64,000 nt of DNA from a virus (Duplodnaviria > Caudoviricetes): the IMG/VR virus record IMGVR_UViG_3300005458_000015, positions 1-64,000 of that record; one strand, 5' to 3'. Positions 1 through 64,000 of this stretch are shown in pieces (position 1 is the stretch's first letter; the number at the start of each line of letters is the position of its first letter). A model generated the notes under the pieces. The model had not been told where the DNA came from. It ran no database searches and worked only from the letters and a program-made list of their open reading frames with translations. Both the position numbers and the translations under genes were made by a program.

Positions 1-1918
1 CCATCTCCGCTTCACCAGGAAGTGGACGACCAGGAGGAACAACCCCCGTTACTGCCTGTTCGGACAACGACCCCCGAATCGGCATCCGGGCACCCTGAGC
101 AGCATCAGCCTTTGCCGTCTTGATCTTCTCTTCGACGTCAGTGGAGTCACCGAAGATCTTGACCCGAAGGTTGTGCACGGCCTGCTGACCCCGCGTGAAC
201 ATGCCGGGGATCGAGTACGGGCTGTAGGCCTCGGTCTGACGTCGGGTGTAATCACCAATCGCTCTTGGGTCGAAGCGATTACGGTTCAGCACCGGCAGAC
301 CGAGGGTGTCCCCAGCCTCGGTGATCTCCGCCCCCAACTTCTTGAGGGGGAACATCGCTATCCCACGCATCCCTCGACCAGTGGCCGCAACCATCCGCTG
401 AGCGATAGTTGGGTCTTCAGGCGGGGGTGCAGAGAACCGCTGGCCCAACCCGTAGGTGCCAGCAAAGATCCGGTTAGCCGCCTTGGACCGAGATGTCATG
501 TCAATCGGACGCTGGCGAAGGAAGGTCCGCGCACCCTCCTGGTACGGCGTGCCTTGCGGAGCCCGTAACCCGCTGGCCAGACCCTGAAGGGTGTTGGTGC
601 CGGTCATGCCGGAGAGGCTTCGCCATGCTGCTACCGCAGCCAGCAAGGCAATAGAGAAAGCGGTGATGGTGCCGGTCACCATCAAGAAAGCGCCACCAAT
701 GCCAGCGACAATGCCAGGGATCGGTCCCATCATCGCCAGCAGTGAGTTGATCGGCCCCAGAACCTTGTTGGCACCCTCGAAGAACAAGTTGAGGACATGC
801 AACATCGGTCCACCAATACGGACCACGATGTCGTTGATCTGGTTGCGGAACTCCTGCATGGTCGAGGAGAGGTCTTTCCAAGCCGCGTTGGACGACTGGG
901 TCAGAGCATTGTTCCGGGCATAGGCAGCAGATGCCTGGTTCATGCTCTGGGCGATATTTGCTTGCCCACCAGTCAGTGCGGCGATGACCCGGATCGCCCG
1001 GTTGCCATCAAGACCCAACTGCTGGAGGGTCATGATGCCCTTTTGACCTTGACTCTGGATGGCAGTGAGGATCTGCTCAAAGGCCTGGGCCGGATGGCTC
1101 TGGGCGAAGGCCCGGAACTGTGCGGAAGTCTGCCCAACCAACTTGGCGAAGTAGGACAATTGGGCGTTGTTGGAAACGATCGCCTGGTTGATCTGGCTAG
1201 TGATCGAGGTGAAGACGTTGGCTGCTGCCGAGGAGTCCGCGCCCGCCCTGGTGAAGGCGGTAGCCAGGCCCAACACCTGGGTCTGGGTATAACCGGCCTG
1301 CTGAGCAACGGCCTGAATGGACTGGGCGAAGCCCATGATGTCGCTGGCTCCGACACCGTTCAACTTGGAGAGTTCGATCAGAGCCGAGGAGTAGTTGGAA
1401 ACGGTGGAGAGCCCTGACCCCATCTCCCGGTTCATCTGCACGATCTGGGAGAGCAACTGGCCAGGTGCGGTGTTGGTAGCAGCAGCCAAGCGCTCTGCCA
1501 TCACCGTGAACTGGGAGATGTTCTTGGTGCCCTGGATACCGAGCGCCTGGACCTGACCAACCAGCCTGGCGATGTTGTTGGTGGAGTCCGGGATGGACCG
1601 GGAGAGGTTGAGGACCTCACCGCGCAGTGCCGCCACTGACTGTCCAGTGACAGCCGAGTTGGCCCGTACCCCCGACATGGCTACATCGAGACGATTGGCA
1701 GCCTCAGCAGCAGCCGTAAGAGCAGCGATGTCACTTGCACCGATAAGCACCATGCGCTTACCAGCACGCTTTACCAGATCATCGATACCCTTACCCAGTT
1801 TGGTAACGCCAAGCAGAGCGACGTTAGTGGCCTTGGCCGCATCCTGCATTGCCCGCTGGTAGGGGGAGACGTTTGCGGTGAGGTTGACCTGGACGTTACG
1901 GCTGTCCATGCCAGCCAT
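1..1918 (-). CDS. tape measure protein (3' end beyond window)
   Basis: Not in the ORF track because it has no stop. I translated it from ATG 1918 (MAGMDSRNVQVNLTANVSPYQRAM...) in sampled stretches and found no stop down to base 1. Ala/Gly/Gln-rich helical sequence, directly after the tail chaperones. Confidence 0.9.
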   Translation of the reverse strand, partial: MAGMDSRNVQVNLTANVSPYQRAMQDAAKATNVALLGVTKLGKGIDDLVKRAGKRMVLIGASDIAALTAAAEAANRLDVAMSGVRANSAVTGQSVAALRGEVLNLSRSIPDSTNNIARLVGQVQALGIQGTKNISQFTVMAERLAAATNTAPGQLLSQIVQMNREMGSGLSTVSNYSSALIELSKLNGVGASDIMGFAQSIQAVAQQAGYTQTQVLGLATAFTRAGADSSAAANVFTSITSQINQAIVSNNAQLSYFAKLVGQTSAQFRAFAQSHPAQAFEQILTAIQSQGQKGIMTLQQLGLDGNRAIRVIAALTGGQANIAQSMNQASAAYARNNALTQSSNAAWKDLSSTMQEFRNQINDIVVRIGGPMLHVLNLFFEGANKVLGPINSLLAMMGPIPGIVAGIGGAFLMVTGTITAFSIALLAAVAAWRSLSGMTGTNTLQGLASGLRAPQGTPYQEGARTFLRQRPIDMTSRSKAANRIFAGTYGLGQRFSAPPPEDPTIAQRMVAATGRGMRGIAMFPLKKLGAEITEAGDTLGLPVLNRNRFDPRAIGDYTRRQTEAYSPYSIPGMFTRGQQAVHNLRVKIFGDSTDVEEKIKTAKADAAQGARMPIRGSLSEQAVTGVVPPGRPLPGEAEM

Positions 1919-1923
1919 CGTGG

Positions 1924-2262
1924 TCACCGGCGCTCCCTGGTCATCTCAGCAATAGCAGCAGGAACCAACCTGACAGTGGTCCCAGGGAGATTGTCCTTGG
2001 TTTCGTTGGTGATGTCTTTCAAGTAGCAGCCCTTGCACCACTGCTCCTGTGGCTCATAGGCGTACTGGTCCTCCGCCCACTCCCAATCGGCAGTGCCACA
2101 CAGAGAGCAGCGAGCCGCCTCCTCCAACTTCCAGGCCAACGCCTTTGCCCTATCTTCAGGGTTCCAGGCCAAGAACTTGGAGTGCGGTATGCCTAACTCA
2201 GTGCAGTAAGAGACCTCTAGTGCGAACTGAGGGTCATACCTCAGTCGCTGTCGGTAGGGTTT
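1924..2262 (-). CDS. tail assembly chaperone, -1 frameshift extension (G-T type)
   Basis: -1 frame relative to 2241..2666, entered at slippery A AAC CCT; reads KPYRQRLRYDPQFALEVSYCTELGIPHSKF...; has two CxxC motifs. Confidence 0.75.
   Translation of the reverse strand, partial: KPYRQRLRYDPQFALEVSYCTELGIPHSKFLAWNPEDRAKALAWKLEEAARCSLCGTADWEWAEDQYAYEPQEQWCKGCYLKDITNETKDNLPGTTVRLVPAAIAEMTRERR
2222..2262 (-). promoter_or_regulatory. programmed -1 ribosomal frameshift signal
   Basis: X XXY YYZ heptamer AAACCCT (2262-2256), 7-nt spacer, stem-loop GCGA-CTGAGG/CCTCAG-(T)-TCGC (2248-2222). Confidence 0.8.
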
Positions 2263-2666
2263 ACGTCCAGGCCCCTGGTGCAGACATCCACCGCAGCCAG
2301 GTAGACGCTCATCAGTTCGCCACGGTTCCACTCATCTGAGTTCCAGATGTTGGTCCAGTCCTCCACCGTCATGGCCGGATCGACACACACCCGAGAGAGC
2401 AACTGTGGGGCGAACCTGTCCATGTCATAGGTCATCCCCTCCTTCTTCTGGGAGGGAGTGGGTGGGTACTTAGTGACCAACTTGTCGTACTCGTTGTTTC
2501 CGATGGCCCGGAAGAGCAGGTCAACATCAACCGGCCCGTCTTCACCGGGCAGGGAAACGGAAACGGACCTCTCCTGACGCCGCTTCTTCAGCAGCATGTC
2601 AGCAGTGGCCCGTTCGCGCTGAGCGTTCGCCATCTTCAGAGCCTCCAGATCATTCTTGCTGGCCAT
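2241..2666 (-). CDS. tail assembly chaperone
   Basis: 141 aa between major tail and tape measure genes, ending at a frameshift site. Confidence 0.8.
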   Translation of the reverse strand: MASKNDLEALKMANAQRERATADMLLKKRRQERSVSVSLPGEDGPVDVDLLFRAIGNNEYDKLVTKYPPTPSQKKEGMTYDMDRFAPQLLSRVCVDPAMTVEDWTNIWNSDEWNRGELMSVYLAAVDVCTRGLDVNPTDSD

Positions 2667-2706
2667 CCCCGGCCCTACTGTTTATGGAGTTAGGGGTCTT
2701 GTCGAA

Positions 2707-3183
2707 CTAGGAGACGAGAGCAGCCTCGTTCGGCACCTGCGGCACCGAGCACTGCACCGTCATGGTCTGAGCCGTGTTGTTGGTCATGTTCTGACCGGAG
2801 CGAGTCTGCACGGTGACCGGCCAGACCTCAACCTTGTCGCCTGCCATCGGCAGGTTGTTCGCACCAGTGCCACCGAACCGGGAGACCACGAAATACCCCT
2901 TGGTACCACGCGGGAGCGTGAGCCAGGCCGTGTCAGTGGTGTCATCCCGGTAGAAATCAGCCTCGAACGTCGCCGTGACCGTACCCGGAATGCTCGTCTC
3001 GAAGGTCGAGTCGAAGGACGGGGTGGCAACGGTGTTACCGGTCGTACTCGCGTTCAGGCTGATGACGAAACTAGTAAGGTTTACCCCGCCAGAGATCTCT
3101 GCCGCCGTAGGAGCAAGAGTGGGAGAGGCAATCGTCGTCACGAACGTGATGTACGAATGTTGGTTGGGGATAGTGCGTGCCAT
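2707..3183 (-). CDS. major tail (tube) protein
   Basis: 158 aa, Thr-rich; APTAAEI..G.NLT, TIPG, LPRGTKGYFVV.RFG, GDKVEVWPV motifs typical of actinophage tail tubes; synteny. Confidence 0.8.
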   Translation of the reverse strand: MARTIPNQHSYITFVTTIASPTLAPTAAEISGGVNLTSFVISLNASTTGNTVATPSFDSTFETSIPGTVTATFEADFYRDDTTDTAWLTLPRGTKGYFVVSRFGGTGANNLPMAGDKVEVWPVTVQTRSGQNMTNNTAQTMTVQCSVPQVPNEAALVS

Positions 3184-3254
3184 CAGGCTTCTCCTATTCG
3201 CACGACCGCGACGTCAACGACATCGTGATCTCTGCCTGTCTGTCTTGTCGTGAA

Positions 3255-3563
3255 CTACGGGGTCGGCGTAGTCGGGGGGTTAGGCGCAGGCGGCTTAACC
3301 GGCGATGGTGCCTTCACCGGTGCCGGAGTGTCCTGGGTACGAAACTCATATGACGGACTGGTATCGGCAGCAGCAGGCTCCACGTCGTTATAGACGCCGT
3401 AATCCTCGCCCTCAACCTTCTGCCAACCAAGGTCGAACCACACCGGGAGACTTTCGACCAACACCTCTGAATGGACGTTCTCATCGTAAGGAGCCGCGAT
3501 CTTGACGACCCGCTCCAAGTCACGCTCGTCGGCCATTGCGAACTCCTTTACCGGCTCGTCCAT
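3255..3563 (-). CDS. hypothetical virion-module protein, Pro-rich C-terminus
   Basis: ORF track; sits between tail terminator and tail tube. Confidence 0.6.
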   Translation of the reverse strand: MDEPVKEFAMADERDLERVVKIAAPYDENVHSEVLVESLPVWFDLGWQKVEGEDYGVYNDVEPAAADTSPSYEFRTQDTPAPVKAPSPVKPPAPNPPTTPTP

Positions 3564-4027
3564 AGAGCCACGATGTCGGATTGTGCATAGTAGGCAGGAT
3601 CGGTTTGGTCAATACGTTGCACCGCACCAATGGACTGCACTGCTACTTGCTGAATTCTGCGCTGGTAGGCGCTTCCTGTCCCGGACCACTGGAGAACATC
3701 TTGCTGAGCCAAATCAGCGATGGCTTCACGGGATGCATCAGCCATCCATTCGCATTGCTCTCGTGACACACCATATGACGTCAGGTTATAGGGAATGACC
3801 AGGTCTCCTTGCGGATCATCCCAAGGTCCTGTTGCAGGCATCGTCTGGATCGGGGTCAGCACCACATAGGGAACGAAGTTGGTCCCGTCCTGATTGGGCT
3901 CCCCCTGCCAGCCAGCAACCCCACCCCGAGGGATCTCAGCGTCTCCTACCGGCTTGCCTACGTTGGTCAGCGCGGCCAAGACCGCCTCTGTAAAGGTCCT
4001 GCGCTGTACCCCAGCCATCAGTGCCAT
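3548..4027 (-). CDS. tail terminator
   Basis: 159 aa; PYVVL motif, 'SREQCEWMADASREAI'; synteny. Confidence 0.6.
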   Translation of the reverse strand: MALMAGVQRRTFTEAVLAALTNVGKPVGDAEIPRGGVAGWQGEPNQDGTNFVPYVVLTPIQTMPATGPWDDPQGDLVIPYNLTSYGVSREQCEWMADASREAIADLAQQDVLQWSGTGSAYQRRIQQVAVQSIGAVQRIDQTDPAYYAQSDIVALWTSR

Positions 4028-4545
4028 CCAGTGGCAGGAGCGTTGGTCAGGGTCTCTGGAGCGTTAGGCCCTTGGACAATGGTGGCTACGGCTGCGTCTC
4101 CCAGGTTGGAAGCGAAAGGGAGAGCGATACGCTCTACCGCAGGACGCAGGAAGGGCCGAGGAGCCATACCGGGGTTGACCACCCTCTTGGTATAGATCAC
4201 TCTTCCGTCCTTGGTCTTGAACCGCAGATACTTAGCCCGCTTGGGAACGATGACGATGGGGGAGCCAGGGAACTCGCCTCTGGTCCCAGTACCAAACTCG
4301 TTGAACTTGGCGTAGGGCGCAGTGTTGTAGACCGAGCCAGATAGCCCATGGATCTCACTGCCGAATGCGTTGGCCAGTCGTCCCGTCCGACGTGGTGCGT
4401 ACTGCTGGGCATAGGTAGCAACCTGGGTGATGGCAGAGTTGAGCAGCCCACTGGCCACGGTCTTGAACGCCTCTCCCGAAGCGTTAGCCAGGTCCTGGGC
4501 TAGTGCAGCCATCTGCACGGTGGCAGCAGTGTTGTCAGCCATCAA
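4018..4545 (-). CDS. HK97 gp10-like tail completion/neck protein
   Basis: APRRTGRL, APYAKFNEFGT, HPG-like 'NPGMAPRPFLRPA' motifs. Confidence 0.7.
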   Translation of the reverse strand: MMADNTAATVQMAALAQDLANASGEAFKTVASGLLNSAITQVATYAQQYAPRRTGRLANAFGSEIHGLSGSVYNTAPYAKFNEFGTGTRGEFPGSPIVIVPKRAKYLRFKTKDGRVIYTKRVVNPGMAPRPFLRPAVERIALPFASNLGDAAVATIVQGPNAPETLTNAPATGWH

Positions 4546-4597
4546 CCCTCCACAGGGCCGCAGGAGGGGGATGGCTCTCCTGCGACCTTGAAGATGG

Positions 4598-5020
4598 TCA
4601 TGACGTCCATGGTGAGCCTTCTTGGGTGGTCACCGTCAACTGCCGTGAGGGAGAGAGAATGCCACCTTCAGTGACATCAATAACGCGATACCTACGCCCA
4701 ACCATTGCCGGGTCGTCTGGTGAGGCGGTCACCTCGACCATGTCGTCCACCTTGGGCAGGGGAGCATCCTGTGGGATGGAGACAGTGGACTGGCCAATGG
4801 CGGCGAGTCCTCCGCCCACAAGTTGCATCCCGCCAGTAGTGGAGTAGATCCGAGCCGGACCTGACCAGACCACTACCGAGGTATGTGCGGTGCTCATCCC
4901 CGTAGTGGAGTCGAAGGTTGGCACCGCAGGGCGCTCAATGGTGACGGTGGAGGTCATCTGTCCCACCGTCATCTTGTAGAGGTAGGACCGAGCCCGAGCA
5001 GATGGGACTGGCATCCTCAT
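4598..5020 (-). CDS. head-to-tail stopper
   Basis: 140 aa beta-rich; VTIERP...FD.TTG...VWSGPARI, 'LPKVDDMVEV...GRRYRV'; synteny. Confidence 0.65.
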   Translation of the reverse strand: MRMPVPSARARSYLYKMTVGQMTSTVTIERPAVPTFDSTTGMSTAHTSVVVWSGPARIYSTTGGMQLVGGGLAAIGQSTVSIPQDAPLPKVDDMVEVTASPDDPAMVGRRYRVIDVTEGGILSPSRQLTVTTQEGSPWTS

Positions 5021-5493
5021 CCCTCTGCATACCCCCCTGGGGAAGACGGGTCCTCAATTGGGTTAGGGACACCCCAGAAGGGGTTGAGGTTGGCACCTTC
5101 CCGACGAGAGTCGTGCATTCCGATCCTGATCCGCTCTGCGTTCTCGACCCAGTCACACCAGTCGTTGGAGCCATCGAACGGAGAGGCAACCCGACCCTTC
5201 CGCTTGTTCTCAAGACGGAGTTGCTGAGCCAGTTGCAGGTACTTCTGCTGGAGTTCGGTGCCGGTGAAGTTGACACCATCTGAGGTGTAGGTGACCTCCC
5301 TAGCGAACTGACCAGCCAGTTGCTCAGCACCCGCAGCAGCAGCAAGGTAGAGGTTGTTGTCCCACTCAGAGAGCAGCCAGGTGATCTCTTGGTTGGACAG
5401 CGTCAACTGGTCCGTCTGGTCAGTGTCGCCCAGGAGGAACCGTACGGCGTCTAGCGGAGATGCAGAAGGGTCACCGCTATAGGACCAAGCCAT
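5017..5493 (-). CDS. head-to-tail adaptor
   Basis: 'LDAVRFLLGDTD...LSNQEITWLL...LYLAAA' pattern; synteny. Confidence 0.7.
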   Translation of the reverse strand: MAWSYSGDPSASPLDAVRFLLGDTDQTDQLTLSNQEITWLLSEWDNNLYLAAAAGAEQLAGQFAREVTYTSDGVNFTGTELQQKYLQLAQQLRLENKRKGRVASPFDGSNDWCDWVENAERIRIGMHDSRREGANLNPFWGVPNPIEDPSSPGGYAEG

Positions 5494-5522
5494 AGGGTGA
5501 CCCTTCTATGTTGTATCTGTCT

Positions 5523-5861
5523 TTAGGAAGCCTGCTGATCCTTGGGCGGCTCGCTCTTGGGAGCAGCAGCCTTGCGAGGCTCCGACTGCTTGGCCGGACC
5601 ATTCGGATAGTTCGGCCCACCGGGATAGTTACCGTCCACCACAGCCTGAGCGTCCGCAGCAATGACCGGGTCATCGTGGTCTACCAGGTCCTTGACGAAA
5701 ACCGAACCACGGTCAGCAGTCTCAACCACACTGTTAGCCGGGTCGTGGTCGTCCTTCAACGGGTTGAAGTCTTCCTTCGAGGCGTTACTGCGCTCAACAG
5801 CGAGTGCCTGCGCCTCTTCCGGGGACAGTTCGTTGACGTCCCGGTCCTTGTTGTCAGCCAT
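5523..5861 (-). CDS. hypothetical acidic protein
   Basis: ORF track, phage-like codon usage, inside the head operon. Confidence 0.6.
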   Translation of the reverse strand: MADNKDRDVNELSPEEAQALAVERSNASKEDFNPLKDDHDPANSVVETADRGSVFVKDLVDHDDPVIAADAQAVVDGNYPGGPNYPNGPAKQSEPRKAAAPKSEPPKDQQAS

Positions 5862-5869
5862 TACAACTC

Positions 5870-6178
5870 CTAGGTTTGGTCAACCGGGATGGACGGGGTA
5901 GTCAGGTCGTCACCCACGGGGCGGTGGTTCGTGTAGGGCTTGTTACCCGCAGCCTTAGTCTGCTGCGTGTAGGCGAACTTCCCCTGCTTGATGTTGGGGT
6001 TAGCCGTCCGGGCACCCTGGATCTTGAGGTACCCGGCCGACAGATAGTTGTGCAGATTGCGCCAATTGGCAGCCTCGGGGACTGCGTCACCCGGATTACG
6101 CCAGCCAGCGCCTACCTTCAGGCGACGGAGCGCAATGTAGGTGAGCGCAGTCCGATCGAAATTCCGAGACTTAGGCAT
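5870..6178 (-). CDS. small capsid-associated protein (inferred)
   Basis: Translationally coupled to MCP; YIALRRLKVG...PGDAV...W motif shared with the N-terminus of 30309..30950. Confidence 0.6.
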   Translation of the reverse strand: MPKSRNFDRTALTYIALRRLKVGAGWRNPGDAVPEAANWRNLHNYLSAGYLKIQGARTANPNIKQGKFAYTQQTKAAGNKPYTNHRPVGDDLTTPSIPVDQT

Positions 6179-7173
6179 TAGGCCACCGCGTTCGACCAGA
6201 ACACGCCCATGTCCGGGGCGACAACCTTCATGTCGTAGGTCATCTCACCTTCGATGCGATCAGAGGCGATGTTCTCCATGCGGAAGTTCTTGATGCGGAT
6301 ACCACGGCGGTTGCCACCGAGGTAGCCATTCCAGGTGAACGTGTAGCCAGCCGCAGGCTCCATCACCGAAGGAGAAGAAGGCGTGTAGCAGAGCAGGGCC
6401 GACTTGCCACCACCGATGAAGGAGTAAGAAGCGTTGGCCTCAGTCACTGCCGGGTCCTGGAACTCCGGGCTCTGGGTGAAGGTGGCGTAGGAGACCAGGA
6501 TCTTCTGCACACCGAACAGAGAGGCGATCAGGTCTTCCGTAACGATGCCACGCTCGGTGTACTTGATCCTGTCCAGGATCTCAGCGTGGTTACGGAGGGC
6601 CTGGAGGACGTACGCACCGATCACCATGGTGTTGGGGGCGTAGCCAGTCTGCTGCCGGAAGGCAATGATCTGGCTGGTGACATCCTCAATCGGGCTTGAA
6701 CCCGCCTGGTCCCACTGGAGGAACTGGTTACCAGTCGGAGCGGATGCAACACCCGTCCGGTCATTGGCCCAGACACCAGTCTTGAAATACTTGTTGTTCC
6801 AGTCCAAGTCCCGCTTCAGCAGGAGTTGGTTGGTGACGAAGTTGGTCGCGTCCCGGTCCAGCGAGAAGTTGCTGTCCGCGTTGGCGCGAAGTTGGTCATC
6901 AATGTCCTTGTGGACTGCGTACACATGTGCGAAGTACGAATCCGTGTTGACGTGCCAGCCCACACCCGGCGACTCCGTGCTGGGAGCACGCTTCTCGACG
7001 TCCGTACGCCGCCACTCCGCCTTGTTGTACTTCCAGTACAGATCGGACTGCTTCTGCACCGGGACAGAAGGAAAGACCTTGTCCGCGATGTAGGCATCCG
7101 CCGACTGCATGTAGGCGATGCTGATGTTGGTGAGCGGCACGTTGACGTGCAGATCGCTCTGCGTGGGGTTCAT
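6178..7173 (-). CDS. major capsid protein (HK97 fold)
   Basis: 331 aa; 'PLTNISIAY...IADKVFPSVPV.KQSD.YWKY', 'PNTMVIG', GYTF motif. Confidence 0.9.
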   Translation of the reverse strand: MNPTQSDLHVNVPLTNISIAYMQSADAYIADKVFPSVPVQKQSDLYWKYNKAEWRRTDVEKRAPSTESPGVGWHVNTDSYFAHVYAVHKDIDDQLRANADSNFSLDRDATNFVTNQLLLKRDLDWNNKYFKTGVWANDRTGVASAPTGNQFLQWDQAGSSPIEDVTSQIIAFRQQTGYAPNTMVIGAYVLQALRNHAEILDRIKYTERGIVTEDLIASLFGVQKILVSYATFTQSPEFQDPAVTEANASYSFIGGGKSALLCYTPSSPSVMEPAAGYTFTWNGYLGGNRRGIRIKNFRMENIASDRIEGEMTYDMKVVAPDMGVFWSNAVA

Positions 7174-7209
7174 CCGTTACTCCTCAGAGTCCCTGGTTGC
7201 CAACGGCCC

Positions 7210-7614
7210 TTACTTCAGCCGCAGGAGAACAGTGCAGAGTTCTCCAGCCGCTGCCGTGCTGTGCAGTGCATAACCGATCACGTTGGTGCCGGACGAAACC
7301 GCCCGACCAACGGTGTCTGACGCCACCGAAGCACCAGCAGCGATTGCACCAGCGGCTTCCACCTTGCTGATGCCAAAGATGCCGACCGTAGCCTCGCTAC
7401 CGGTGTTCTGCGGCTTGCTCTGGAGCACACCGACCACCGGGTCGGTAGCCGCCGTAGCAAGACCACACTGGTGCTCGCCAGTGATCTTGACGAAGCGGTA
7501 CTGGAGGCCCGAGTTGTTGGCCGGGGCACCCAGCGTTCCTGCAACACCCGTGTAGAGCGCGATGCTTGCGTCAGCATCCAGGGTGATGCTCTTGAGAGTC
7601 TCTTCGTATGCCAC
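7210..7614 (-). CDS. capsid decoration/cement protein (DUF2190-like)
   Basis: 'YRFVK...VVGVLQSKP...EATVGIFGISKVEAAGAIAAGASVASDTVGRAV...IGYAL'. Confidence 0.75.
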   Translation of the reverse strand: MAYEETLKSITLDADASIALYTGVAGTLGAPANNSGLQYRFVKITGEHQCGLATAATDPVVGVLQSKPQNTGSEATVGIFGISKVEAAGAIAAGASVASDTVGRAVSSGTNVIGYALHSTAAAGELCTVLLRLK

Positions 7615-7642
7615 TTTTTGCTCCCTAGGTCTTTACCCTGGA

Positions 7643-9358
7643 TTACCGGAACATCCGACGCGACGGGTGATCGCGCATGTATTCGTCATAGGCCCGAGGG
7701 TTGTCTGCCAGCACCTGAAGCGTTGCCGCCTCCGGGGTGATGTCCGCTGACTTACCAACCAGTTCCTGAGCAGCAGCCTCGACGCTGGACATCACGTCCG
7801 CGTTGTCGCCACCGCCACGCTTGCCAACCTCACCGAAGAAGTTCTGTGCGCCCATGTCAGCAGCGGCGGTGTTAGCCCGCAGGCACTTGACGATGGTCTT
7901 GAAGTCTTCTGCGTCGAGGTTCTCTGCTGCCCGCTTGAGCACCGGGCCGAGGTCGTCTGCCTTGACCGGGAGGTTGAACTCCGCCGCCTTGGCAACGAAC
8001 TCACGCTCCAGGCGCAGGTCGCGCTCAGACTTGGCGATCTCCTCAGCCTGGCGAGCACGCTGCTCAGCCTTGCTGACGATCTCCAGCGCCTTGCTAATCG
8101 ACTCGCTGTCGGCACCATCGTCGTCCAGCGACTTCGCCAGTTCCGTGAGGAAAGTCGTTTCGTCCATGTCCGAAGTCTCCAGACTCTTGCCGAATGGGTT
8201 CTTCTTGTTGTCGTCGCTACTACCGCTGCTGGTGGATGACGAGTCATCCGAGTTGTCGCTGTTGCTGTCATCCCCGCCACCCGTCAACTGGTCCAGAGCC
8301 TGTTCCAGTTGCTGGATGTACTGCACAACGTCCGGGGGAAGTGCCTGTCCCATTCCGCCACCCGGCTGTTGCATTCCGCCACCGGAAGGAGGTGTGGGCT
8401 GACCCATACCCATCGGCTGCACCCCAGGGGTCTGCATGGTCGGAGCCATACCTGCACCCTGAGCCCCAGGGAAAGGCGACTGCATAGGGTTCTGCGGTGC
8501 GCCCATTCCACCAGGGAAGTGCTTGCCTACATCGTCGCCATACTCATCGCCGTCTGTCTCGAACTCTCCATCGAGAACCTTGGATACGACGTTCTTCCAG
8601 AAGTCCTTGGACTTACCAAGACCAGACAACTTGGTGGGGTTGATATCCCCGCCCTGGCCCTTCTTCTTGGACTTCTGCGGAGGGGTGTCTTCACCCTCAG
8701 TCGTCTCCACACCGGAGATCTTCTTGCCAGGACCGACGTCGCCACTTTCGCCGTTCTCGTCGTCAGTCACACCAGCAGGGTCATCACCAGAGAAGGAATC
8801 CAACTTGGCCTGGTTACCGCCTTGACCAAATGAACCCTTCTTCTCTACCGAGAAGAGGTCGTCCACGTTCAAGGTCTCCTCCGGGGCGCGCTTACCGTAG
8901 TAGTGGTTGTGAACAACCTGGCCAGCATGAGCACCACCAGCAGCACTACCGGCGATTCCACCCCCAATAGCACCCGCCAATGCGCCACCTTCACCGCCGA
9001 TCTTGTGCCCTAACTTGGCACCACCAACGGCACCAGCAGCCATACCACCAAGATTCTCACCAAGAACATGAGCGGTAGCGCCTGCACCATGTCCGGTAGG
9101 TAGACCATAAGCACCAGCAATACGCGGATGCTCTTTGTAGGTCTGTCGATAGTTGGCCTTGCGCTGTTGCGAGAAAGGCGCAGAGAAGAGATTGTGCCCT
9201 TCTGCCTTTTCAAAATAATCAGCAGCCTCAGGTGCACGCTTGGCGATAGAGATGAGTGCGTGCTGGTTGGCACCCCGATCCACGAGACTGACCTCGTCAA
9301 TCGAGAGGTTGCTCAACTGCTTCACGACCCCACGACGGAGCCTGCGCGAGTTAGCCAT
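7643..9358 (-). CDS. scaffolding-like protein with N-terminal prohead-protease C-motif fragment
   Basis: 'SIDEVSLVDRGANQHA' (EVSLVDxxAN motif), Gly-zipper and low-complexity middle, helical coiled-coil C-terminus; just upstream of decoration and MCP genes. Confidence 0.65.
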   Translation of the reverse strand: MANSRRLRRGVVKQLSNLSIDEVSLVDRGANQHALISIAKRAPEAADYFEKAEGHNLFSAPFSQQRKANYRQTYKEHPRIAGAYGLPTGHGAGATAHVLGENLGGMAAGAVGGAKLGHKIGGEGGALAGAIGGGIAGSAAGGAHAGQVVHNHYYGKRAPEETLNVDDLFSVEKKGSFGQGGNQAKLDSFSGDDPAGVTDDENGESGDVGPGKKISGVETTEGEDTPPQKSKKKGQGGDINPTKLSGLGKSKDFWKNVVSKVLDGEFETDGDEYGDDVGKHFPGGMGAPQNPMQSPFPGAQGAGMAPTMQTPGVQPMGMGQPTPPSGGGMQQPGGGMGQALPPDVVQYIQQLEQALDQLTGGGDDSNSDNSDDSSSTSSGSSDDNKKNPFGKSLETSDMDETTFLTELAKSLDDDGADSESISKALEIVSKAEQRARQAEEIAKSERDLRLEREFVAKAAEFNLPVKADDLGPVLKRAAENLDAEDFKTIVKCLRANTAAADMGAQNFFGEVGKRGGGDNADVMSSVEAAAQELVGKSADITPEAATLQVLADNPRAYDEYMRDHPSRRMFR

Positions 9359-9417
9359 TCCTACCTCTCCCTTGCCTATGGAGCAGCGTGCAGCGATATC
9401 TAGGGCTTGTCGTCAAC

Positions 9418-11856
9418 TTAGATCGACATTGTTTGCGGTTGCTGGGGTTGTGGAGCCGTTGGGGTATGACTCTGGCTCTGCTGTGGGGGTGCCAATGGGT
9501 TGCTCTGACTCTGCCCATTGCTCTGGTTGGCATATGGCCCCATCCGCACGGTGAAGTCCTGAGGTGCTTGCTGGGCCTGTTGAGCCAACATCTGCTGCTC
9601 GATCATCTGCTGCTGCCAGCGCTGCTCCTGCATGGTCTGGATGTGCTGGGCCACCTGAGGGGCCAGCATCTCCGTGGCCTGCTGAAGGGCGTACTGCTGA
9701 TAGAAGCCCTGTCGAGAAGTGGGCAGCCCACCCATCCGGTTGGTGTTGTCTACAGCCTTGTTCACACCACCCATAGCCATGTCAACAGAGGGGGGACGCT
9801 GCGGACGCTGTTGCTTACCGGAATGCACTCCAAGCGCAGTACCAGTCAGACCACCAACACCGGCTCCGATACCAGCACCTTCGCCAGGGTGACCCAACTT
9901 GGCACCGATGACACCGCCAGTAAGACCACCGACTCCAGATCCCACTGAGCCGTAGACCCCTGCGTTACGACCCTGCTGAGCGTTGATCTGCGGCACATTG
10001 ATCCCGTGTGACAAATGCTTAGCAAGATCACCAAAGCCTTGGTGCCCAGTGATATCTTCAAGAGTGCAAAGATTGTCGATGAAAGCGCTTACGCTATCGG
10101 ATTCCTGATATGCCTTACCGATAAGTTCAGCCTCAGGGTCCAATTCGTTAACCTCAACCGACTTACGCAGCCCAGCACCGTGGATGGAGAAACCGGTGCG
10201 CTCGCCGTTCTTCACCGACTCCCAGACGTCGGGGTCATTGATCTGGAACCCGGTCCACCATCGACCGGCAAGGTTTTTGCTGATGCCCATAGCCTCACAC
10301 TTCTCCGGTGTGAAAACCATCGACTCAATCAGGTCCGAGACGTGCAACGGCTTGTCGGACTTCTCGATGACGTTGCCGTACTCGTCCACGCGGGTGTGCA
10401 TGTCACCACCCACACGGGCCTTCACGACGTAGTCATAGGCAGCCTTCTCGATGTCGTCTGGGTGGATGTAGTCACCCTGAAGATCAACAACCGGCTTGCC
10501 ATCCATTTGAGTGACAGATGCCCAGCCAAAAACCTGACGCTTGTCCTCGTCAACCTTGGAGAAGTCACCTTCCCAAGTGACGTCAAGGTTCTTCTTGGTA
10601 CGGGCCTTATGGCCTTCATATGCTGAAAGACCGACGAGCCCTGCGCCAACCGCAGTAGCAGCAACGCCGCCGCGCTTGACTCGCCCAGCGGATCGAGCCA
10701 ATTCCTTTGCGTTGCCAGCCACACGCTCCATGTGAGAGGCGTGGTCAGCCCAAGATTGCGCTGAAGGATGCACTCGTCTTTCGCTTCGTGCCCTTCCAAG
10801 CGGAGTTTCCGGGCCAAAACGATCTTCAGTCGTGAGCGGCTCATTAAAAGCGTGCCGGATAAGAGCATCGCCTTGATTTGCTTCTGCTCGTGCTGCTCGT
10901 GCCTTGTGCTCCTTCTCACCGGAATGCGCAAGCGCTGCAACACCAGCACCCCCACCCGCAGTCATCACACCCGCAGACGCGAGATTCTCCCGCTTGCGCT
11001 GGTCATCGAACTTCTTCCAGTCCTTCTTAACCGCGTGCTCACGCATCTCCTGGTAGGTCCGCGTGCCCTCATAGACACCCCCCGCAGCAGCAGTAGCACC
11101 AACACCCGCCAGTCCAACTGCCTTGCCGGTGGACTTCAGAGCGTGGGGGAGCAGAGCACGAGCAACATGCCGCTCAACCGGATTTGAGGACTTCAGATGA
11201 GAGCCGATGTACTTGATTGACTCTCCGGCGTATTTCATCGCCTTGGGGGCCTTAGTACCAACCACTGCTCCAGTCCCAGCAAGGGCACCAGCAGCGGCTA
11301 GACCGGCAATGGCCTTACCAGCCTGAGAAGCGTGATGTCCAGTCGAAGAGAACCGTCCGGCATGATCACGAACGTACTCACGACTCTTCTGAATCTCGGT
11401 CTCGTTGAGGTTGCCCTTGTCATCGATCAGACCGGCGTCGTACGCCTTCTCGACCAGGTCAACGAATACCTTGCCAACCTTCTCCAAGGTCTCTTCATCG
11501 TCCTGAGGACGAATCGTCATGACCTTCTTGCCGCGCTTCAGCGGACGGTTGACGTGGACGTCAGAAGGACCTGGGTCACTCTTCCCGATCGAACGGAAAG
11601 CACAGTTAGGGCAAGTGACCTTGTCCATGTCAGAAGTCTTCTTGGCGACGTTCTTGGCCCCACAAAGAGCACCGTGCTCACTGGCAGCGTGGACGAACCG
11701 GCCAATCAACTTGTTAGGGTTGTACTTACCAAACAGATCCTTGGAGACGTCTTCCAGGGTGACCTCGTCACCATAAAGATGCTTGGCCAGCGCTACAAAG
11801 CCAGGATCAGACTTCCACAACGCCGGAAGGGCAGCCTGGGAGACATCAAACGCCAT
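9418..11856 (-). CDS. capsid maturation protease (XkdF-like domain) embedded in an 812-aa modular protein
   Basis: 'VDEDKRQVFGWASV...VVDLQGDYI...IEKAAYDY...GGDMH...ESMVFT...WWTGFQINDPDVWESVKNGERTGFSIHG'. Confidence 0.75.
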   Translation of the reverse strand: MAFDVSQAALPALWKSDPGFVALAKHLYGDEVTLEDVSKDLFGKYNPNKLIGRFVHAASEHGALCGAKNVAKKTSDMDKVTCPNCAFRSIGKSDPGPSDVHVNRPLKRGKKVMTIRPQDDEETLEKVGKVFVDLVEKAYDAGLIDDKGNLNETEIQKSREYVRDHAGRFSSTGHHASQAGKAIAGLAAAGALAGTGAVVGTKAPKAMKYAGESIKYIGSHLKSSNPVERHVARALLPHALKSTGKAVGLAGVGATAAAGGVYEGTRTYQEMREHAVKKDWKKFDDQRKRENLASAGVMTAGGGAGVAALAHSGEKEHKARAARAEANQGDALIRHAFNEPLTTEDRFGPETPLGRARSERRVHPSAQSWADHASHMERVAGNAKELARSAGRVKRGGVAATAVGAGLVGLSAYEGHKARTKKNLDVTWEGDFSKVDEDKRQVFGWASVTQMDGKPVVDLQGDYIHPDDIEKAAYDYVVKARVGGDMHTRVDEYGNVIEKSDKPLHVSDLIESMVFTPEKCEAMGISKNLAGRWWTGFQINDPDVWESVKNGERTGFSIHGAGLRKSVEVNELDPEAELIGKAYQESDSVSAFIDNLCTLEDITGHQGFGDLAKHLSHGINVPQINAQQGRNAGVYGSVGSGVGGLTGGVIGAKLGHPGEGAGIGAGVGGLTGTALGVHSGKQQRPQRPPSVDMAMGGVNKAVDNTNRMGGLPTSRQGFYQQYALQQATEMLAPQVAQHIQTMQEQRWQQQMIEQQMLAQQAQQAPQDFTVRMGPYANQSNGQSQSNPLAPPQQSQSHTPTAPQPQQPQTMSI

Positions 11857-11891
11857 GGGGTCAGCCTGACCTTTCTACGGTTGCTTGTCGC

Positions 11892-13532
11892 TCACAACGG
11901 TTTGATGGTGCGAGTGCGCGACCTATCTTCCCATCGATACCGACTACGTTGACGCTTCTCATCTTGAGCAATGAGTCGTTGGTTGAGGCTACGGAACGGG
12001 TTTGGCTTGGTCTCCTCCAAGGAGCCGACATATCTCGCTGCTGCCAGCCGTCTGGCCTCATTCGTCTGCCGTTGGGCTAGTGTGTTAAGCACCCCACGAC
12101 GCACAGGCTTGGGGCCTTTGATCCGGTTGATCTTGGTCGGCAAGAACCCAACCTTCGCCCGATAAGCCGCTTCAACTCGATGATTGCCATCGACAACATC
12201 AACAGCATCGTCATAGACGTTAAGTTCCACTGGAGACATGCGGTACCCATTAATACGCATGGTGCGAGCCATATCGTTGATATGCGCTTCATTTCCCATG
12301 CGATATGACTGACCGCGAATATGAAAGTCCAGGTACTGCCGAGGAACGATGTACGTCCCGCTCTTGACCTGTTTTACCTTCCGGTCTACTCGCCGCAAAT
12401 GCCGGGGAAGTTTTGGCTGATCTTCCTTCACTCGGGGGAAGTTGGTGGCGGCGACGTAGGCTCCTGCGGCTGCTGCTGCAACGGGAGCGAAGCGTCCAAG
12501 TGCATCTCTCGCCTGCGCAGGATTGAATTTCTCGACCGGCTCAGCGCTCTTGCCCAGGCTGACAAGATCTTTAATCTCGCTACGGAGGCGGGCTCTATGG
12601 TTCGGTCCTTCATCGCGGAATCGCGCTCGTCGGGTGATGATCCCATGGCGATACCTCTCTTCCGGGACGACTGTGCACCGACAGTTGGGATGCACCGGAG
12701 GCACCAACAGCCTGATCGTGCCCGAGGAGGTGGCGATGGCGAAGGTGTCCATCATCCCCACCATCACGCCATCCATCGGCTTACAGATCTTGCAGACCCG
12801 CTCATCGATAGCAGTGACCCATACCTTGCGGGCACTCTTGGGCATCAGCCCGGAGTCCATCGCCTCCAAGTACGTCAACTGCCGACCGAAGTTGAGACCA
12901 GTGAAGGACTGCACGTCCCCAATCACCGTGGCCCGCTTCGTCAGCAACTGCTGAGCCAGGTCCAGGACGGTGCGGTTGCGTGGCTTGTCCTTCTGCTTCA
13001 TGAAGGTCATGACGGAGTTCATGTCACGAGGGGCCAGACCATAGAACTTCTTGATCGTCTGAGCCAACGGGTCACTGCGTAGACCGGCGTTGATCAGTTG
13101 CGGGACTGCCTCCGCAATCGCCTTATGGCTCTGGTCAGCGATCTGGTTAGCCATCTCGTTGCCATAGACGGACGACCAAGTAGTGGCCACAGATCGCCAC
13201 GCCTCAGTGCCGAACTCAGCCTCAAAGTCAGCAAACGCCTGCTCTCGTCCCAACCCCGCCGCCCGGACAAGCAGACCACCCGCAGCCTTCTTCAGAGCAG
13301 AGGTGAAGGACTTACGGACTGGCTGGAGGTCTTCATCCCGAAAACCACGATCTGACCACTTCTTGGCCAGCCCAGACCAGTCCAACGCCTTAGCAACTAG
13401 GACAGCCGCAACGAAGGCATAACCCAACTGCTCAGCAACGTCAGCCTCATCCTGACCCCGCTCCCAGGTGGGCGAGATGTACTCACCTGCAAGCGGGGTC
13501 TCGGCGTCGTACTGGGTGTAGTCAACGGTCAT
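11892..13532 (-). CDS. MuF-like minor capsid protein with C-terminal ParB/Srx-like domain
   Basis: 'KVWVTAIDERVCKICKPMDG...PPVHPNCRC' followed by 'VELNVY...VVDGNHRVEAA'. Confidence 0.8.
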   Translation of the reverse strand: MTVDYTQYDAETPLAGEYISPTWERGQDEADVAEQLGYAFVAAVLVAKALDWSGLAKKWSDRGFRDEDLQPVRKSFTSALKKAAGGLLVRAAGLGREQAFADFEAEFGTEAWRSVATTWSSVYGNEMANQIADQSHKAIAEAVPQLINAGLRSDPLAQTIKKFYGLAPRDMNSVMTFMKQKDKPRNRTVLDLAQQLLTKRATVIGDVQSFTGLNFGRQLTYLEAMDSGLMPKSARKVWVTAIDERVCKICKPMDGVMVGMMDTFAIATSSGTIRLLVPPVHPNCRCTVVPEERYRHGIITRRARFRDEGPNHRARLRSEIKDLVSLGKSAEPVEKFNPAQARDALGRFAPVAAAAAGAYVAATNFPRVKEDQPKLPRHLRRVDRKVKQVKSGTYIVPRQYLDFHIRGQSYRMGNEAHINDMARTMRINGYRMSPVELNVYDDAVDVVDGNHRVEAAYRAKVGFLPTKINRIKGPKPVRRGVLNTLAQRQTNEARRLAAARYVGSLEETKPNPFRSLNQRLIAQDEKRQRSRYRWEDRSRTRTIKPL

Positions 13533-16348
13533 GCGGGTGGTCCTTCAGGGAAGTTGCGACGGAGGAACTCATCGGCTTCACGTTCAGCCTGTTGCTCACG
13601 CTCATGCGATGACTCCTCCCGACGCCGTTGGGATTCATCCATTTCAGTCTCACCCGCTTGTGGAGCCCCCCGAAACTCCCGCTCAACCGATGGGCGGGAG
13701 TTAATCTCTTTTGGGCGGTGAGGCGGTGTGAACCCTTCGATCGTCCCGTGCTCGTCACGATGCTTGGCTTCCAGGTATTGGTTCTCATACCACTGCCAAT
13801 ATGGAAGGCCATCGAACTCGCCTTCAGGGTCGACGTTCTCCCAGTAGTCCCTGGGAGACATACCATTCCAGTCTTCGTCCTCACGCGGGGTCTCGAAGTA
13901 GTCAACGAGAGCCTGCTTGTCAGGCTTGAGATTGCCTGAGTTGTGCCGCCAGTTCTGGTAGTTCTTCCAGTTCCGGTAACCCCACCGGGCCTTGAACTCG
14001 TCATCGGCCTCGATATCTTCGGCATAACCAGCATGAGGAGCGACTCCACGAACGCTCTCCTCAGTCTCTCCTTGTGAGCGAAGGATGGGCCGGTCGTTGT
14101 AGATCTCCAGACCCGTACCACCCTGAGGAGCAACCTCACCGAGGATGTCTTCAATCTCAGCCCGCTCATCAGGGTCACGCTTCAACCGGTCATACCAGTC
14201 GGTGTACTCCTGGTAAGCCTTACCACGATCAGAGTTGGGATCTTCTTCCTCGTATTGCTTTGCCCTAAGGATGTCCTTGAGTCTCGCTGCACGAGCGTTT
14301 TCACCAACACTGGCGTGGTCAAGAACGGCAGTGATCCACCTGGCGTAAGCAGAAGCGTCCTCATTAGAGAGGACATTCATGCTGCGTTCAATCTCAGCCT
14401 GGGGTCGTGTTCCTACACCTTCACCGCCACCAGTAGCAGCCCAGACATTGCGGTCCCGGAACGGGAGATTGGTAGGAGCCTCACCCTCCCGCCGAACCGG
14501 AACCCGGTAAGTAGGAGTCCGCTCCTCTTCACGCCGACGAGCAGCAGCAGCGTCCTCACGAGCCTTCTGGGCTGCCCAGACACGAGCCCGACCAAGACGA
14601 TGTGAGTCAAACTCGTCAAACGAGTGATGCCCACCAAGAAGTTCGTCGTAGTACCCCTGGACTGCCCTTGACGGCTTCAGGTAGTACGGGCGCACATAAC
14701 CGGGGTCGGTGTCAGCGTCTGAAGCCTGAAGGCCCTTGAGTTCATCTACACCCTTGGGGCCTTCCCAAGAGACGTTCTGGATGAAGTAGGGAAATTGCTT
14801 CTGGAGAGTCTGAAGGGCCAGGTAGTAACCCCGGCCATTGAGAGCAACCTTCTCACCAGTCTCGGGGTCGTTGACTGCGCCGTTCTTGATCCGGTCCAAC
14901 AGGCGACCGTACTTGTCCACCATGACCTGATTGGCGTCACCAGCAGTATCCTTGGCCCAAGCCCCAACCTTCTTGCCAGTCTTGTTGGTGCGCGGGGTGA
15001 AGTTGACCCGGTAGATGCCGTTGCGGCTGATGACATTGAAGCCGGTAGCGCCGGTCTTCATCGCCAGAGCGATATCTTCAGTCGTCGGACCACCAAAAGC
15101 ACGAGATCGGGTGTAGGACCCACCGTTCAGCGAATGCAGGTTACGAAGGTTGAACGGAACGTAGTGGTCATCGCCATAGCCATGAGCCTGCGAAGTGACC
15201 TTGCCATTGGAGTCCAGGATGTAGCCGTGCGAAGGCGGAGTGTTACCGGACTTCAGCATCAGGTCGGTCTGGGCAGCAGTAGGAACTGCATCCAGCCCAC
15301 CCTTTGCTTTGGTCTGCGCAAGGTTCCGGGTCAACCGCTCACGGTATGCAGCAATGTCCTCAGGGTTGCCCTTGGAGTCAGTCTGCCGACCTGACCGAGC
15401 AGTCTGCGTCCACTGCGAAGGATCAGCCTGAGTGCCCTTGTACTTGTATCGCGCACGGATCATGTGCGGACCAAGCACCCGAGAGACTTCAGGGCCATGC
15501 TTGCCGACATACTTGCCCATGGCGATAGCAACCCTGGTCTTGGCCCCAAAAGGAAGTCCAGAAGTTGCCTCGTGCATCGTTTCAGATGCACTTTCCAGTC
15601 GAGTGAACCAAGAGTTCGGGCCGTAATTGATCCGGCCCTGTCGGCTCATCTCACTGACGACTGCACCAGCAGAACCAGCCTGTCGTGCATTGGCTCCCAA
15701 TGCTTCAGCCAAGTGGACGGTGTCATCCGAACCGGTAAACGGTGCGTGCACACCAGTGATCTGACGAGCGCGAACAACCCGGTCACCACGACGCAACCGA
15801 GGAAGTTTCCCGCCAGTCATCGGAACACGATCGACCTTGCCATTGGCCCGGTGGATAGTGAATTCCCACTCCTGGTCGTCCCCATAGAATCCACCACGGG
15901 AGTGCAGCATCGCAGTGGCAAGAGATGCCTGTTGCTCACGGTTGGCGTAGGTGAACTCACCCGTCTTGTTACGCGGGTGCAGCCGCTCTTCCCATTCAGC
16001 CTTCTCAACCAACTCAGACAAGGCATCGTTGATGTAGGCCTTGACGATGGCACGACGTCCCTGCTGCTGAACCGTGTCCACAGCCTTGTTGTAGAGCGCT
16101 TGCAACTCAGCCTTGTGGTGAACGAACTGGTTCTCGATGTGCTGCCGTAGCGCCATCAAGAAGGCATTACGCCAAAGATCGTCGTCCCAATGCGTGTAGA
16201 CGTATGCAGCAACTTCACCTGCTGCATCCCTGTCGCCTTCGTGATCACCAAGGCCGTCCAAGATGCTGGCAGGAAGATCTTCAATCTCATGGTGAACACC
16301 ACCAAGGGCACCAACCCGAATGGCAGCCTTCTCTACCATGACAGTCAC
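13529..16348 (-). CDS. large putative internal virion protein (939 aa) with degenerate JAB/MPN-like domain
   Basis: Between portal and MuF; 'WEERLHPRNKTGEF' motif; 'SHGYILDSNG...TRSRAFGGPTTEDI' resembles the JAB HxH..S..D core with the His residues lost. Confidence 0.55.
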   Translation of the reverse strand: MTVMVEKAAIRVGALGGVHHEIEDLPASILDGLGDHEGDRDAAGEVAAYVYTHWDDDLWRNAFLMALRQHIENQFVHHKAELQALYNKAVDTVQQQGRRAIVKAYINDALSELVEKAEWEERLHPRNKTGEFTYANREQQASLATAMLHSRGGFYGDDQEWEFTIHRANGKVDRVPMTGGKLPRLRRGDRVVRARQITGVHAPFTGSDDTVHLAEALGANARQAGSAGAVVSEMSRQGRINYGPNSWFTRLESASETMHEATSGLPFGAKTRVAIAMGKYVGKHGPEVSRVLGPHMIRARYKYKGTQADPSQWTQTARSGRQTDSKGNPEDIAAYRERLTRNLAQTKAKGGLDAVPTAAQTDLMLKSGNTPPSHGYILDSNGKVTSQAHGYGDDHYVPFNLRNLHSLNGGSYTRSRAFGGPTTEDIALAMKTGATGFNVISRNGIYRVNFTPRTNKTGKKVGAWAKDTAGDANQVMVDKYGRLLDRIKNGAVNDPETGEKVALNGRGYYLALQTLQKQFPYFIQNVSWEGPKGVDELKGLQASDADTDPGYVRPYYLKPSRAVQGYYDELLGGHHSFDEFDSHRLGRARVWAAQKAREDAAAARRREEERTPTYRVPVRREGEAPTNLPFRDRNVWAATGGGEGVGTRPQAEIERSMNVLSNEDASAYARWITAVLDHASVGENARAARLKDILRAKQYEEEDPNSDRGKAYQEYTDWYDRLKRDPDERAEIEDILGEVAPQGGTGLEIYNDRPILRSQGETEESVRGVAPHAGYAEDIEADDEFKARWGYRNWKNYQNWRHNSGNLKPDKQALVDYFETPREDEDWNGMSPRDYWENVDPEGEFDGLPYWQWYENQYLEAKHRDEHGTIEGFTPPHRPKEINSRPSVEREFRGAPQAGETEMDESQRRREESSHEREQQAEREADEFLRRNFPEGPPA

Positions 16349-17829
16349 TGCATGGCTCCGTTCGAGTCGTTAAGCGTCATCATGTCACCGAAGTCTCCAC
16401 CGCCAGGACCAGCCAGTCCTTGAGTCATCGCGTTGTAGGCCGCTTCCTGTGCAGCCTGCTGAGCAGCCATCTGCGCCTGCATGATGACGGTCTCTTCGCT
16501 CTTCTCCGGCAACTTGGCGATCTTGCGGATGTACTCCTCAAGGTCCGGGTCGGGGAAGAACGTCATCCCAGCCTGAGTCATCGCACCCATGAAAGCGCCA
16601 AGTTCGGTCAGGTCAGGAGCATCAACGTCTGACGGCTTGATCTCCGGCAGAGTCTGAAGATGCCAGCCGTTGAGAGCGAACAACCGAGGAAGTTCGTGCC
16701 GGTTGAAGACATTGGCAATCGCCGTAGCGAATGAGTTGAGGCTGGACCGGAAGATTCCGGTCTTGTCGGTGTGCAGAGCGTAAGAGCCTGAGTCCTGGTG
16801 ACCGACCAGGATGAAGTCAGCCAAAACCGTCATCAGAATGCGCTGCTCATAGCGCTGGATGATGGCGTCTGTGTCGAACTGTCGGCCTCCTGTGCTGGCC
16901 ATCAGGTCGAAGGAGTAGAGCGGGTTACCTGACTCTTCGTCGTACGCCAGCGGGATGACAACACCTTCCTGCTCATCCCGACGCACGTTACGGACCATGT
17001 CCTTGAACGCCTTGGCGACCTGTCCCTCCTTGGAGGTGGGGTCAGCCATCAGGAACTCAGCCGGGATACCTGCCTTGGGCAATCCGGCCAGGTCACGCTC
17101 TACCCCGATGCCTTCGATCTCCTCGAACCGCTTCTTGAAGTACCAAGGGCGGTAGGCGTTGCGAAGAATAGATCTGCCTTCAGGGTTATTTTTATGCAAC
17201 GCGGTACGGAACAGCAGCGACTTCTGGATCGGGATCTCGGCTCGCTTGTAGTCAGGCGGAGCCAACTGGATCATCTTCTGGATGCCACCGTCGTCATCGA
17301 AGCCCCACTCCATGAGCGTCTCTTGGGCTCGAATCGGGATCTTGCGCCAGCCGACCATGCCGTCGCTGAACTTGCTCTTCAGCGAGGGGTTGCGGACGTC
17401 ACCAACCCGGCGCTTGTAGACCACCTCGTGCCAGGACCAGCCGTAGACCAGCATGGAGAGGATCTCGGAGATCATGTCGTCCCAGGTATGGGACATATCG
17501 TCCATGCACTCTTCTACGAACTGAGCCGCCAGAGCGTCCTCAGGGTCCGAAGAAGCCGGGTCAACCCGCCAGGTGACTTGCCGAAGCAGTTTGTCGATGG
17601 CCCATACCAGCGACCCCACCATCGGGTCGTTCTCAGCCATCTCCTTGTAGATCTGGATGGCCTTACGCCCACGGAGTTGAGGAAGGAACTCCTCATCGAC
17701 ATACCCACCCCACCTGCGTAGACCGGTTGCACCGATCTCCACCATGGCATTGCGGGGTGCACTCCCCAGGACGTCCCCGTCCCAGCCATCGATAGAGAAA
17801 CCCACGGTCATGACGCCATCATCACCCAA
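16345..17829 (-). CDS. portal protein (DUF935/Mu gp29-like)
   Basis: 494 aa; 'EEFLPQLRG..AI.IYKEM..ND', 'NPEGRSILRNAYRPWYFKK...GIGVERDLAGLP'. Confidence 0.9.
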   Translation of the reverse strand: MGDDGVMTVGFSIDGWDGDVLGSAPRNAMVEIGATGLRRWGGYVDEEFLPQLRGRKAIQIYKEMAENDPMVGSLVWAIDKLLRQVTWRVDPASSDPEDALAAQFVEECMDDMSHTWDDMISEILSMLVYGWSWHEVVYKRRVGDVRNPSLKSKFSDGMVGWRKIPIRAQETLMEWGFDDDGGIQKMIQLAPPDYKRAEIPIQKSLLFRTALHKNNPEGRSILRNAYRPWYFKKRFEEIEGIGVERDLAGLPKAGIPAEFLMADPTSKEGQVAKAFKDMVRNVRRDEQEGVVIPLAYDEESGNPLYSFDLMASTGGRQFDTDAIIQRYEQRILMTVLADFILVGHQDSGSYALHTDKTGIFRSSLNSFATAIANVFNRHELPRLFALNGWHLQTLPEIKPSDVDAPDLTELGAFMGAMTQAGMTFFPDPDLEEYIRKIAKLPEKSEETVIMQAQMAAQQAAQEAAYNAMTQGLAGPGGGDFGDMMTLNDSNGAMQ

Positions 17830-17866
17830 CGCTTAGTGGCTGTCTTGAAGACACGCAACGGATCAC

Positions 17867-17895
17867 TTGACATATGATGCACAATAGGATATGGT
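17867..17895 (+). promoter_or_regulatory. sigma70-type promoter
   Basis: TTGACA-17-TATGGT upstream of the lone plus-strand gene. Confidence 0.75.
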
Positions 17896-17932
17896 TCATA
17901 TCAGTCAGACAACTTCTATGAAAGGATATGTC

Positions 17933-18115
17933 ATGGCTGATCGAGAGAAGGAGGCCCTCAAGGGTCTCGCCCGTAAGGCCAAGGCCAACCCCCACATCAA
18001 GTGGGCTCGCAACACCGTGATCGGCACAGCCAAGGGTGTAGCCATCGCGGCAGCGGCGAATACGGTTGCCGACGCCACCAAGGGCGCGCTGAAGAAGCGC
18101 CTCCGGCACCGGTAA
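17933..18115 (+). CDS. small basic hypothetical protein in an antisense cassette
   Basis: 60 aa MADREKEALKGLARKAKANPHIKW...; has its own promoter, RBS (GAAAGGA) and terminator. Confidence 0.7.
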   Translation: MADREKEALKGLARKAKANPHIKWARNTVIGTAKGVAIAAAANTVADATKGALKKRLRHR

Positions 18116-18117
18116 CA

Positions 18118-18164
18118 AAAAGCCCCACCCGATCCTTGATCAAGGGACCGGAGTGGGGCTTTTT
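18118..18164. terminator. bidirectional intrinsic terminator
   Basis: AAAAGCCCCAC...GTGGGGCTTTTT between convergent genes. Confidence 0.85.
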
Positions 18165-18188
18165 GCTGTGGACAGAGCACCCGCAACC

Positions 18189-18383
18189 TCACTCTATCTT
18201 GCATCCGGCGTTTCGTAACTGACTCCTGGCGTTCTTCAACCCGCGCCAGTCCGAAATGGTGTTTCCCACCACGACCATCTGGCCCTGAGGGCCTCGGAAC
18301 TTCCAGTGGTTGGACCTGGCCTTCTCCACAGACCAGCCCTGACCTTCAACGAGTTTCTTTAGGTCTTTGAATTCCTTGGTCAA
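18189..18383 (-). CDS. hicA: HicA-family toxin (solo)
   Basis: 64 aa; 'GWSVEKARSNHWKFRGPQG.MVVVGNTISDWRGLKNARSQLRNAG' with the catalytic His. Confidence 0.7.
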   Translation of the reverse strand: MTKEFKDLKKLVEGQGWSVEKARSNHWKFRGPQGQMVVVGNTISDWRGLKNARSQLRNAGCKIE

Positions 18384-18384
18384 C

Positions 18385-19863
18385 TCATATCCTCAAGTCA
18401 AAGGAGAACGTGTTGGAGGCCGGAGGATGTGAAGCCTTCCCGCCAACATCACGCCATGGGGACGAATGCATCTCTTCGCCGTCAAGTCCGGTACGACCGA
18501 CGTTGATGGGCACGGCCCTAGGCCGCTTGCGGTGACAGGTATGCCAAGCCAGAGCAAACGAGCAGATGATGTCGGACAGGTGCTCGTCCTTGCTGCGGGA
18601 GTAGATCGACTCCACTGAGGCGTACTTGTGGTCGGTGTAGGCACTTTCGATCCGAGGAGCGATGAACTCACCACGCTCTACAGCCGCGATGTATTCGGTG
18701 AGCATCTCATCCCGGTCCCGACCGACCATCTGAAAGGGAGTAGACCGCTGGTCAATATAGTCGTTGACGACGTTGCCCACGCCGGTCCCGTCGTGGATGG
18801 CCCGATAGCAGTGATACTCGGCCAAGAGTTTGTTGTACCACCCCACCATGACGGGCCAGGGGTGCCGGTTACCCCTTTTGAAATGGACCAACTGCCAAGG
18901 TTTGACATCAGTTCTCCATACTGAGATGACGGTAAAGTCCTGCTCCTTAGCCCAGTCCGCAGCAATCACATAGTCAGCGTTACGCCGGTAGTCATCGATG
19001 TGATGCTCTTCCATCCCGCCCTTGCGCAGGGATGGCGACTTGATCGGCTTCTTTTTATCGAACATGTTCTCGACCGAGTCGGTGTCCATGGCACGAGTGC
19101 CCAGGGTCGGCTCTTGCAGGTCGTACTCAACTGACCACATATGAGCGGAGACTTCTTGCTTCTTCCGCTCAACCGTCTCCATCTCAAGCCAGCCATCGAT
19201 GGGGTTGGCTGATTCCTTCCAGCACCACTCAAAGACCGGCCAGTCGTTCTCCACTGCTCGCTGCAAGACCTCGTACATGGTCTTGTCCGGGTACTGGTGG
19301 GTGGAGGACATGACGGTCTGGGTGTCCAGGCCCCGACCAGGCATTGGCTGGCCCATGGCAGCGTCCAGGATGCCCAGGTCCATCTCATCGATCTCGTCTA
19401 GCCGAAGACGTTGAGGGTGGGGACCACGAACAGTGCGCTGAGAGGCCGTAAGAGGTCGAACACGGGCCTTGTTGGTCAACCGCATCTCTGTCGGCCCAAA
19501 GTGCGCCAGCATGTGACTAGGGGCCAGCGGTGAGTCCCAGTATTCGTAAATGGCGTCGTGGACGTTCTTGGACTGGTTCTCAGAGGCACCCAGCAAAGAG
19601 ATGTCGGCGCCTAGAACCACTGCCTCCATCCAGGACAAGGCAGCCAGGGTTCTGCTCTTCCCTCCGAAGCCTCGGGACGCCTTCCAAATCGACACCGGAG
19701 ACCGGGCGAAGAAGGCATCAGCGAAAGCCTCGAAGGGAGAGCAGTGCTCAACACACACCGAGTTGCGCGGGATACGGATACCCGTCAGCGTCCAGGTGAG
19801 TTCGTAGAGTTCGTCGTCAGTCTCTGGAGGTCGCTGGATGACAAAGTCAGCAGCAACCGTCAT
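18385..19863 (-). CDS. terL: terminase large subunit
   Basis: Walker A 'KASRGFGGKS', 'RGPHPQRLRLDEIDE', nuclease 'IAADWAK..D', 'HDGTGVG', 'HLSDIICSFALA'. Confidence 0.92.
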   Translation of the reverse strand: MTVAADFVIQRPPETDDELYELTWTLTGIRIPRNSVCVEHCSPFEAFADAFFARSPVSIWKASRGFGGKSRTLAALSWMEAVVLGADISLLGASENQSKNVHDAIYEYWDSPLAPSHMLAHFGPTEMRLTNKARVRPLTASQRTVRGPHPQRLRLDEIDEMDLGILDAAMGQPMPGRGLDTQTVMSSTHQYPDKTMYEVLQRAVENDWPVFEWCWKESANPIDGWLEMETVERKKQEVSAHMWSVEYDLQEPTLGTRAMDTDSVENMFDKKKPIKSPSLRKGGMEEHHIDDYRRNADYVIAADWAKEQDFTVISVWRTDVKPWQLVHFKRGNRHPWPVMVGWYNKLLAEYHCYRAIHDGTGVGNVVNDYIDQRSTPFQMVGRDRDEMLTEYIAAVERGEFIAPRIESAYTDHKYASVESIYSRSKDEHLSDIICSFALAWHTCHRKRPRAVPINVGRTGLDGEEMHSSPWRDVGGKASHPPASNTFSFDLRI

Positions 19864-20348
19864 GACTTCAACTTCCCGCAGTCAATCGGCTTCGGCTGCG
19901 ACACGAAATAGTCGTGCAGAGCCTTCTGGCTCTCCAGTGTCAGTTGAACGATCTGCTTTTGCTGGGCCGGAGTGAAGTGGACATTCAACTGACTCAGGAA
20001 GGCTGCTGTGATGCCCTGTGACTCCTGCTGAAGGGTCAACTGCCGCTGGAGGTAGGTCCGAGTCGCCTGGTTCTGTGCGTTGCGCGTTTGGCATGTCCCG
20101 AACGACTTATTGATAAAGGAGTTCTGGTTGGAATGGTCGATGCCGAGCAAGATACCGAAAGCGACCAGCGCGGCTACCACAATAAAGGATTCGATACCAA
20201 GAATGATGTAAAGAACCTTACGCTTAACGAAAACAGTATGAAGTTGTCCTACTTGAGCGTTTAGATTCTTTACCTCAGTTATTAGTTCACGATGTAGAGA
20301 TGCATCCCCATTGCTGCCGTTAGACGGCGGTGTCGTCTTGGTCGCCAT
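19860..20348 (-). CDS. membrane-anchored protein (lysis accessory?)
   Basis: One TM segment (ILGIESFIVVAALVAFGILLG); Cys pair in the soluble domain. Confidence 0.6.
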   Translation of the reverse strand: MATKTTPPSNGSNGDASLHRELITEVKNLNAQVGQLHTVFVKRKVLYIILGIESFIVVAALVAFGILLGIDHSNQNSFINKSFGTCQTRNAQNQATRTYLQRQLTLQQESQGITAAFLSQLNVHFTPAQQKQIVQLTLESQKALHDYFVSQPKPIDCGKLKS

Positions 20349-20472
20349 CAGGGTTCTGCTCCTCCGCGTAGTCCTCAAGGCGCTCGGCTAGCCGCTCCAG
20401 CCGACGAATCGTTCCCAGGATGTACTCCTTGAGGTCATCATCATCTGACGATGAGCCACTATTTGCTCTCAC
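20320..20472 (-). CDS. small coiled-coil protein
   Basis: GTGA-coupled to the upstream stop; DDLKEYILGTIRRLERLAERLE (50 aa). Confidence 0.5.
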   Translation of the reverse strand: MRANSGSSSDDDDLKEYILGTIRRLERLAERLEDYAEEQNPDGDQDDTAV

Positions 20473-20828
20473 TCGGTCACCACCACTGATGCGGTCAAGC
20501 CGGAATTCGAGGACTTTGGAGCACTTCCTGAGATCGCGTGCGTAGTCGTAAGCAGCAGACCCAGCAGCGCCATGATGACCGCCCCAACTACCAACCGCCA
20601 GAGCCATTTCTTGTCATCCTCCAGGTCTTCAATTCGCTTGCTCTGATTATCGATGACAATCTTCAATTGATCTTGCTGTGCTGTCGCCGTCTCACGATAG
20701 GCGTCATAGAGTTCCTTGCTGACAAACGTCTTAGGAAGATCATTTGCCAACTGCTCGAATCGTTTGAAGACGTCGTCAAGACGGCGAGCGACCTCGCCAA
20801 GCATGGGCTTGAAGTCTGCGTCGTCCAT
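20469..20828 (-). CDS. holin-like membrane protein
   Basis: Coiled coil plus C-terminal TM 'KKWLWRLVVGAVIMALLGLLL'. Confidence 0.55.
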   Translation of the reverse strand: MDDADFKPMLGEVARRLDDVFKRFEQLANDLPKTFVSKELYDAYRETATAQQDQLKIVIDNQSKRIEDLEDDKKWLWRLVVGAVIMALLGLLLTTTHAISGSAPKSSNSGLTASVVVTE

Positions 20829-20830
20829 CT

Positions 20831-21037
20831 TCAGACACCGTTCTGCCTCTTTTGGGTCTCCTCAGCACGCTTTGCTGCCTTGCCGTAGAAGACCACGTTG
20901 CGGGGACCAATGAGCATCTGACAGCGTGCGCACTCCAGCCACAGGCAATCCACACTGTTGGGACAGTGCCGGATGAGTTTCTGGCTACACCCCTGGCAGA
21001 CGATCTCCGTCATGTCCTCAGCGTGCGCCTGGCTCAT
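20831..21037 (-). CDS. small Cys-rich (Zn-binding) protein
   Basis: CxxC, C, C, CxxC in 68 aa. Confidence 0.6.
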   Translation of the reverse strand: MSQAHAEDMTEIVCQGCSQKLIRHCPNSVDCLWLECARCQMLIGPRNVVFYGKAAKRAEETQKRQNGV

Positions 21038-21183
21038 TGCGGTGTCTCTGACTGGATTACCGGCTTTGCCTGTTGATCCTTATGCCTCAACTGCACTCGA
21101 AGCACCGCAAGTTCACGGTGCATAGCGGCGATCTGCCCCAGCAGTTCGTCAATTACCTCACCCGCGTCTACTGGCTGATCCAT
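21034..21183 (-). CDS. small coiled-coil protein after the fibre gene
   Basis: MDQPVDAGEVIDELLGQIAAMHRELAVLRVQL...; ATGA-coupled to the next gene; below the ORF-track cutoff. Confidence 0.6.
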   Translation of the reverse strand: MDQPVDAGEVIDELLGQIAAMHRELAVLRVQLRHKDQQAKPVIQSETPQ

Positions 21184-23317
21184 CCCCATTTCCCTTCACC
21201 AGATATGTATAGGGTCCATCTCCGTGTAGAGAGTATTCGCTCTTGGATGGTTCGACCTCGAACGCTTCGTTCCGGCGTGTCGCCATAACCAGCCAGGTGA
21301 ATTCGGTGCTGTCGGCATTGCCTTCGGTGAAGCCAGCCGCTCGCCCAACTGCGAACACACCGTCTTTGGGTGGCGAGGCCACCAGGTTGGCCACCTCGGT
21401 ATGGCCATTGCAGACCTCATCCGAGGGATAGCAAGGCGTGTAACCGCACTTGTGGACTTCAGCAATGGGAGTGACATGCACAGTGGCAGTGCTTTCGTCA
21501 CAGAGGGCGGTGAAGTAGTCCGGGAGATGGATCTCTGCGCACCCATCGACCAACTGCCCTCGGCCCCGGTAGAAAACAGCACTCTCCGGTCCTTCAATGG
21601 CCCCATGGACGAGGTACTTGCTCTTGTCGGTGGGGTGGTCGATGACGAAGGTCTTAGTGCCAGCGTTGACCCTGGTGTTTCCGGCAATAGCGCTGACAGC
21701 AGTGCCATCGACATAGTTGACCAGGTAGGTGGTAGAGCCACCACCAATGGTGGGAAGAGTGCCAGTCCAGTCATTGGTGTAGGTGTGAGCCGACGTGATC
21801 ATCACGTAGCCACCACTAAAGTCAGCGTGGCCGGTACCAGCGGCGTTCACACACCAGACGTTGTTCCATCGGTTAGACGATGATCCGATGTCATAGGCGG
21901 CAGAAGCGCCAGGAACCCAGTTACCAATCACCTGTCCAGTGAAGTTAAGGTAACCAGCACCTGCGTTGAGAAAAGCACCACCACCTCCACCACCAAACAA
22001 CTGTAGTGAAGCCGTACCGCTCTGAATCATAATGTTGTCGAATGCTGAAGCAGAACCATAAATGCTTCCAGCAGCATGACCATTTACCCATACCTCAAAT
22101 GCATGGGTACTGGAGTTAAGCACCACCTGTTGGTTGGCTACTCCAGTTGGGTCAGTGCGAATGATCTGTCCATCGATGGCACCGTCAGCGATGTGAGCCG
22201 AGATCACGACGGCATTGAACTGCACGTTGTCTACGTTGATCGTTCCTGAGGCGGTGTTCACCGACACTGACGCCCAAGTAGCCCCAACCGGCACCGTCAC
22301 CTGACCGGACAGAATGTAGACCGCCCCTGATGAGCCGCTGGTCCAGTTATTGACCACATAAGCCGTACCAGCAGTGGCGTTGGTGGAAGGAAGAGTGATG
22401 TTGTTGGATGAATCGATCACTTGTGAGTTGGAGACAGTGGGCGTGTTCCCCACCTTGGTGGCATTGGTGTAGCCCTGTGTAGCCCCAAAGGTGACAACCA
22501 GGCTGACAGAAGGTGCAGCCGTGCTGGGTCTAACCACCGCAGCAACGTAATAGGTCTGTCCTGCTGCCACCGGAAAAGCGTTTGAGGTCAAATCAGCGTT
22601 GCCACTGAGGTAACCCGAGACAGAACCATCGATCACTGTGCTGGCATTCAGAGTGGTGTTGCTGGCAGTCCCTGTCCCACCGAGGAAGTTGTTACGCCAC
22701 ACCAGAGTCGTATGAGCGGTTGAGTCGATGTCCTCGAAGTTGCCGTTCAGGACCAAGTTCCCGCGCAGGTTGCCAATAGTCAGATCAGCGGCAGTGATCG
22801 ACCCAGCCTGGATCTTGTCGCCTGTGATGGTGTTAGCAGCGATCTTCGCACCAGTGATGGTGTTGGCCGCTATCTCGTTGGCTGTGATTGTTCCCGCTGC
22901 GATCTGTGCTGCTGTGATCGTGTTGGCAGCAATCTGGGTTGCAGTGATGGCGTTGGTAGCGATGTTGCTGGCAACGATGGTTCCAGTGGCTACCAAGTCC
23001 CCGGTGATGATCTGGGTGCGCTGCACATCCATCGGCACACCAGCACGGTTGCCGAACATCAACAGGTCATCAGGTCCAATGACCGGAGTGCTTCCTGACC
23101 AGCCCGCCACAGTGCCAGCAGTAGTTGCGCTAGTGGTGGGCTTTGTGTTGTTCGTGACGACTTGTGGGACACCGCTGTTGTAGATCCACGCCACCCAAGC
23201 CGCCGCTGTGCTACCCGCAGCAACCGCATAGGTGACGCCCTTGTAGGACATCGAGAAGGCTGTCCAGGAGATCGATCCCGCGACAGGACTATTGGCGGTA
23301 AGGGTCGGATAAGCCAT
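21158..23317 (-). CDS. tail fibre/minor tail protein with carbohydrate-binding-like domain and C-terminal chaperone-like domain
   Basis: Decapeptide repeats (ITAxQIAAxT), 'NLVLNGNFE' CBM-like domain, C-terminal 'KTFVIDHP...YLVHGAIEGPE..VFYRG...LPDYF'. Confidence 0.75.
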   Translation of the reverse strand: MAYPTLTANSPVAGSISWTAFSMSYKGVTYAVAAGSTAAAWVAWIYNSGVPQVVTNNTKPTTSATTAGTVAGWSGSTPVIGPDDLLMFGNRAGVPMDVQRTQIITGDLVATGTIVASNIATNAITATQIAANTITAAQIAAGTITANEIAANTITGAKIAANTITGDKIQAGSITAADLTIGNLRGNLVLNGNFEDIDSTAHTTLVWRNNFLGGTGTASNTTLNASTVIDGSVSGYLSGNADLTSNAFPVAAGQTYYVAAVVRPSTAAPSVSLVVTFGATQGYTNATKVGNTPTVSNSQVIDSSNNITLPSTNATAGTAYVVNNWTSGSSGAVYILSGQVTVPVGATWASVSVNTASGTINVDNVQFNAVVISAHIADGAIDGQIIRTDPTGVANQQVVLNSSTHAFEVWVNGHAAGSIYGSASAFDNIMIQSGTASLQLFGGGGGGAFLNAGAGYLNFTGQVIGNWVPGASAAYDIGSSSNRWNNVWCVNAAGTGHADFSGGYVMITSAHTYTNDWTGTLPTIGGGSTTYLVNYVDGTAVSAIAGNTRVNAGTKTFVIDHPTDKSKYLVHGAIEGPESAVFYRGRGQLVDGCAEIHLPDYFTALCDESTATVHVTPIAEVHKCGYTPCYPSDEVCNGHTEVANLVASPPKDGVFAVGRAAGFTEGNADSTEFTWLVMATRRNEAFEVEPSKSEYSLHGDGPYTYLVKGNGDGSASRRG

Positions 23318-23982
23318 CAGAACATCACATGTGAGGGTGAATAGGTGTCAGTCACCAAAAGCGAGTAGTCAGCCACATCAATGGTGGTGATCTGAAGCGG
23401 CGAGCACTGCACCTGAGTTGACGGTGCGCTCTGGTCACCCTTGAGGTTCACTGCAACCAAGCAGATGTTGAAGACCACGCCGTACTGCTGGGTGGGATAG
23501 ACGAAACTCCCACCCTTGTTGGGAGTGGCTTGGATTGATCCAACCTTGGTTGTGTCATCCGGGGTGAAGTTCGGTGTGGTGGAGACATGCACATCGACAT
23601 GGTCGTAGTCCGGTGGCCGGTAGTTGGTGTGATCAGCGTTAAGCCCATCCCAAGTCACCCAGATGCCAGAGGGAATGCCCTGACAAGAAGGAGCCGAGGG
23701 AACAGGCGGTGCACCAAAGTTGCCAACTGCTGTGGTGTCCAGCGAGTTCTGGATGATCGAGGCGAGCAGATCAGGGGTGACGTCAGTAACCCCAGCCAAT
23801 GCCATCAACAACGTGGCGATGGTGTCATTGATCATGGCCTGGATCTGGTCTAACAGCCCGGTGTCATCGAACCCCTGGATAACAGAGTCAGGAGAGGCAC
23901 TGAGCACCTGATCGGGATCGATGCCAGGACCATTGGCCTGGGTAATCCGAACAGTCTCGATTGCCACGAGGCAAGCCTCCAT
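23317..23982 (-). CDS. minor tail protein, FN3-like
   Basis: 'P.VPSAP...IWVTWDG...DYDHVDVHVST...F.P...YNICLVAVN..G..SAPS'. Confidence 0.65.
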   Translation of the reverse strand: MEACLVAIETVRITQANGPGIDPDQVLSASPDSVIQGFDDTGLLDQIQAMINDTIATLLMALAGVTDVTPDLLASIIQNSLDTTAVGNFGAPPVPSAPSCQGIPSGIWVTWDGLNADHTNYRPPDYDHVDVHVSTTPNFTPDDTTKVGSIQATPNKGGSFVYPTQQYGVVFNICLVAVNLKGDQSAPSTQVQCSPLQITTIDVADYSLLVTDTYSPSHVMF

Positions 23983-23999
23983 CCCCTATGCGATCTTGT

Positions 24000-26978
24000 C
24001 TAACGAACCATCTTCCAGGTAGCGCCATCCCAGACCCTGATGACAGCGTCAACCCACTGCACACCATCCCAAGCCCTAGGAGTAGAGATTTGCCAGGTCG
24101 CACCGTCCCATACCTTGAACATCCCTGCGACCAGGATGACTCCGGCTTCCACCGTCAAGGTGCCATTGGCCACCATGGTGAGAACAGCCAGAATGAAGGT
24201 CTGAGCCGCCACAGTTAGCCCAGCAGTTGCTGACATATGAGTAGTAGCCAACTCGGTATCACTCGGGATAACTGACATACCAGCACTTGCTGCCATAGCC
24301 AATACACCGATGATCAGCGCATTGAAGAGCCAGCCTGTATTGTTGCCGTTGTTTACCGAGTTGTCACCGGCATACCAAAGGCCAACGCCAGAACCACCAC
24401 TTGGATCTTGAGCAGTGATGTCCTTGATGGCCAGGTAGTCCGAGATGAACGGTGTGGTTGCACCTGAAGTTGGACGCAGCAGGGCTGGAGAGCCTGCAAC
24501 AGAAGAGTAGAGAGTGATCAGATTCCCCGCACTGCCTGTGACATTCCAAGCCCCGACAGTCGTAACCACAATCTGTGGAAGACGCAAGGAACGCCCAGGG
24601 GCAATCTGCATGACGCCGAACGTCATGGCGTTCTGTATCTGCAACTCAGCACTACCTGAGCCGATGAAATCGACCATGCCGATGGAGTAATTGGCTCCGG
24701 TCATGTTCATCTGCACGATGCCGGTGACAGTTGATGCCCAACGCACCGTACCAAAGCCAGTACCTGAGATCACTGCTCCACCGTTCCAGGCAGGAGCAGC
24801 GCCCGTGAAGACAATGGTCGAGTTAACAGCGTTGATAGTCAGGTTGGTTGCGCCATTGAACCCAAATGCGCTACCGCCAGTGGCGGTCAGAGTCACAATC
24901 GATGTGCCCAGGTCAACTGTACGCACACCAGACCCGGCTCCTGGCAACAGACCAGGAGCGATGTAATTAAAACCATTGGTAGCAAACATACCGTTGGTAA
25001 CAGTCACACCAATATTTGATGAGGAGAAAGCATCACCAAGTGTGTATGAGCCACCAGGACCATTAACGATCAATGACATAGTGATAACCATGCCAGCACT
25101 TGTGAACGTATGCGTCCCCCGACCAGCCAATGTCCAGGTCTGTGTGCCACTGAATGTCATAGCCGAGATCATCTTTACCGAGCCAAATGAAGCAAACGGC
25201 ATGGAAGAGTGACCCCAAACTGGTGAGTTCGTCGCACCCGTCCAATCGATGTCCTTGCCAATACGAGGCATATCGGTCGTAACCGAGGTGCTCGATGTGA
25301 ATGAGTTGGCGTCGAACCGAACAGAGTCTTGTGCGAGTGGCACACGGCCACTGCTGGCAGCACCACCAGAACTGCTTGCCCATTTCGTAATGTCACTAAA
25401 GTTGCCAGCGGCCCCTGGAGACACCCAGTAATTCGTCATAGCAGGCGTGAAGATGATGCCACTGTTGCCACCACAGTCACCCGAGTTACCTGTAATCGCT
25501 GACAGATCCCAGTCGGCTGCACCAGCCCCCGTAATGTCCTGCCAGTCTGTGTTCGCCGTGACCACATTCGCCGCAGTAATAGTGCGTGACGAACCAACGG
25601 TATTGGACTGAACAAGTATCCGGTTCAGAACACTGTTGCCATTCACAGTCAGCGTGTTAGTGATCGTCGCTGGTCCAGTGAAGGAGAGAGCGCCGGTCTT
25701 ACCAGCGAACCCGTTCATGATGACGTTACCGAACGTGCTACCACTCGTTGCTGCAACAACTGAGGTGCCATTACCCACTGGGGTAAAGACGATAGTTGCA
25801 CCATTCCAATTGACATTGCCGGTGGCGAAGTTGGCGTTTGAGTCCGTCATTGTGATGGTGGCTGTGTTAGCAGTGACGGTGAGGTTGTTAGACGTACCGG
25901 TGTTCCACGGCAACCCGCCGCCACCAGCACCAGTCAAGGTGATGCTTGATGACCCCAACGTCAACGTCCGCACATTGGTGTTAGACGAGTTGAACGAAGC
26001 CATTGTGGCGTTGAAGTTGTTAGTGAGCCAGGTCCCGTTAGTTACCGTCAAACCACCAGTAAGTAACAAGGCATCAGCCTGTTGCACTGTGATACCTACG
26101 CCAGAGAAGCCCAAGGTCTGAATGGACTTACCATTACAAGTAATGATCGTGCTGCTCTGAATGATGACACTGGCTCCGGTAATACCTGTAGTCATCGTCG
26201 CGCCTAACGTAACCGCTGGACCCCACACCTGAATCGAGTTAGTGGGAATGTTGATCGTTCCGGTGAAACCAGTCGCATTAAGACTGTGACAAGGAACAGT
26301 GGCACTAACTGTCGTTGTGCCACCACTACTGTTGCCGTCAAAGTAGACATCGTCACTGCTTGTGGGAACCGAAGCACCACTAGGGCCACCTGAGTAAGTA
26401 GACCAGTGCGTTGTGGTGACTCCATCCCATGTCCCTGTGCCCAGCACCCAATAACGCCCAGGCGGATAGACAGCACCAACAGGAACAAGCGCTGCTGTTG
26501 CAGCAAGGCTAATAGTTCCAGTCGTAGAGACCTTGGCAGCAACCGTCAGTGATGTGGTTGCACTCAACGCCATCGCCACACCGATGATCACTGTCTCGGT
26601 GAGAGTGGTTGTCGCGTGCATGGTGATTGAGGCAAGAGCGGTGTCTTTGCCAGTAATCGACACCGCCGTGGTTGCAGTCATATGAACTGCTGCTAGCGCG
26701 GTGTCTACTGCACTCACCGTCGCCGAAGCAGCCCCATGCATAGCAACAACGGCTACAGCGGTATCAACAGCAGCAACAGTCTCGACGGATGTTGCCGACA
26801 TCGAGATACTGGCCTGGTCGGTGACCAGAGAACCAACTGTCATCCCGGCAGAGCCGGACATGGCTACTGACCCGAGAGTTATGACAACAGGATTGGCACC
26901 CAGGATGTAATGCGGATCAACCACCCCTGGCTTGACGATGTAGCGAGGAGTTGGTTGGGACCGACCAAGGCGAGCCAT
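24000..26978 (-). CDS. large adhesin-like fibre protein (beta-helix, internally duplicated)
   Basis: 992 aa, Thr/Gly/Ser/Ala-rich; two YWV...W...SGG...VP...D.V.FD.NS repeats; three C-terminal WDG repeats. Confidence 0.7.
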   Translation of the reverse strand: MARLGRSQPTPRYIVKPGVVDPHYILGANPVVITLGSVAMSGSAGMTVGSLVTDQASISMSATSVETVAAVDTAVAVVAMHGAASATVSAVDTALAAVHMTATTAVSITGKDTALASITMHATTTLTETVIIGVAMALSATTSLTVAAKVSTTGTISLAATAALVPVGAVYPPGRYWVLGTGTWDGVTTTHWSTYSGGPSGASVPTSSDDVYFDGNSSGGTTTVSATVPCHSLNATGFTGTINIPTNSIQVWGPAVTLGATMTTGITGASVIIQSSTIITCNGKSIQTLGFSGVGITVQQADALLLTGGLTVTNGTWLTNNFNATMASFNSSNTNVRTLTLGSSSITLTGAGGGGLPWNTGTSNNLTVTANTATITMTDSNANFATGNVNWNGATIVFTPVGNGTSVVAATSGSTFGNVIMNGFAGKTGALSFTGPATITNTLTVNGNSVLNRILVQSNTVGSSRTITAANVVTANTDWQDITGAGAADWDLSAITGNSGDCGGNSGIIFTPAMTNYWVSPGAAGNFSDITKWASSSGGAASSGRVPLAQDSVRFDANSFTSSTSVTTDMPRIGKDIDWTGATNSPVWGHSSMPFASFGSVKMISAMTFSGTQTWTLAGRGTHTFTSAGMVITMSLIVNGPGGSYTLGDAFSSSNIGVTVTNGMFATNGFNYIAPGLLPGAGSGVRTVDLGTSIVTLTATGGSAFGFNGATNLTINAVNSTIVFTGAAPAWNGGAVISGTGFGTVRWASTVTGIVQMNMTGANYSIGMVDFIGSGSAELQIQNAMTFGVMQIAPGRSLRLPQIVVTTVGAWNVTGSAGNLITLYSSVAGSPALLRPTSGATTPFISDYLAIKDITAQDPSGGSGVGLWYAGDNSVNNGNNTGWLFNALIIGVLAMAASAGMSVIPSDTELATTHMSATAGLTVAAQTFILAVLTMVANGTLTVEAGVILVAGMFKVWDGATWQISTPRAWDGVQWVDAVIRVWDGATWKMVR

Positions 26979-27682
26979 TAGATGAACGCCGCTCTGTTCA
27001 CAGCCTGCGAGAAGACAGAGCGCTGTCCCTTGCCACCCATATAGACAATGTCGAACTCACGAGTGTCAACACTGCCAAGGGTAAGTGCAGCGCTTGAGGT
27101 GTTCTCTGATATTCCTATGGTCTGGGAACCACCATTTGTAAGTTTTACCCAGATCTCTGCGTATAGATAGACACCCTGATTGAAAATCCAATCACCATTA
27201 CTGACACTTCCAGTAAACGTGTTGGTTGTTGCTCCACCACTGGTGTAAGAGAGAGTTGGACCGTTAGTAGCAGTACCCATAAGCGAATAAGCGCTTGCTA
27301 CTGAATCATATGAATAAAGACGACAGTTAAAACCGCCTGACGCAATCGTCTGACCTACGCTAAAAGTAAGAGTGAACTTGAAGGTAAAACTACTACCGTT
27401 CGAGATACGAAACTCTGGAGCGCTACCAAGAGCGCTCGACCCGCTGGTGTCATAGTGCCAGCCATGCTCATTGCCAACAGTGGGGTCAGAAAGACTCAGC
27501 GCGTTCTCCCAGGTCCCACTGCCATCGGCTTTGACTCGACCCCAGTGATTTGCAGTAGCAGTAGAAGCCACTGTGGTAGTAGCAGTTGACAGAGTCGTTG
27601 TAGCAGACCGTAATGAGTTTGCACCGCTGCCTGCTCCCACAGCGGTTGAAGGAAGACTGCCGAAGAAGATTGAGTTCGACAA
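26978..27682 (-). CDS. virion accessory protein
   Basis: 234 aa beta-rich; coupled to the adhesin gene. Confidence 0.6.
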   Translation of the reverse strand: MSNSIFFGSLPSTAVGAGSGANSLRSATTTLSTATTTVASTATANHWGRVKADGSGTWENALSLSDPTVGNEHGWHYDTSGSSALGSAPEFRISNGSSFTFKFTLTFSVGQTIASGGFNCRLYSYDSVASAYSLMGTATNGPTLSYTSGGATTNTFTGSVSNGDWIFNQGVYLYAEIWVKLTNGGSQTIGISENTSSAALTLGSVDTREFDIVYMGGKGQRSVFSQAVNRAAFI

Positions 27683-27685
27683 GGA

Positions 27686-28141
27686 TTACTCCTCGAACTC
27701 GATGTTCACCGCCACTGTCTGCGCCTGGGGAGCGTTACACCGCACTCCAATGATTGTGCTGGGCGGGAGATAGACCTCCCGACCCAAAGGCAACTGCTGG
27801 ATCACACCAGCGGTGCTGGGCACGTACCACGACTTCACCACTGTCACAGTGCCAGCAGGCTCAACGGTGTCGTTGGTCTTAGCCGTACAAAGACTGGCTC
27901 TGTTCTGCGACTCACCATTAACCCGAGTCGGAGTGAAGGCTGTGCCAGTAGAAGCGGTGGTGTAGCGCACCAACTCCACCAACATCTCAGAGTTCTGCGT
28001 GGTCACACCGTTCTTAGTGGTGATGTCGATCGAAATGATCCGAGCCGAGACGGTAGAACCCGCTGTAACCTCAGCAACCGTCTTGGCAGTCGCTGCTACC
28101 AGCGCGACACCAGACGCAGTAACCACATAAGTCTCAGCCAT
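27686..28141 (-). CDS. virion accessory protein
   Basis: 151 aa beta-rich. Confidence 0.6.
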   Translation of the reverse strand: MAETYVVTASGVALVAATAKTVAEVTAGSTVSARIISIDITTKNGVTTQNSEMLVELVRYTTASTGTAFTPTRVNGESQNRASLCTAKTNDTVEPAGTVTVVKSWYVPSTAGVIQQLPLGREVYLPPSTIIGVRCNAPQAQTVAVNIEFEE

Positions 28142-28524
28142 TACGACAGCGTCTTCGTGTAGGAGCCGGACGCAATGGTGAAGGTGTCACCAGCGTTGGT
28201 GGTCTTGTTCGCGGTCAATGACCCGAACCAGCGCCTGACCGGAGTGCCTGCCGAGTCAAATTCGTCTACTCCCACGATGGTGGCAGCAGGCATGTTGGTG
28301 TAGGTCAGAGCCACATTGGACGAGATCGAGCCTGCTGAGGCAGCAGCACAGGTCAAGGTCTGACGTGCATATGACCCACCAGTTGCTTCAGTCCCAGCAG
28401 CAGAGGCTGTGCCGATCACTGTCACCAACGCCACCTTGATAGGCGTGGTTGGGTTGGTGTAGGTCGCTTGTCCCGACGAGGCGTTGAGCAGCGCATTGGC
28501 CTCAACGGTCACCAAGTTAGCCAT
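28141..28524 (-). CDS. fibre-assembly/phage tail fibre family small protein
   Basis: 'EATGGSYARQ...SNVALTY...TIVGV..FD..G...WFGSL...KT..AGDTFTIASG'. Confidence 0.7.
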   Translation of the reverse strand: MANLVTVEANALLNASSGQATYTNPTTPIKVALVTVIGTASAAGTEATGGSYARQTLTCAAASAGSISSNVALTYTNMPAATIVGVDEFDSAGTPVRRWFGSLTANKTTNAGDTFTIASGSYTKTLS

Positions 28525-28921
28525 TCAACTCACCTCTCGCATGGGCAGCGTGCAACTGGTCTGCCTCATCAGCGTCAACAACGTCATAACCAGCCTGTTG
28601 AGCAGCACCTTCACGAGCCGCTCTGGCGTCTTCCTTGCTCAAGGCCCGTCGCAGCACGCCACGCTCATCTGCCTCGAACTCACCCGGTTCCAATGTGACC
28701 AGGTGTTCAGGCACATCTACAGCGTCTACGGTCTCCTGGCAGTGCTCACACCCCATGTCGGCGTGGCACTGGAAGTGGTAGGACTCGTCAACCGGGTAGT
28801 TGACCTCAACCTCTTGGCCTGACGCAAGAACAGCATTCCTGCGCTCCATCCTGAAGCCAGACACGAAGTGGTGCGGTGCCTCATCTTCTTGATGGCACTT
28901 GGCACATGCACGCAAAACCAT
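28517..28921 (-). CDS. hypothetical protein with Cys/His motifs
   Basis: CxxC...HH and HFQCH...CEHC. Confidence 0.6.
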   Translation of the reverse strand: MVLRACAKCHQEDEAPHHFVSGFRMERRNAVLASGQEVEVNYPVDESYHFQCHADMGCEHCQETVDAVDVPEHLVTLEPGEFEADERGVLRRALSKEDARAAREGAAQQAGYDVVDADEADQLHAAHARGELNG

Positions 28922-28929
28922 ATCGGCTC

Positions 28930-29139
28930 CTACGATGTGTCGGCCCAGACAAGGCCAACATACGGGCTAGGGGGTGGTGTCGGTCCTACAAACAGGTTCT
29001 GTGGCCCAGGTGGTCCTTGTCCTGCTGGTGCGCTTACCACTGTCGTTACCGACTCTCGCACCAAAGCAATGGGCACGTCTGGGACTGTGGTGACCAAGAT
29101 CGTGTCCTGGTCAACGACAGTGAGGTTGTAGGTAGGCAT
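28930..29139 (-). CDS. small virion accessory protein
   Basis: 'GQGPPGPQNLFVGPTPP...VWADT'. Confidence 0.6.
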   Translation of the reverse strand: MPTYNLTVVDQDTILVTTVPDVPIALVRESVTTVVSAPAGQGPPGPQNLFVGPTPPPSPYVGLVWADTS

Positions 29140-29498
29140 CAGGCCACCGTCACCTGCGGATCGATGGTGACAGAGCCTTCAAGGATGCGATCACGGTCGC
29201 CATTGGGCATGGTGATGTAGAGGTCGTAGAGCGCATTGGACACCGTCAACGGTGCAGTCAGCGTCTCATCAATGAGAATCTCGATAGTGCCAGCAGGTCC
29301 ACCAAGAGTGATACCACTTGTGTCATCGATATCAATCAATGGTGAACCAGTATCGGTATTGGCGTGTTGTGTCCTGATCTGCATATGCGCATGAGCGCCA
29401 GTGAGATCGATGGGAGCGCTGGCGTTGTCTGTCCAGGTGATGGTCAGCCGAAAGGTTGCTCCTTGCTCAAGGGCAAGGTTGTACTGCGCGGCTGGCAT
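29139..29498 (-). CDS. baseplate-upper/BppU-N-like adaptor protein
   Basis: 'YNLALEQGATF...PIDLTG..A.MQIR...YDL......RILEGSV.I.P.VT'. Confidence 0.7.
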   Translation of the reverse strand: MPAAQYNLALEQGATFRLTITWTDNASAPIDLTGAHAHMQIRTQHANTDTGSPLIDIDDTSGITLGGPAGTIEILIDETLTAPLTVSNALYDLYITMPNGDRDRILEGSVTIDPQVTVA

Positions 29499-29535
29499 GG
29501 GCTAATCCTGCCGTAGAAACCAGTGCTTGTCCCAC

Positions 29536-30312
29536 TCAGCCATGAGCGGCGAGGAACTTGACCATCTGGGAAGTGCCATCAGTGTTGGTAAGAGCAGCAG
29601 TCCCTGCCATTGCAGCGTCTGAATGACCTGCTGTGGTGTCACACACGGCTGTGGTAGCCCCGACAAGGCCTGCAAAGTGGGTCACTGTGCTCGGCAACAC
29701 GATCGTGTCCACGGTGGAGTAACAGAGCAGAATGGGACCGGAGGTGGCAATCACTGCGGCCACAGCGGGATCTGAGGGGTTGGAGTTGGCTGGCAACGGC
29801 ACTGTGGACGAGGTTGAGCCTGCTGCTAGCCCCCAAGCCGTGTTGATGTTGGCCTGAGTGTTGCCACCACGGTTGTTGTCCCGAATGTCGTTGAGATCGT
29901 TTGCGGGGATTGACCCCACCATTGCAGCGACTCGGGTGGGATGTGCAGCCATATACATCAAACCGTCAAATGCACCCATAGACGCACCGATGTAAAGGAT
30001 CTTGTCGGTAGCACAGCCCAATGTGCCTGCGAACACCCGAATGGTGTCGATGTCAGCGACGGACTCGGTGTGTCCCCAGTTCGGGCCATCAAGATCAGTA
30101 GCAATGACGACAAACCCTGCCTGAGCCATTGCTGCACCCAGAGCCATTTGGCCAGTGAGGTTGGGATTGACCCAGTCCGACGTGTGCTGCAACTGCCCAT
30201 GACCTAGCACCACGACTCGCTTGCCTGCATAGTTGCAGCGCGGAATCATGATCAAGTCGTTCTGGCCAGCAGTGATCCTGCCCAGGCCATACGAGATGCT
30301 GTAAGGGATCAC
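29536..30312 (-). CDS. alpha/beta-hydrolase (esterase)
   Basis: GTG start coupled to the upstream TGA; nucleophile elbow 'YIGASMGA', candidate Asp (STVDTIV) and His (AGHSD); 258 aa. Confidence 0.8.
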   Translation of the reverse strand: MIPYSISYGLGRITAGQNDLIMIPRCNYAGKRVVVLGHGQLQHTSDWVNPNLTGQMALGAAMAQAGFVVIATDLDGPNWGHTESVADIDTIRVFAGTLGCATDKILYIGASMGAFDGLMYMAAHPTRVAAMVGSIPANDLNDIRDNNRGGNTQANINTAWGLAAGSTSSTVPLPANSNPSDPAVAAVIATSGPILLCYSTVDTIVLPSTVTHFAGLVGATTAVCDTTAGHSDAAMAGTAALTNTDGTSQMVKFLAAHG

Positions 30313-30950
30313 AGGACGTACGACCGCATCCATGTCGGGAACGAAGCCGAGTTGAGCACGTTGACCGACCCAGCCACTGTCACCTGTGCAGTGATCTTGA
30401 AAGTCGTTGCTCCGGCCAGCACTCCAGCCCGATAAGCCTGGCTGGTTGGCATGATGACGGTCTTCACACCGGCTGAGATGGTGTTGGGCAACCTGATCGA
30501 ATGCTGCATCACTGCACCACCACCGGCTGTGACGTTCATCAGGTTGAGTGAGAAAACTCCATCTCCAACTACTGACTGCTGGAATGTGCAAGCACAGTCG
30601 ATGTAAACAGGCCGTGATGTAGGCCCAATGGTAAATGTCACACCAGGAACATCGGCGGTAGAAGTACCACCAAAGGCAAGTGCTGTAGCAGTGCCTGTGG
30701 TGTTGGCGACGTAGACCAGTTCGCTTGCACCCGAAGGTGGCACAGCCACCCATGCGCCTTGAGCAGCGTTGTAGACAACCGTGTAGCCATCAGTGGGAGT
30801 GGACGGGAAGCCCGCTGAGACGGTGATCCAGCCCATCCTGATCATGGTGGAGATGGTGTTGCTGCTCCAACCAGTGGTGGTGACAGTGTCACCGGCGTTG
30901 TAAAGCACACCGCCCAGCGTGAGGGGGCGAGCAGCAACGTATTTGGCCAT
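30309..30950 (-). CDS. putative head fibre/decoration protein
   Basis: N-terminal motif shared with 5870..6178; 'YNAAQGAW' linker; beta-rich C-terminal domain. Confidence 0.55.
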   Translation of the reverse strand: MAKYVAARPLTLGGVLYNAGDTVTTTGWSSNTISTMIRMGWITVSAGFPSTPTDGYTVVYNAAQGAWVAVPPSGASELVYVANTTGTATALAFGGTSTADVPGVTFTIGPTSRPVYIDCACTFQQSVVGDGVFSLNLMNVTAGGGAVMQHSIRLPNTISAGVKTVIMPTSQAYRAGVLAGATTFKITAQVTVAGSVNVLNSASFPTWMRSYVL

Positions 30951-30953
30951 GAC

Positions 30954-31172
30954 CTAATCCTGACTGGAGCCGTTGCTGTTGTCCTCAGCCCTCGTGCCTT
31001 GCCAAGCCGCGAAGTGTGACCCCATCAGTGCATAGACGCTGAGTAGCACCAAGTAGGGCAATGAGTTTTTCAGACTAGTCAGAACCGATATCGGGATCAT
31101 TACTCCCCAAAACACCGTCAACCAGCCGTGCAATCGCTTGTAGAAGCGCACCGTTGGCTTCGGGCGCTTCAC
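30954..31172 (-). CDS. holin-like 2-TM membrane protein
   Basis: 72 aa with two hydrophobic segments; coupled to the peptidase gene. Confidence 0.55.
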   Translation of the reverse strand: MKRPKPTVRFYKRLHGWLTVFWGVMIPISVLTSLKNSLPYLVLLSVYALMGSHFAAWQGTRAEDNSNGSSQD

Positions 31173-32110
31173 TTCCAGCCTTTGCCCTCAGCCCAATGAG
31201 TAGCCTCACCGAAGAACTTCTTGATCGATTCCCACATAGCACGATCAACGTCGTCAGGAGTAGGAGTTGGCTGAGGCTGTGGCGGTTGGGGGCTGGGTGG
31301 CGTTGGCTTGTCTGGGCTTGGTGGTGCTGGTGGTGTTGGCGTTGGTGCTGGAGGGGTGGGTGTTGGTGCTGGTTGGTTTAGTGGCACGAAGACGGTCACG
31401 TCACCTTGCTCGCCAAGAAGCCGAGTCACATCGCCGTACGACATAAAGAAGTGACCTTGCACACCCCAACCAGGCCCCCATGAGTTGACGAACTCGATCA
31501 ACTTCGAGTCAACATCAACACCAATGGCCTCAAACTCATGACCACCACGCACTGAAGCGTTGGGCGAGATCGTGACCAGTCCATTTCTGTCCGGAGCGTC
31601 CATCGAGTCGTACCAATTGACCCCGATGATGCATGGAGTGACCTGAAGTGCCTTGAGGAAGGCTGTGAGGCTGAAGCAGTGCTGATAGCCGGAGATGTAG
31701 CCAGCCTTCTGGCACACCTTCGCCACAGCCAGTCCGCTACTGCCACGGTCGTTTGTAGGCCATGGGGCTCCGAAACCATCAATCTGTGTGGCTGCGGAGT
31801 AGATCGTGAGCGCTTCGTTCTCATCAAGCACCAGACCCGTTGCAGCCACATGGAAAGGATCGGTGCCCATATTTCCCGTAGCGGCGTTGCCTGTGCATGA
31901 GCCAGTACCATCGTAAGTTTTACCCCGAAAGGTGATGGTAAGGTCCTGGTCCAGAACTGGACTCTTACGTTCGTGCCGTGCTGAGGCAATAGTCGTAACA
32001 GCATCAACCGTGAAGGGGTATTGGCGCGACTGATCGTCGTGATGCAAATTACGACCCAGGTTGCCGCCGTCACCTTGATTCCACGGGATAAGTTCCTGCA
32101 CCACCGCCAT
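31169..32110 (-). CDS. papain-like (C1-type) cysteine peptidase, endolysin candidate
   Basis: LDQ...GSCTGNA (Gln/Cys), GGHEFEA (His), NSWGPGWG (Asn); Pro/Thr linker before a short C-terminal helix. Confidence 0.8.
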   Translation of the reverse strand: MAVVQELIPWNQGDGGNLGRNLHHDDQSRQYPFTVDAVTTIASARHERKSPVLDQDLTITFRGKTYDGTGSCTGNAATGNMGTDPFHVAATGLVLDENEALTIYSAATQIDGFGAPWPTNDRGSSGLAVAKVCQKAGYISGYQHCFSLTAFLKALQVTPCIIGVNWYDSMDAPDRNGLVTISPNASVRGGHEFEAIGVDVDSKLIEFVNSWGPGWGVQGHFFMSYGDVTRLLGEQGDVTVFVPLNQPAPTPTPPAPTPTPPAPPSPDKPTPPSPQPPQPQPTPTPDDVDRAMWESIKKFFGEATHWAEGKGWK

Positions 32111-32230
32111 GTCTTCACTGTCCTCTTCCGGTTACGGTGTTGTCGCGCTCTCAGCCAATTGTTGTAGTCATCCCGAGCCTGCTGGCAGATGCCTTTCGGC
32201 CAAGTGCACAGTGGTGCAAAGACGCAGTGC

Positions 32231-32371
32231 TTAAGACAACTGTTGCTCTGTCCCCTGGTTGGCGTGTAGAGATTCGCAATCCCTGGCAAGTATCTCTACC
32301 ACAAACTTCTTGCCACAGACTGAGCACTGGTTTCTTGCAGCCATGCGATCCAGATGCAGTCGTTGATCCAT
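32231..32371 (-). CDS. small Zn-finger protein
   Basis: MDQRLHLDRMAARNQCSVCGKKFVVEILARDCESLH (46 aa, below cutoff). Confidence 0.6.
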   Translation of the reverse strand: MDQRLHLDRMAARNQCSVCGKKFVVEILARDCESLHANQGTEQQLS

Positions 32372-32406
32372 GCCAACCACACCTTATCCATCACTCATCA
32401 TCCCCT

Positions 32407-32589
32407 TTAATGTGGGCACGTTCTCTCATAGCAGGCGTCACAGAACTTCCAGGTATTTCGTTCATTGCGTCCAGCATGAGACCAAACCATAGTTTCACAC
32501 CAAGGCGCGTCATCAGCCTTAGATCCGACGTATCGGCAAGCGCACGGTGTATCCCGTTGCGCATAGGATTGGCTAAGGTCAACTGCCAT
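32407..32589 (-). CDS. small Cys-rich protein
   Basis: 60 aa; overlaps the upstream stop; CxC...C...CxxC. Confidence 0.45.
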   Translation of the reverse strand: MAVDLSQSYAQRDTPCACRYVGSKADDAPWCETMVWSHAGRNERNTWKFCDACYERTCPH

Positions 32590-32998
32590 CCGCGAGTCGC
32601 CATGTCTCGCACTGTGGAGGCTTGGGATCTCCAGAGCGCCACACAATCGGTGGCACGTCCTTGCACACGACACACTGGATCTCCCACAGACCATCAGGTG
32701 CTTCAACCATCTTGCCTGTGTTGTCCCTTGTCCATTGGACAGGTGTGGCATCGAGCCTGTGAATGGCCTTGATCTTCTCTAGCCGATCTTGAAGCGCGTT
32801 GATCGTCTCACTAATGGTTGGTGATTCCATCGATGAGATGTTGCCTGGCACCTCTTCATACTCATTCACGCCCTTGATCAAATGCACGCCTTCATGATTA
32901 AGACGCTGCTCAAGGTGTTGAAGGCGTTCTCTCAGATCAGCGGTGTCATCAGCGATGATGCGCTTGATCATCTCGATCACTGCGGTTGGCTCAGCCAT
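32579..32998 (-). CDS. hypothetical protein
   Basis: 139 aa; coiled coil plus CxxC...C..W. Confidence 0.6.
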   Translation of the reverse strand: MAEPTAVIEMIKRIIADDTADLRERLQHLEQRLNHEGVHLIKGVNEYEEVPGNISSMESPTISETINALQDRLEKIKAIHRLDATPVQWTRDNTGKMVEAPDGLWEIQCVVCKDVPPIVWRSGDPKPPQCETWRLADGS

Positions 32999-33177
32999 CA
33001 GTCAAGGCTCCAGTCACTGCACACCAAACGGTGATGGGTGGAGACGTCATAAACACGGCAGTGACCGAGTGGGAAGATACGATCTGTTCCCCAAAAGTCA
33101 CAGTTCCCGCAACTTGGGATGACTTTGTACTTCTCAACCTGACGCTGGGCAGCAGGAGTGAGCGTCACATAGGTCAT
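32998..33177 (-). CDS. small Cys-rich protein
   Basis: MTYVTLTPAAQRQVEKYKVIPSCGNCDFW...GHC...VCSDW (59 aa); coupled at both ends. Confidence 0.6.
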   Translation of the reverse strand: MTYVTLTPAAQRQVEKYKVIPSCGNCDFWGTDRIFPLGHCRVYDVSTHHRLVCSDWSLD

Positions 33178-33488
33178 GTGCCGACCTTCTCATCCGTCCC
33201 ATCCCAAACGAACTCACCATGCTCACCAACAGGACGATGCATATGACAATGCACGCAATAGGTCGCACCATAAAACTTTGGATCACGAGCATAGGTCTCA
33301 GCCAATGCTCTGCCCATCGTTGTCACTGAGCCGCAAGTCAGGTGCTTATAAGCCGACCTCAGTGGCCGAACGAATCCCTTCTTGCGCTCTTCCTCGCTCA
33401 GCACGAGGTAGGTGCTGGCCATCTCTACCGGCTCTTCGTCCACACCACGCCTGAGTTCAGGGTGGTTGGGATCACTGGTTAGGCCCAT
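33174..33488 (-). CDS. conserved-looking phage Zn-binding hypothetical protein
   Basis: 'YLVLSEEER.KGFVRP.R..Y.H..CG..TTM...AETYARDP.FYGATYC..C'. Confidence 0.7.
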   Translation of the reverse strand: MGLTSDPNHPELRRGVDEEPVEMASTYLVLSEEERKKGFVRPLRSAYKHLTCGSVTTMGRALAETYARDPKFYGATYCVHCHMHRPVGEHGEFVWDGTDEKVGT

Positions 33489-33796
33489 CAGAATGGCGGA
33501 TAGTCGTCAGTAGTAGGTGCAGGTTGATGTGGATCAATAGCCGCTACATCGATGGGCACTGACACCATCTCGCTCGGCACTGTGATCACCGCTTCAGGTG
33601 CAAGCGGCATGAAGGCAGCATCAGGGATGTCGAGGGTCAACTTGACCACTATAGAGCCTGAGCGTCCTTTGGCCTGTGTAGGCCGTGACTGGGTGACCGA
33701 CTTGGCTTTGATCCCAGTCAACTTGTCCTTGTCCCAGTTGTAGCGCCCAAACGTGGGCTCAATCTGGACATAGAACGTCGTTTTCGCCATCCCCAT
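33488..33796 (-). CDS. hypothetical protein
   Basis: ORF track; RBS GGAGG. Confidence 0.6.
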   Translation of the reverse strand: MGMAKTTFYVQIEPTFGRYNWDKDKLTGIKAKSVTQSRPTQAKGRSGSIVVKLTLDIPDAAFMPLAPEAVITVPSEMVSVPIDVAAIDPHQPAPTTDDYPPF

Positions 33797-33867
33797 GACC
33801 CTCCGTAAGCGGGCTTTGGTCTAAGCCCCTGATTTTTGGAAGAATGATCTTGTTAGATCACTCTCTG

Positions 33868-33951
33868 TTACCGCCAACCGCCTCGTACGATCCAGATCAC
33901 GAGAGCAAGAATGGCCAGAATGACCAGGACGGTGATGAGCGTGGCTTCCAT
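33868..33951 (-). CDS. 27-aa single-TM peptide
   Basis: MEATLITVLVILAILALVIWIVRGGWR; RBS AAGGAG. Confidence 0.55.
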   Translation of the reverse strand: MEATLITVLVILAILALVIWIVRGGWR

Positions 33952-33960
33952 GACTGCTCC

Positions 33961-34140
33961 TTAGTCGATGTAACGGTCCCAACCCATTGCCTTGAACATT
34001 CCCCGCTCAGCCTCGTTGTAGGCCTTCTGAGCAGCCTTCCAACGCAAGTAGACCTCTTCGGGGATCTCAAAGTCCTCACCCAACTGTTGGGTCTCAATGA
34101 GCCATGGCCAACGCTCATCCGAGGTCAATCGGACAATCAT
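33961..34140 (-). CDS. hypothetical protein
   Basis: MIVRLTSDERWPWLIE... (59 aa); ATGA-coupled. Confidence 0.6.
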   Translation of the reverse strand: MIVRLTSDERWPWLIETQQLGEDFEIPEEVYLRWKAAQKAYNEAERGMFKAMGWDRYID

Positions 34141-34643
34141 GCTGGCTTGGCTTCTATCGTCTTGGGCAATTTGGAAGCCTCACGCACGCGCCTGAGGCCT
34201 GCAATGAAGTCTTCTGTGCTCCCACCGATGAACACCGCTGTGTTGTTGGTGGTGGCTGAGACGTCCTGTTGTGCCTTCTTCTCCGTGCCTGTCAGGCGCA
34301 TTCTCAGCGTCATGATGGCCAAGATGGTCTGCATCGCCTTGTAGCGATCCTTGGTGTCATCCTGGATGTCCTTCCAGCAGATCAACTGGAGCATGTCCAA
34401 GCGCTCACACTCAAGGTCAACGATGTCATCGAGAGTCTCGGTGTCGATCTTCTTTCTCGACTTCCTCACTACCGTCTGAGCACTCTGAGCGCTTGAGTAG
34501 CCGAGAGAGGCAGCAACCTCTTCCCAACTTGCCCCAGCCATGCGAAGTTGCTGGGCATACCACCAACGAGGTCGATAGACAGGATCTTCGTCCGCGTAAG
34601 GGTCTGGCAGTTGGAACGGGTTGTGAATCTCCATCTCGGTCAT
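34137..34643 (-). CDS. putative terminase small subunit (HTH)
   Basis: 'QLRMAGASWEEVAASLGYSSAQSA' HTH, 'LECERLDMLQ...ILAIMTLRMRLTG'. Confidence 0.55.
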   Translation of the reverse strand: MTEMEIHNPFQLPDPYADEDPVYRPRWWYAQQLRMAGASWEEVAASLGYSSAQSAQTVVRKSRKKIDTETLDDIVDLECERLDMLQLICWKDIQDDTKDRYKAMQTILAIMTLRMRLTGTEKKAQQDVSATTNNTAVFIGGSTEDFIAGLRRVREASKLPKTIEAKPA

Positions 34644-34822
34644 AGCGACCTGATCATCCTTTCGTACGCCCGCACACGCCTCAATGCCTTCTGTTGTACC
34701 CGCTTGCGCAGTCGTTCGCATTCATCGCAGTAGGTTCGCAGCGGTGAGGTTCTAACGCTCTCACCTGGGCTTTTGGGTGCCTTGAAGTTCTCTCCACACC
34801 TTGGACACACCCGTTTGATCAC
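34640..34822 (-). CDS. small Zn-ribbon protein
   Basis: CPRC...CDEC plus basic helix. Confidence 0.55.
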   Translation of the reverse strand: MIKRVCPRCGENFKAPKSPGESVRTSPLRTYCDECERLRKRVQQKALRRVRAYERMIRSL

Positions 34823-35025
34823 TGCTCCTCCACAACAGCCATGTCCCTGAGCCCATCACATGAGTTACACACAGGCTGTGGACGTTGATAAACGCCGTTT
34901 CCCAGATAGATCGCCAGCACGCTCTTGATCTTGTCGTGCTGCGAACAACTCTCATTGGTGCATTTGACCAAGATCCTCACGACCCAAGAAAACCACTGTG
35001 GTTGACCTTTGTCCAGACGACACAC
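34819..35025 (-). CDS. small Zn-ribbon protein
   Basis: CTNESC...CNSC; true start may be GTG ~34984. Confidence 0.55.
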   Translation of the reverse strand: MCRLDKGQPQWFSWVVRILVKCTNESCSQHDKIKSVLAIYLGNGVYQRPQPVCNSCDGLRDMAVVEEQ

Positions 35026-35044
35026 TGGTTTCTAGGCTCCACAG

Positions 35045-35073
35045 TTGTATTCTCTACCATACACTGCTACACT
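35045..35073 (+). promoter_or_regulatory. extended -10 promoter, leaderless start
   Basis: TTGTAT-17-(TGC)TACACT; ATG at 35080 coincides with the expected +1. Confidence 0.7.
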
Positions 35074-35079
35074 TGATGC

Positions 35080-35340
35080 ATGGACGACTACCAGCCCTTA
35101 TGGGCAGAACCCATCATCAGCACTGCTGACATGGTTGCCGAGGGTGATCGTCTTCTCTGTCCCGTCGTGGATTACAGCGCCCAAACGGACTACTACGAAG
35201 TGTTGAAGCGTGAGTCGCTCAACGGCGCACTCATCTTCACCATCGAAGAGGTCCTCAGCGTTTTCCCACTGACCAAGGCCAACAGAAAGATCATCAAGCA
35301 TCCAACTGACAGCGTTGCCTACCAGAAGAGATTGGAGTAA
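35080..35340 (+). CDS. hypothetical protein (single-gene cassette)
   Basis: 86 aa; flanked by promoter and terminator. Confidence 0.65.
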   Translation: MDDYQPLWAEPIISTADMVAEGDRLLCPVVDYSAQTDYYEVLKRESLNGALIFTIEEVLSVFPLTKANRKIIKHPTDSVAYQKRLE

Positions 35341-35355
35341 GTCCATGAAGCATTG

Positions 35356-35387
35356 GCCCCGTCATAATGACGGGGCTTCTTGCTTTT
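35356..35387 (+). terminator. intrinsic terminator overlapping the -35 of the next promoter
   Basis: GCCCCGTCA-TAA-TGACGGGGC then TTCTTGCTTTT; TTGCTT-17-TACATT promoter at 35380-35408. Confidence 0.75.
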
Positions 35388-35449
35388 ATGGCTTCTTTAT
35401 GCTACATTTGATGCATGACAGGTGGGGAAGCCTGTCCAGAAAGGAAGAG

Positions 35450-35644
35450 ATGACACAGGATCAGAAGATCAAGACAGCACTCGAAGAACTCAAGGTCTCT
35501 GTGGGGAACTTGAAGCGCCTGACCAAGGAGAAGCCTGAGATGGTCATGTCTCATGTGGAAGTCCGAGGATGGGTCTTCGCCTCCCAGATCCACCTAGAGA
35601 ACCTCGAAATTCTGCTCCACGACCTTCAACCCACACTCTTCTAG
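35450..35644 (+). CDS. hypothetical helical protein (cassette)
   Basis: MTQDQKIKTALEELKVSVGNLK...; RBS AAGGAAG; hairpin terminator after it. Confidence 0.65.
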   Translation: MTQDQKIKTALEELKVSVGNLKRLTKEKPEMVMSHVEVRGWVFASQIHLENLEILLHDLQPTLF

Positions 35645-35702
35645 GCGAAAGGGGCCATCATACTGTTTCAGCAGTGTGTTGGTCCTTTTCGCTTTCGGTT
35701 AT

Positions 35703-35731
35703 TTGTGATATGGGTTTCAATAGCGTATAAT
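35703..35731 (+). promoter_or_regulatory. sigma70-type promoter
   Basis: TTGTGA-17-TATAAT. Confidence 0.7.
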
Positions 35732-35737
35732 GATCTT

Positions 35738-35875
35738 CATGAAGATCCACATTCTTCGGACTCAACCACTCGCAGAGAGATCACAGGGCCTCTCTTCTGG
35801 TGAGTTCCGGGTGAGTGGACTCCTCATCGGCAAGGCCCCTGGACTCTTCTCCGGTTCAGGGGCCTTCGTCGTTTC
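35738..35875 (+). ncRNA. candidate small RNA
   Basis: Promoter, nested stems (CCACTC/GAGTGG, AGAGAG/CTCTCT), terminator AAGGCCCCTG/CAGGGGCCTT (35832-35866); the ATG 35739 frame has no stop before the terminator. Confidence 0.4.
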
Positions 35876-35941
35876 TTGCCATATCTATGGTATCCGTGAT
35901 AAGGTTTTAGGTGTCATAGCACCGAGAGTTAGGAGCAAAGC

Positions 35942-36220
35942 ATGTCCGTCGCCGTTGCGGAGGCCAAGAACCTCCAGTCAAACGACACGAACACCGGCTG
36001 GATCACACAACCAGTGCATGGCAACAGCAAGCGCCAGTGTCAGATCAGGCGCAACCGGCAGGCCTGTGGCAATCGCGCCACGCATGTGACTACTTCGTCC
36101 AAGGCCGGTAAGCGGGAGCGCTACACCCAGAGTGGTGTGCTCCCGATCTACCACTGCGACGACCCGCGTCACAGCGCCAACGCGCACAAGCAGGTCACCG
36201 AGTTGAACAACACGTTCTGA
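35942..36220 (+). CDS. hypothetical protein (cassette)
   Basis: 92 aa; TTGCCA-18-TAAGGT promoter, RBS AGGAG, terminator 36228-36254. Confidence 0.65.
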   Translation: MSVAVAEAKNLQSNDTNTGWITQPVHGNSKRQCQIRRNRQACGNRATHVTTSSKAGKRERYTQSGVLPIYHCDDPRHSANAHKQVTELNNTF

Positions 36221-36276
36221 CTGGCGTAGAGGCCCTCGTATTGCGGGGGCCTCTTGCTTTATGGTAGAATGATCCC

Positions 36277-36350
36277 GCTGGGCCGTTCTACCCCCGTGGG
36301 CCGGTCCAGCACAAAGAAGCCCCGACCAACGTACATAGGTCGGGGCTTTT
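36277..36350 (+). ncRNA. candidate ~70-nt small RNA ending in a bidirectional terminator
   Basis: TGGTAGAAT extended -10; GCTGGGCCG/CGGTCCAGC stem; AAGCCCCGACC/GGTCGGGGCTT terminator (36317-36348). Confidence 0.35.
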
Positions 36351-36419
36351 GTCATGCCTGGATGTGGCCTGACATTCCCTTCACAGACCGCACCGAATTG
36401 AACGGTGGCACATCCAGAG

Positions 36420-36487
36420 TCGAGAGCCGGGGAGTCGAACCACCGCACTGAAGGGCTTATGAGACCCTTGTGGAACCGTCACCCTCG
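36420..36487 (-). tRNA. atypical D-arm-less tRNA-like element, anticodon CAT
   Basis: Acceptor CGAGGGT/GCTCTCG, anticodon arm AGGGT-CTCATAA-GCCCT, T-loop TTCGACT with bulged stem; only ~11 nt where the D-arm should be; no encoded CCA. Confidence 0.55.
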
Positions 36488-36603
36488 TTGAGAGGCCGCT
36501 CCTGCTCGGACTGTGCATCGAGGAAGTACGCACAGGACACGATTGGAGTCGGCCTCTACCTTGCTGCTGCGCTTTCTATGTACCACACTATCCCCCACTT
36601 ATG

Positions 36604-36927
36604 TCAAGCCGACTCACACAGTGCCTCCGGCTGTGAGTCACGACGTGCCCACTGAGCGTCATTCTCTTTCCACCATCGCATCCGGTCACGACCAGTGCTT
36701 CCACCCCATACCCCATACTCTTCATGGTTGACCAATGCGTACTCCAGGCACAACTTCCTCACTGGACACCTATCGCACACAGCCTTGGCCTTGTTCGCTT
36801 CACTCATGGTGAGCATGGGCCGATGACGCTTAGATGTTGACTCGTCCTGTTCTGCCCCAAAGAACATGTCCTGGGGTAGATCCTTGCACCTAGCCTCTTG
36901 ATGCCACTCCGGCATGTGATGACTCAT
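36604..36927 (-). CDS. whiB: WhiB-family transcription factor
   Basis: W...ARC...FF...AKAVCDRCPVRKLCLEYAL...GVWGG. Confidence 0.92.
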   Translation of the reverse strand: MSHHMPEWHQEARCKDLPQDMFFGAEQDESTSKRHRPMLTMSEANKAKAVCDRCPVRKLCLEYALVNHEEYGVWGGSTGRDRMRWWKENDAQWARRDSQPEALCESA

Positions 36928-37432
36928 CGAGAAGTCCACTGCGGACTGCATCGACTCGTGCGAGAAGTCCTTGCCCGTAAAAGGCAACACAGGCGGCGTC
37001 TCGCAGGTCTTGGTCGTCTCCGCAGATCGACGCGATTTCGGGCTTGTTCTCATTGAGCCAGGTACATACACGCTGTTTGTCTGAGCCCCCATGACCGATG
37101 ACCTCCGCTTTCCAGACTGCAACGGGAACTAGGTAGACGTTCCGCTCCATCCCAGCGGAGGCTAGAGCGCCCATGAGCACACCAGCCGTACGACCGATCT
37201 TCAGTGCGGTTTGGATGTTCCGAGACTTGCCCAACAATGGTTCTTCGATGCACACCACGTTCGGCTTGAGCATGTCCACAAATGGAAAAGCCTCAGCAAA
37301 TAACCAAGCGGCTATCTGCTGAGGCTCTATGGTTTTGCTAGGTACTTGGACCTTCTTTGCTATCCCGAGGTCTGGACCTATGGCCACCATCGCTAGGCTG
37401 CGATAGGCCAGATCCACTCCCAGGCTGATCAT
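36890..37432 (-). CDS. RuvC-like Holliday junction resolvase
   Basis: 'LGVDLA', 'VCIEEP', 'WKAEVIGHGGSDK', 'QDLRDA'. Confidence 0.85.
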   Translation of the reverse strand: MISLGVDLAYRSLAMVAIGPDLGIAKKVQVPSKTIEPQQIAAWLFAEAFPFVDMLKPNVVCIEEPLLGKSRNIQTALKIGRTAGVLMGALASAGMERNVYLVPVAVWKAEVIGHGGSDKQRVCTWLNENKPEIASICGDDQDLRDAACVAFYGQGLLARVDAVRSGLLDESSHAGVASRG

Positions 37433-37523
37433 GAGCGTCTACTGTAGCCCACTGTGACGCATGTTGACATGGGCATCCATAGCACTCGGCGTGTCGTCCT
37501 TGACAACAACCAGGACAAATCAC
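37338..37523 (-). CDS. small Cys-rich protein
   Basis: CPGC...H..C..CPCQH; long overlap with RuvC lowers confidence. Confidence 0.4.
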   Translation of the reverse strand: MICPGCCQGRHAECYGCPCQHASQWATVDAHDQPGSGSGLSQPSDGGHRSRPRDSKEGPST

Positions 37524-37939
37524 TGCTCCAACCTCTCGTTCATCCTCATTTGCTCTACCGTAACAAGACGTGAGCCCAACTCAAACGAACGCTTGGTCAA
37601 CTCAAGGAATGAGCGTAATTCACCGGTACGAAATCTATAGTAAGAACTACCCTTTTCGATATCACCCTCGCGCTCACCTTCATGGATAAGCATGTCCAAC
37701 TCACAGGCCCGAGCGAAGTAGGCGTTGCTGATCTCCATCAGGGTGGCAACACCGTTGTCCAGTGGACAAGGCACTCTGCCGAGCAGGATGTCGGTGTATT
37801 CCTTGAGTTCCTTTGACAACTCATCCACACCGGGCAAGCCGTACTTGAGAGGCACATCACGAACAATGGTGCCGAACTGTCGCACCCGTTGAGGGTGCAT
37901 CCGTCTAATTCGTACGCCCTGAGTCATTGCTTGCTCCAC
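37520..37939 (-). CDS. hypothetical helical protein
   Basis: 139 aa; phage-like codon usage. Confidence 0.65.
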   Translation of the reverse strand: MEQAMTQGVRIRRMHPQRVRQFGTIVRDVPLKYGLPGVDELSKELKEYTDILLGRVPCPLDNGVATLMEISNAYFARACELDMLIHEGEREGDIEKGSSYYRFRTGELRSFLELTKRSFELGSRLVTVEQMRMNERLEQ

Positions 37940-38053
37940 AAGTGGTCAAGATTGCGTGGGCCAGATCGATTGCATCGGGGATGGCCATTGTCATGCTGAA
38001 CTCAAGATCACCGGTATTGCGGTTGGTGACTGTGAGTCGGTAGTCGCCGTCTT

Positions 38054-38866
38054 CTACCTCGTGATAGACGGTGAGTGCTTGAGCCGAATTCCATTCTTGG
38101 TCTGTGGCCATGAGCCAGTCTCCAAACAGATGTCCTTGAAGGGGCATTGCCGATAGCGGGTGCCTTCGTGATGTAGGCAGTCATCAAGAATCTTGGGCAA
38201 CTCACGCTCTTCACGATGATGCTTCAGGGTTTCGAGTTCACCGATGAGTTCTTGACCAAACTCGTCATCCCAATGAACCACCCACTCGCGCCATGACTGG
38301 TCGTCTTTGCACTCGTAGATGAGAGACCAAGTGTTGATCCCTGTAGCCAGCATGTAGGAATGAATCTGGAGAAGGTGCTTGACCTCTGGACCATCCTCGC
38401 ACGCCCTGCGGAAGCCACGGCTATTAATTGACTTAAGTTCCCAACCTGCTCTAGCAACAGTTGGATTGAGGATGCCGTCAATGGTTCCAGTGACTTGATA
38501 GTCATCGATTCGGCAAGGAACCTCGACCTGGGCAAGCCAGCCAGCGTCAAGACCCATCGCTTGCCATTTGAGATGAGTCCACGAACCATGTATGAAGGTC
38601 GCCGCCTGATCCGAGGTATATGACTTATCTCCCCGTGTTCCCAGGTAGCCGAACAACTGTTGGCGAAGACATCCACCACGCCCAGAAGCAGAAAAGGTGA
38701 ATCGGCGGTCACGGTCACCTTCTTGCAGTTGCGACACCACAAACCGTAGCGTCTCTTCGCTGAGTACCACGTCTCCTTGTGATCGCTTGAGGTACTGCTC
38801 ATGAAGTGGACTCACCAACAGCCCGCGCTGTAAGTCTTTCAGCATCCTGTTGAGAGCCACGTCCAT
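38054..38866 (-). CDS. Cas4-like PD-(D/E)xK exonuclease
   Basis: 'FSASGRGGCLRQ', 'GTIDG', 'WELKS', 'QIHSY', C-terminal 'C...RYRQCPFKDIC'. Confidence 0.85.
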   Translation of the reverse strand: MDVALNRMLKDLQRGLLVSPLHEQYLKRSQGDVVLSEETLRFVVSQLQEGDRDRRFTFSASGRGGCLRQQLFGYLGTRGDKSYTSDQAATFIHGSWTHLKWQAMGLDAGWLAQVEVPCRIDDYQVTGTIDGILNPTVARAGWELKSINSRGFRRACEDGPEVKHLLQIHSYMLATGINTWSLIYECKDDQSWREWVVHWDDEFGQELIGELETLKHHREERELPKILDDCLHHEGTRYRQCPFKDICLETGSWPQTKNGIRLKHSPSITR

Positions 38867-39254
38867 ACCTCTTTGCTAGATACTCATCTGGGCCTGTGTA
38901 GACCGGGATGTTGAGAAACCTGTCCCATGTCACATTGCCTTCTATCAGTAGCCCTGTGTCATAGGCCACAGCACCATCAGCACTGCGATGACAGTCAGAA
39001 CAAAGATGAATGAGATGGTAAGTCTCTCCCACTTTGTCAAGATTGCTACCGCCTCTACCCTTGGTCAGCAGATGATGGATCTCTGTCGCCATGTTGGGGC
39101 AGCGATACGGGTGTCCGTTGTCAATTGAAACGAACGCCTCACACCGCCCCAACGAACGGCGGAGAATTGCTCTACGGAGCGGTAGATCCACTATCTTCCT
39201 CAATCGGCTCAACCTCAATGTTGAACCCATAGGCGTAATAGAACGGGTTGCCAC
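38799..39254 (-). CDS. HNH endonuclease
   Basis: 'RCEA...RC...TEIHH...GRGG...LIHLCSDCH'; true start probably near 39190. Confidence 0.75.
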   Translation of the reverse strand: MATRSITPMGSTLRLSRLRKIVDLPLRRAILRRSLGRCEAFVSIDNGHPYRCPNMATEIHHLLTKGRGGSNLDKVGETYHLIHLCSDCHRSADGAVAYDTGLLIEGNVTWDRFLNIPVYTGPDEYLAKRYGRGSQQDAERLTARAVGESTS

Positions 39255-39630
39255 AGGTCCAATCTACGGTGAGTTCCAGCACATCACCCATATCTGCATA
39301 GATATGCCAAGTGGTGTACTCACCTGTAGTCCCCACACCAGTGATGATGTGGTCAACCTTGTCCGGGTGTAGCAGGAACTCTCTTACATCGGTGTAGGCA
39401 CAGCAATCACCCTCACCACGCAAGAACACACGGTGACCATTGTCCAAAGTGATGATCGTGGTTGATTCACCACCGTAGAGACCGTGGTAACCATTCTGGT
39501 CAGAGCCTTTGTCAACACTGACGATGCGATGGCCAACTACTGCTTCTTCCAACGCTTTCTTGCTTTCGACCATCGTGCCGTCATCAGCGTCTTCAGGAAG
39601 AACTTCCTCGGGGTACTTCGTCTCTACCAC
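39172..39630 (-). CDS. hypothetical protein (actinophage-type)
   Basis: 'VVGHRIVSV...TLDNG..V.L...GDCCAYT...GN.FYYAYGFNIEV'. Confidence 0.7.
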   Translation of the reverse strand: MVETKYPEEVLPEDADDGTMVESKKALEEAVVGHRIVSVDKGSDQNGYHGLYGGESTTIITLDNGHRVFLRGEGDCCAYTDVREFLLHPDKVDHIITGVGTTGEYTTWHIYADMGDVLELTVDWTCGNPFYYAYGFNIEVEPIEEDSGSTAP

Positions 39631-39645
39631 AGTGTCAACTGCCCA

Positions 39646-42396
39646 TCACACTCGGGCTGCTTCGTCGCCCAACTCCCCGAGGGCTCCTGCTTCAAGGAGT
39701 TTGCCCAGGTGTCCGTTGAGGGTTCGATCTTTAGCCCAAGACTTTCCTCCGTTGACACGTCTTGCCATGCATCGTTTGAGGATATCGTCCACGGAATCGT
39801 ACGGTGCATTTGCTGCCAACTCCTCTGCTGTTCTCGTGCCAATGCCCTTGATGGACACCAGACCACGACGTACTGCGTTTTTGCTTCGATCGATGGAGTA
39901 AGAGCGCCCACTGATGTTCACATGTGGGCGAAGAATCCTGATACCCATCTTGCGAACCGCGCTGACGTATTTGGCTTCCTTCTCCGTCCCTTCGGACGTA
40001 GCGAGAAGCGCAGTCGCAAACTCAAGCGGATGATGGGTCTTGAGATAAGCACAACGATAAGCAAGTAGACCGTAAGTGGTCGCGTGCGCCCGTTTGAAGC
40101 CGTACTTAGCGAATCCTTCAATAGCATCCCATAGGAAATTGAAGTCCTCATCACAGAGGTCGTGGCTTCGTCCCAAATCGCTAACGTAGGAGTGATACCC
40201 AGCAATTGTGGCTGCGGCTTTCTCAATCTCCGACTTCTGCGATGCTTTAACTGCCTTGAGCATGTCAGTGAGCGAGTCAGGGTCCATGCCCAAGTCACGA
40301 AGGATGGCGATGACTTGCTCCTGGAAGATAGGAATGCCATACGTCTCCTTCAAATGCTTCATCAAGATGGGATGGCGCTGTGGTTGCTTCTCCTGACCAC
40401 GTCTACGTCGGAGATACAGCTCCTTGGCTGCATTGGATACACCGGGCCGATAGAGCGCCATCAGCACAATGATGTCCTTCAGACTTCGGACTCCGAGTTC
40501 TCGACAGCCACGCTGAGCAGTCCAGCCTTCCAGTTGGAACACTCCATCCGTGGCACCGTTCCGGCACGTAGTGAATGTCCTGGTGTCATCAAGGGGAATC
40601 CAGTCCAGCCCTTCTCCGACATCTCGTCCCAATAAGGAAGAGCACTGCCGCAGAAGGGACAAGGTACGTAGACCAAGGACATCTAGTTTCACCAACCCAA
40701 GCGCTTCAACGTCATCATCGTTGAACTGTGAGACGTAGTGGTAGGACTTGCCCTGGTCTTCCAAGATGATCATCTTCGGCACCAGCCGGTCGATGTCGTC
40801 CTGTGATGAAGTGACGATAACTCCGGCTGCATGGGTGCCGTAGTGATTGAACACCCTACGTTCGCTCAGAGCCAACAACTGACCACGAATCGGCTCAGGG
40901 ATGTCATGGATGCCCTTGATTGCATCCAACTCTTCCTTGGGCACGCCTCGGGCTCGGGCGATCTTCTTATAGGCGACGATGAGCGAGCCTCGGCCCACAC
41001 CCTCGCTCTTCTCATCGGTGTTGATCTGGTAGGTCGAGTAGTTGCCGATCTGCTGCACGTTGAAGCGAGTCTGGAGCCACTCCATCAGGTCGCCCCGACG
41101 AGTGTCCTCAACATCAAGATCAACATCAGGTGGCTTGGCTCTGTCCCTGGCGATGAACTGCTCGAAGGTCAGACTGAACTTGATCGGGTTGATCTGAGTA
41201 ATGCCCAGCAGCCAGCACACCAGCGAGCCGGATGCCGATCCTCGGGTCTGTGTGAACACATGGTTCTTGGCACACCAGTCGGTGACCTCTTTGACCATAA
41301 GCAGATAGCCAGCAAAGCCAACATCCTCCAAAACGGACAATTCCTCAGACAGCCGTTCTTCATAGGCTTTCTGCCCAGTTAGGTTCTTGTAGTCCATTCC
41401 TTCCCGGCACAGATCACGTAAAGTGATCATGGGGTCAGGGACGGTGACCGGGATGTTGAAGGCGTAGTTATCCAGTTCGGGGATGGCTAGGTCGTGGAGG
41501 TCCCGTAGATGTCGGAAACCGTTCTCCGCCTCTTCCCAATGCCGGTGCTGATGGTGTGCACGCACCCACTCAGTGCCAGCGAGATGGTAGGAGTCACCTG
41601 GAAAGACAGCATCATCAGGGTCAGGGCCGAAGGAAACGGCACGCTTCAAGGCTTCATGCACAGGCTTATCCGTGGCCTCGCAATAGTGGGCGTCCTGAGC
41701 GATAAGGACGGGCAAACCGAGTTCTTGTGCGAGTGCGAACAATGCACTTGTGATGTCGTCCTCACTCCAAGACTCAGTTCGCTCGATCTTGTGGTTCTGG
41801 AGTTCAACGAATGTGTTGGGGACGAGCCGTGCATACCGTTCGAGGACATACCGAGCCGCTTGCTCGCCCTCGTTGATGAGAGTCTGAGTAAGCAGCCCGA
41901 AATAGCAGCCCGTGGTGATGGCCAAACCGTTCGTCCAGCCGTGCTCATTCCATTCAGCAAGGTCGGTAAAATCGACCAACGGTTTGAAGTGGAAGTGTTC
42001 CCGAGTATGCGAGAGGCTGCCGAGTCGAACAAGCGCTTCATACCCCGCGCTCGTGAAGGCAAGTAAGCCGGTGTGATAGCGCTTGGTCTTATTGGCTATG
42101 TGCCGTTCTCTGTCCTGCACGAAGTAGAGTTCCACGCCTGGATATGGCGCTATACCGGCCTTCTTGCACTCCTTATACAACTGCACCAGACCACCCATCG
42201 CCCCATGGTCTGTCAGTGCAAGAGCATCTTGGCCATTGGCTACAACCGTCTTGACCATATCTCCCACAGTGGGAAGAGCGTCATTGACGGAGTACATGCT
42301 GTGTGCATGGACATGGAAGAAAGAGGAGGGTTGACGCTTCGGCAGTTTGATACCTGACGGCTTCCCAACCGGTCGGATACGAATGCCTTGCATCAA
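39646..42396 (-). CDS. dnaE: DNA polymerase III alpha subunit (PHP + polymerase + HhH)
   Basis: 'HVHAHSMYSVND', 'ALTDHG', 'RGSASGSLV', 'PDVDLD', 'HAAGV', 'KLDVLGL', 'YGFKRAHATTYG'. Confidence 0.95.
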   Translation of the reverse strand: MMQGIRIRPVGKPSGIKLPKRQPSSFFHVHAHSMYSVNDALPTVGDMVKTVVANGQDALALTDHGAMGGLVQLYKECKKAGIAPYPGVELYFVQDRERHIANKTKRYHTGLLAFTSAGYEALVRLGSLSHTREHFHFKPLVDFTDLAEWNEHGWTNGLAITTGCYFGLLTQTLINEGEQAARYVLERYARLVPNTFVELQNHKIERTESWSEDDITSALFALAQELGLPVLIAQDAHYCEATDKPVHEALKRAVSFGPDPDDAVFPGDSYHLAGTEWVRAHHQHRHWEEAENGFRHLRDLHDLAIPELDNYAFNIPVTVPDPMITLRDLCREGMDYKNLTGQKAYEERLSEELSVLEDVGFAGYLLMVKEVTDWCAKNHVFTQTRGSASGSLVCWLLGITQINPIKFSLTFEQFIARDRAKPPDVDLDVEDTRRGDLMEWLQTRFNVQQIGNYSTYQINTDEKSEGVGRGSLIVAYKKIARARGVPKEELDAIKGIHDIPEPIRGQLLALSERRVFNHYGTHAAGVIVTSSQDDIDRLVPKMIILEDQGKSYHYVSQFNDDDVEALGLVKLDVLGLRTLSLLRQCSSLLGRDVGEGLDWIPLDDTRTFTTCRNGATDGVFQLEGWTAQRGCRELGVRSLKDIIVLMALYRPGVSNAAKELYLRRRRGQEKQPQRHPILMKHLKETYGIPIFQEQVIAILRDLGMDPDSLTDMLKAVKASQKSEIEKAAATIAGYHSYVSDLGRSHDLCDEDFNFLWDAIEGFAKYGFKRAHATTYGLLAYRCAYLKTHHPLEFATALLATSEGTEKEAKYVSAVRKMGIRILRPHVNISGRSYSIDRSKNAVRRGLVSIKGIGTRTAEELAANAPYDSVDDILKRCMARRVNGGKSWAKDRTLNGHLGKLLEAGALGELGDEAARV

Positions 42397-42409
42397 CCCT
42401 CCTCAGCCT

Positions 42410-42688
42410 CTATGCGTCTACGCCGAACTCAGACAACAGCCAGTCCAACAGGTCCTGAGCGTTGTTCTGAGCCTCGGGAGGCGCTTGCAGATCGTTGTCC
42501 TTGATGAACTTCTGCAAGTCATCCAGGTCCATCTTCTGCAACTCTTCGATGGAAATAAAGTCCCCATCATCCGAAGACATCTGGCCATTGCTGGCCCCAG
42601 AGAGGTCCTCGGTCGGATGCAACTCCACTACGGGTACCACTGTTACTGGCCCGCTTTCCACCGTGCTCGGTTCGGGCTGCTCCGGCAC
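42410..42688 (-). CDS. small acidic protein with a Rho-N/HeH-like helical domain
   Basis: 'EELQKMDLDDLQKFIKDNDL...LLDWLL'. Confidence 0.5.
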   Translation of the reverse strand: MPEQPEPSTVESGPVTVVPVVELHPTEDLSGASNGQMSSDDGDFISIEELQKMDLDDLQKFIKDNDLQAPPEAQNNAQDLLDWLLSEFGVDA

Positions 42689-42693
42689 GGTGG

Positions 42694-43284
42694 TCAGAAA
42701 TCCGGCTTAGCCTCAGCCACCTTCGCCTTCTCGATATCAGCACGATCTGCAAGTTGGTCAACATAATCGGTGCCGAATGCCTCCGCGAAGGACTCGGTCA
42801 GCAACGGCTCGGGGTCGATCAACTCATAACGAGAGAGATCCACCGACGTCTTGTCCTCAGCCTCAACGTCATAGGTGGTGTCCAGGCCCTTACCAGTACG
42901 GATCAGAGTCATGTCACGGTCCAGCAGCGTGCCACCGTTACGGTCGCACTTGTTGGTGACCCGGTTGGCCAGGTCCACCGGCATCTTCAGGCAGATGACC
43001 TTCCCTTCCTTGACGTCCACCACCGAAGCGGCATACCGACGAGAAGACTTCTTCAACTTCTCCGAGTCGCTGTTGCAGCCTGGGCAGGTGTCGTCCTGCG
43101 TGCAGGGGAAGAACTTGGTTTCATCGCTGTAGTGCTCGCGGAACTTGTACCAGTCCTCCGGGTTCTGGAGGAAACGGACCCGAAGGTCCTTACCGTCCTG
43201 CACGTTCTTCATGAAGTTCCCTTGGCCTGACGACCGCTTGATGTCCTCACGGACCTTGTCGCCAGCCTTGCTGCCAAACGCCAT
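42694..43284 (-). CDS. ssDNA-binding protein (gp32-like)
   Basis: 'LRVRFL...HY...FFPC...CPGC', 'RDMTLIRTGKGLDTTYDV'; replication context. Confidence 0.7.
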   Translation of the reverse strand: MAFGSKAGDKVREDIKRSSGQGNFMKNVQDGKDLRVRFLQNPEDWYKFREHYSDETKFFPCTQDDTCPGCNSDSEKLKKSSRRYAASVVDVKEGKVICLKMPVDLANRVTNKCDRNGGTLLDRDMTLIRTGKGLDTTYDVEAEDKTSVDLSRYELIDPEPLLTESFAEAFGTDYVDQLADRADIEKAKVAEAKPDF

Positions 43285-43302
43285 CTTCGGCTCCTTGTGG
43301 TC

Positions 43303-43689
43303 TTAGACCTTATGGTTGATCGGATAGAGAACTCGCCTGCCGTTCAGGTATTGCCGTAGTGCTTCAACATCTTCATCGGTGTAGAGGTTGATCTCGATGT
43401 CACCGAACGGCACCTTCAATGAAGGAGCGACACCTTCTCCACACACCTGCTTCTTGGCGTACTTGCGGATCGCTTGGACACTCACCCCCAATACCTTTGC
43501 TGCCTCACTCGCCAAGTAGAACTTGCGGTTGTGGTCACGCTCTAGTTCGCGCACCCACTTGGTTACGGGTGAGAGCCGACCCACACCATCCTCTGCCGTA
43601 GTGCGAACCACGTTGCCCTTCAACTCCCTCAGAAACAGTCGGCGTGCCTGGTCCGCAGCAGCAGGCACATCCCCCGGCCACTCACTCAT
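43303..43689 (-). CDS. MerR-like HTH DNA-binding protein
   Basis: 'YLASEAAKVLGVSVQAIRKY...LYTDEDVEAL'. Confidence 0.75.
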   Translation of the reverse strand: MSEWPGDVPAAADQARRLFLRELKGNVVRTTAEDGVGRLSPVTKWVRELERDHNRKFYLASEAAKVLGVSVQAIRKYAKKQVCGEGVAPSLKVPFGDIEINLYTDEDVEALRQYLNGRRVLYPINHKV

Positions 43690-44098
43690 CCGAGAGGACA
43701 GCCGAGAAACGCAAATGGGCCTTGCTGGGGACCACAGAAGCATGTTGGGCAACCACGTTGATGTCGATCTCGCCCTCGTCCACGGCCTTCTCCAACTTGA
43801 CCTTGTCGAGAGTCTTCTTCGTGATCTTGTTCCACAACGATGCTCCGAGTGCCTTAGCAAGGCCTTTCTCGTCGTACCGAGTCAGGGAGCGTTCAACAAC
43901 AGTGACCTTGGTCTTGCCGTCTGTGAGCGTCTTGCGCCCCAGCGCTTCCATCTCCTTGATGAAGCGCTCTTGCTCATCCTCGTAGCGCTTCTGCGCAGCC
44001 TCAGCCTGAGTCTTGAGACTGTGCACCAAGAGAATGCCTCTGGACAGCATCTCAGCGTCTTGATCACGCTTGACGATCTTGATCCCACTCACTGACAT
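43682..44098 (-). CDS. hypothetical protein (coiled coil + 'KTLDKVKLEKAV'; Gam/gp157-like pattern)
   Basis: 138 aa; preceded by its own promoter. Confidence 0.55.
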   Translation of the reverse strand: MSVSGIKIVKRDQDAEMLSRGILLVHSLKTQAEAAQKRYEDEQERFIKEMEALGRKTLTDGKTKVTVVERSLTRYDEKGLAKALGASLWNKITKKTLDKVKLEKAVDEGEIDINVVAQHASVVPSKAHLRFSAVLSDE

Positions 44099-44130
44099 CG
44101 ACTCTGCTCCATTCCCCTGTACTGCTGGCC

Positions 44131-44158
44131 ACACTACACCACTGCTAGTCCAAGTCAA
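44131..44158 (-). promoter_or_regulatory. sigma70-type promoter
   Basis: TTGACT-16-(TG)TAGTGT inside the 3' end of primase. Confidence 0.5.
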
Positions 44159-45044
44159 CCGACTCGCCAATGAGAGTTCTACGCCCTACCACCGACAGTT
44201 CTGCAACGTCCTTTTCCACTGCGGAGTTCCAGACCACAGTGGCCAGATTCAGTCCACAGAGATCGTCACGCTGCCGGACATCGCAGAGAAGGTCTGACCC
44301 GGCTTCGTCGTTGTCGAAAGCGCATACCAACCGCTTCGGTTGGAGACGGCGGAGGAGGCTTGCTTGCATCGCTGACAAGTGGCCCCCGAAGATGGCCAAG
44401 GCGAAGATTCCGGCGTCGTAGAGCGCCACAGCGTCCAGAGCACCTTCCACCAAGACAATCTGCTCTTGGCCGTACGTTGCTTCGTGATAACGGAAGAGCA
44501 GTTGATGCACGTCAATACCCTTGGGGTATACGTACTTCGGTTTGCCTCCGTCCAGCCTGCGACGAACCACACCCAGCACGCTGCCATCGAGGTCACGTAG
44601 GGGATACGTGAGGCAATTCGTCTCATAGTCGTAACCCAATACGAAGTGGTCGATGGCGTCTTGGGAGAAGCCACGTTTGACCCACTCAGGATGAGCGTCC
44701 CGTTGTTGGTAAATACGTAGCCAGGACTCTGGTTTCGCATGATGGACGCCATCTTCTTGTAAACGATCGAGTTCTCGTTCGACGTCCTTGAGAAATTCTG
44801 AAACGCTTGGCTCAGCGATTGGAACGCCATTGAGGAGTTGAATAACACTCCCGCCTCGCCCGCATGAATAACAGACCCAGAGGCCTTTACGGACGTTGAC
44901 GCTGGCACTAGGGGAATTACGATTGTCGTGCTCGGGAGAGAAGCAGAAGCACTGCCACTCGTCTCCGGGTTGTTCTCTAACTCCGAGGACATCTCGGATC
45001 GCCTCCTTTAGGTTCACTTCAAGTGTGAGTTGTAGAGCACCCAA
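44145..45044 (-). CDS. DNA primase (CHC2 Zn finger + TOPRIM)
   Basis: 'CFCFSPEHDN..PS.SVN..KG.W.CYSCG.GG', 'LVEGALDA', 'AFDNDEAG'. Confidence 0.92.
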   Translation of the reverse strand: MGALQLTLEVNLKEAIRDVLGVREQPGDEWQCFCFSPEHDNRNSPSASVNVRKGLWVCYSCGRGGSVIQLLNGVPIAEPSVSEFLKDVERELDRLQEDGVHHAKPESWLRIYQQRDAHPEWVKRGFSQDAIDHFVLGYDYETNCLTYPLRDLDGSVLGVVRRRLDGGKPKYVYPKGIDVHQLLFRYHEATYGQEQIVLVEGALDAVALYDAGIFALAIFGGHLSAMQASLLRRLQPKRLVCAFDNDEAGSDLLCDVRQRDDLCGLNLATVVWNSAVEKDVAELSVVGRRTLIGESVDLD

Positions 45045-45199
45045 TGGTCGTTGGGCACGGTGACATCGAGGGAACGGTTAGCCTTCCAGCCACAGTTACA
45101 ACTCACCGCGATACCACTGCCAGCACCAACACCACTGTTAGCAACATTGAGCACGATCTGATGAGGCAACTTTTCATCCCGCATAGTGATCTTCCTCAT
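45014..45199 (-). CDS. small hypothetical protein
   Basis: 'H...VSCNCGW...W..H'; ATGA-coupled. Confidence 0.55.
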   Translation of the reverse strand: MRKITMRDEKLPHQIVLNVANSGVGAGSGIAVSCNCGWKANRSLDVTVPNDHWVLYNSHLK

Positions 45200-45660
45200 G
45201 CTGCTTCCTCCTGCTCACACAACTTGCGCGGGATGTCAGACTCGATGCGCAACCGGTAGACCTCTTTGGCTCTTGCATTCCACTTCTCGTAGACCTTCCA
45301 CTCCATCAGGAAAGTAGGGTCATCGAGTTGCTCTTGCACCCGCTGCACATATCGCTGAGCAAGATTGATGTCGTTGTGCTCATAAAGAGTGTGAAACGAA
45401 TAGGCACCATTGCCTTGTGGTACACACCGGAAGTCGTCACCTTCATTGACAGGTCCGGCTAGTTGGTACTTCTCGTTTCTGACATCTCTACCGTAGATAC
45501 TGCGCTTCAGTCGTCTCTGTTCGTTGTATTCGAGTTCATACTTCCTCTTCGAACTCGCCTTCCCTTGCTTTGATGATTTCGGCTTGTTCTCTACTGATTT
45601 CCTCGAAATCTCCAATGTTTGGGTAGAACTTCGAGAACCAGATGTCGCCGGATTGTCCAT
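45196..45660 (-). CDS. hypothetical protein
   Basis: ORF track; start uncertain (125-nt overlap with the helicase). Confidence 0.45.
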   Translation of the reverse strand: MDNPATSGSRSSTQTLEISRKSVENKPKSSKQGKASSKRKYELEYNEQRRLKRSIYGRDVRNEKYQLAGPVNEGDDFRCVPQGNGAYSFHTLYEHNDINLAQRYVQRVQEQLDDPTFLMEWKVYEKWNARAKEVYRLRIESDIPRKLCEQEEAA

Positions 45661-53788: not shown

Positions 53789-54014
53789 AGGCTCTGCCGC
53801 CTCGCCGCCCTATGACCACGCCTGCTGCTTCACGACTGTTCCCGGTAGGGAGCACAACATCAACTGCCCACAGGAGGGCTCAGTGACCGACACCGACACC
53901 ATGTCCGTCGAAGACGCTCTGGCGCTGCGTGACGCCGCTTATCAGAGCGGTCGTCTCGACGGTGCCGAGGAAGTCCGGCAGGTCGTCCGTAACGCGCTCG
54001 GGCTGACCGAGTGA
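53772..54014 (+). CDS. small hypothetical protein (possibly two fused modules)
   Basis: RBS GGAGG; internal AGGAGG-GTG at ~53883. Confidence 0.6.
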   Translation: MTTAGEGSAASPPYDHACCFTTVPGREHNINCPQEGSVTDTDTMSVEDALALRDAAYQSGRLDGAEEVRQVVRNALGLTE

Positions 54015-54340
54015 CCGAGGATGCTGAGGTCGACCGGATGATGGACCGCGCTCGTGCCGGGCAGGACCCCTACGCCGACCAGACGATGCCCTACGAAGTG
54101 TCAGGCTCTGCCGCGACGCCGCTCGATGAGTGGCGCGAACAGGAACGCGAGCGCGAGCGGACCCGCTACCCGTTTGCAGCACCCGAGGCCGAACGGTGCG
54201 AGGCCGTGCGACGGGCCGCAGGCAACCCCTTCGACAAGTCCGACTGGACGATCTTGTACCGCTGCGGCAAGCGGAAGGGGCATGAGGGGCGGCACGACTG
54301 CGCCGACGAGGGCTGGTCGATGAAGTGGGCGACGCTGTGA
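54011..54340 (+). CDS. small hypothetical protein with C...C...H..H finger
   Basis: 'RCEA...RCGKRKGHEGRH'. Confidence 0.65.
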   Translation: MTEDAEVDRMMDRARAGQDPYADQTMPYEVSGSAATPLDEWREQERERERTRYPFAAPEAERCEAVRRAAGNPFDKSDWTILYRCGKRKGHEGRHDCADEGWSMKWATL

Positions 54341-54798
54341 CCGGCGACGGCTCTGCCGCGAGGGGTGACCCCGAAATGACCAAGGCTGAGAAGGAAGCCT
54401 TCCTGGCTGATCTGTATACCGACCAAAGGAGAGTAATGACTGAAGTAACTCCAGACGAAACGCCCAAACCAACCATTGGGCGGATCGTGATCTACAAGTC
54501 GAAGATCGACAATGGACCCGGCAACGACGTCTTTTCTCCTGCTGTCGTGATCAGGACCAAGGACACCTGCGTCGAGGCCGTTTCCAAGCGCTGGGGTCCA
54601 GAGCCCCAGAAGGTCACGTCTGCAAGTGACCCATCCGTTACCCATGAAACAGCAGCACGACCTGCTGAGGTAGCCGACATGCTGCCGGACGACACCACGG
54701 TGGACCTCCTTGTCCATGGCCTCGGCAAGGATTACCGCGAGTACAACGTCAAGTTCGGCACCGGCTTCGGAGAATGGCAATGGCCTACTCGCGGGTGA
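54337..54798 (+). CDS. hypothetical protein ('KPTIGRIVIY' family)
   Basis: 'PTIGRIV.Y...PAVV...VDLLV...W.WP'. Confidence 0.7.
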   Translation: MTGDGSAARGDPEMTKAEKEAFLADLYTDQRRVMTEVTPDETPKPTIGRIVIYKSKIDNGPGNDVFSPAVVIRTKDTCVEAVSKRWGPEPQKVTSASDPSVTHETAARPAEVADMLPDDTTVDLLVHGLGKDYREYNVKFGTGFGEWQWPTRG

Positions 54799-54965
54799 AG
54801 AAACTGAACCGGCAACTGATGAGCCTGGTGGAGGTAATAGCCTGCCGAACCATTGGTTGCACTTCATTCTTTGCTCGCTGGTTTACCTGGCCACACGGCA
54901 AGATCTGCAACCCCTTGGCCATCCACAACTATGAGTTGGAGCGGAAAGGACGTAATGAATCCTGA
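54795..54965 (+). CDS. small hypothetical protein
   Basis: GTGA-coupled; C...C...H..C..H. Confidence 0.45.
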   Translation: MKKLNRQLMSLVEVIACRTIGCTSFFARWFTWPHGKICNPLAIHNYELERKGRNES

Positions 54966-55470
54966 CGACGCAGACGACCTCCAGAACGAACTGGGCAACG
55001 TGATCGGTATGGTCCCTGCTCATATCTTCACCGGCGGTTTGGACCTGGATCAGGAGATCGGTCTTGCCACCATCTCCGAGTGCCTGGACCGTGGGGAGAA
55101 GTACACCCTGGCACTGGCTCGTGGGGACGAGAAGTTGCGGCATGAGTTCGAGCCGCTCTACCGACTGTTGACCGGCATTGCAGTCGGCTCTATCGTCCCC
55201 ATCCTTCAGCGCATCAACGAGGGTGACTCTCCGCCCAAGGCGATGATCGAGACCATCGCAGGTATTGGTGGTCTCATGTTCTTCGGTGGGATCGAATACG
55301 CGAAGGCCATGGGCCTCAACGGAGTAGGCGTAGATCTGCCCGAACCGAAGAAGAAGAACCGGGGAGACAACGAATACCCGGAGACCAAACCCAACACAAA
55401 CATCAGCCTGTCCGAGTTCATGAAAATGAACAACATGGACGTCGAAGACCTCGACGGCCTGGATGAGTAG
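54955..55470 (+). CDS. hypothetical protein
   Basis: 171 aa; RBS GAAAGGA. Confidence 0.65.
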   Translation: MNPDDADDLQNELGNVIGMVPAHIFTGGLDLDQEIGLATISECLDRGEKYTLALARGDEKLRHEFEPLYRLLTGIAVGSIVPILQRINEGDSPPKAMIETIAGIGGLMFFGGIEYAKAMGLNGVGVDLPEPKKKNRGDNEYPETKPNTNISLSEFMKMNNMDVEDLDGLDE

Positions 55471-55483
55471 AAGGGAACAACGC

Positions 55484-56491
55484 ATGGCACGATCCCGTCA
55501 ACCGCAGCGCCACCGTGCGCAGCGGGAGGACATCGAGGCATGGCTCAGCGAGAAGGGAGTGCTCTTCACCTTCACTCCTGATCTCAGTGCCGATGACTTC
55601 GACTTCGACAAGAGCCTGCGCAACCAGGCTCGGATCAACCAGGTCCTCAACGAGACCCAGTTGGAGACCTACACCGAAGCGATGAAGCGTGGGGACCGTT
55701 TCCCCGCTGTCATCGCCTACAAGGGACAGGACGGTAAGTACGTCCTAGTGGACGGCAACCACCGTCTGCACGCTGCCCGAGAAGCGAGCGAGCCACTCAG
55801 TGCCTACGTACTGGACGGCAGCACCAAGCCCGCCACCATCGTGCAGATGACCTACGAGGCCAACGCCAAGCACGGTCTGCCCAACTCGGTCGAGGACCGG
55901 CAGTTGCACGCCGTCTATCTACTTCGTTCAGGTGCCTCCAGCCAGGAGAATGTGGCAGCCAGTCTCAACCTCTCCAAGGCGCAGGTGCAGAGCGCATGGG
56001 CCAAGGCCAAGGCCGATGAGCGGTCACACCGGGTCGGGTTGCTGTCCCGAGAGTGGGACTCCCTCGGTCCTGGCATCAAGGCACGACTCGGGTCGGTACG
56101 CACCGATGAAGGCTTCGAGGCCATGGCCGACCTTGCCTTCAAGGCCCAGTTGACCTCCAAGGAGGTTGACCAGCATGTCACCGAGATCAACCGGTCCCGA
56201 TCAGGTGCGGAGCAGAAGAAAACAGTGGAGCGGCTCAAGAGCCTCTACCGCAGTCGCATCCAAGCGACCGCTGCTGGCACGCTGTCACCCCGATCAGCGT
56301 CCAAGCAGGGACCGAAGACCTACTTCTACGTAGGTACCGGTCAACTCCAAGCCCTGGAAGACCGGATCGAGGGGATCGTTGCCGACGCCCAGTTGGTCGA
56401 GATCCCCGACATGATCAAGCGGGGCGAAGAGGCCATGGCCATCATCTCGCTGGTCGTGGACGCACTGAAGGCCAAGCAGAAGGGGGAGTAA
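55484..56491 (+). CDS. ParB-like nuclease-domain protein with HTH
   Basis: 'YTEAMKRGDRFPAVI...YVLVDGNHRLHAA', 'ANAKHGL', 'SQENVAASLNLSKAQV'. Confidence 0.85.
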   Translation: MARSRQPQRHRAQREDIEAWLSEKGVLFTFTPDLSADDFDFDKSLRNQARINQVLNETQLETYTEAMKRGDRFPAVIAYKGQDGKYVLVDGNHRLHAAREASEPLSAYVLDGSTKPATIVQMTYEANAKHGLPNSVEDRQLHAVYLLRSGASSQENVAASLNLSKAQVQSAWAKAKADERSHRVGLLSREWDSLGPGIKARLGSVRTDEGFEAMADLAFKAQLTSKEVDQHVTEINRSRSGAEQKKTVERLKSLYRSRIQATAAGTLSPRSASKQGPKTYFYVGTGQLQALEDRIEGIVADAQLVEIPDMIKRGEEAMAIISLVVDALKAKQKGE

Positions 56492-56494
56492 TCG

Positions 56495-57442
56495 ATGCCC
56501 CGGACGAGCGTTATGCATCAGCACGCTCTCCAACTCTTGCGGGACGGCTATTGGCATGACTACAACGAGGTCCTCAGGGATCTCATGGAGCATGTACCGC
56601 CACACAAGGCTGCCCATGAGGCAGAGCGCGCTCGAATTGATAACTGGCGTAAAACCCATCCTGATGCGAGTCCCAACTACATCCCACCCCGGAAGAAGCG
56701 CCACACAATGGATCAGCAGATCCAGACCGGGGCTCGGATGATCGCCAACGAGATACTCAGGAACGCCGCCTATGAAGTGGCGAAGAACCCGGAGACAGGT
56801 GCCAAGATCATCCGGCTTTACAACCCGGAGAACAGCACCCAACTCCCACCAGGGTTTGTCCTGGGTAAGTCCCGAAAGGCGTTCTCTGCGTACTACGGGA
56901 TGTCGAAGGAAGAACGGGAGAAGTTGCTGTCCCAGCGATCCCGCAACGCTGCCAGGGCCAGGCTGATCAAGAGGGGTCTTGACCCTGATACCTACGTCAC
57001 GATCGAAGAACGGAATCGACGCCGCAAAGAAGAGATCGCCAACATGACTCCCGAGCAACTCAAAGCCTTTCGTGCTGAAGCGGCTCGCAAGTCTTGGGAG
57101 ACCCGGAAGAAAAACCTCGAAAAGAAGGCCCAAGAGGAAGGAAAACTAATGGGTCATCGATATCGCCTCGTCATCGACGTGTGCGAAGAGTCAGAGCGTG
57201 GAGGGGGAGAATTCCTAGGTATTGAAGATCTCAAGGAAATCCATGAAGCCGTGACCTCTGCTGCAAAGGTCGCCATCCCCGCCCGAGTGAAGAAATCGGT
57301 TCGGGTGGAGAAGGTGATGCAGCGCAAGTCCGTCTACCACGAGCACGAAGGCAACAGCACCTGCAACGGGTGCTTGCGCATGGCAGACGACGGCATGGAC
57401 GGGGATTTGTCGAGTGTCTTCCCGCCCCTCACCGTCTCCTGA
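56495..57442 (+). CDS. hypothetical basic protein (possible two-gene fusion)
   Basis: 'AEAARKSWETRKKN' basic helix; internal CTAATG junction at ~57147. Confidence 0.6.
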   Translation: MPRTSVMHQHALQLLRDGYWHDYNEVLRDLMEHVPPHKAAHEAERARIDNWRKTHPDASPNYIPPRKKRHTMDQQIQTGARMIANEILRNAAYEVAKNPETGAKIIRLYNPENSTQLPPGFVLGKSRKAFSAYYGMSKEEREKLLSQRSRNAARARLIKRGLDPDTYVTIEERNRRRKEEIANMTPEQLKAFRAEAARKSWETRKKNLEKKAQEEGKLMGHRYRLVIDVCEESERGGGEFLGIEDLKEIHEAVTSAAKVAIPARVKKSVRVEKVMQRKSVYHEHEGNSTCNGCLRMADDGMDGDLSSVFPPLTVS

Positions 57443-57507
57443 CGGTCACCACTTACCGCCCCTGGACAACACGGTCCAGGGGCTTACTCGTTTAGAGAGG
57501 GAAAACC

Positions 57508-59022
57508 TTGCCAGCAGCATCGCAGGACTACGACCGCAAGGCCAAGGCAGAGCAGGTATCGGAGAAGCGCCTACTGGAGACCTTGGCCGAACTCGGCGGC
57601 AAGCGGGTTGCCGACGATGACATCGTGTTCGAGGGCACCAGAATCGTCCTACCGGCGACGATGACCCCTCGCTCCGCGATCAAGTTCCTGACTCAGCACA
57701 TCGAGCAGGAAGAGGAAGAGACGCAGTTCTCCCGCGTGATGAACTACCGTCCGTGGGACGGGGCGTGGGCGATGCAACTCGCACTGAAGAAGGTGTTCGG
57801 CACCACCGGCATCGGCAAGGCCACCTACTCCTTCTTCGGCAAGAACCCGCCGCAGTTGATCACCATCGACGTCGGCGTGGGACAGCAGGCTCAGGTGCCG
57901 TGGGGCACGATCGACTTTCCCATCCTCCAGGCCACACTCAACCTGGGCCAGAGCAACCACCCGGAGTTCGGACCACTGTTTGCCCTGACGGTGGAGTGTC
58001 CCCGTAAGTATCGGGGTCACGTCGAGGGTCTGTTCAAGGCCATCGAGCATGAGTTGCGAGAGCACTCGATCTACCGAGGCAAGGCGTTCAACGGTGCCAC
58101 CATGCCTCAGTTCATCGACCCGTACTCGGTGGACCGCAAGAAGGTGGTCTACAAGGACGACGTGGAGCGTCAGTTGGACGCCAACGTCTGGGGTGTCCTC
58201 CGGCACTCTGACGCCCAGCGGGCAGCAGGACTCCCGCTGAAGCGTGCTGTGCTGCTCTCCGGCCCATACGGCACCGGCAAGAGCCTGGCAGCAGCCCTCA
58301 CCGGTCAGGTGGCGGTGGAGAACGGCTGGACTTTCGTGCAGTGCCGCCCAGGCAAGGACGACCTGGGCCAGGTCATGCAGACGGCACTGCTCTACCAGCC
58401 CGCTGTGGTGTTCTACGAGGACGTGGACACCATCGCCCAGGGAGGCGACCCGGACAAGGTCAGCCAACTGCTGGACATGTTCGACGGCATCACCGCCAAG
58501 GGCACCGAGTTGATCGTCGTGATGACGACCAACCACGCTGAGTTGATCCACAAGGGCATGGTCCGGCCAGGTCGGCTGGACGCGGTCATCCAGATCGATG
58601 CTCTCGACCACCAGGGCGTGGAGAACCTGATCAAAGCCACGGTCCCGACCAACCTGTTGGGCACGGACCTCGACTACGACCTGATCGGGAAGTCCATGGA
58701 GGGCTTCCTCCCCGCCTTCATCAAGGAGGCCATCGACCGTGCGGTGCGCTACAACATCGCCCGGACTCATGGCACACCGGAGTTGCTCACCACGGACGAC
58801 TTCGTGGACGCGGCTCTGGGTCTTCGCCCGCAGTTGGACCTGATGAACGGTGCCACCGAGGGCAAGACGCCGGACACGCTGACCCAGGCCATGACCCGAG
58901 TGGTCACCGACACCACCACCCAGGCGGTGCAGGGCATGGTGCTCACCGACGCCAGCAAGCGTCCGCAACTGTGGCCGGTGTCGCAGGAGGACGTTCCGGG
59001 TTCCAAAATCGCCAAGAAGTAA
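57508..59022 (+). CDS. AAA+ ATPase (classic clade, single module)
   Basis: Walker A GPYGTGKS, Walker B VVFYEDVD, SRH 'TTNH...VRPGRLD'. Confidence 0.92.
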   Translation: MPAASQDYDRKAKAEQVSEKRLLETLAELGGKRVADDDIVFEGTRIVLPATMTPRSAIKFLTQHIEQEEEETQFSRVMNYRPWDGAWAMQLALKKVFGTTGIGKATYSFFGKNPPQLITIDVGVGQQAQVPWGTIDFPILQATLNLGQSNHPEFGPLFALTVECPRKYRGHVEGLFKAIEHELREHSIYRGKAFNGATMPQFIDPYSVDRKKVVYKDDVERQLDANVWGVLRHSDAQRAAGLPLKRAVLLSGPYGTGKSLAAALTGQVAVENGWTFVQCRPGKDDLGQVMQTALLYQPAVVFYEDVDTIAQGGDPDKVSQLLDMFDGITAKGTELIVVMTTNHAELIHKGMVRPGRLDAVIQIDALDHQGVENLIKATVPTNLLGTDLDYDLIGKSMEGFLPAFIKEAIDRAVRYNIARTHGTPELLTTDDFVDAALGLRPQLDLMNGATEGKTPDTLTQAMTRVVTDTTTQAVQGMVLTDASKRPQLWPVSQEDVPGSKIAKK

Positions 59023-59095
59023 GCGAGCGATCAAGTTTCTTCAGGCGGGGGGCGGGCGGGCAACCATCCGCTTCCTCTCCTGAGGACGGAGGCAC

Positions 59096-59713
59096 ATGAG
59101 CGAGTCCTGGCAATCTCTAGCCCAAAGATCTACCTACGCCATCTTGCGCGATGCGAAAGGAGGTTATGCAAAACACACCACGGCTACTGCCCGTAGGGGC
59201 TACGACGAAATGATCGGCTGGTACGGGAAGATCGATAACAAGTCATATATCGATAACTCCACAAACCCCAAGTTCTCGATAAACACCGATTACCGACCAC
59301 CAGGCACAGGCAGCAAACCTCTCATCCCCCATCACAACTGGGTGTATCCCACTCACGGCGATGTGATCGAGTTCTATGACGCACACGGGTGTTACATCGC
59401 CACCTGGCGCAACGGCCCATCCGGTTCAAATCCAGACCAAACCAAAGAAACATTTACCGAGGAGGCAGGCAAGTTGTTCAAGGCCAACACATCCAAGGCC
59501 AAGGGTGGCTACCGTGCCATCGTGGAGTACAACGGCACGGTCGTGTGGGAGAGCGACCAGGTCTACACCGACGATGACAACTTCCAGGCTGCTGACCCGG
59601 ATATGGGCGTCAAGCAGGTCGGGGACACCGGCATGAACAAGGCAGCCAAGGCTGCACAGTCGGCCATCAACCAGGTGGTCGAATCCCTCTTCGCAAAGGT
59701 GACGGTGAAGTAA
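59096..59713 (+). CDS. hypothetical protein
   Basis: 205 aa; RBS GGAGG; preceded by a GCAA-loop hairpin. Confidence 0.65.
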   Translation: MSESWQSLAQRSTYAILRDAKGGYAKHTTATARRGYDEMIGWYGKIDNKSYIDNSTNPKFSINTDYRPPGTGSKPLIPHHNWVYPTHGDVIEFYDAHGCYIATWRNGPSGSNPDQTKETFTEEAGKLFKANTSKAKGGYRAIVEYNGTVVWESDQVYTDDDNFQAADPDMGVKQVGDTGMNKAAKAAQSAINQVVESLFAKVTVK

Positions 59714-60334
59714 ATGACAGAAGGCAACAAGAGCGCGAGGGAACTCCTGGAGGAGTCCCTCAGCATCATCACCCACCCCATCCTGGAACTCGAAAACGGT
59801 GACATCGTCACCGGATGGACCGGGTGGGACGAGTTCAAGGACCTATACCACTACAAGAACAGGGTCAAGATCCTTGACCCCACCTTGGTCAAGGTCACGG
59901 AGAACAAGGTCACGAACAATGCGGTGTGCGCGATCGGTGCCATCGCTCTGGCCAACCTTGCCCAGAACTTGAACGTGGACAGGGACTCATACCGGGGTTG
60001 GGGTACCCAGATGACACTCAACGTCCAGGTGGCAATCGCCACCGTAGCGCTGGCCCAGGTCATCTACAGACGAAAGAACCTCCCCCTGGACTATCTCGAT
60101 ACACAGTGGCCACACCTGGCCAACCGCGCCGAAGTAATGGGGCTCTGGCATGTTCCTCTCAAGACTCTCATCGACGCCGCCGAAACACAACCGGATCTCG
60201 TTCGGCAGTTGGCTCAAATGACTGTCAACGTCGTTACCGGTTGGAACGACAATGACTATCGCACCTGGCCCGAGGTTGCTGAGGTCTTCACCGACGCGAT
60301 CAAGGACCTCATCAAGGCAGAGGAGGAAGTGTGA
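59714..60334 (+). CDS. hypothetical protein (DUF6197-like)
   Basis: 'CAIGAI' and 'WND...RT..EV..VF..AI' motifs. Confidence 0.6.
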   Translation: MTEGNKSARELLEESLSIITHPILELENGDIVTGWTGWDEFKDLYHYKNRVKILDPTLVKVTENKVTNNAVCAIGAIALANLAQNLNVDRDSYRGWGTQMTLNVQVAIATVALAQVIYRRKNLPLDYLDTQWPHLANRAEVMGLWHVPLKTLIDAAETQPDLVRQLAQMTVNVVTGWNDNDYRTWPEVAEVFTDAIKDLIKAEEEV

Positions 60335-61053
60335 GCAGTAGCAAGTGGGGCAACGTGGTTACCGCCGCAGGAACCAAGAAGATGGAAGAATATCTGCGCG
60401 CCGCAGACTCCTTCCAGGCGACGGGTGACTCCGCCGTTATCGACGTCACCACCCTCGATGGCGTTGCTATCAAGACCGACCCGGTGGAGTTCCCACTCCC
60501 GGATTTCACCGAGAAGGTCCGAGCCGGAATGGACCTGTTGGACAAGATCCTCCCCGGTTGGCAGGACAGCATCGACCTCACTCTCCTCGATCTGGAGAGC
60601 GACCAGATGTGCGTCCTAGGGCAAACCTGGCCTCTCTACGCCAAGATGCACGGTCTGCTGGAGGAGGGCGACTACAAGCAGTTCGCTGACGCTGTGCTGA
60701 GCGTTGGTGGCGACGGTGACCGCAACCTGATGGCGGCATCCATCGGCTGTGCCATGGACCAGGAGGTCTTCGACTACCTCAACGGGTTCACCTACCGACA
60801 GATCGAGCAGCGGTACGGGTTGACCCCTCAGTTGCTCGACATAGCAACGATCGCGGATGCGCAGAAGGACCCCCAACTCATGGAGGCGGTCAACTTCTTC
60901 AACCAGTGCAACAACCGCCAGAACACGTTGCTCTGGGAGCACTTGACCCGGACCTGGGTCCGGGAGATCACCAAGGCGAGGGAGGAGGGTCGTTGGGACC
61001 AGTCGTCTGTCAGTGCGTCACCTGCAACCGAGGAAGTGACTACGAGCCAGTAG
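60331..61053 (+). CDS. hypothetical protein, paralog of 50654..51217
   Basis: 'GMDLLDKILPGWQDSIDL..LDL....CVLGQ'. Confidence 0.7.
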   Translation: MSSSKWGNVVTAAGTKKMEEYLRAADSFQATGDSAVIDVTTLDGVAIKTDPVEFPLPDFTEKVRAGMDLLDKILPGWQDSIDLTLLDLESDQMCVLGQTWPLYAKMHGLLEEGDYKQFADAVLSVGGDGDRNLMAASIGCAMDQEVFDYLNGFTYRQIEQRYGLTPQLLDIATIADAQKDPQLMEAVNFFNQCNNRQNTLLWEHLTRTWVREITKAREEGRWDQSSVSASPATEEVTTSQ

Positions 61054-61074
61054 CCACCCAGGAGGATCTCCTGT

Positions 61075-61311
61075 GTGACGACTGTCGTAACTCTTTCCAA
61101 TGCATCGCAGACAATAAGGAGGCACGAAACCGTGAGCGGGAGCGTCAAGCATCCGCGAAAGAACAAGCCCACGTTCCAGCGCTACTGGAATGAGGACCAC
61201 CTGCTAGAGAACCGCACCAAGCGCATCATGAAGAACGATGCCAAGAACGCAGGCAAGTTGTGTGCGGAGTGGAAGAAGCGGTACGAAGTTCTGAAGAAGA
61301 GGAAGGCATGA
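61075..61311 (+). CDS. small basic protein
   Basis: ORF track; ATGA-coupled downstream; start uncertain. Confidence 0.45.
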   Translation: MTTVVTLSNASQTIRRHETVSGSVKHPRKNKPTFQRYWNEDHLLENRTKRIMKNDAKNAGKLCAEWKKRYEVLKKRKA

Positions 61312-61517
61312 GCACCAAATGGACTCATGCCATCTGCAATGACTGCTGGGATGCACGTAACCCCAACGGTCGTACTCCTCACCGGCTCAAAGACCCAGAG
61401 CCGGAATACTGCTGCTTCTGCAACGAACCAACCATCAGCGGCATCTACGTTCGTAGCGACCCGGAGAAGACACCCTGCAAAGGGCAGGGTGGACGTCTAC
61501 ACGAGGAGGATGGGTGA
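61308..61517 (+). CDS. Cys/His Zn-finger protein A
   Basis: HAICNDCW...CCFCNEPT.SG...CKGQG..H. Confidence 0.7.
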   Translation: MSTKWTHAICNDCWDARNPNGRTPHRLKDPEPEYCCFCNEPTISGIYVRSDPEKTPCKGQGGRLHEEDG

Positions 61518-61792
61518 ACGCCCATCTGATGTGCGACAGGGATTGGCATCGACTTCCTGATCCGAAACCAATCCCTGTCGCAGTAACCTTCGAGCCGGTA
61601 ACTGAGGCTCAACCCTGTTGTTGGTGTGGCGAGCCAACACAGTCAGGAGTTTTCTTCGCCAACCATGAACCAGAAGTCCTTGCCTGCAAGGGGCAAGGCG
61701 AGATCCACCAGGAGGAACAGAGTGACAGCGACACTGCCGGAGACACCAGCCAAGGAGTCGTGGGGGACAGCGGAGAAGGCGGTCCTGCCTGA
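61514..61792 (+). CDS. Cys/His Zn-finger protein B (tandem paralog of A)
   Basis: HLMCDRDW...CCWCGEPT.SG...CKGQG..H. Confidence 0.65.
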   Translation: MNAHLMCDRDWHRLPDPKPIPVAVTFEPVTEAQPCCWCGEPTQSGVFFANHEPEVLACKGQGEIHQEEQSDSDTAGDTSQGVVGDSGEGGPA

Positions 61793-62021
61793 GGGCCAGT
61801 CCTGCCTGTTTGCCCTAGACGGCTCCGGGGACTCCCGCTTCATGTGGAGCAAGGACAACCCGGACGAGATCGACGCTGCGAAGAAGACCTTCAAGCGGCT
61901 CAAGGACAAGGGCTACGACGCCTTCAAGGTCAAGGCCGATGGCGGCAAGGGCGAGAAGATCAGCGACTTCGACCCCACCGCCGAGAAGATCATCATGGCC
62001 CCGCGTCTGGTCGGTGGCTGA
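61722..62021 (+). CDS. putative ubiquitin-like (beta-grasp) protein with C-terminal diglycine
   Basis: RBS AGGAGG + GTG; inferred beta-beta-alpha-beta-beta-beta pattern ending APRLVGG-stop. Confidence 0.6.
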   Translation: MTATLPETPAKESWGTAEKAVLPEGQSCLFALDGSGDSRFMWSKDNPDEIDAAKKTFKRLKDKGYDAFKVKADGGKGEKISDFDPTAEKIIMAPRLVGG

Positions 62022-62220
62022 CCAAGCACCTTGCCCCGTATGTGGTTTAGGGGGCGGCTTCCACAACTCCGACACTCACTCCTTCGGGATAGAACGAGCG
62101 AAAGAGTTGTGGGGGTCGCCCCTGCGACCAGACATCGAGCGCAAGGACTACACGCCTTATGCGTTCAGGGCTGGTGACAACGAGTACGTCATCATCTGGA
62201 AGAAAGATGGTGGTCGATGA
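62014..62220 (+). CDS. small protein with CPVC...H motif
   Basis: GTG overlapping the Ubl stop; 68 aa. Confidence 0.55.
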   Translation: MADQAPCPVCGLGGGFHNSDTHSFGIERAKELWGSPLRPDIERKDYTPYAFRAGDNEYVIIWKKDGGR

Positions 62221-63329
62221 ACTGTCCAGGGGCGGGTCAACCGCCAAGAAGTCTCTACAAGGCCATCAGCCATTACCGGCTGCGTAATAATCGGCCACAC
62301 TTCTCGACAGGGTGGGGTGAATGCTCTCACTGCCGTGGTGCCTACACAGTCCGACCTCTCAAGACGGGTGCAGCGGCTGTCTGGCGACACAAGCCGATCA
62401 GCGAGTGCACGGAGAAGGAACAGAAACTGAACCTTCGCCGCAAGGAACGCTGGCTGATCTACTACAACATGAACCACATATCTGGTCTACCAACCGGGGT
62501 TTTTGGTGGGCAGGTTGGCACCTACTTCAACGTAGTAGAAACCCCTGGAGTCCGAACAACGGCGACACTCACGAGGGAGACCTATTGGCACCCCAACCAG
62601 CAGGTTTTCCGAGTGGAGTTGGGCTCCAACACCCAGAACACCTCAGGTCAATGGGTGTTCCAGGTGAACGACCAGATCTACGTCAACAACACGAACAGGA
62701 TGACCATGGCAGTTGACTATGCATCCTGGAACGCTTGGAACCAGACCGTCACGGTCAGCAACTACGCCCGCATCGAAGGGTGTAACACCTGGACACAGTG
62801 GGTCCAGCCCTACCAGGGAGTGTTGCAGGGCAACTCCGTTGTTGCCGTGAACGCCTTTGGTGCTGCGGGAGTCAGACCACCTGCTTACACCCGTCCGATC
62901 GAAGACCCTGCTGTCAGGGCAGAGCGGGAGCGTCAGCAGGCCGAGGCACTATTCCAGCGGGTCCAGGCCGAAAACGTGGCAAGGGCAGAGGCGCAGAAGA
63001 CAGCGCACGAGACGCTGTTGTCGCTGCTCACGCCCGAACAGCGGGAGGAGTACCAGGTCCGCAAGCACTTCCATGTCCGAGGTTCCAAGGGGACGCTCTA
63101 TCGCATCCTGCACGGCTCCTCGGGCAACGTCCGTCAGGTTCTCTCCGAAGCGGACGAAGGCAGAGGGCTTCACGCCTACTGTGCCCATCCCGCAATGCGG
63201 GTGGCAGCAGATGCAGAAGCAGGGGTTGTTGGTGGCACCTTGCCCCATGAGGACGCCATGATCGCCCAGATGCTGCATTTGATGATGGACGAGGATGCCT
63301 TCCTCGCAGTGGCCAACCGACACTGGTGA
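62217..63329 (+). CDS. Ubl-associated Cys-domain protein (N-terminal Zn finger, WxxW region, C-terminal YCAHP domain)
   Basis: 'CPGAGQP...GECSHC...RH' N-terminus; C-terminus 'LLSLLTPEQREEY...FHVRGS.G..YRI...YCAHP...LPHEDAMIAQML.L..DEDAFL.VAN'. Confidence 0.65.
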   Translation: MNCPGAGQPPRSLYKAISHYRLRNNRPHFSTGWGECSHCRGAYTVRPLKTGAAAVWRHKPISECTEKEQKLNLRRKERWLIYYNMNHISGLPTGVFGGQVGTYFNVVETPGVRTTATLTRETYWHPNQQVFRVELGSNTQNTSGQWVFQVNDQIYVNNTNRMTMAVDYASWNAWNQTVTVSNYARIEGCNTWTQWVQPYQGVLQGNSVVAVNAFGAAGVRPPAYTRPIEDPAVRAERERQQAEALFQRVQAENVARAEAQKTAHETLLSLLTPEQREEYQVRKHFHVRGSKGTLYRILHGSSGNVRQVLSEADEGRGLHAYCAHPAMRVAADAEAGVVGGTLPHEDAMIAQMLHLMMDEDAFLAVANRHW

Positions 63330-63517
63330 GAAGAGTTCAGAAGGTGTTGCTGTGGTTCGGCACCATCTTCCTGACGCTGGGAGTTGCTGTTCTCATCAGC
63401 GGTATCTTTTTGGGTTTTGACCCTTCGTTACCTGCCGTCACCATGATCGCTCAGGGCTGGCCAGTAATCATGATCTTCAGAGACCGTAGGAAGGAGTGGA
63501 AACGGACAAACCGATAG
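63326..63517 (+). CDS. 2-TM membrane protein
   Basis: Hydrophobic segments; basic tail. Confidence 0.65.
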   Translation: MRRVQKVLLWFGTIFLTLGVAVLISGIFLGFDPSLPAVTMIAQGWPVIMIFRDRRKEWKRTNR

Positions 63518-63714
63518 CCCTGGCGTGGGTATTCGCATTCGCCTCGCTAGGGATGTTCATCGTTGCCATAGAGAGCGACCCCTTCTGATTCGGGGTCGCT
63601 CTCTTGTTCGCCTGGGACACCTACAAGTTCCAGAAACAAGCATGGAAAGAGGAGGATCGTGACAGAGCAATCGACGGAGACGACTCCGGCGACAACGGAG
63701 AAGACGCCGGGTAA
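63496..63714 (+). pseudogene. membrane-protein ORF interrupted by an in-frame TGA in a hairpin loop
   Basis: METDKPIALAWVFAFASLGMFIVAIESDPF*FGVALLFAWDTYKFQK...; TGA at 63586-63588. Confidence 0.4.
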
Positions 63715-64000
63715 ACGGGCTGAAGTGGCCAAGGCCAAGCCCATGTCCGCTACCCAACGGCGAGACGTGCAGAAGTTGATCGACGGCGAGTTCGAGGCCC
63801 TCAAGGGCGATCTCGGGGTCTTCACTAACCAACTGCGGATCGAACGTGCCCGTCAGATCGAAGAGCAGTTCGCAGAGCGGGAACGCCAGGCTCGTCAGGT
63901 CGAGGCGGAGTGGCAGGTCGTCTCCGCAGAACTACGAGAACGAGCAGATGCCTGGGTCCGGGCCAAGCGGGACGAGGGCTACACCATCACTGCCCGAGAC
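63659..64000 (+). CDS. coiled-coil hypothetical protein (3' partial)
   Basis: RBS GAGGAGG + GTG; open to the window end. Confidence 0.7.
   Translation, partial: MTEQSTETTPATTEKTPGKRAEVAKAKPMSATQRRDVQKLIDGEFEALKGDLGVFTNQLRIERARQIEEQFAERERQARQVEAEWQVVSAELRERADAWVRAKRDEGYTITARD

Follow-up and report, generated by a model that had tools for sequence, protein, structure and literature searches.

A two-gene unit of a soil phage encoding a ubiquitin-like protein with a free Gly-Gly end and a cysteine-domain partner: a possible protein-tagging pair that would borrow a host activating enzyme

Does a soil phage encode a ubiquitin-type conjugation system, and how could such a system operate without an activating enzyme (E1) of its own? 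The question is raised by an unnamed two-gene unit near the right end of the window, the 64,000 nt stretch that was analysed from an 82,162-base virus record. PHROGs for portal, terminase, head-morphogenesis, DNA polymerase and DnaB proteins are matched in this genome, which is therefore of phage origin. All of the features described here are on the + strand. The first gene of the unit (61722..62021) encodes a 99-residue ubiquitin-like protein (Ubl), assigned as beta-grasp-like from its ORF, its homologues and a structural model; it runs from a GTG start at 61722 to a TGA at 62019-62021 and its product ends in ...KIIMAPRLVGG, leaving a free C-terminal Gly-Gly. A Shine-Dalgarno-like AGGAGGA, read from the sequence at 61710..61716, is placed 5 nt 5′ of the start codon, and the same start site is found in close homologues. 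The second gene (62217..63329), for which there are 16 homologues, encodes a 370-residue partner protein. Between them is a gene for a 68-residue protein with a CPVC motif (62014..62220), whose GTG start at 62014 sits within GGTGGCTGA and produces an 8-nt overlap with the Ubl gene, and whose end is overlapped through ATGA by the partner start codon at 62217. The initial annotation had described just such an ORF ending in VGG and coupled through a 68-residue gene to a 370-residue product, and all of these elements are present in the sequence. It had also taken the two Cys/His finger genes upstream, encoding 69 residues (61308..61517) and 92 residues (61514..61792), to be paralogues, with which a BLASTP comparison agrees (E=8e-11); the second has a low-complexity tail that overlaps the Ubl gene by 71 nt. 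Contigs from three rhizosphere RNA libraries are 100 % identical to this stretch, and its genes may thus be transcribed. The RNA contigs end at 62027-62037, but the idea of a terminator 3′ of the Ubl gene was rejected, as the region has no terminator-like site and does not fold better than shuffled sequences.

The partner, with its conserved Cys322 domain, is encoded directly downstream of the Ubl gene in 82/92 unique viral loci, and in the remaining 10 the sequence downstream extends for no more than about 1 kb; the arrangement is thus seen in 82/82 viral loci with enough downstream DNA, with a median gap of +2 nt. Among cellular Ubl loci the partner is present in 39 of 56, and the genomic linkage of the two families, previously only supposed, is well supported by these counts. 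No other neighbour is conserved, none being common to more than 7 of the 92 viral loci. The zinc fingers and the 68-residue CPVC protein have no homologue in any of the roughly 150 other pair-bearing loci, and the earlier suggestion that the fingers serve as adaptors, or that these proteins are parts of the system, is therefore abandoned. The nearest relative (locus L004) lacks an intervening gene, and there the 3′ end of the Ubl gene is overlapped directly by the partner ORF. Pfam gives only a sub-threshold Zn-ribbon match for the CPVC protein; by comparison of the loci, its gene is a lineage-specific insertion outside the conserved unit.

The Ubl family is large, with 1926 cluster representatives recovered by profile search at E<=1e-3 (approximately 1,900 clusters at 50 % identity). 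An exact GG end is found in 137 of the best 150 of these representatives, with GG followed by one to five extra residues in 9 more and an xG end in 3, much as had been anticipated for a terminus held invariant; these statistics are taken solely from the unbiased profile search, the degenerate DNA pattern used to collect loci being one that presupposes GG. All 18 close homologues end in VGG. The core of the protein corresponds to residues ~26-99; the N-terminal ~25 residues vary, and N-terminal extensions are tolerated within the family, in which it is the C-terminal end that is mostly fixed. A predicted model (pLDDT 68) places strands at residues 26-33, 36-43, 65-70, 78-80 and 89-94 and a helix at 47-63, which is the order foreseen in the initial annotation, and its top Foldseek matches are Smt3/SUMO, FAT10, ubiquitin and RA domains (best E 6.6e-3, probabilities 0.94-0.97); with VIA included, the matches are to SUMO, ubiquitin, RA, PB1 and MoaD. 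The model and its scores are middling, and we have moderate confidence in the predicted beta-grasp topology.

A resemblance of the Ubl to the sulfur carriers is seen in its tail. The terminal motif (acidic, I/V, x, hydrophobic, hydrophobic, P, x, x, x, G, G-end) can be aligned over its whole length with the canonical MoaD/ThiS tail, and hhalign aligns the last 13 residues only, with a probability of 19 %. The ThiS/MoaD profile PF02597 has no match at E<=5 in 123 Ubl members or at E<=1 in the cellular ones, and in five carrier genomes it matches at other loci only, not the Ubl family. PDB sequence searches with the Ubl and partner profiles gave no matches.

The partner is a composite of a lineage-specific N-terminal region of about 230 residues, a charged helical linker and a conserved C-terminal domain (residues 250-370; 62964..63329). 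A profile of the N-terminal region matches L004 only, while the C-terminal profile matches nearly every locus, and of the 370 residues it is only the last ~115 that belong to the conserved unit. In viral partners the N-region has a median length of 106 residues and a T+S+N content of 26.5 %, with a WxxW motif in 46/77; in cellular partners the median is 40 residues and WxxW is present in 2/32. We note that the Trp/Thr/Asn-rich stretch encoded at 62709..62816, with its WxxW motifs (SWNAWN, TWTQW), is the local form of the T/S/N/W-rich N-region typical of viral partners. Longer, fused forms of the partner domain were sought and none was seen with known domains, although this is weak evidence.

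A high-confidence model of the C-terminal domain consists of a helix, a four-stranded meander, a long loop and two helices, an order from which a UBC/RWD-like fold is predicted. Foldseek finds no match to this model in the PDB at E<1; the best fold matches are non-catalytic RWD and UEV domains, BubCD, Cap2 and CdnG-E2 chains are also among the structure matches, and the folds of MoaE, TtuA and rhodanese are not matched. The initial annotation had pointed to a single Cys in this domain, and Cys322 (codon 63180..63182), in the sequence YCAHP, is indeed the sole Cys in residues 250-370. Strand 4 of the model ends with this residue; in the E2/UBC superfamily the catalytic Cys is located in the loop that follows strand 4. 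The invariance of Cys322 has stood up well, the residue being kept in 73/73 partner domains and in 121 of the 123 unique domains of a wider set, the other two having gaps. Asp346 (codon 63252..63254), with which the first C-terminal helix begins, lies in the motif LPxxD and is nearly as constant (73/73; among the 123 unique domains, D in 117, E in 2 and gaps in 4). The surrounding motif is C-x-[HQ]-P, with position 324 occupied by H in 65 and Q in 29 of the 123 domains and by other residues in the rest, and no Asn is found in the motif. Beside the invariant Cys and Asp there is no invariant His among the 123 domains, such as a Cys-His(-Asp) peptidase would have, and this argues against a Cys-His protease. 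The HPN motif is likewise absent, and the Cys precedes the HP rather than following it. In Atg3 the catalytic Cys lies beside an HP motif. The E2-like role earlier suggested for the domain is compatible with its predicted fold.

A ThiF-family gene is lacking not only from the window, as was stated previously, but from the entire 82,162-base record. ThiF is present in just 4 of 51 carrier records and is absent from 25 of 27 carrier phages that are at least 90 % complete, whereas five cellular carriers have three to four unlinked ThiF genes each; for a phage without an E1 the activating enzyme would have to come from the host. Such an arrangement would resemble that of MoaD/ThiS, Urm1, the SAMPs and Thermus TtuB (PF02597), which like the new Ubl are small beta-grasp proteins and whose E1 is encoded elsewhere and shared. 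MoeB-type E1s activate MoaD, Urm1, SAMP and TtuB, and these can also be conjugated to proteins, although to our knowledge most of this group have no dedicated E2 or E3. The new Ubl differs from the sulfur carriers in being paired with a UBC/RWD-like Cys domain, a pairing not known for any sulfur carrier, as well as in its failure to match PF02597, but some members of its family adjoin MoaE.

Bacterial Ubl conjugation as we know it so far consists of operons with their own E1, mostly on the side of defence. The Bil (BilABCD), Bub and CBASS type II (Cap2/Cap3) systems, like the new pair, combine a Ubl or Ubl-like C-terminal Gly with an E2-type Cys protein, but their operons include an E1 and usually a JAB peptidase (PMC10557695, PMC11601596, PMC10097602). 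The new pair by contrast has no conserved neighbour and is mostly carried by genomes without ThiF; its partner has no sequence similarity to the Prok-E2 and UQ_con models, with no match of either Pfam model among 73 partner domains at a cutoff as loose as E<=5, and PADLOC has no match for the pair. Another system for comparison is E2-CBASS (a lone E2 with a CD-NTase; bioRxiv 10.1101/2022.05.25.493364, PMC12948482), in which an E2-like protein also occurs without an adjacent E1. There is, however, no CD-NTase or effector linked to the new pair. The E2 of that system reportedly gains its thioester by processing the cGAS C-terminus, with the energy coming from cleavage of a C-terminal peptide. 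In the new family the GG is already terminal in 137 of the best 150 representatives, and since most members thus end exactly at GG this E1-free route cannot apply.

With somewhat less than an even chance of being right, we propose that the unit of GG-ended Ubl and UBC/RWD-like Cys partner tags proteins by way of a host E1. The reactive part of the MoaD-like beta-grasp protein would be its free Gly-Gly end, the carboxylate of which a host MoeB/ThiF-type E1 would activate; the activated Ubl would then be handed to Cys322 of the partner, as a thioester or as an acyl-disulfide from a thiocarboxylate, and finally transferred to a lysine, either in a target protein or in the partner. In the phage versions the variable Thr/Ser/Asn/Trp-rich N-region of the partner would pick the target. 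The zinc fingers are bystanders, and in the source phage the 68-residue gene has been inserted between Ubl and partner. A bolder form of the proposal, which we regard as possible but rather doubtful, is that the two genes by themselves form a minimal tagging system of the ubiquitin type, intermediate between MoaD-type carriers and E2-dependent ubiquitination, that hijacks host MoeB/ThiF and directs the Ubl to host or virion targets chosen by the N-region.

The tail motif shared with MoaD/ThiS can also be accounted for if the pair is a sulfur carrier and its acceptor. A host MoeB and sulfurtransferase would convert the GG end to a thiocarboxylate, the partner Cys would act as a persulfide relay or sulfur acceptor, and a cofactor, tRNA or DNA base would be thio-modified as a result. 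In gene order and coupling the pair is like moaD-moaE. A Bathyarchaeia MAG in which a single MoaE was found has a family member 78 nt downstream of it, and other partner-less members adjoin tungsten/molybdenum enzymes, namely an aldehyde:ferredoxin oxidoreductase or a Mo-hydroxylase; these partner-less members point to sulfur transfer rather than tagging, and the dismissal of a sulfur-carrier role in the initial annotation was premature. Linkage to MoaE, ThiF/MoeB or thiamine/pterin genes is nevertheless confined to some of the partner-less members (from Bathyarchaeia, a Desulfobacteraceae MAG and a Dehalococcoidia MAG), with none in the window, in the phages or beside the Chloroflexota pairs, and neither in phages nor in Chloroflexota does the pair have a linked gene of sulfur metabolism. 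As the partner also lacks the fold of MoaE, TtuA or rhodanese, and the canonical ThiS model does not match the Ubl family, we consider sulfur transfer by the pair unlikely. Much the same likelihood, a low one, attaches to a non-covalent complex, in which a non-catalytic UEV/RWD-like or MoaE-like partner would grip the GG tail as a scaffold or regulator and its Cys would be structural or redox-sensing. The partner's closest folds are of this non-catalytic type, and it has neither an HPN motif nor a linked E1, E3 or deubiquitinase; against this, the strict need for a free GG terminus is a usual mark of activation, and the partner Cys never varies where it is aligned. The RWD and UEV domains that we know of have no conserved Cys.

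Distribution bears on two further explanations. Ubl conjugation is used by host defence systems (PMC10557695, PMC10097602), and the pair is found in very diverse phages within blocks of small genes of unassigned function, so that it might act as a counter-defence decoy that traps the host E1/E2 of Bil, Bub, CBASS Cap2 or MoeB-dependent pathways. This seems quite improbable to us, as 18 % of the sampled Chloroflexota carry the pair on the chromosome, amid housekeeping genes, as it shows no tie to Bil, Bub or CBASS defences, and as Prok-E2_B was found in 0/301 Chloroflexota genomes; it was found in none of the controls either. The absence of fixed neighbours, the presence of up to four copies of the cassette per genome and its occurrence on a conjugative plasmid could alternatively indicate an addiction or toxin-antitoxin-like cassette, two small coupled genes moving among phages, plasmids and chromosomes. 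We give this very little credence: the first protein has no DNA-binding fold, the toxin and antitoxin models of PADLOC, Pfam and NCBIfam match neither protein, and the invariant free GG would be left unexplained.

The pair is not described in Pfam, NCBIfam, PHROGs or PADLOC, nothing above noise having been obtained for it whether with the proteins of the window, 123 Ubl members, 73 partner domains or the cellular members, and no paper on it, or on a phage Ubl of this kind, was found. It is unlike known systems in being undescribed, very common, mainly phage-borne and without any E1, and it could be a minimal means of tagging proteins with the help of the host's activating enzyme. If the pair does tag proteins, phages would own a ubiquitin-type modifier, and a MoaD-like tail combined with an E2-like partner would be relevant to the evolution of E2-dependent ubiquitination out of sulfur carriers.

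The unit is carried by thousands of uncultured phages and occurs in many genomes of Chloroflexota (the Ubl family in 55 of 301 sampled), and also on a conjugative Bradyrhizobium plasmid. The initial description of a phage-carried system was correct as to its presence in a phage, but the occurrence of the pair on Chloroflexota chromosomes and a rhizobial plasmid means that it is not phage-specific. Megablast of a 6.5 kb segment against GenBank phages gave no match, and with tblastn the family was seen in no more than two phage records (Rctr197k and LR756511) and one plasmid; these two phages are uncultured or from an enrichment culture. Searches of BFVD gave two Rctr197k homologues and a weak match to Agrobacterium phage Atu_ph07 and nothing else, and the ESM Atlas matches are to unnamed clusters only. 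The pair is also carried by cultured strains (Thermogemmatispora carboxidivorans PM5, T. tikiterensis T81, T. aurantia A1-2 and Bradyrhizobium sp. 195, the last with WP_247973535.1 and WP_346732911.1), which makes it directly testable, and Thermosporothrix hazakensis ATCC BAA-1881 has, in the locus examined, a partner-less copy only.

The viral record, of which the window covers bases 1-64000, is 82,162 bases long (completeness estimate 81 %, IMG/VR) and belongs to a tailed phage whose portal, large terminase, head-morphogenesis, DNA polymerase and DnaB-type helicase genes are all on the minus strand. The genes considered here sit within a plus-strand block of small genes, and reading of the DNA confirmed all of the gene features described in the initial annotation. 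Two Cys/His finger ORFs (61308-61517 and 61514-61792), which are paralogous (BLASTP E=8e-11), directly precede the gene for a 99-residue ubiquitin-like protein, Ubl (61722-62021), which has a GTG start with AGGAGGA 5 nt upstream and a product ending in VGG-stop. The start of a 68-residue CPVC protein (62014-62220) lies within GGTGGCTGA, the 370-residue partner protein (62217-63329) starts via an ATGA overlap, and a small membrane protein, likewise read from the DNA, follows at 63326-63517. Searches of Pfam and PHROGs gave nothing above noise for any gene from the fingers through the membrane protein; NCBIfam returned no significant match for the fingers, Ubl, CPVC protein or partner, and PADLOC none for the latter three. 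The second finger ORF extends 71 nt into the Ubl gene (61722-61792) by a low-complexity tail absent from its paralogue; the two reading frames may truly overlap, or this tail may not be translated.

A 504-residue AAA+ ATPase (57508-59022, plus strand; phrog_10440, E 4e-86), with weak PADLOC matches to IetA and TRIP13, is encoded 2.7 kb upstream, and is probably unrelated to the pair of Ubl and partner genes since it lies near the pair in only four loci. Matches to DUF6197 and Pfam Phage_VG64 (Mycobacterium phage VG64, E 2e-51), at 59714-60334 of the window and 3810-4196 of locus L003 (67810-68196 of the record), together with a G+C content of 53-60 %, may point to an actinobacterial host. Sub-threshold matches to vWA and calcineurin-like phosphoesterase domains are present downstream in the same plus-strand block (L003 5927-6586 and 2951-3544; record 69927-70586 and 66951-67544).

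Ubl and its partner form a genuine unit that is widespread and has no name. With a degenerate DNA pattern matching the GG tail, 102 IMG/VR stretches were gathered, and a family HMM confirmed a Ubl member in 100 loci, 92 of them unique. When all neighbours within 4 kb were clustered by BLAST across these 92 loci, exactly two conserved families were found, Ubl and the partner (83/92 loci, median gap +2 nt); the other large clusters were only antisense-strand ORFs overlapping the Ubl gene (41 and 28 loci), and no real neighbouring gene was common to more than seven loci. A profile of partner residues 255-370 matches the directly downstream, same-strand ORF in almost all viral loci, and with a wider profile the co-occurrence holds in 82 of the 92, while in the remaining ten at most about 1 kb of sequence is available downstream. 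Only in the closest relative, L004, do the partner's N-terminal 230 residues recur; there no gene intervenes, the Ubl and partner ORFs overlapping at the end of the former. No other locus with the family contains a homologue of the fingers, the CPVC gene or the membrane protein. We therefore take the CPVC gene to be an insertion here and the conserved unit to be Ubl together with the C-terminal ~115 residues of the partner, and reject the proposal that the zinc fingers serve as adaptors.

The same kind of tail pattern, applied to one genome per GTDB species, retrieved 58 cellular stretches, 56 of them true Ubl family members. Most are from Chloroflexota (Ktedonobacterales, Thermogemmatispora, Thermosporothrix and Dictyobacter), the remainder coming from Bathyarchaeia, Alphaproteobacteria, Planctomycetota and one Mycobacterium MAG, and by profile search 55/301 sampled Chloroflexota genomes contain the family (54/300 without the unpublished genome G093), frequently as two copies. 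The partner directly follows Ubl in 39/56 cellular loci. The Thermogemmatispora pair is surrounded by housekeeping genes (e.g. DegV, FakA, DUF3090 and a dehydrogenase), and the pair is also carried by a conjugative plasmid of the cultured Bradyrhizobium sp. 195, both genes being listed as hypothetical proteins in RefSeq. Cellular partners are short, mostly 133-156 residues, with an N-terminal region of median 40 residues, T+S+N of 13.6 % and WxxW in 2/32, compared with 106 residues, 26.5 % and 46/77 for viral partners.

The terminal GG is a consistent property of the Ubl family. All 18 close homologues end in VGG, and when 1.84 billion cluster representatives were searched with a profile, 1926 matched at E<=1e-3, 607 of them at E<=1e-10. 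Among the best 150 representatives the match reaches the last residue of the protein in nearly all; 137 end in GG, nine in GG plus 1-5 residues and three in xG, the one left over being a tandem form, and N-terminal extensions reach ~140 residues while C-terminal extensions are absent. Typically the tail reads hydrophobic, x, P, [PQAR], [MLVI], [VAQR], G, G. In the AlphaFold model (pLDDT 68) two strands, a helix and three further strands follow one another, as read in the initial annotation, and Foldseek ranks Smt3/SUMO, FAT10, ubiquitin and RA domains first (best E 6.6e-3), so that a beta-grasp fold is assigned with moderate confidence. Certain proteins have a tandem pair of Ubl domains, and certain loci have two Ubl genes (P0043, P0052; L097, L168, L059, L054), one second copy ending ...RIHAG. 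In KX853510 (Virus Rctr197k; L002; 4800-5228, 5246-6052 and 7234-7971) a distant relative ending ...STIPG, not GG, is followed by two partner-like proteins, both also recovered by BFVD, with a CRISPR array 1.2 kb upstream.

Of 123 unique partner domains from viruses and cells, 121 carry Cys322 and two have a gap at that position, which upholds the invariance expected of this residue. Asp346 occurs in 117 (E in two more), and P343 (114), Y295 (109), E359 (111), A366 (113) and N367 (110) are also well conserved. Since His324 is found in only 65 (Gln in 29), a Cys-His protease is unlikely. The domain model is of very high confidence (pLDDT 95.9, built from 73 sequences). It starts with two helices, continues with a four-stranded meander whose fourth strand ends in Cys322, and after a loop of ~20 residues closes with two C-terminal helices. 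Foldseek gave no match in the PDB, and an exhaustive VIA search placed GCN2 RWD, VPS37A, and the BRISC, Vps23 and Tsg101 UEV domains at the top, together with FANCL and many E2s; as this one superfold accounts for over half of the top 50, a UBC/RWD-like fold is probable but not proven. Canonical E2s have HPN...C whereas the partner has C-x-[HQ]-P, although the placement is not unprecedented, since the catalytic Cys of Atg3 adjoins HP. The BFVD model A0A2L0UZL2 from the cultured jumbo phage Atu_ph07 of Agrobacterium shows weak structural similarity to the domain (E 0.37, prob 0.69, TM 0.57) and, if real, would provide a tractable phage model.

The pair could be a minimal module that comprises Ubl and an E2-like partner and for which the host would supply the E1, a reading that we favour tentatively and rate somewhat short of probable. 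The absence of an E1 from the window is borne out and extends to the full record, in which no ThiF (PF00899) was found; ten plus-strand ORFs from the final 18 kb likewise show no E1, E2 or JAB. ThiF was found in only 4/51 carrier phage records (2/27 of those at least 90 % complete), and five cellular carriers have 3-4 ThiF genes each, none linked to the pair.

A sulfur-carrier role, set aside in the initial annotation, has to be restored as a serious rival. Canonical ThiS/MoaD tails from carrier genomes (e.g. DELVFIPPMGGG and DEVSIIPAVAGG) share the pattern of EKIIMAPRLVGG in this Ubl, and hhalign aligned only the last 13 residues of the two families, in register, with a probability of 19 %; the PF02597 model does not match the Ubl family, nor does the family profile match canonical ThiS/MoaD loci. 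Several of the 17 partner-less cellular members have telling neighbours. One in a Bathyarchaeia MAG lies 78 nt downstream of the sole MoaE detected in that genome, an aldehyde:ferredoxin oxidoreductase adjoins those of two other Bathyarchaeia loci and a Desulfobacteraceae MAG, and a molybdenum hydroxylase adjoins that of a Dehalococcoidia MAG (L130 3197-3981; L120, L157, L151; L123). By its tail and these neighbours the family looks like a diverged MoaD-like clade, which also makes activation of Ubl by a host MoeB-type E1 plausible, as the module with an E2-like partner would require. A non-covalent Ubl/partner complex is likewise a serious rival.

The stretch is present in rhizosphere metagenomes, and three rhizosphere metatranscriptome libraries contain 100 %-identical contigs, among them one of 901 bases that spans both fingers and the Ubl gene; since DNA can occur in RNA libraries, transcription is only hinted at. 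No terminator-like structure is seen at 62027-62037, where the RNA-library contigs of two runs stop, 6-16 nt past the Ubl stop codon, and which a DNA run crosses. These ends weakly suggest a higher abundance of the Ubl message relative to that of the partner.
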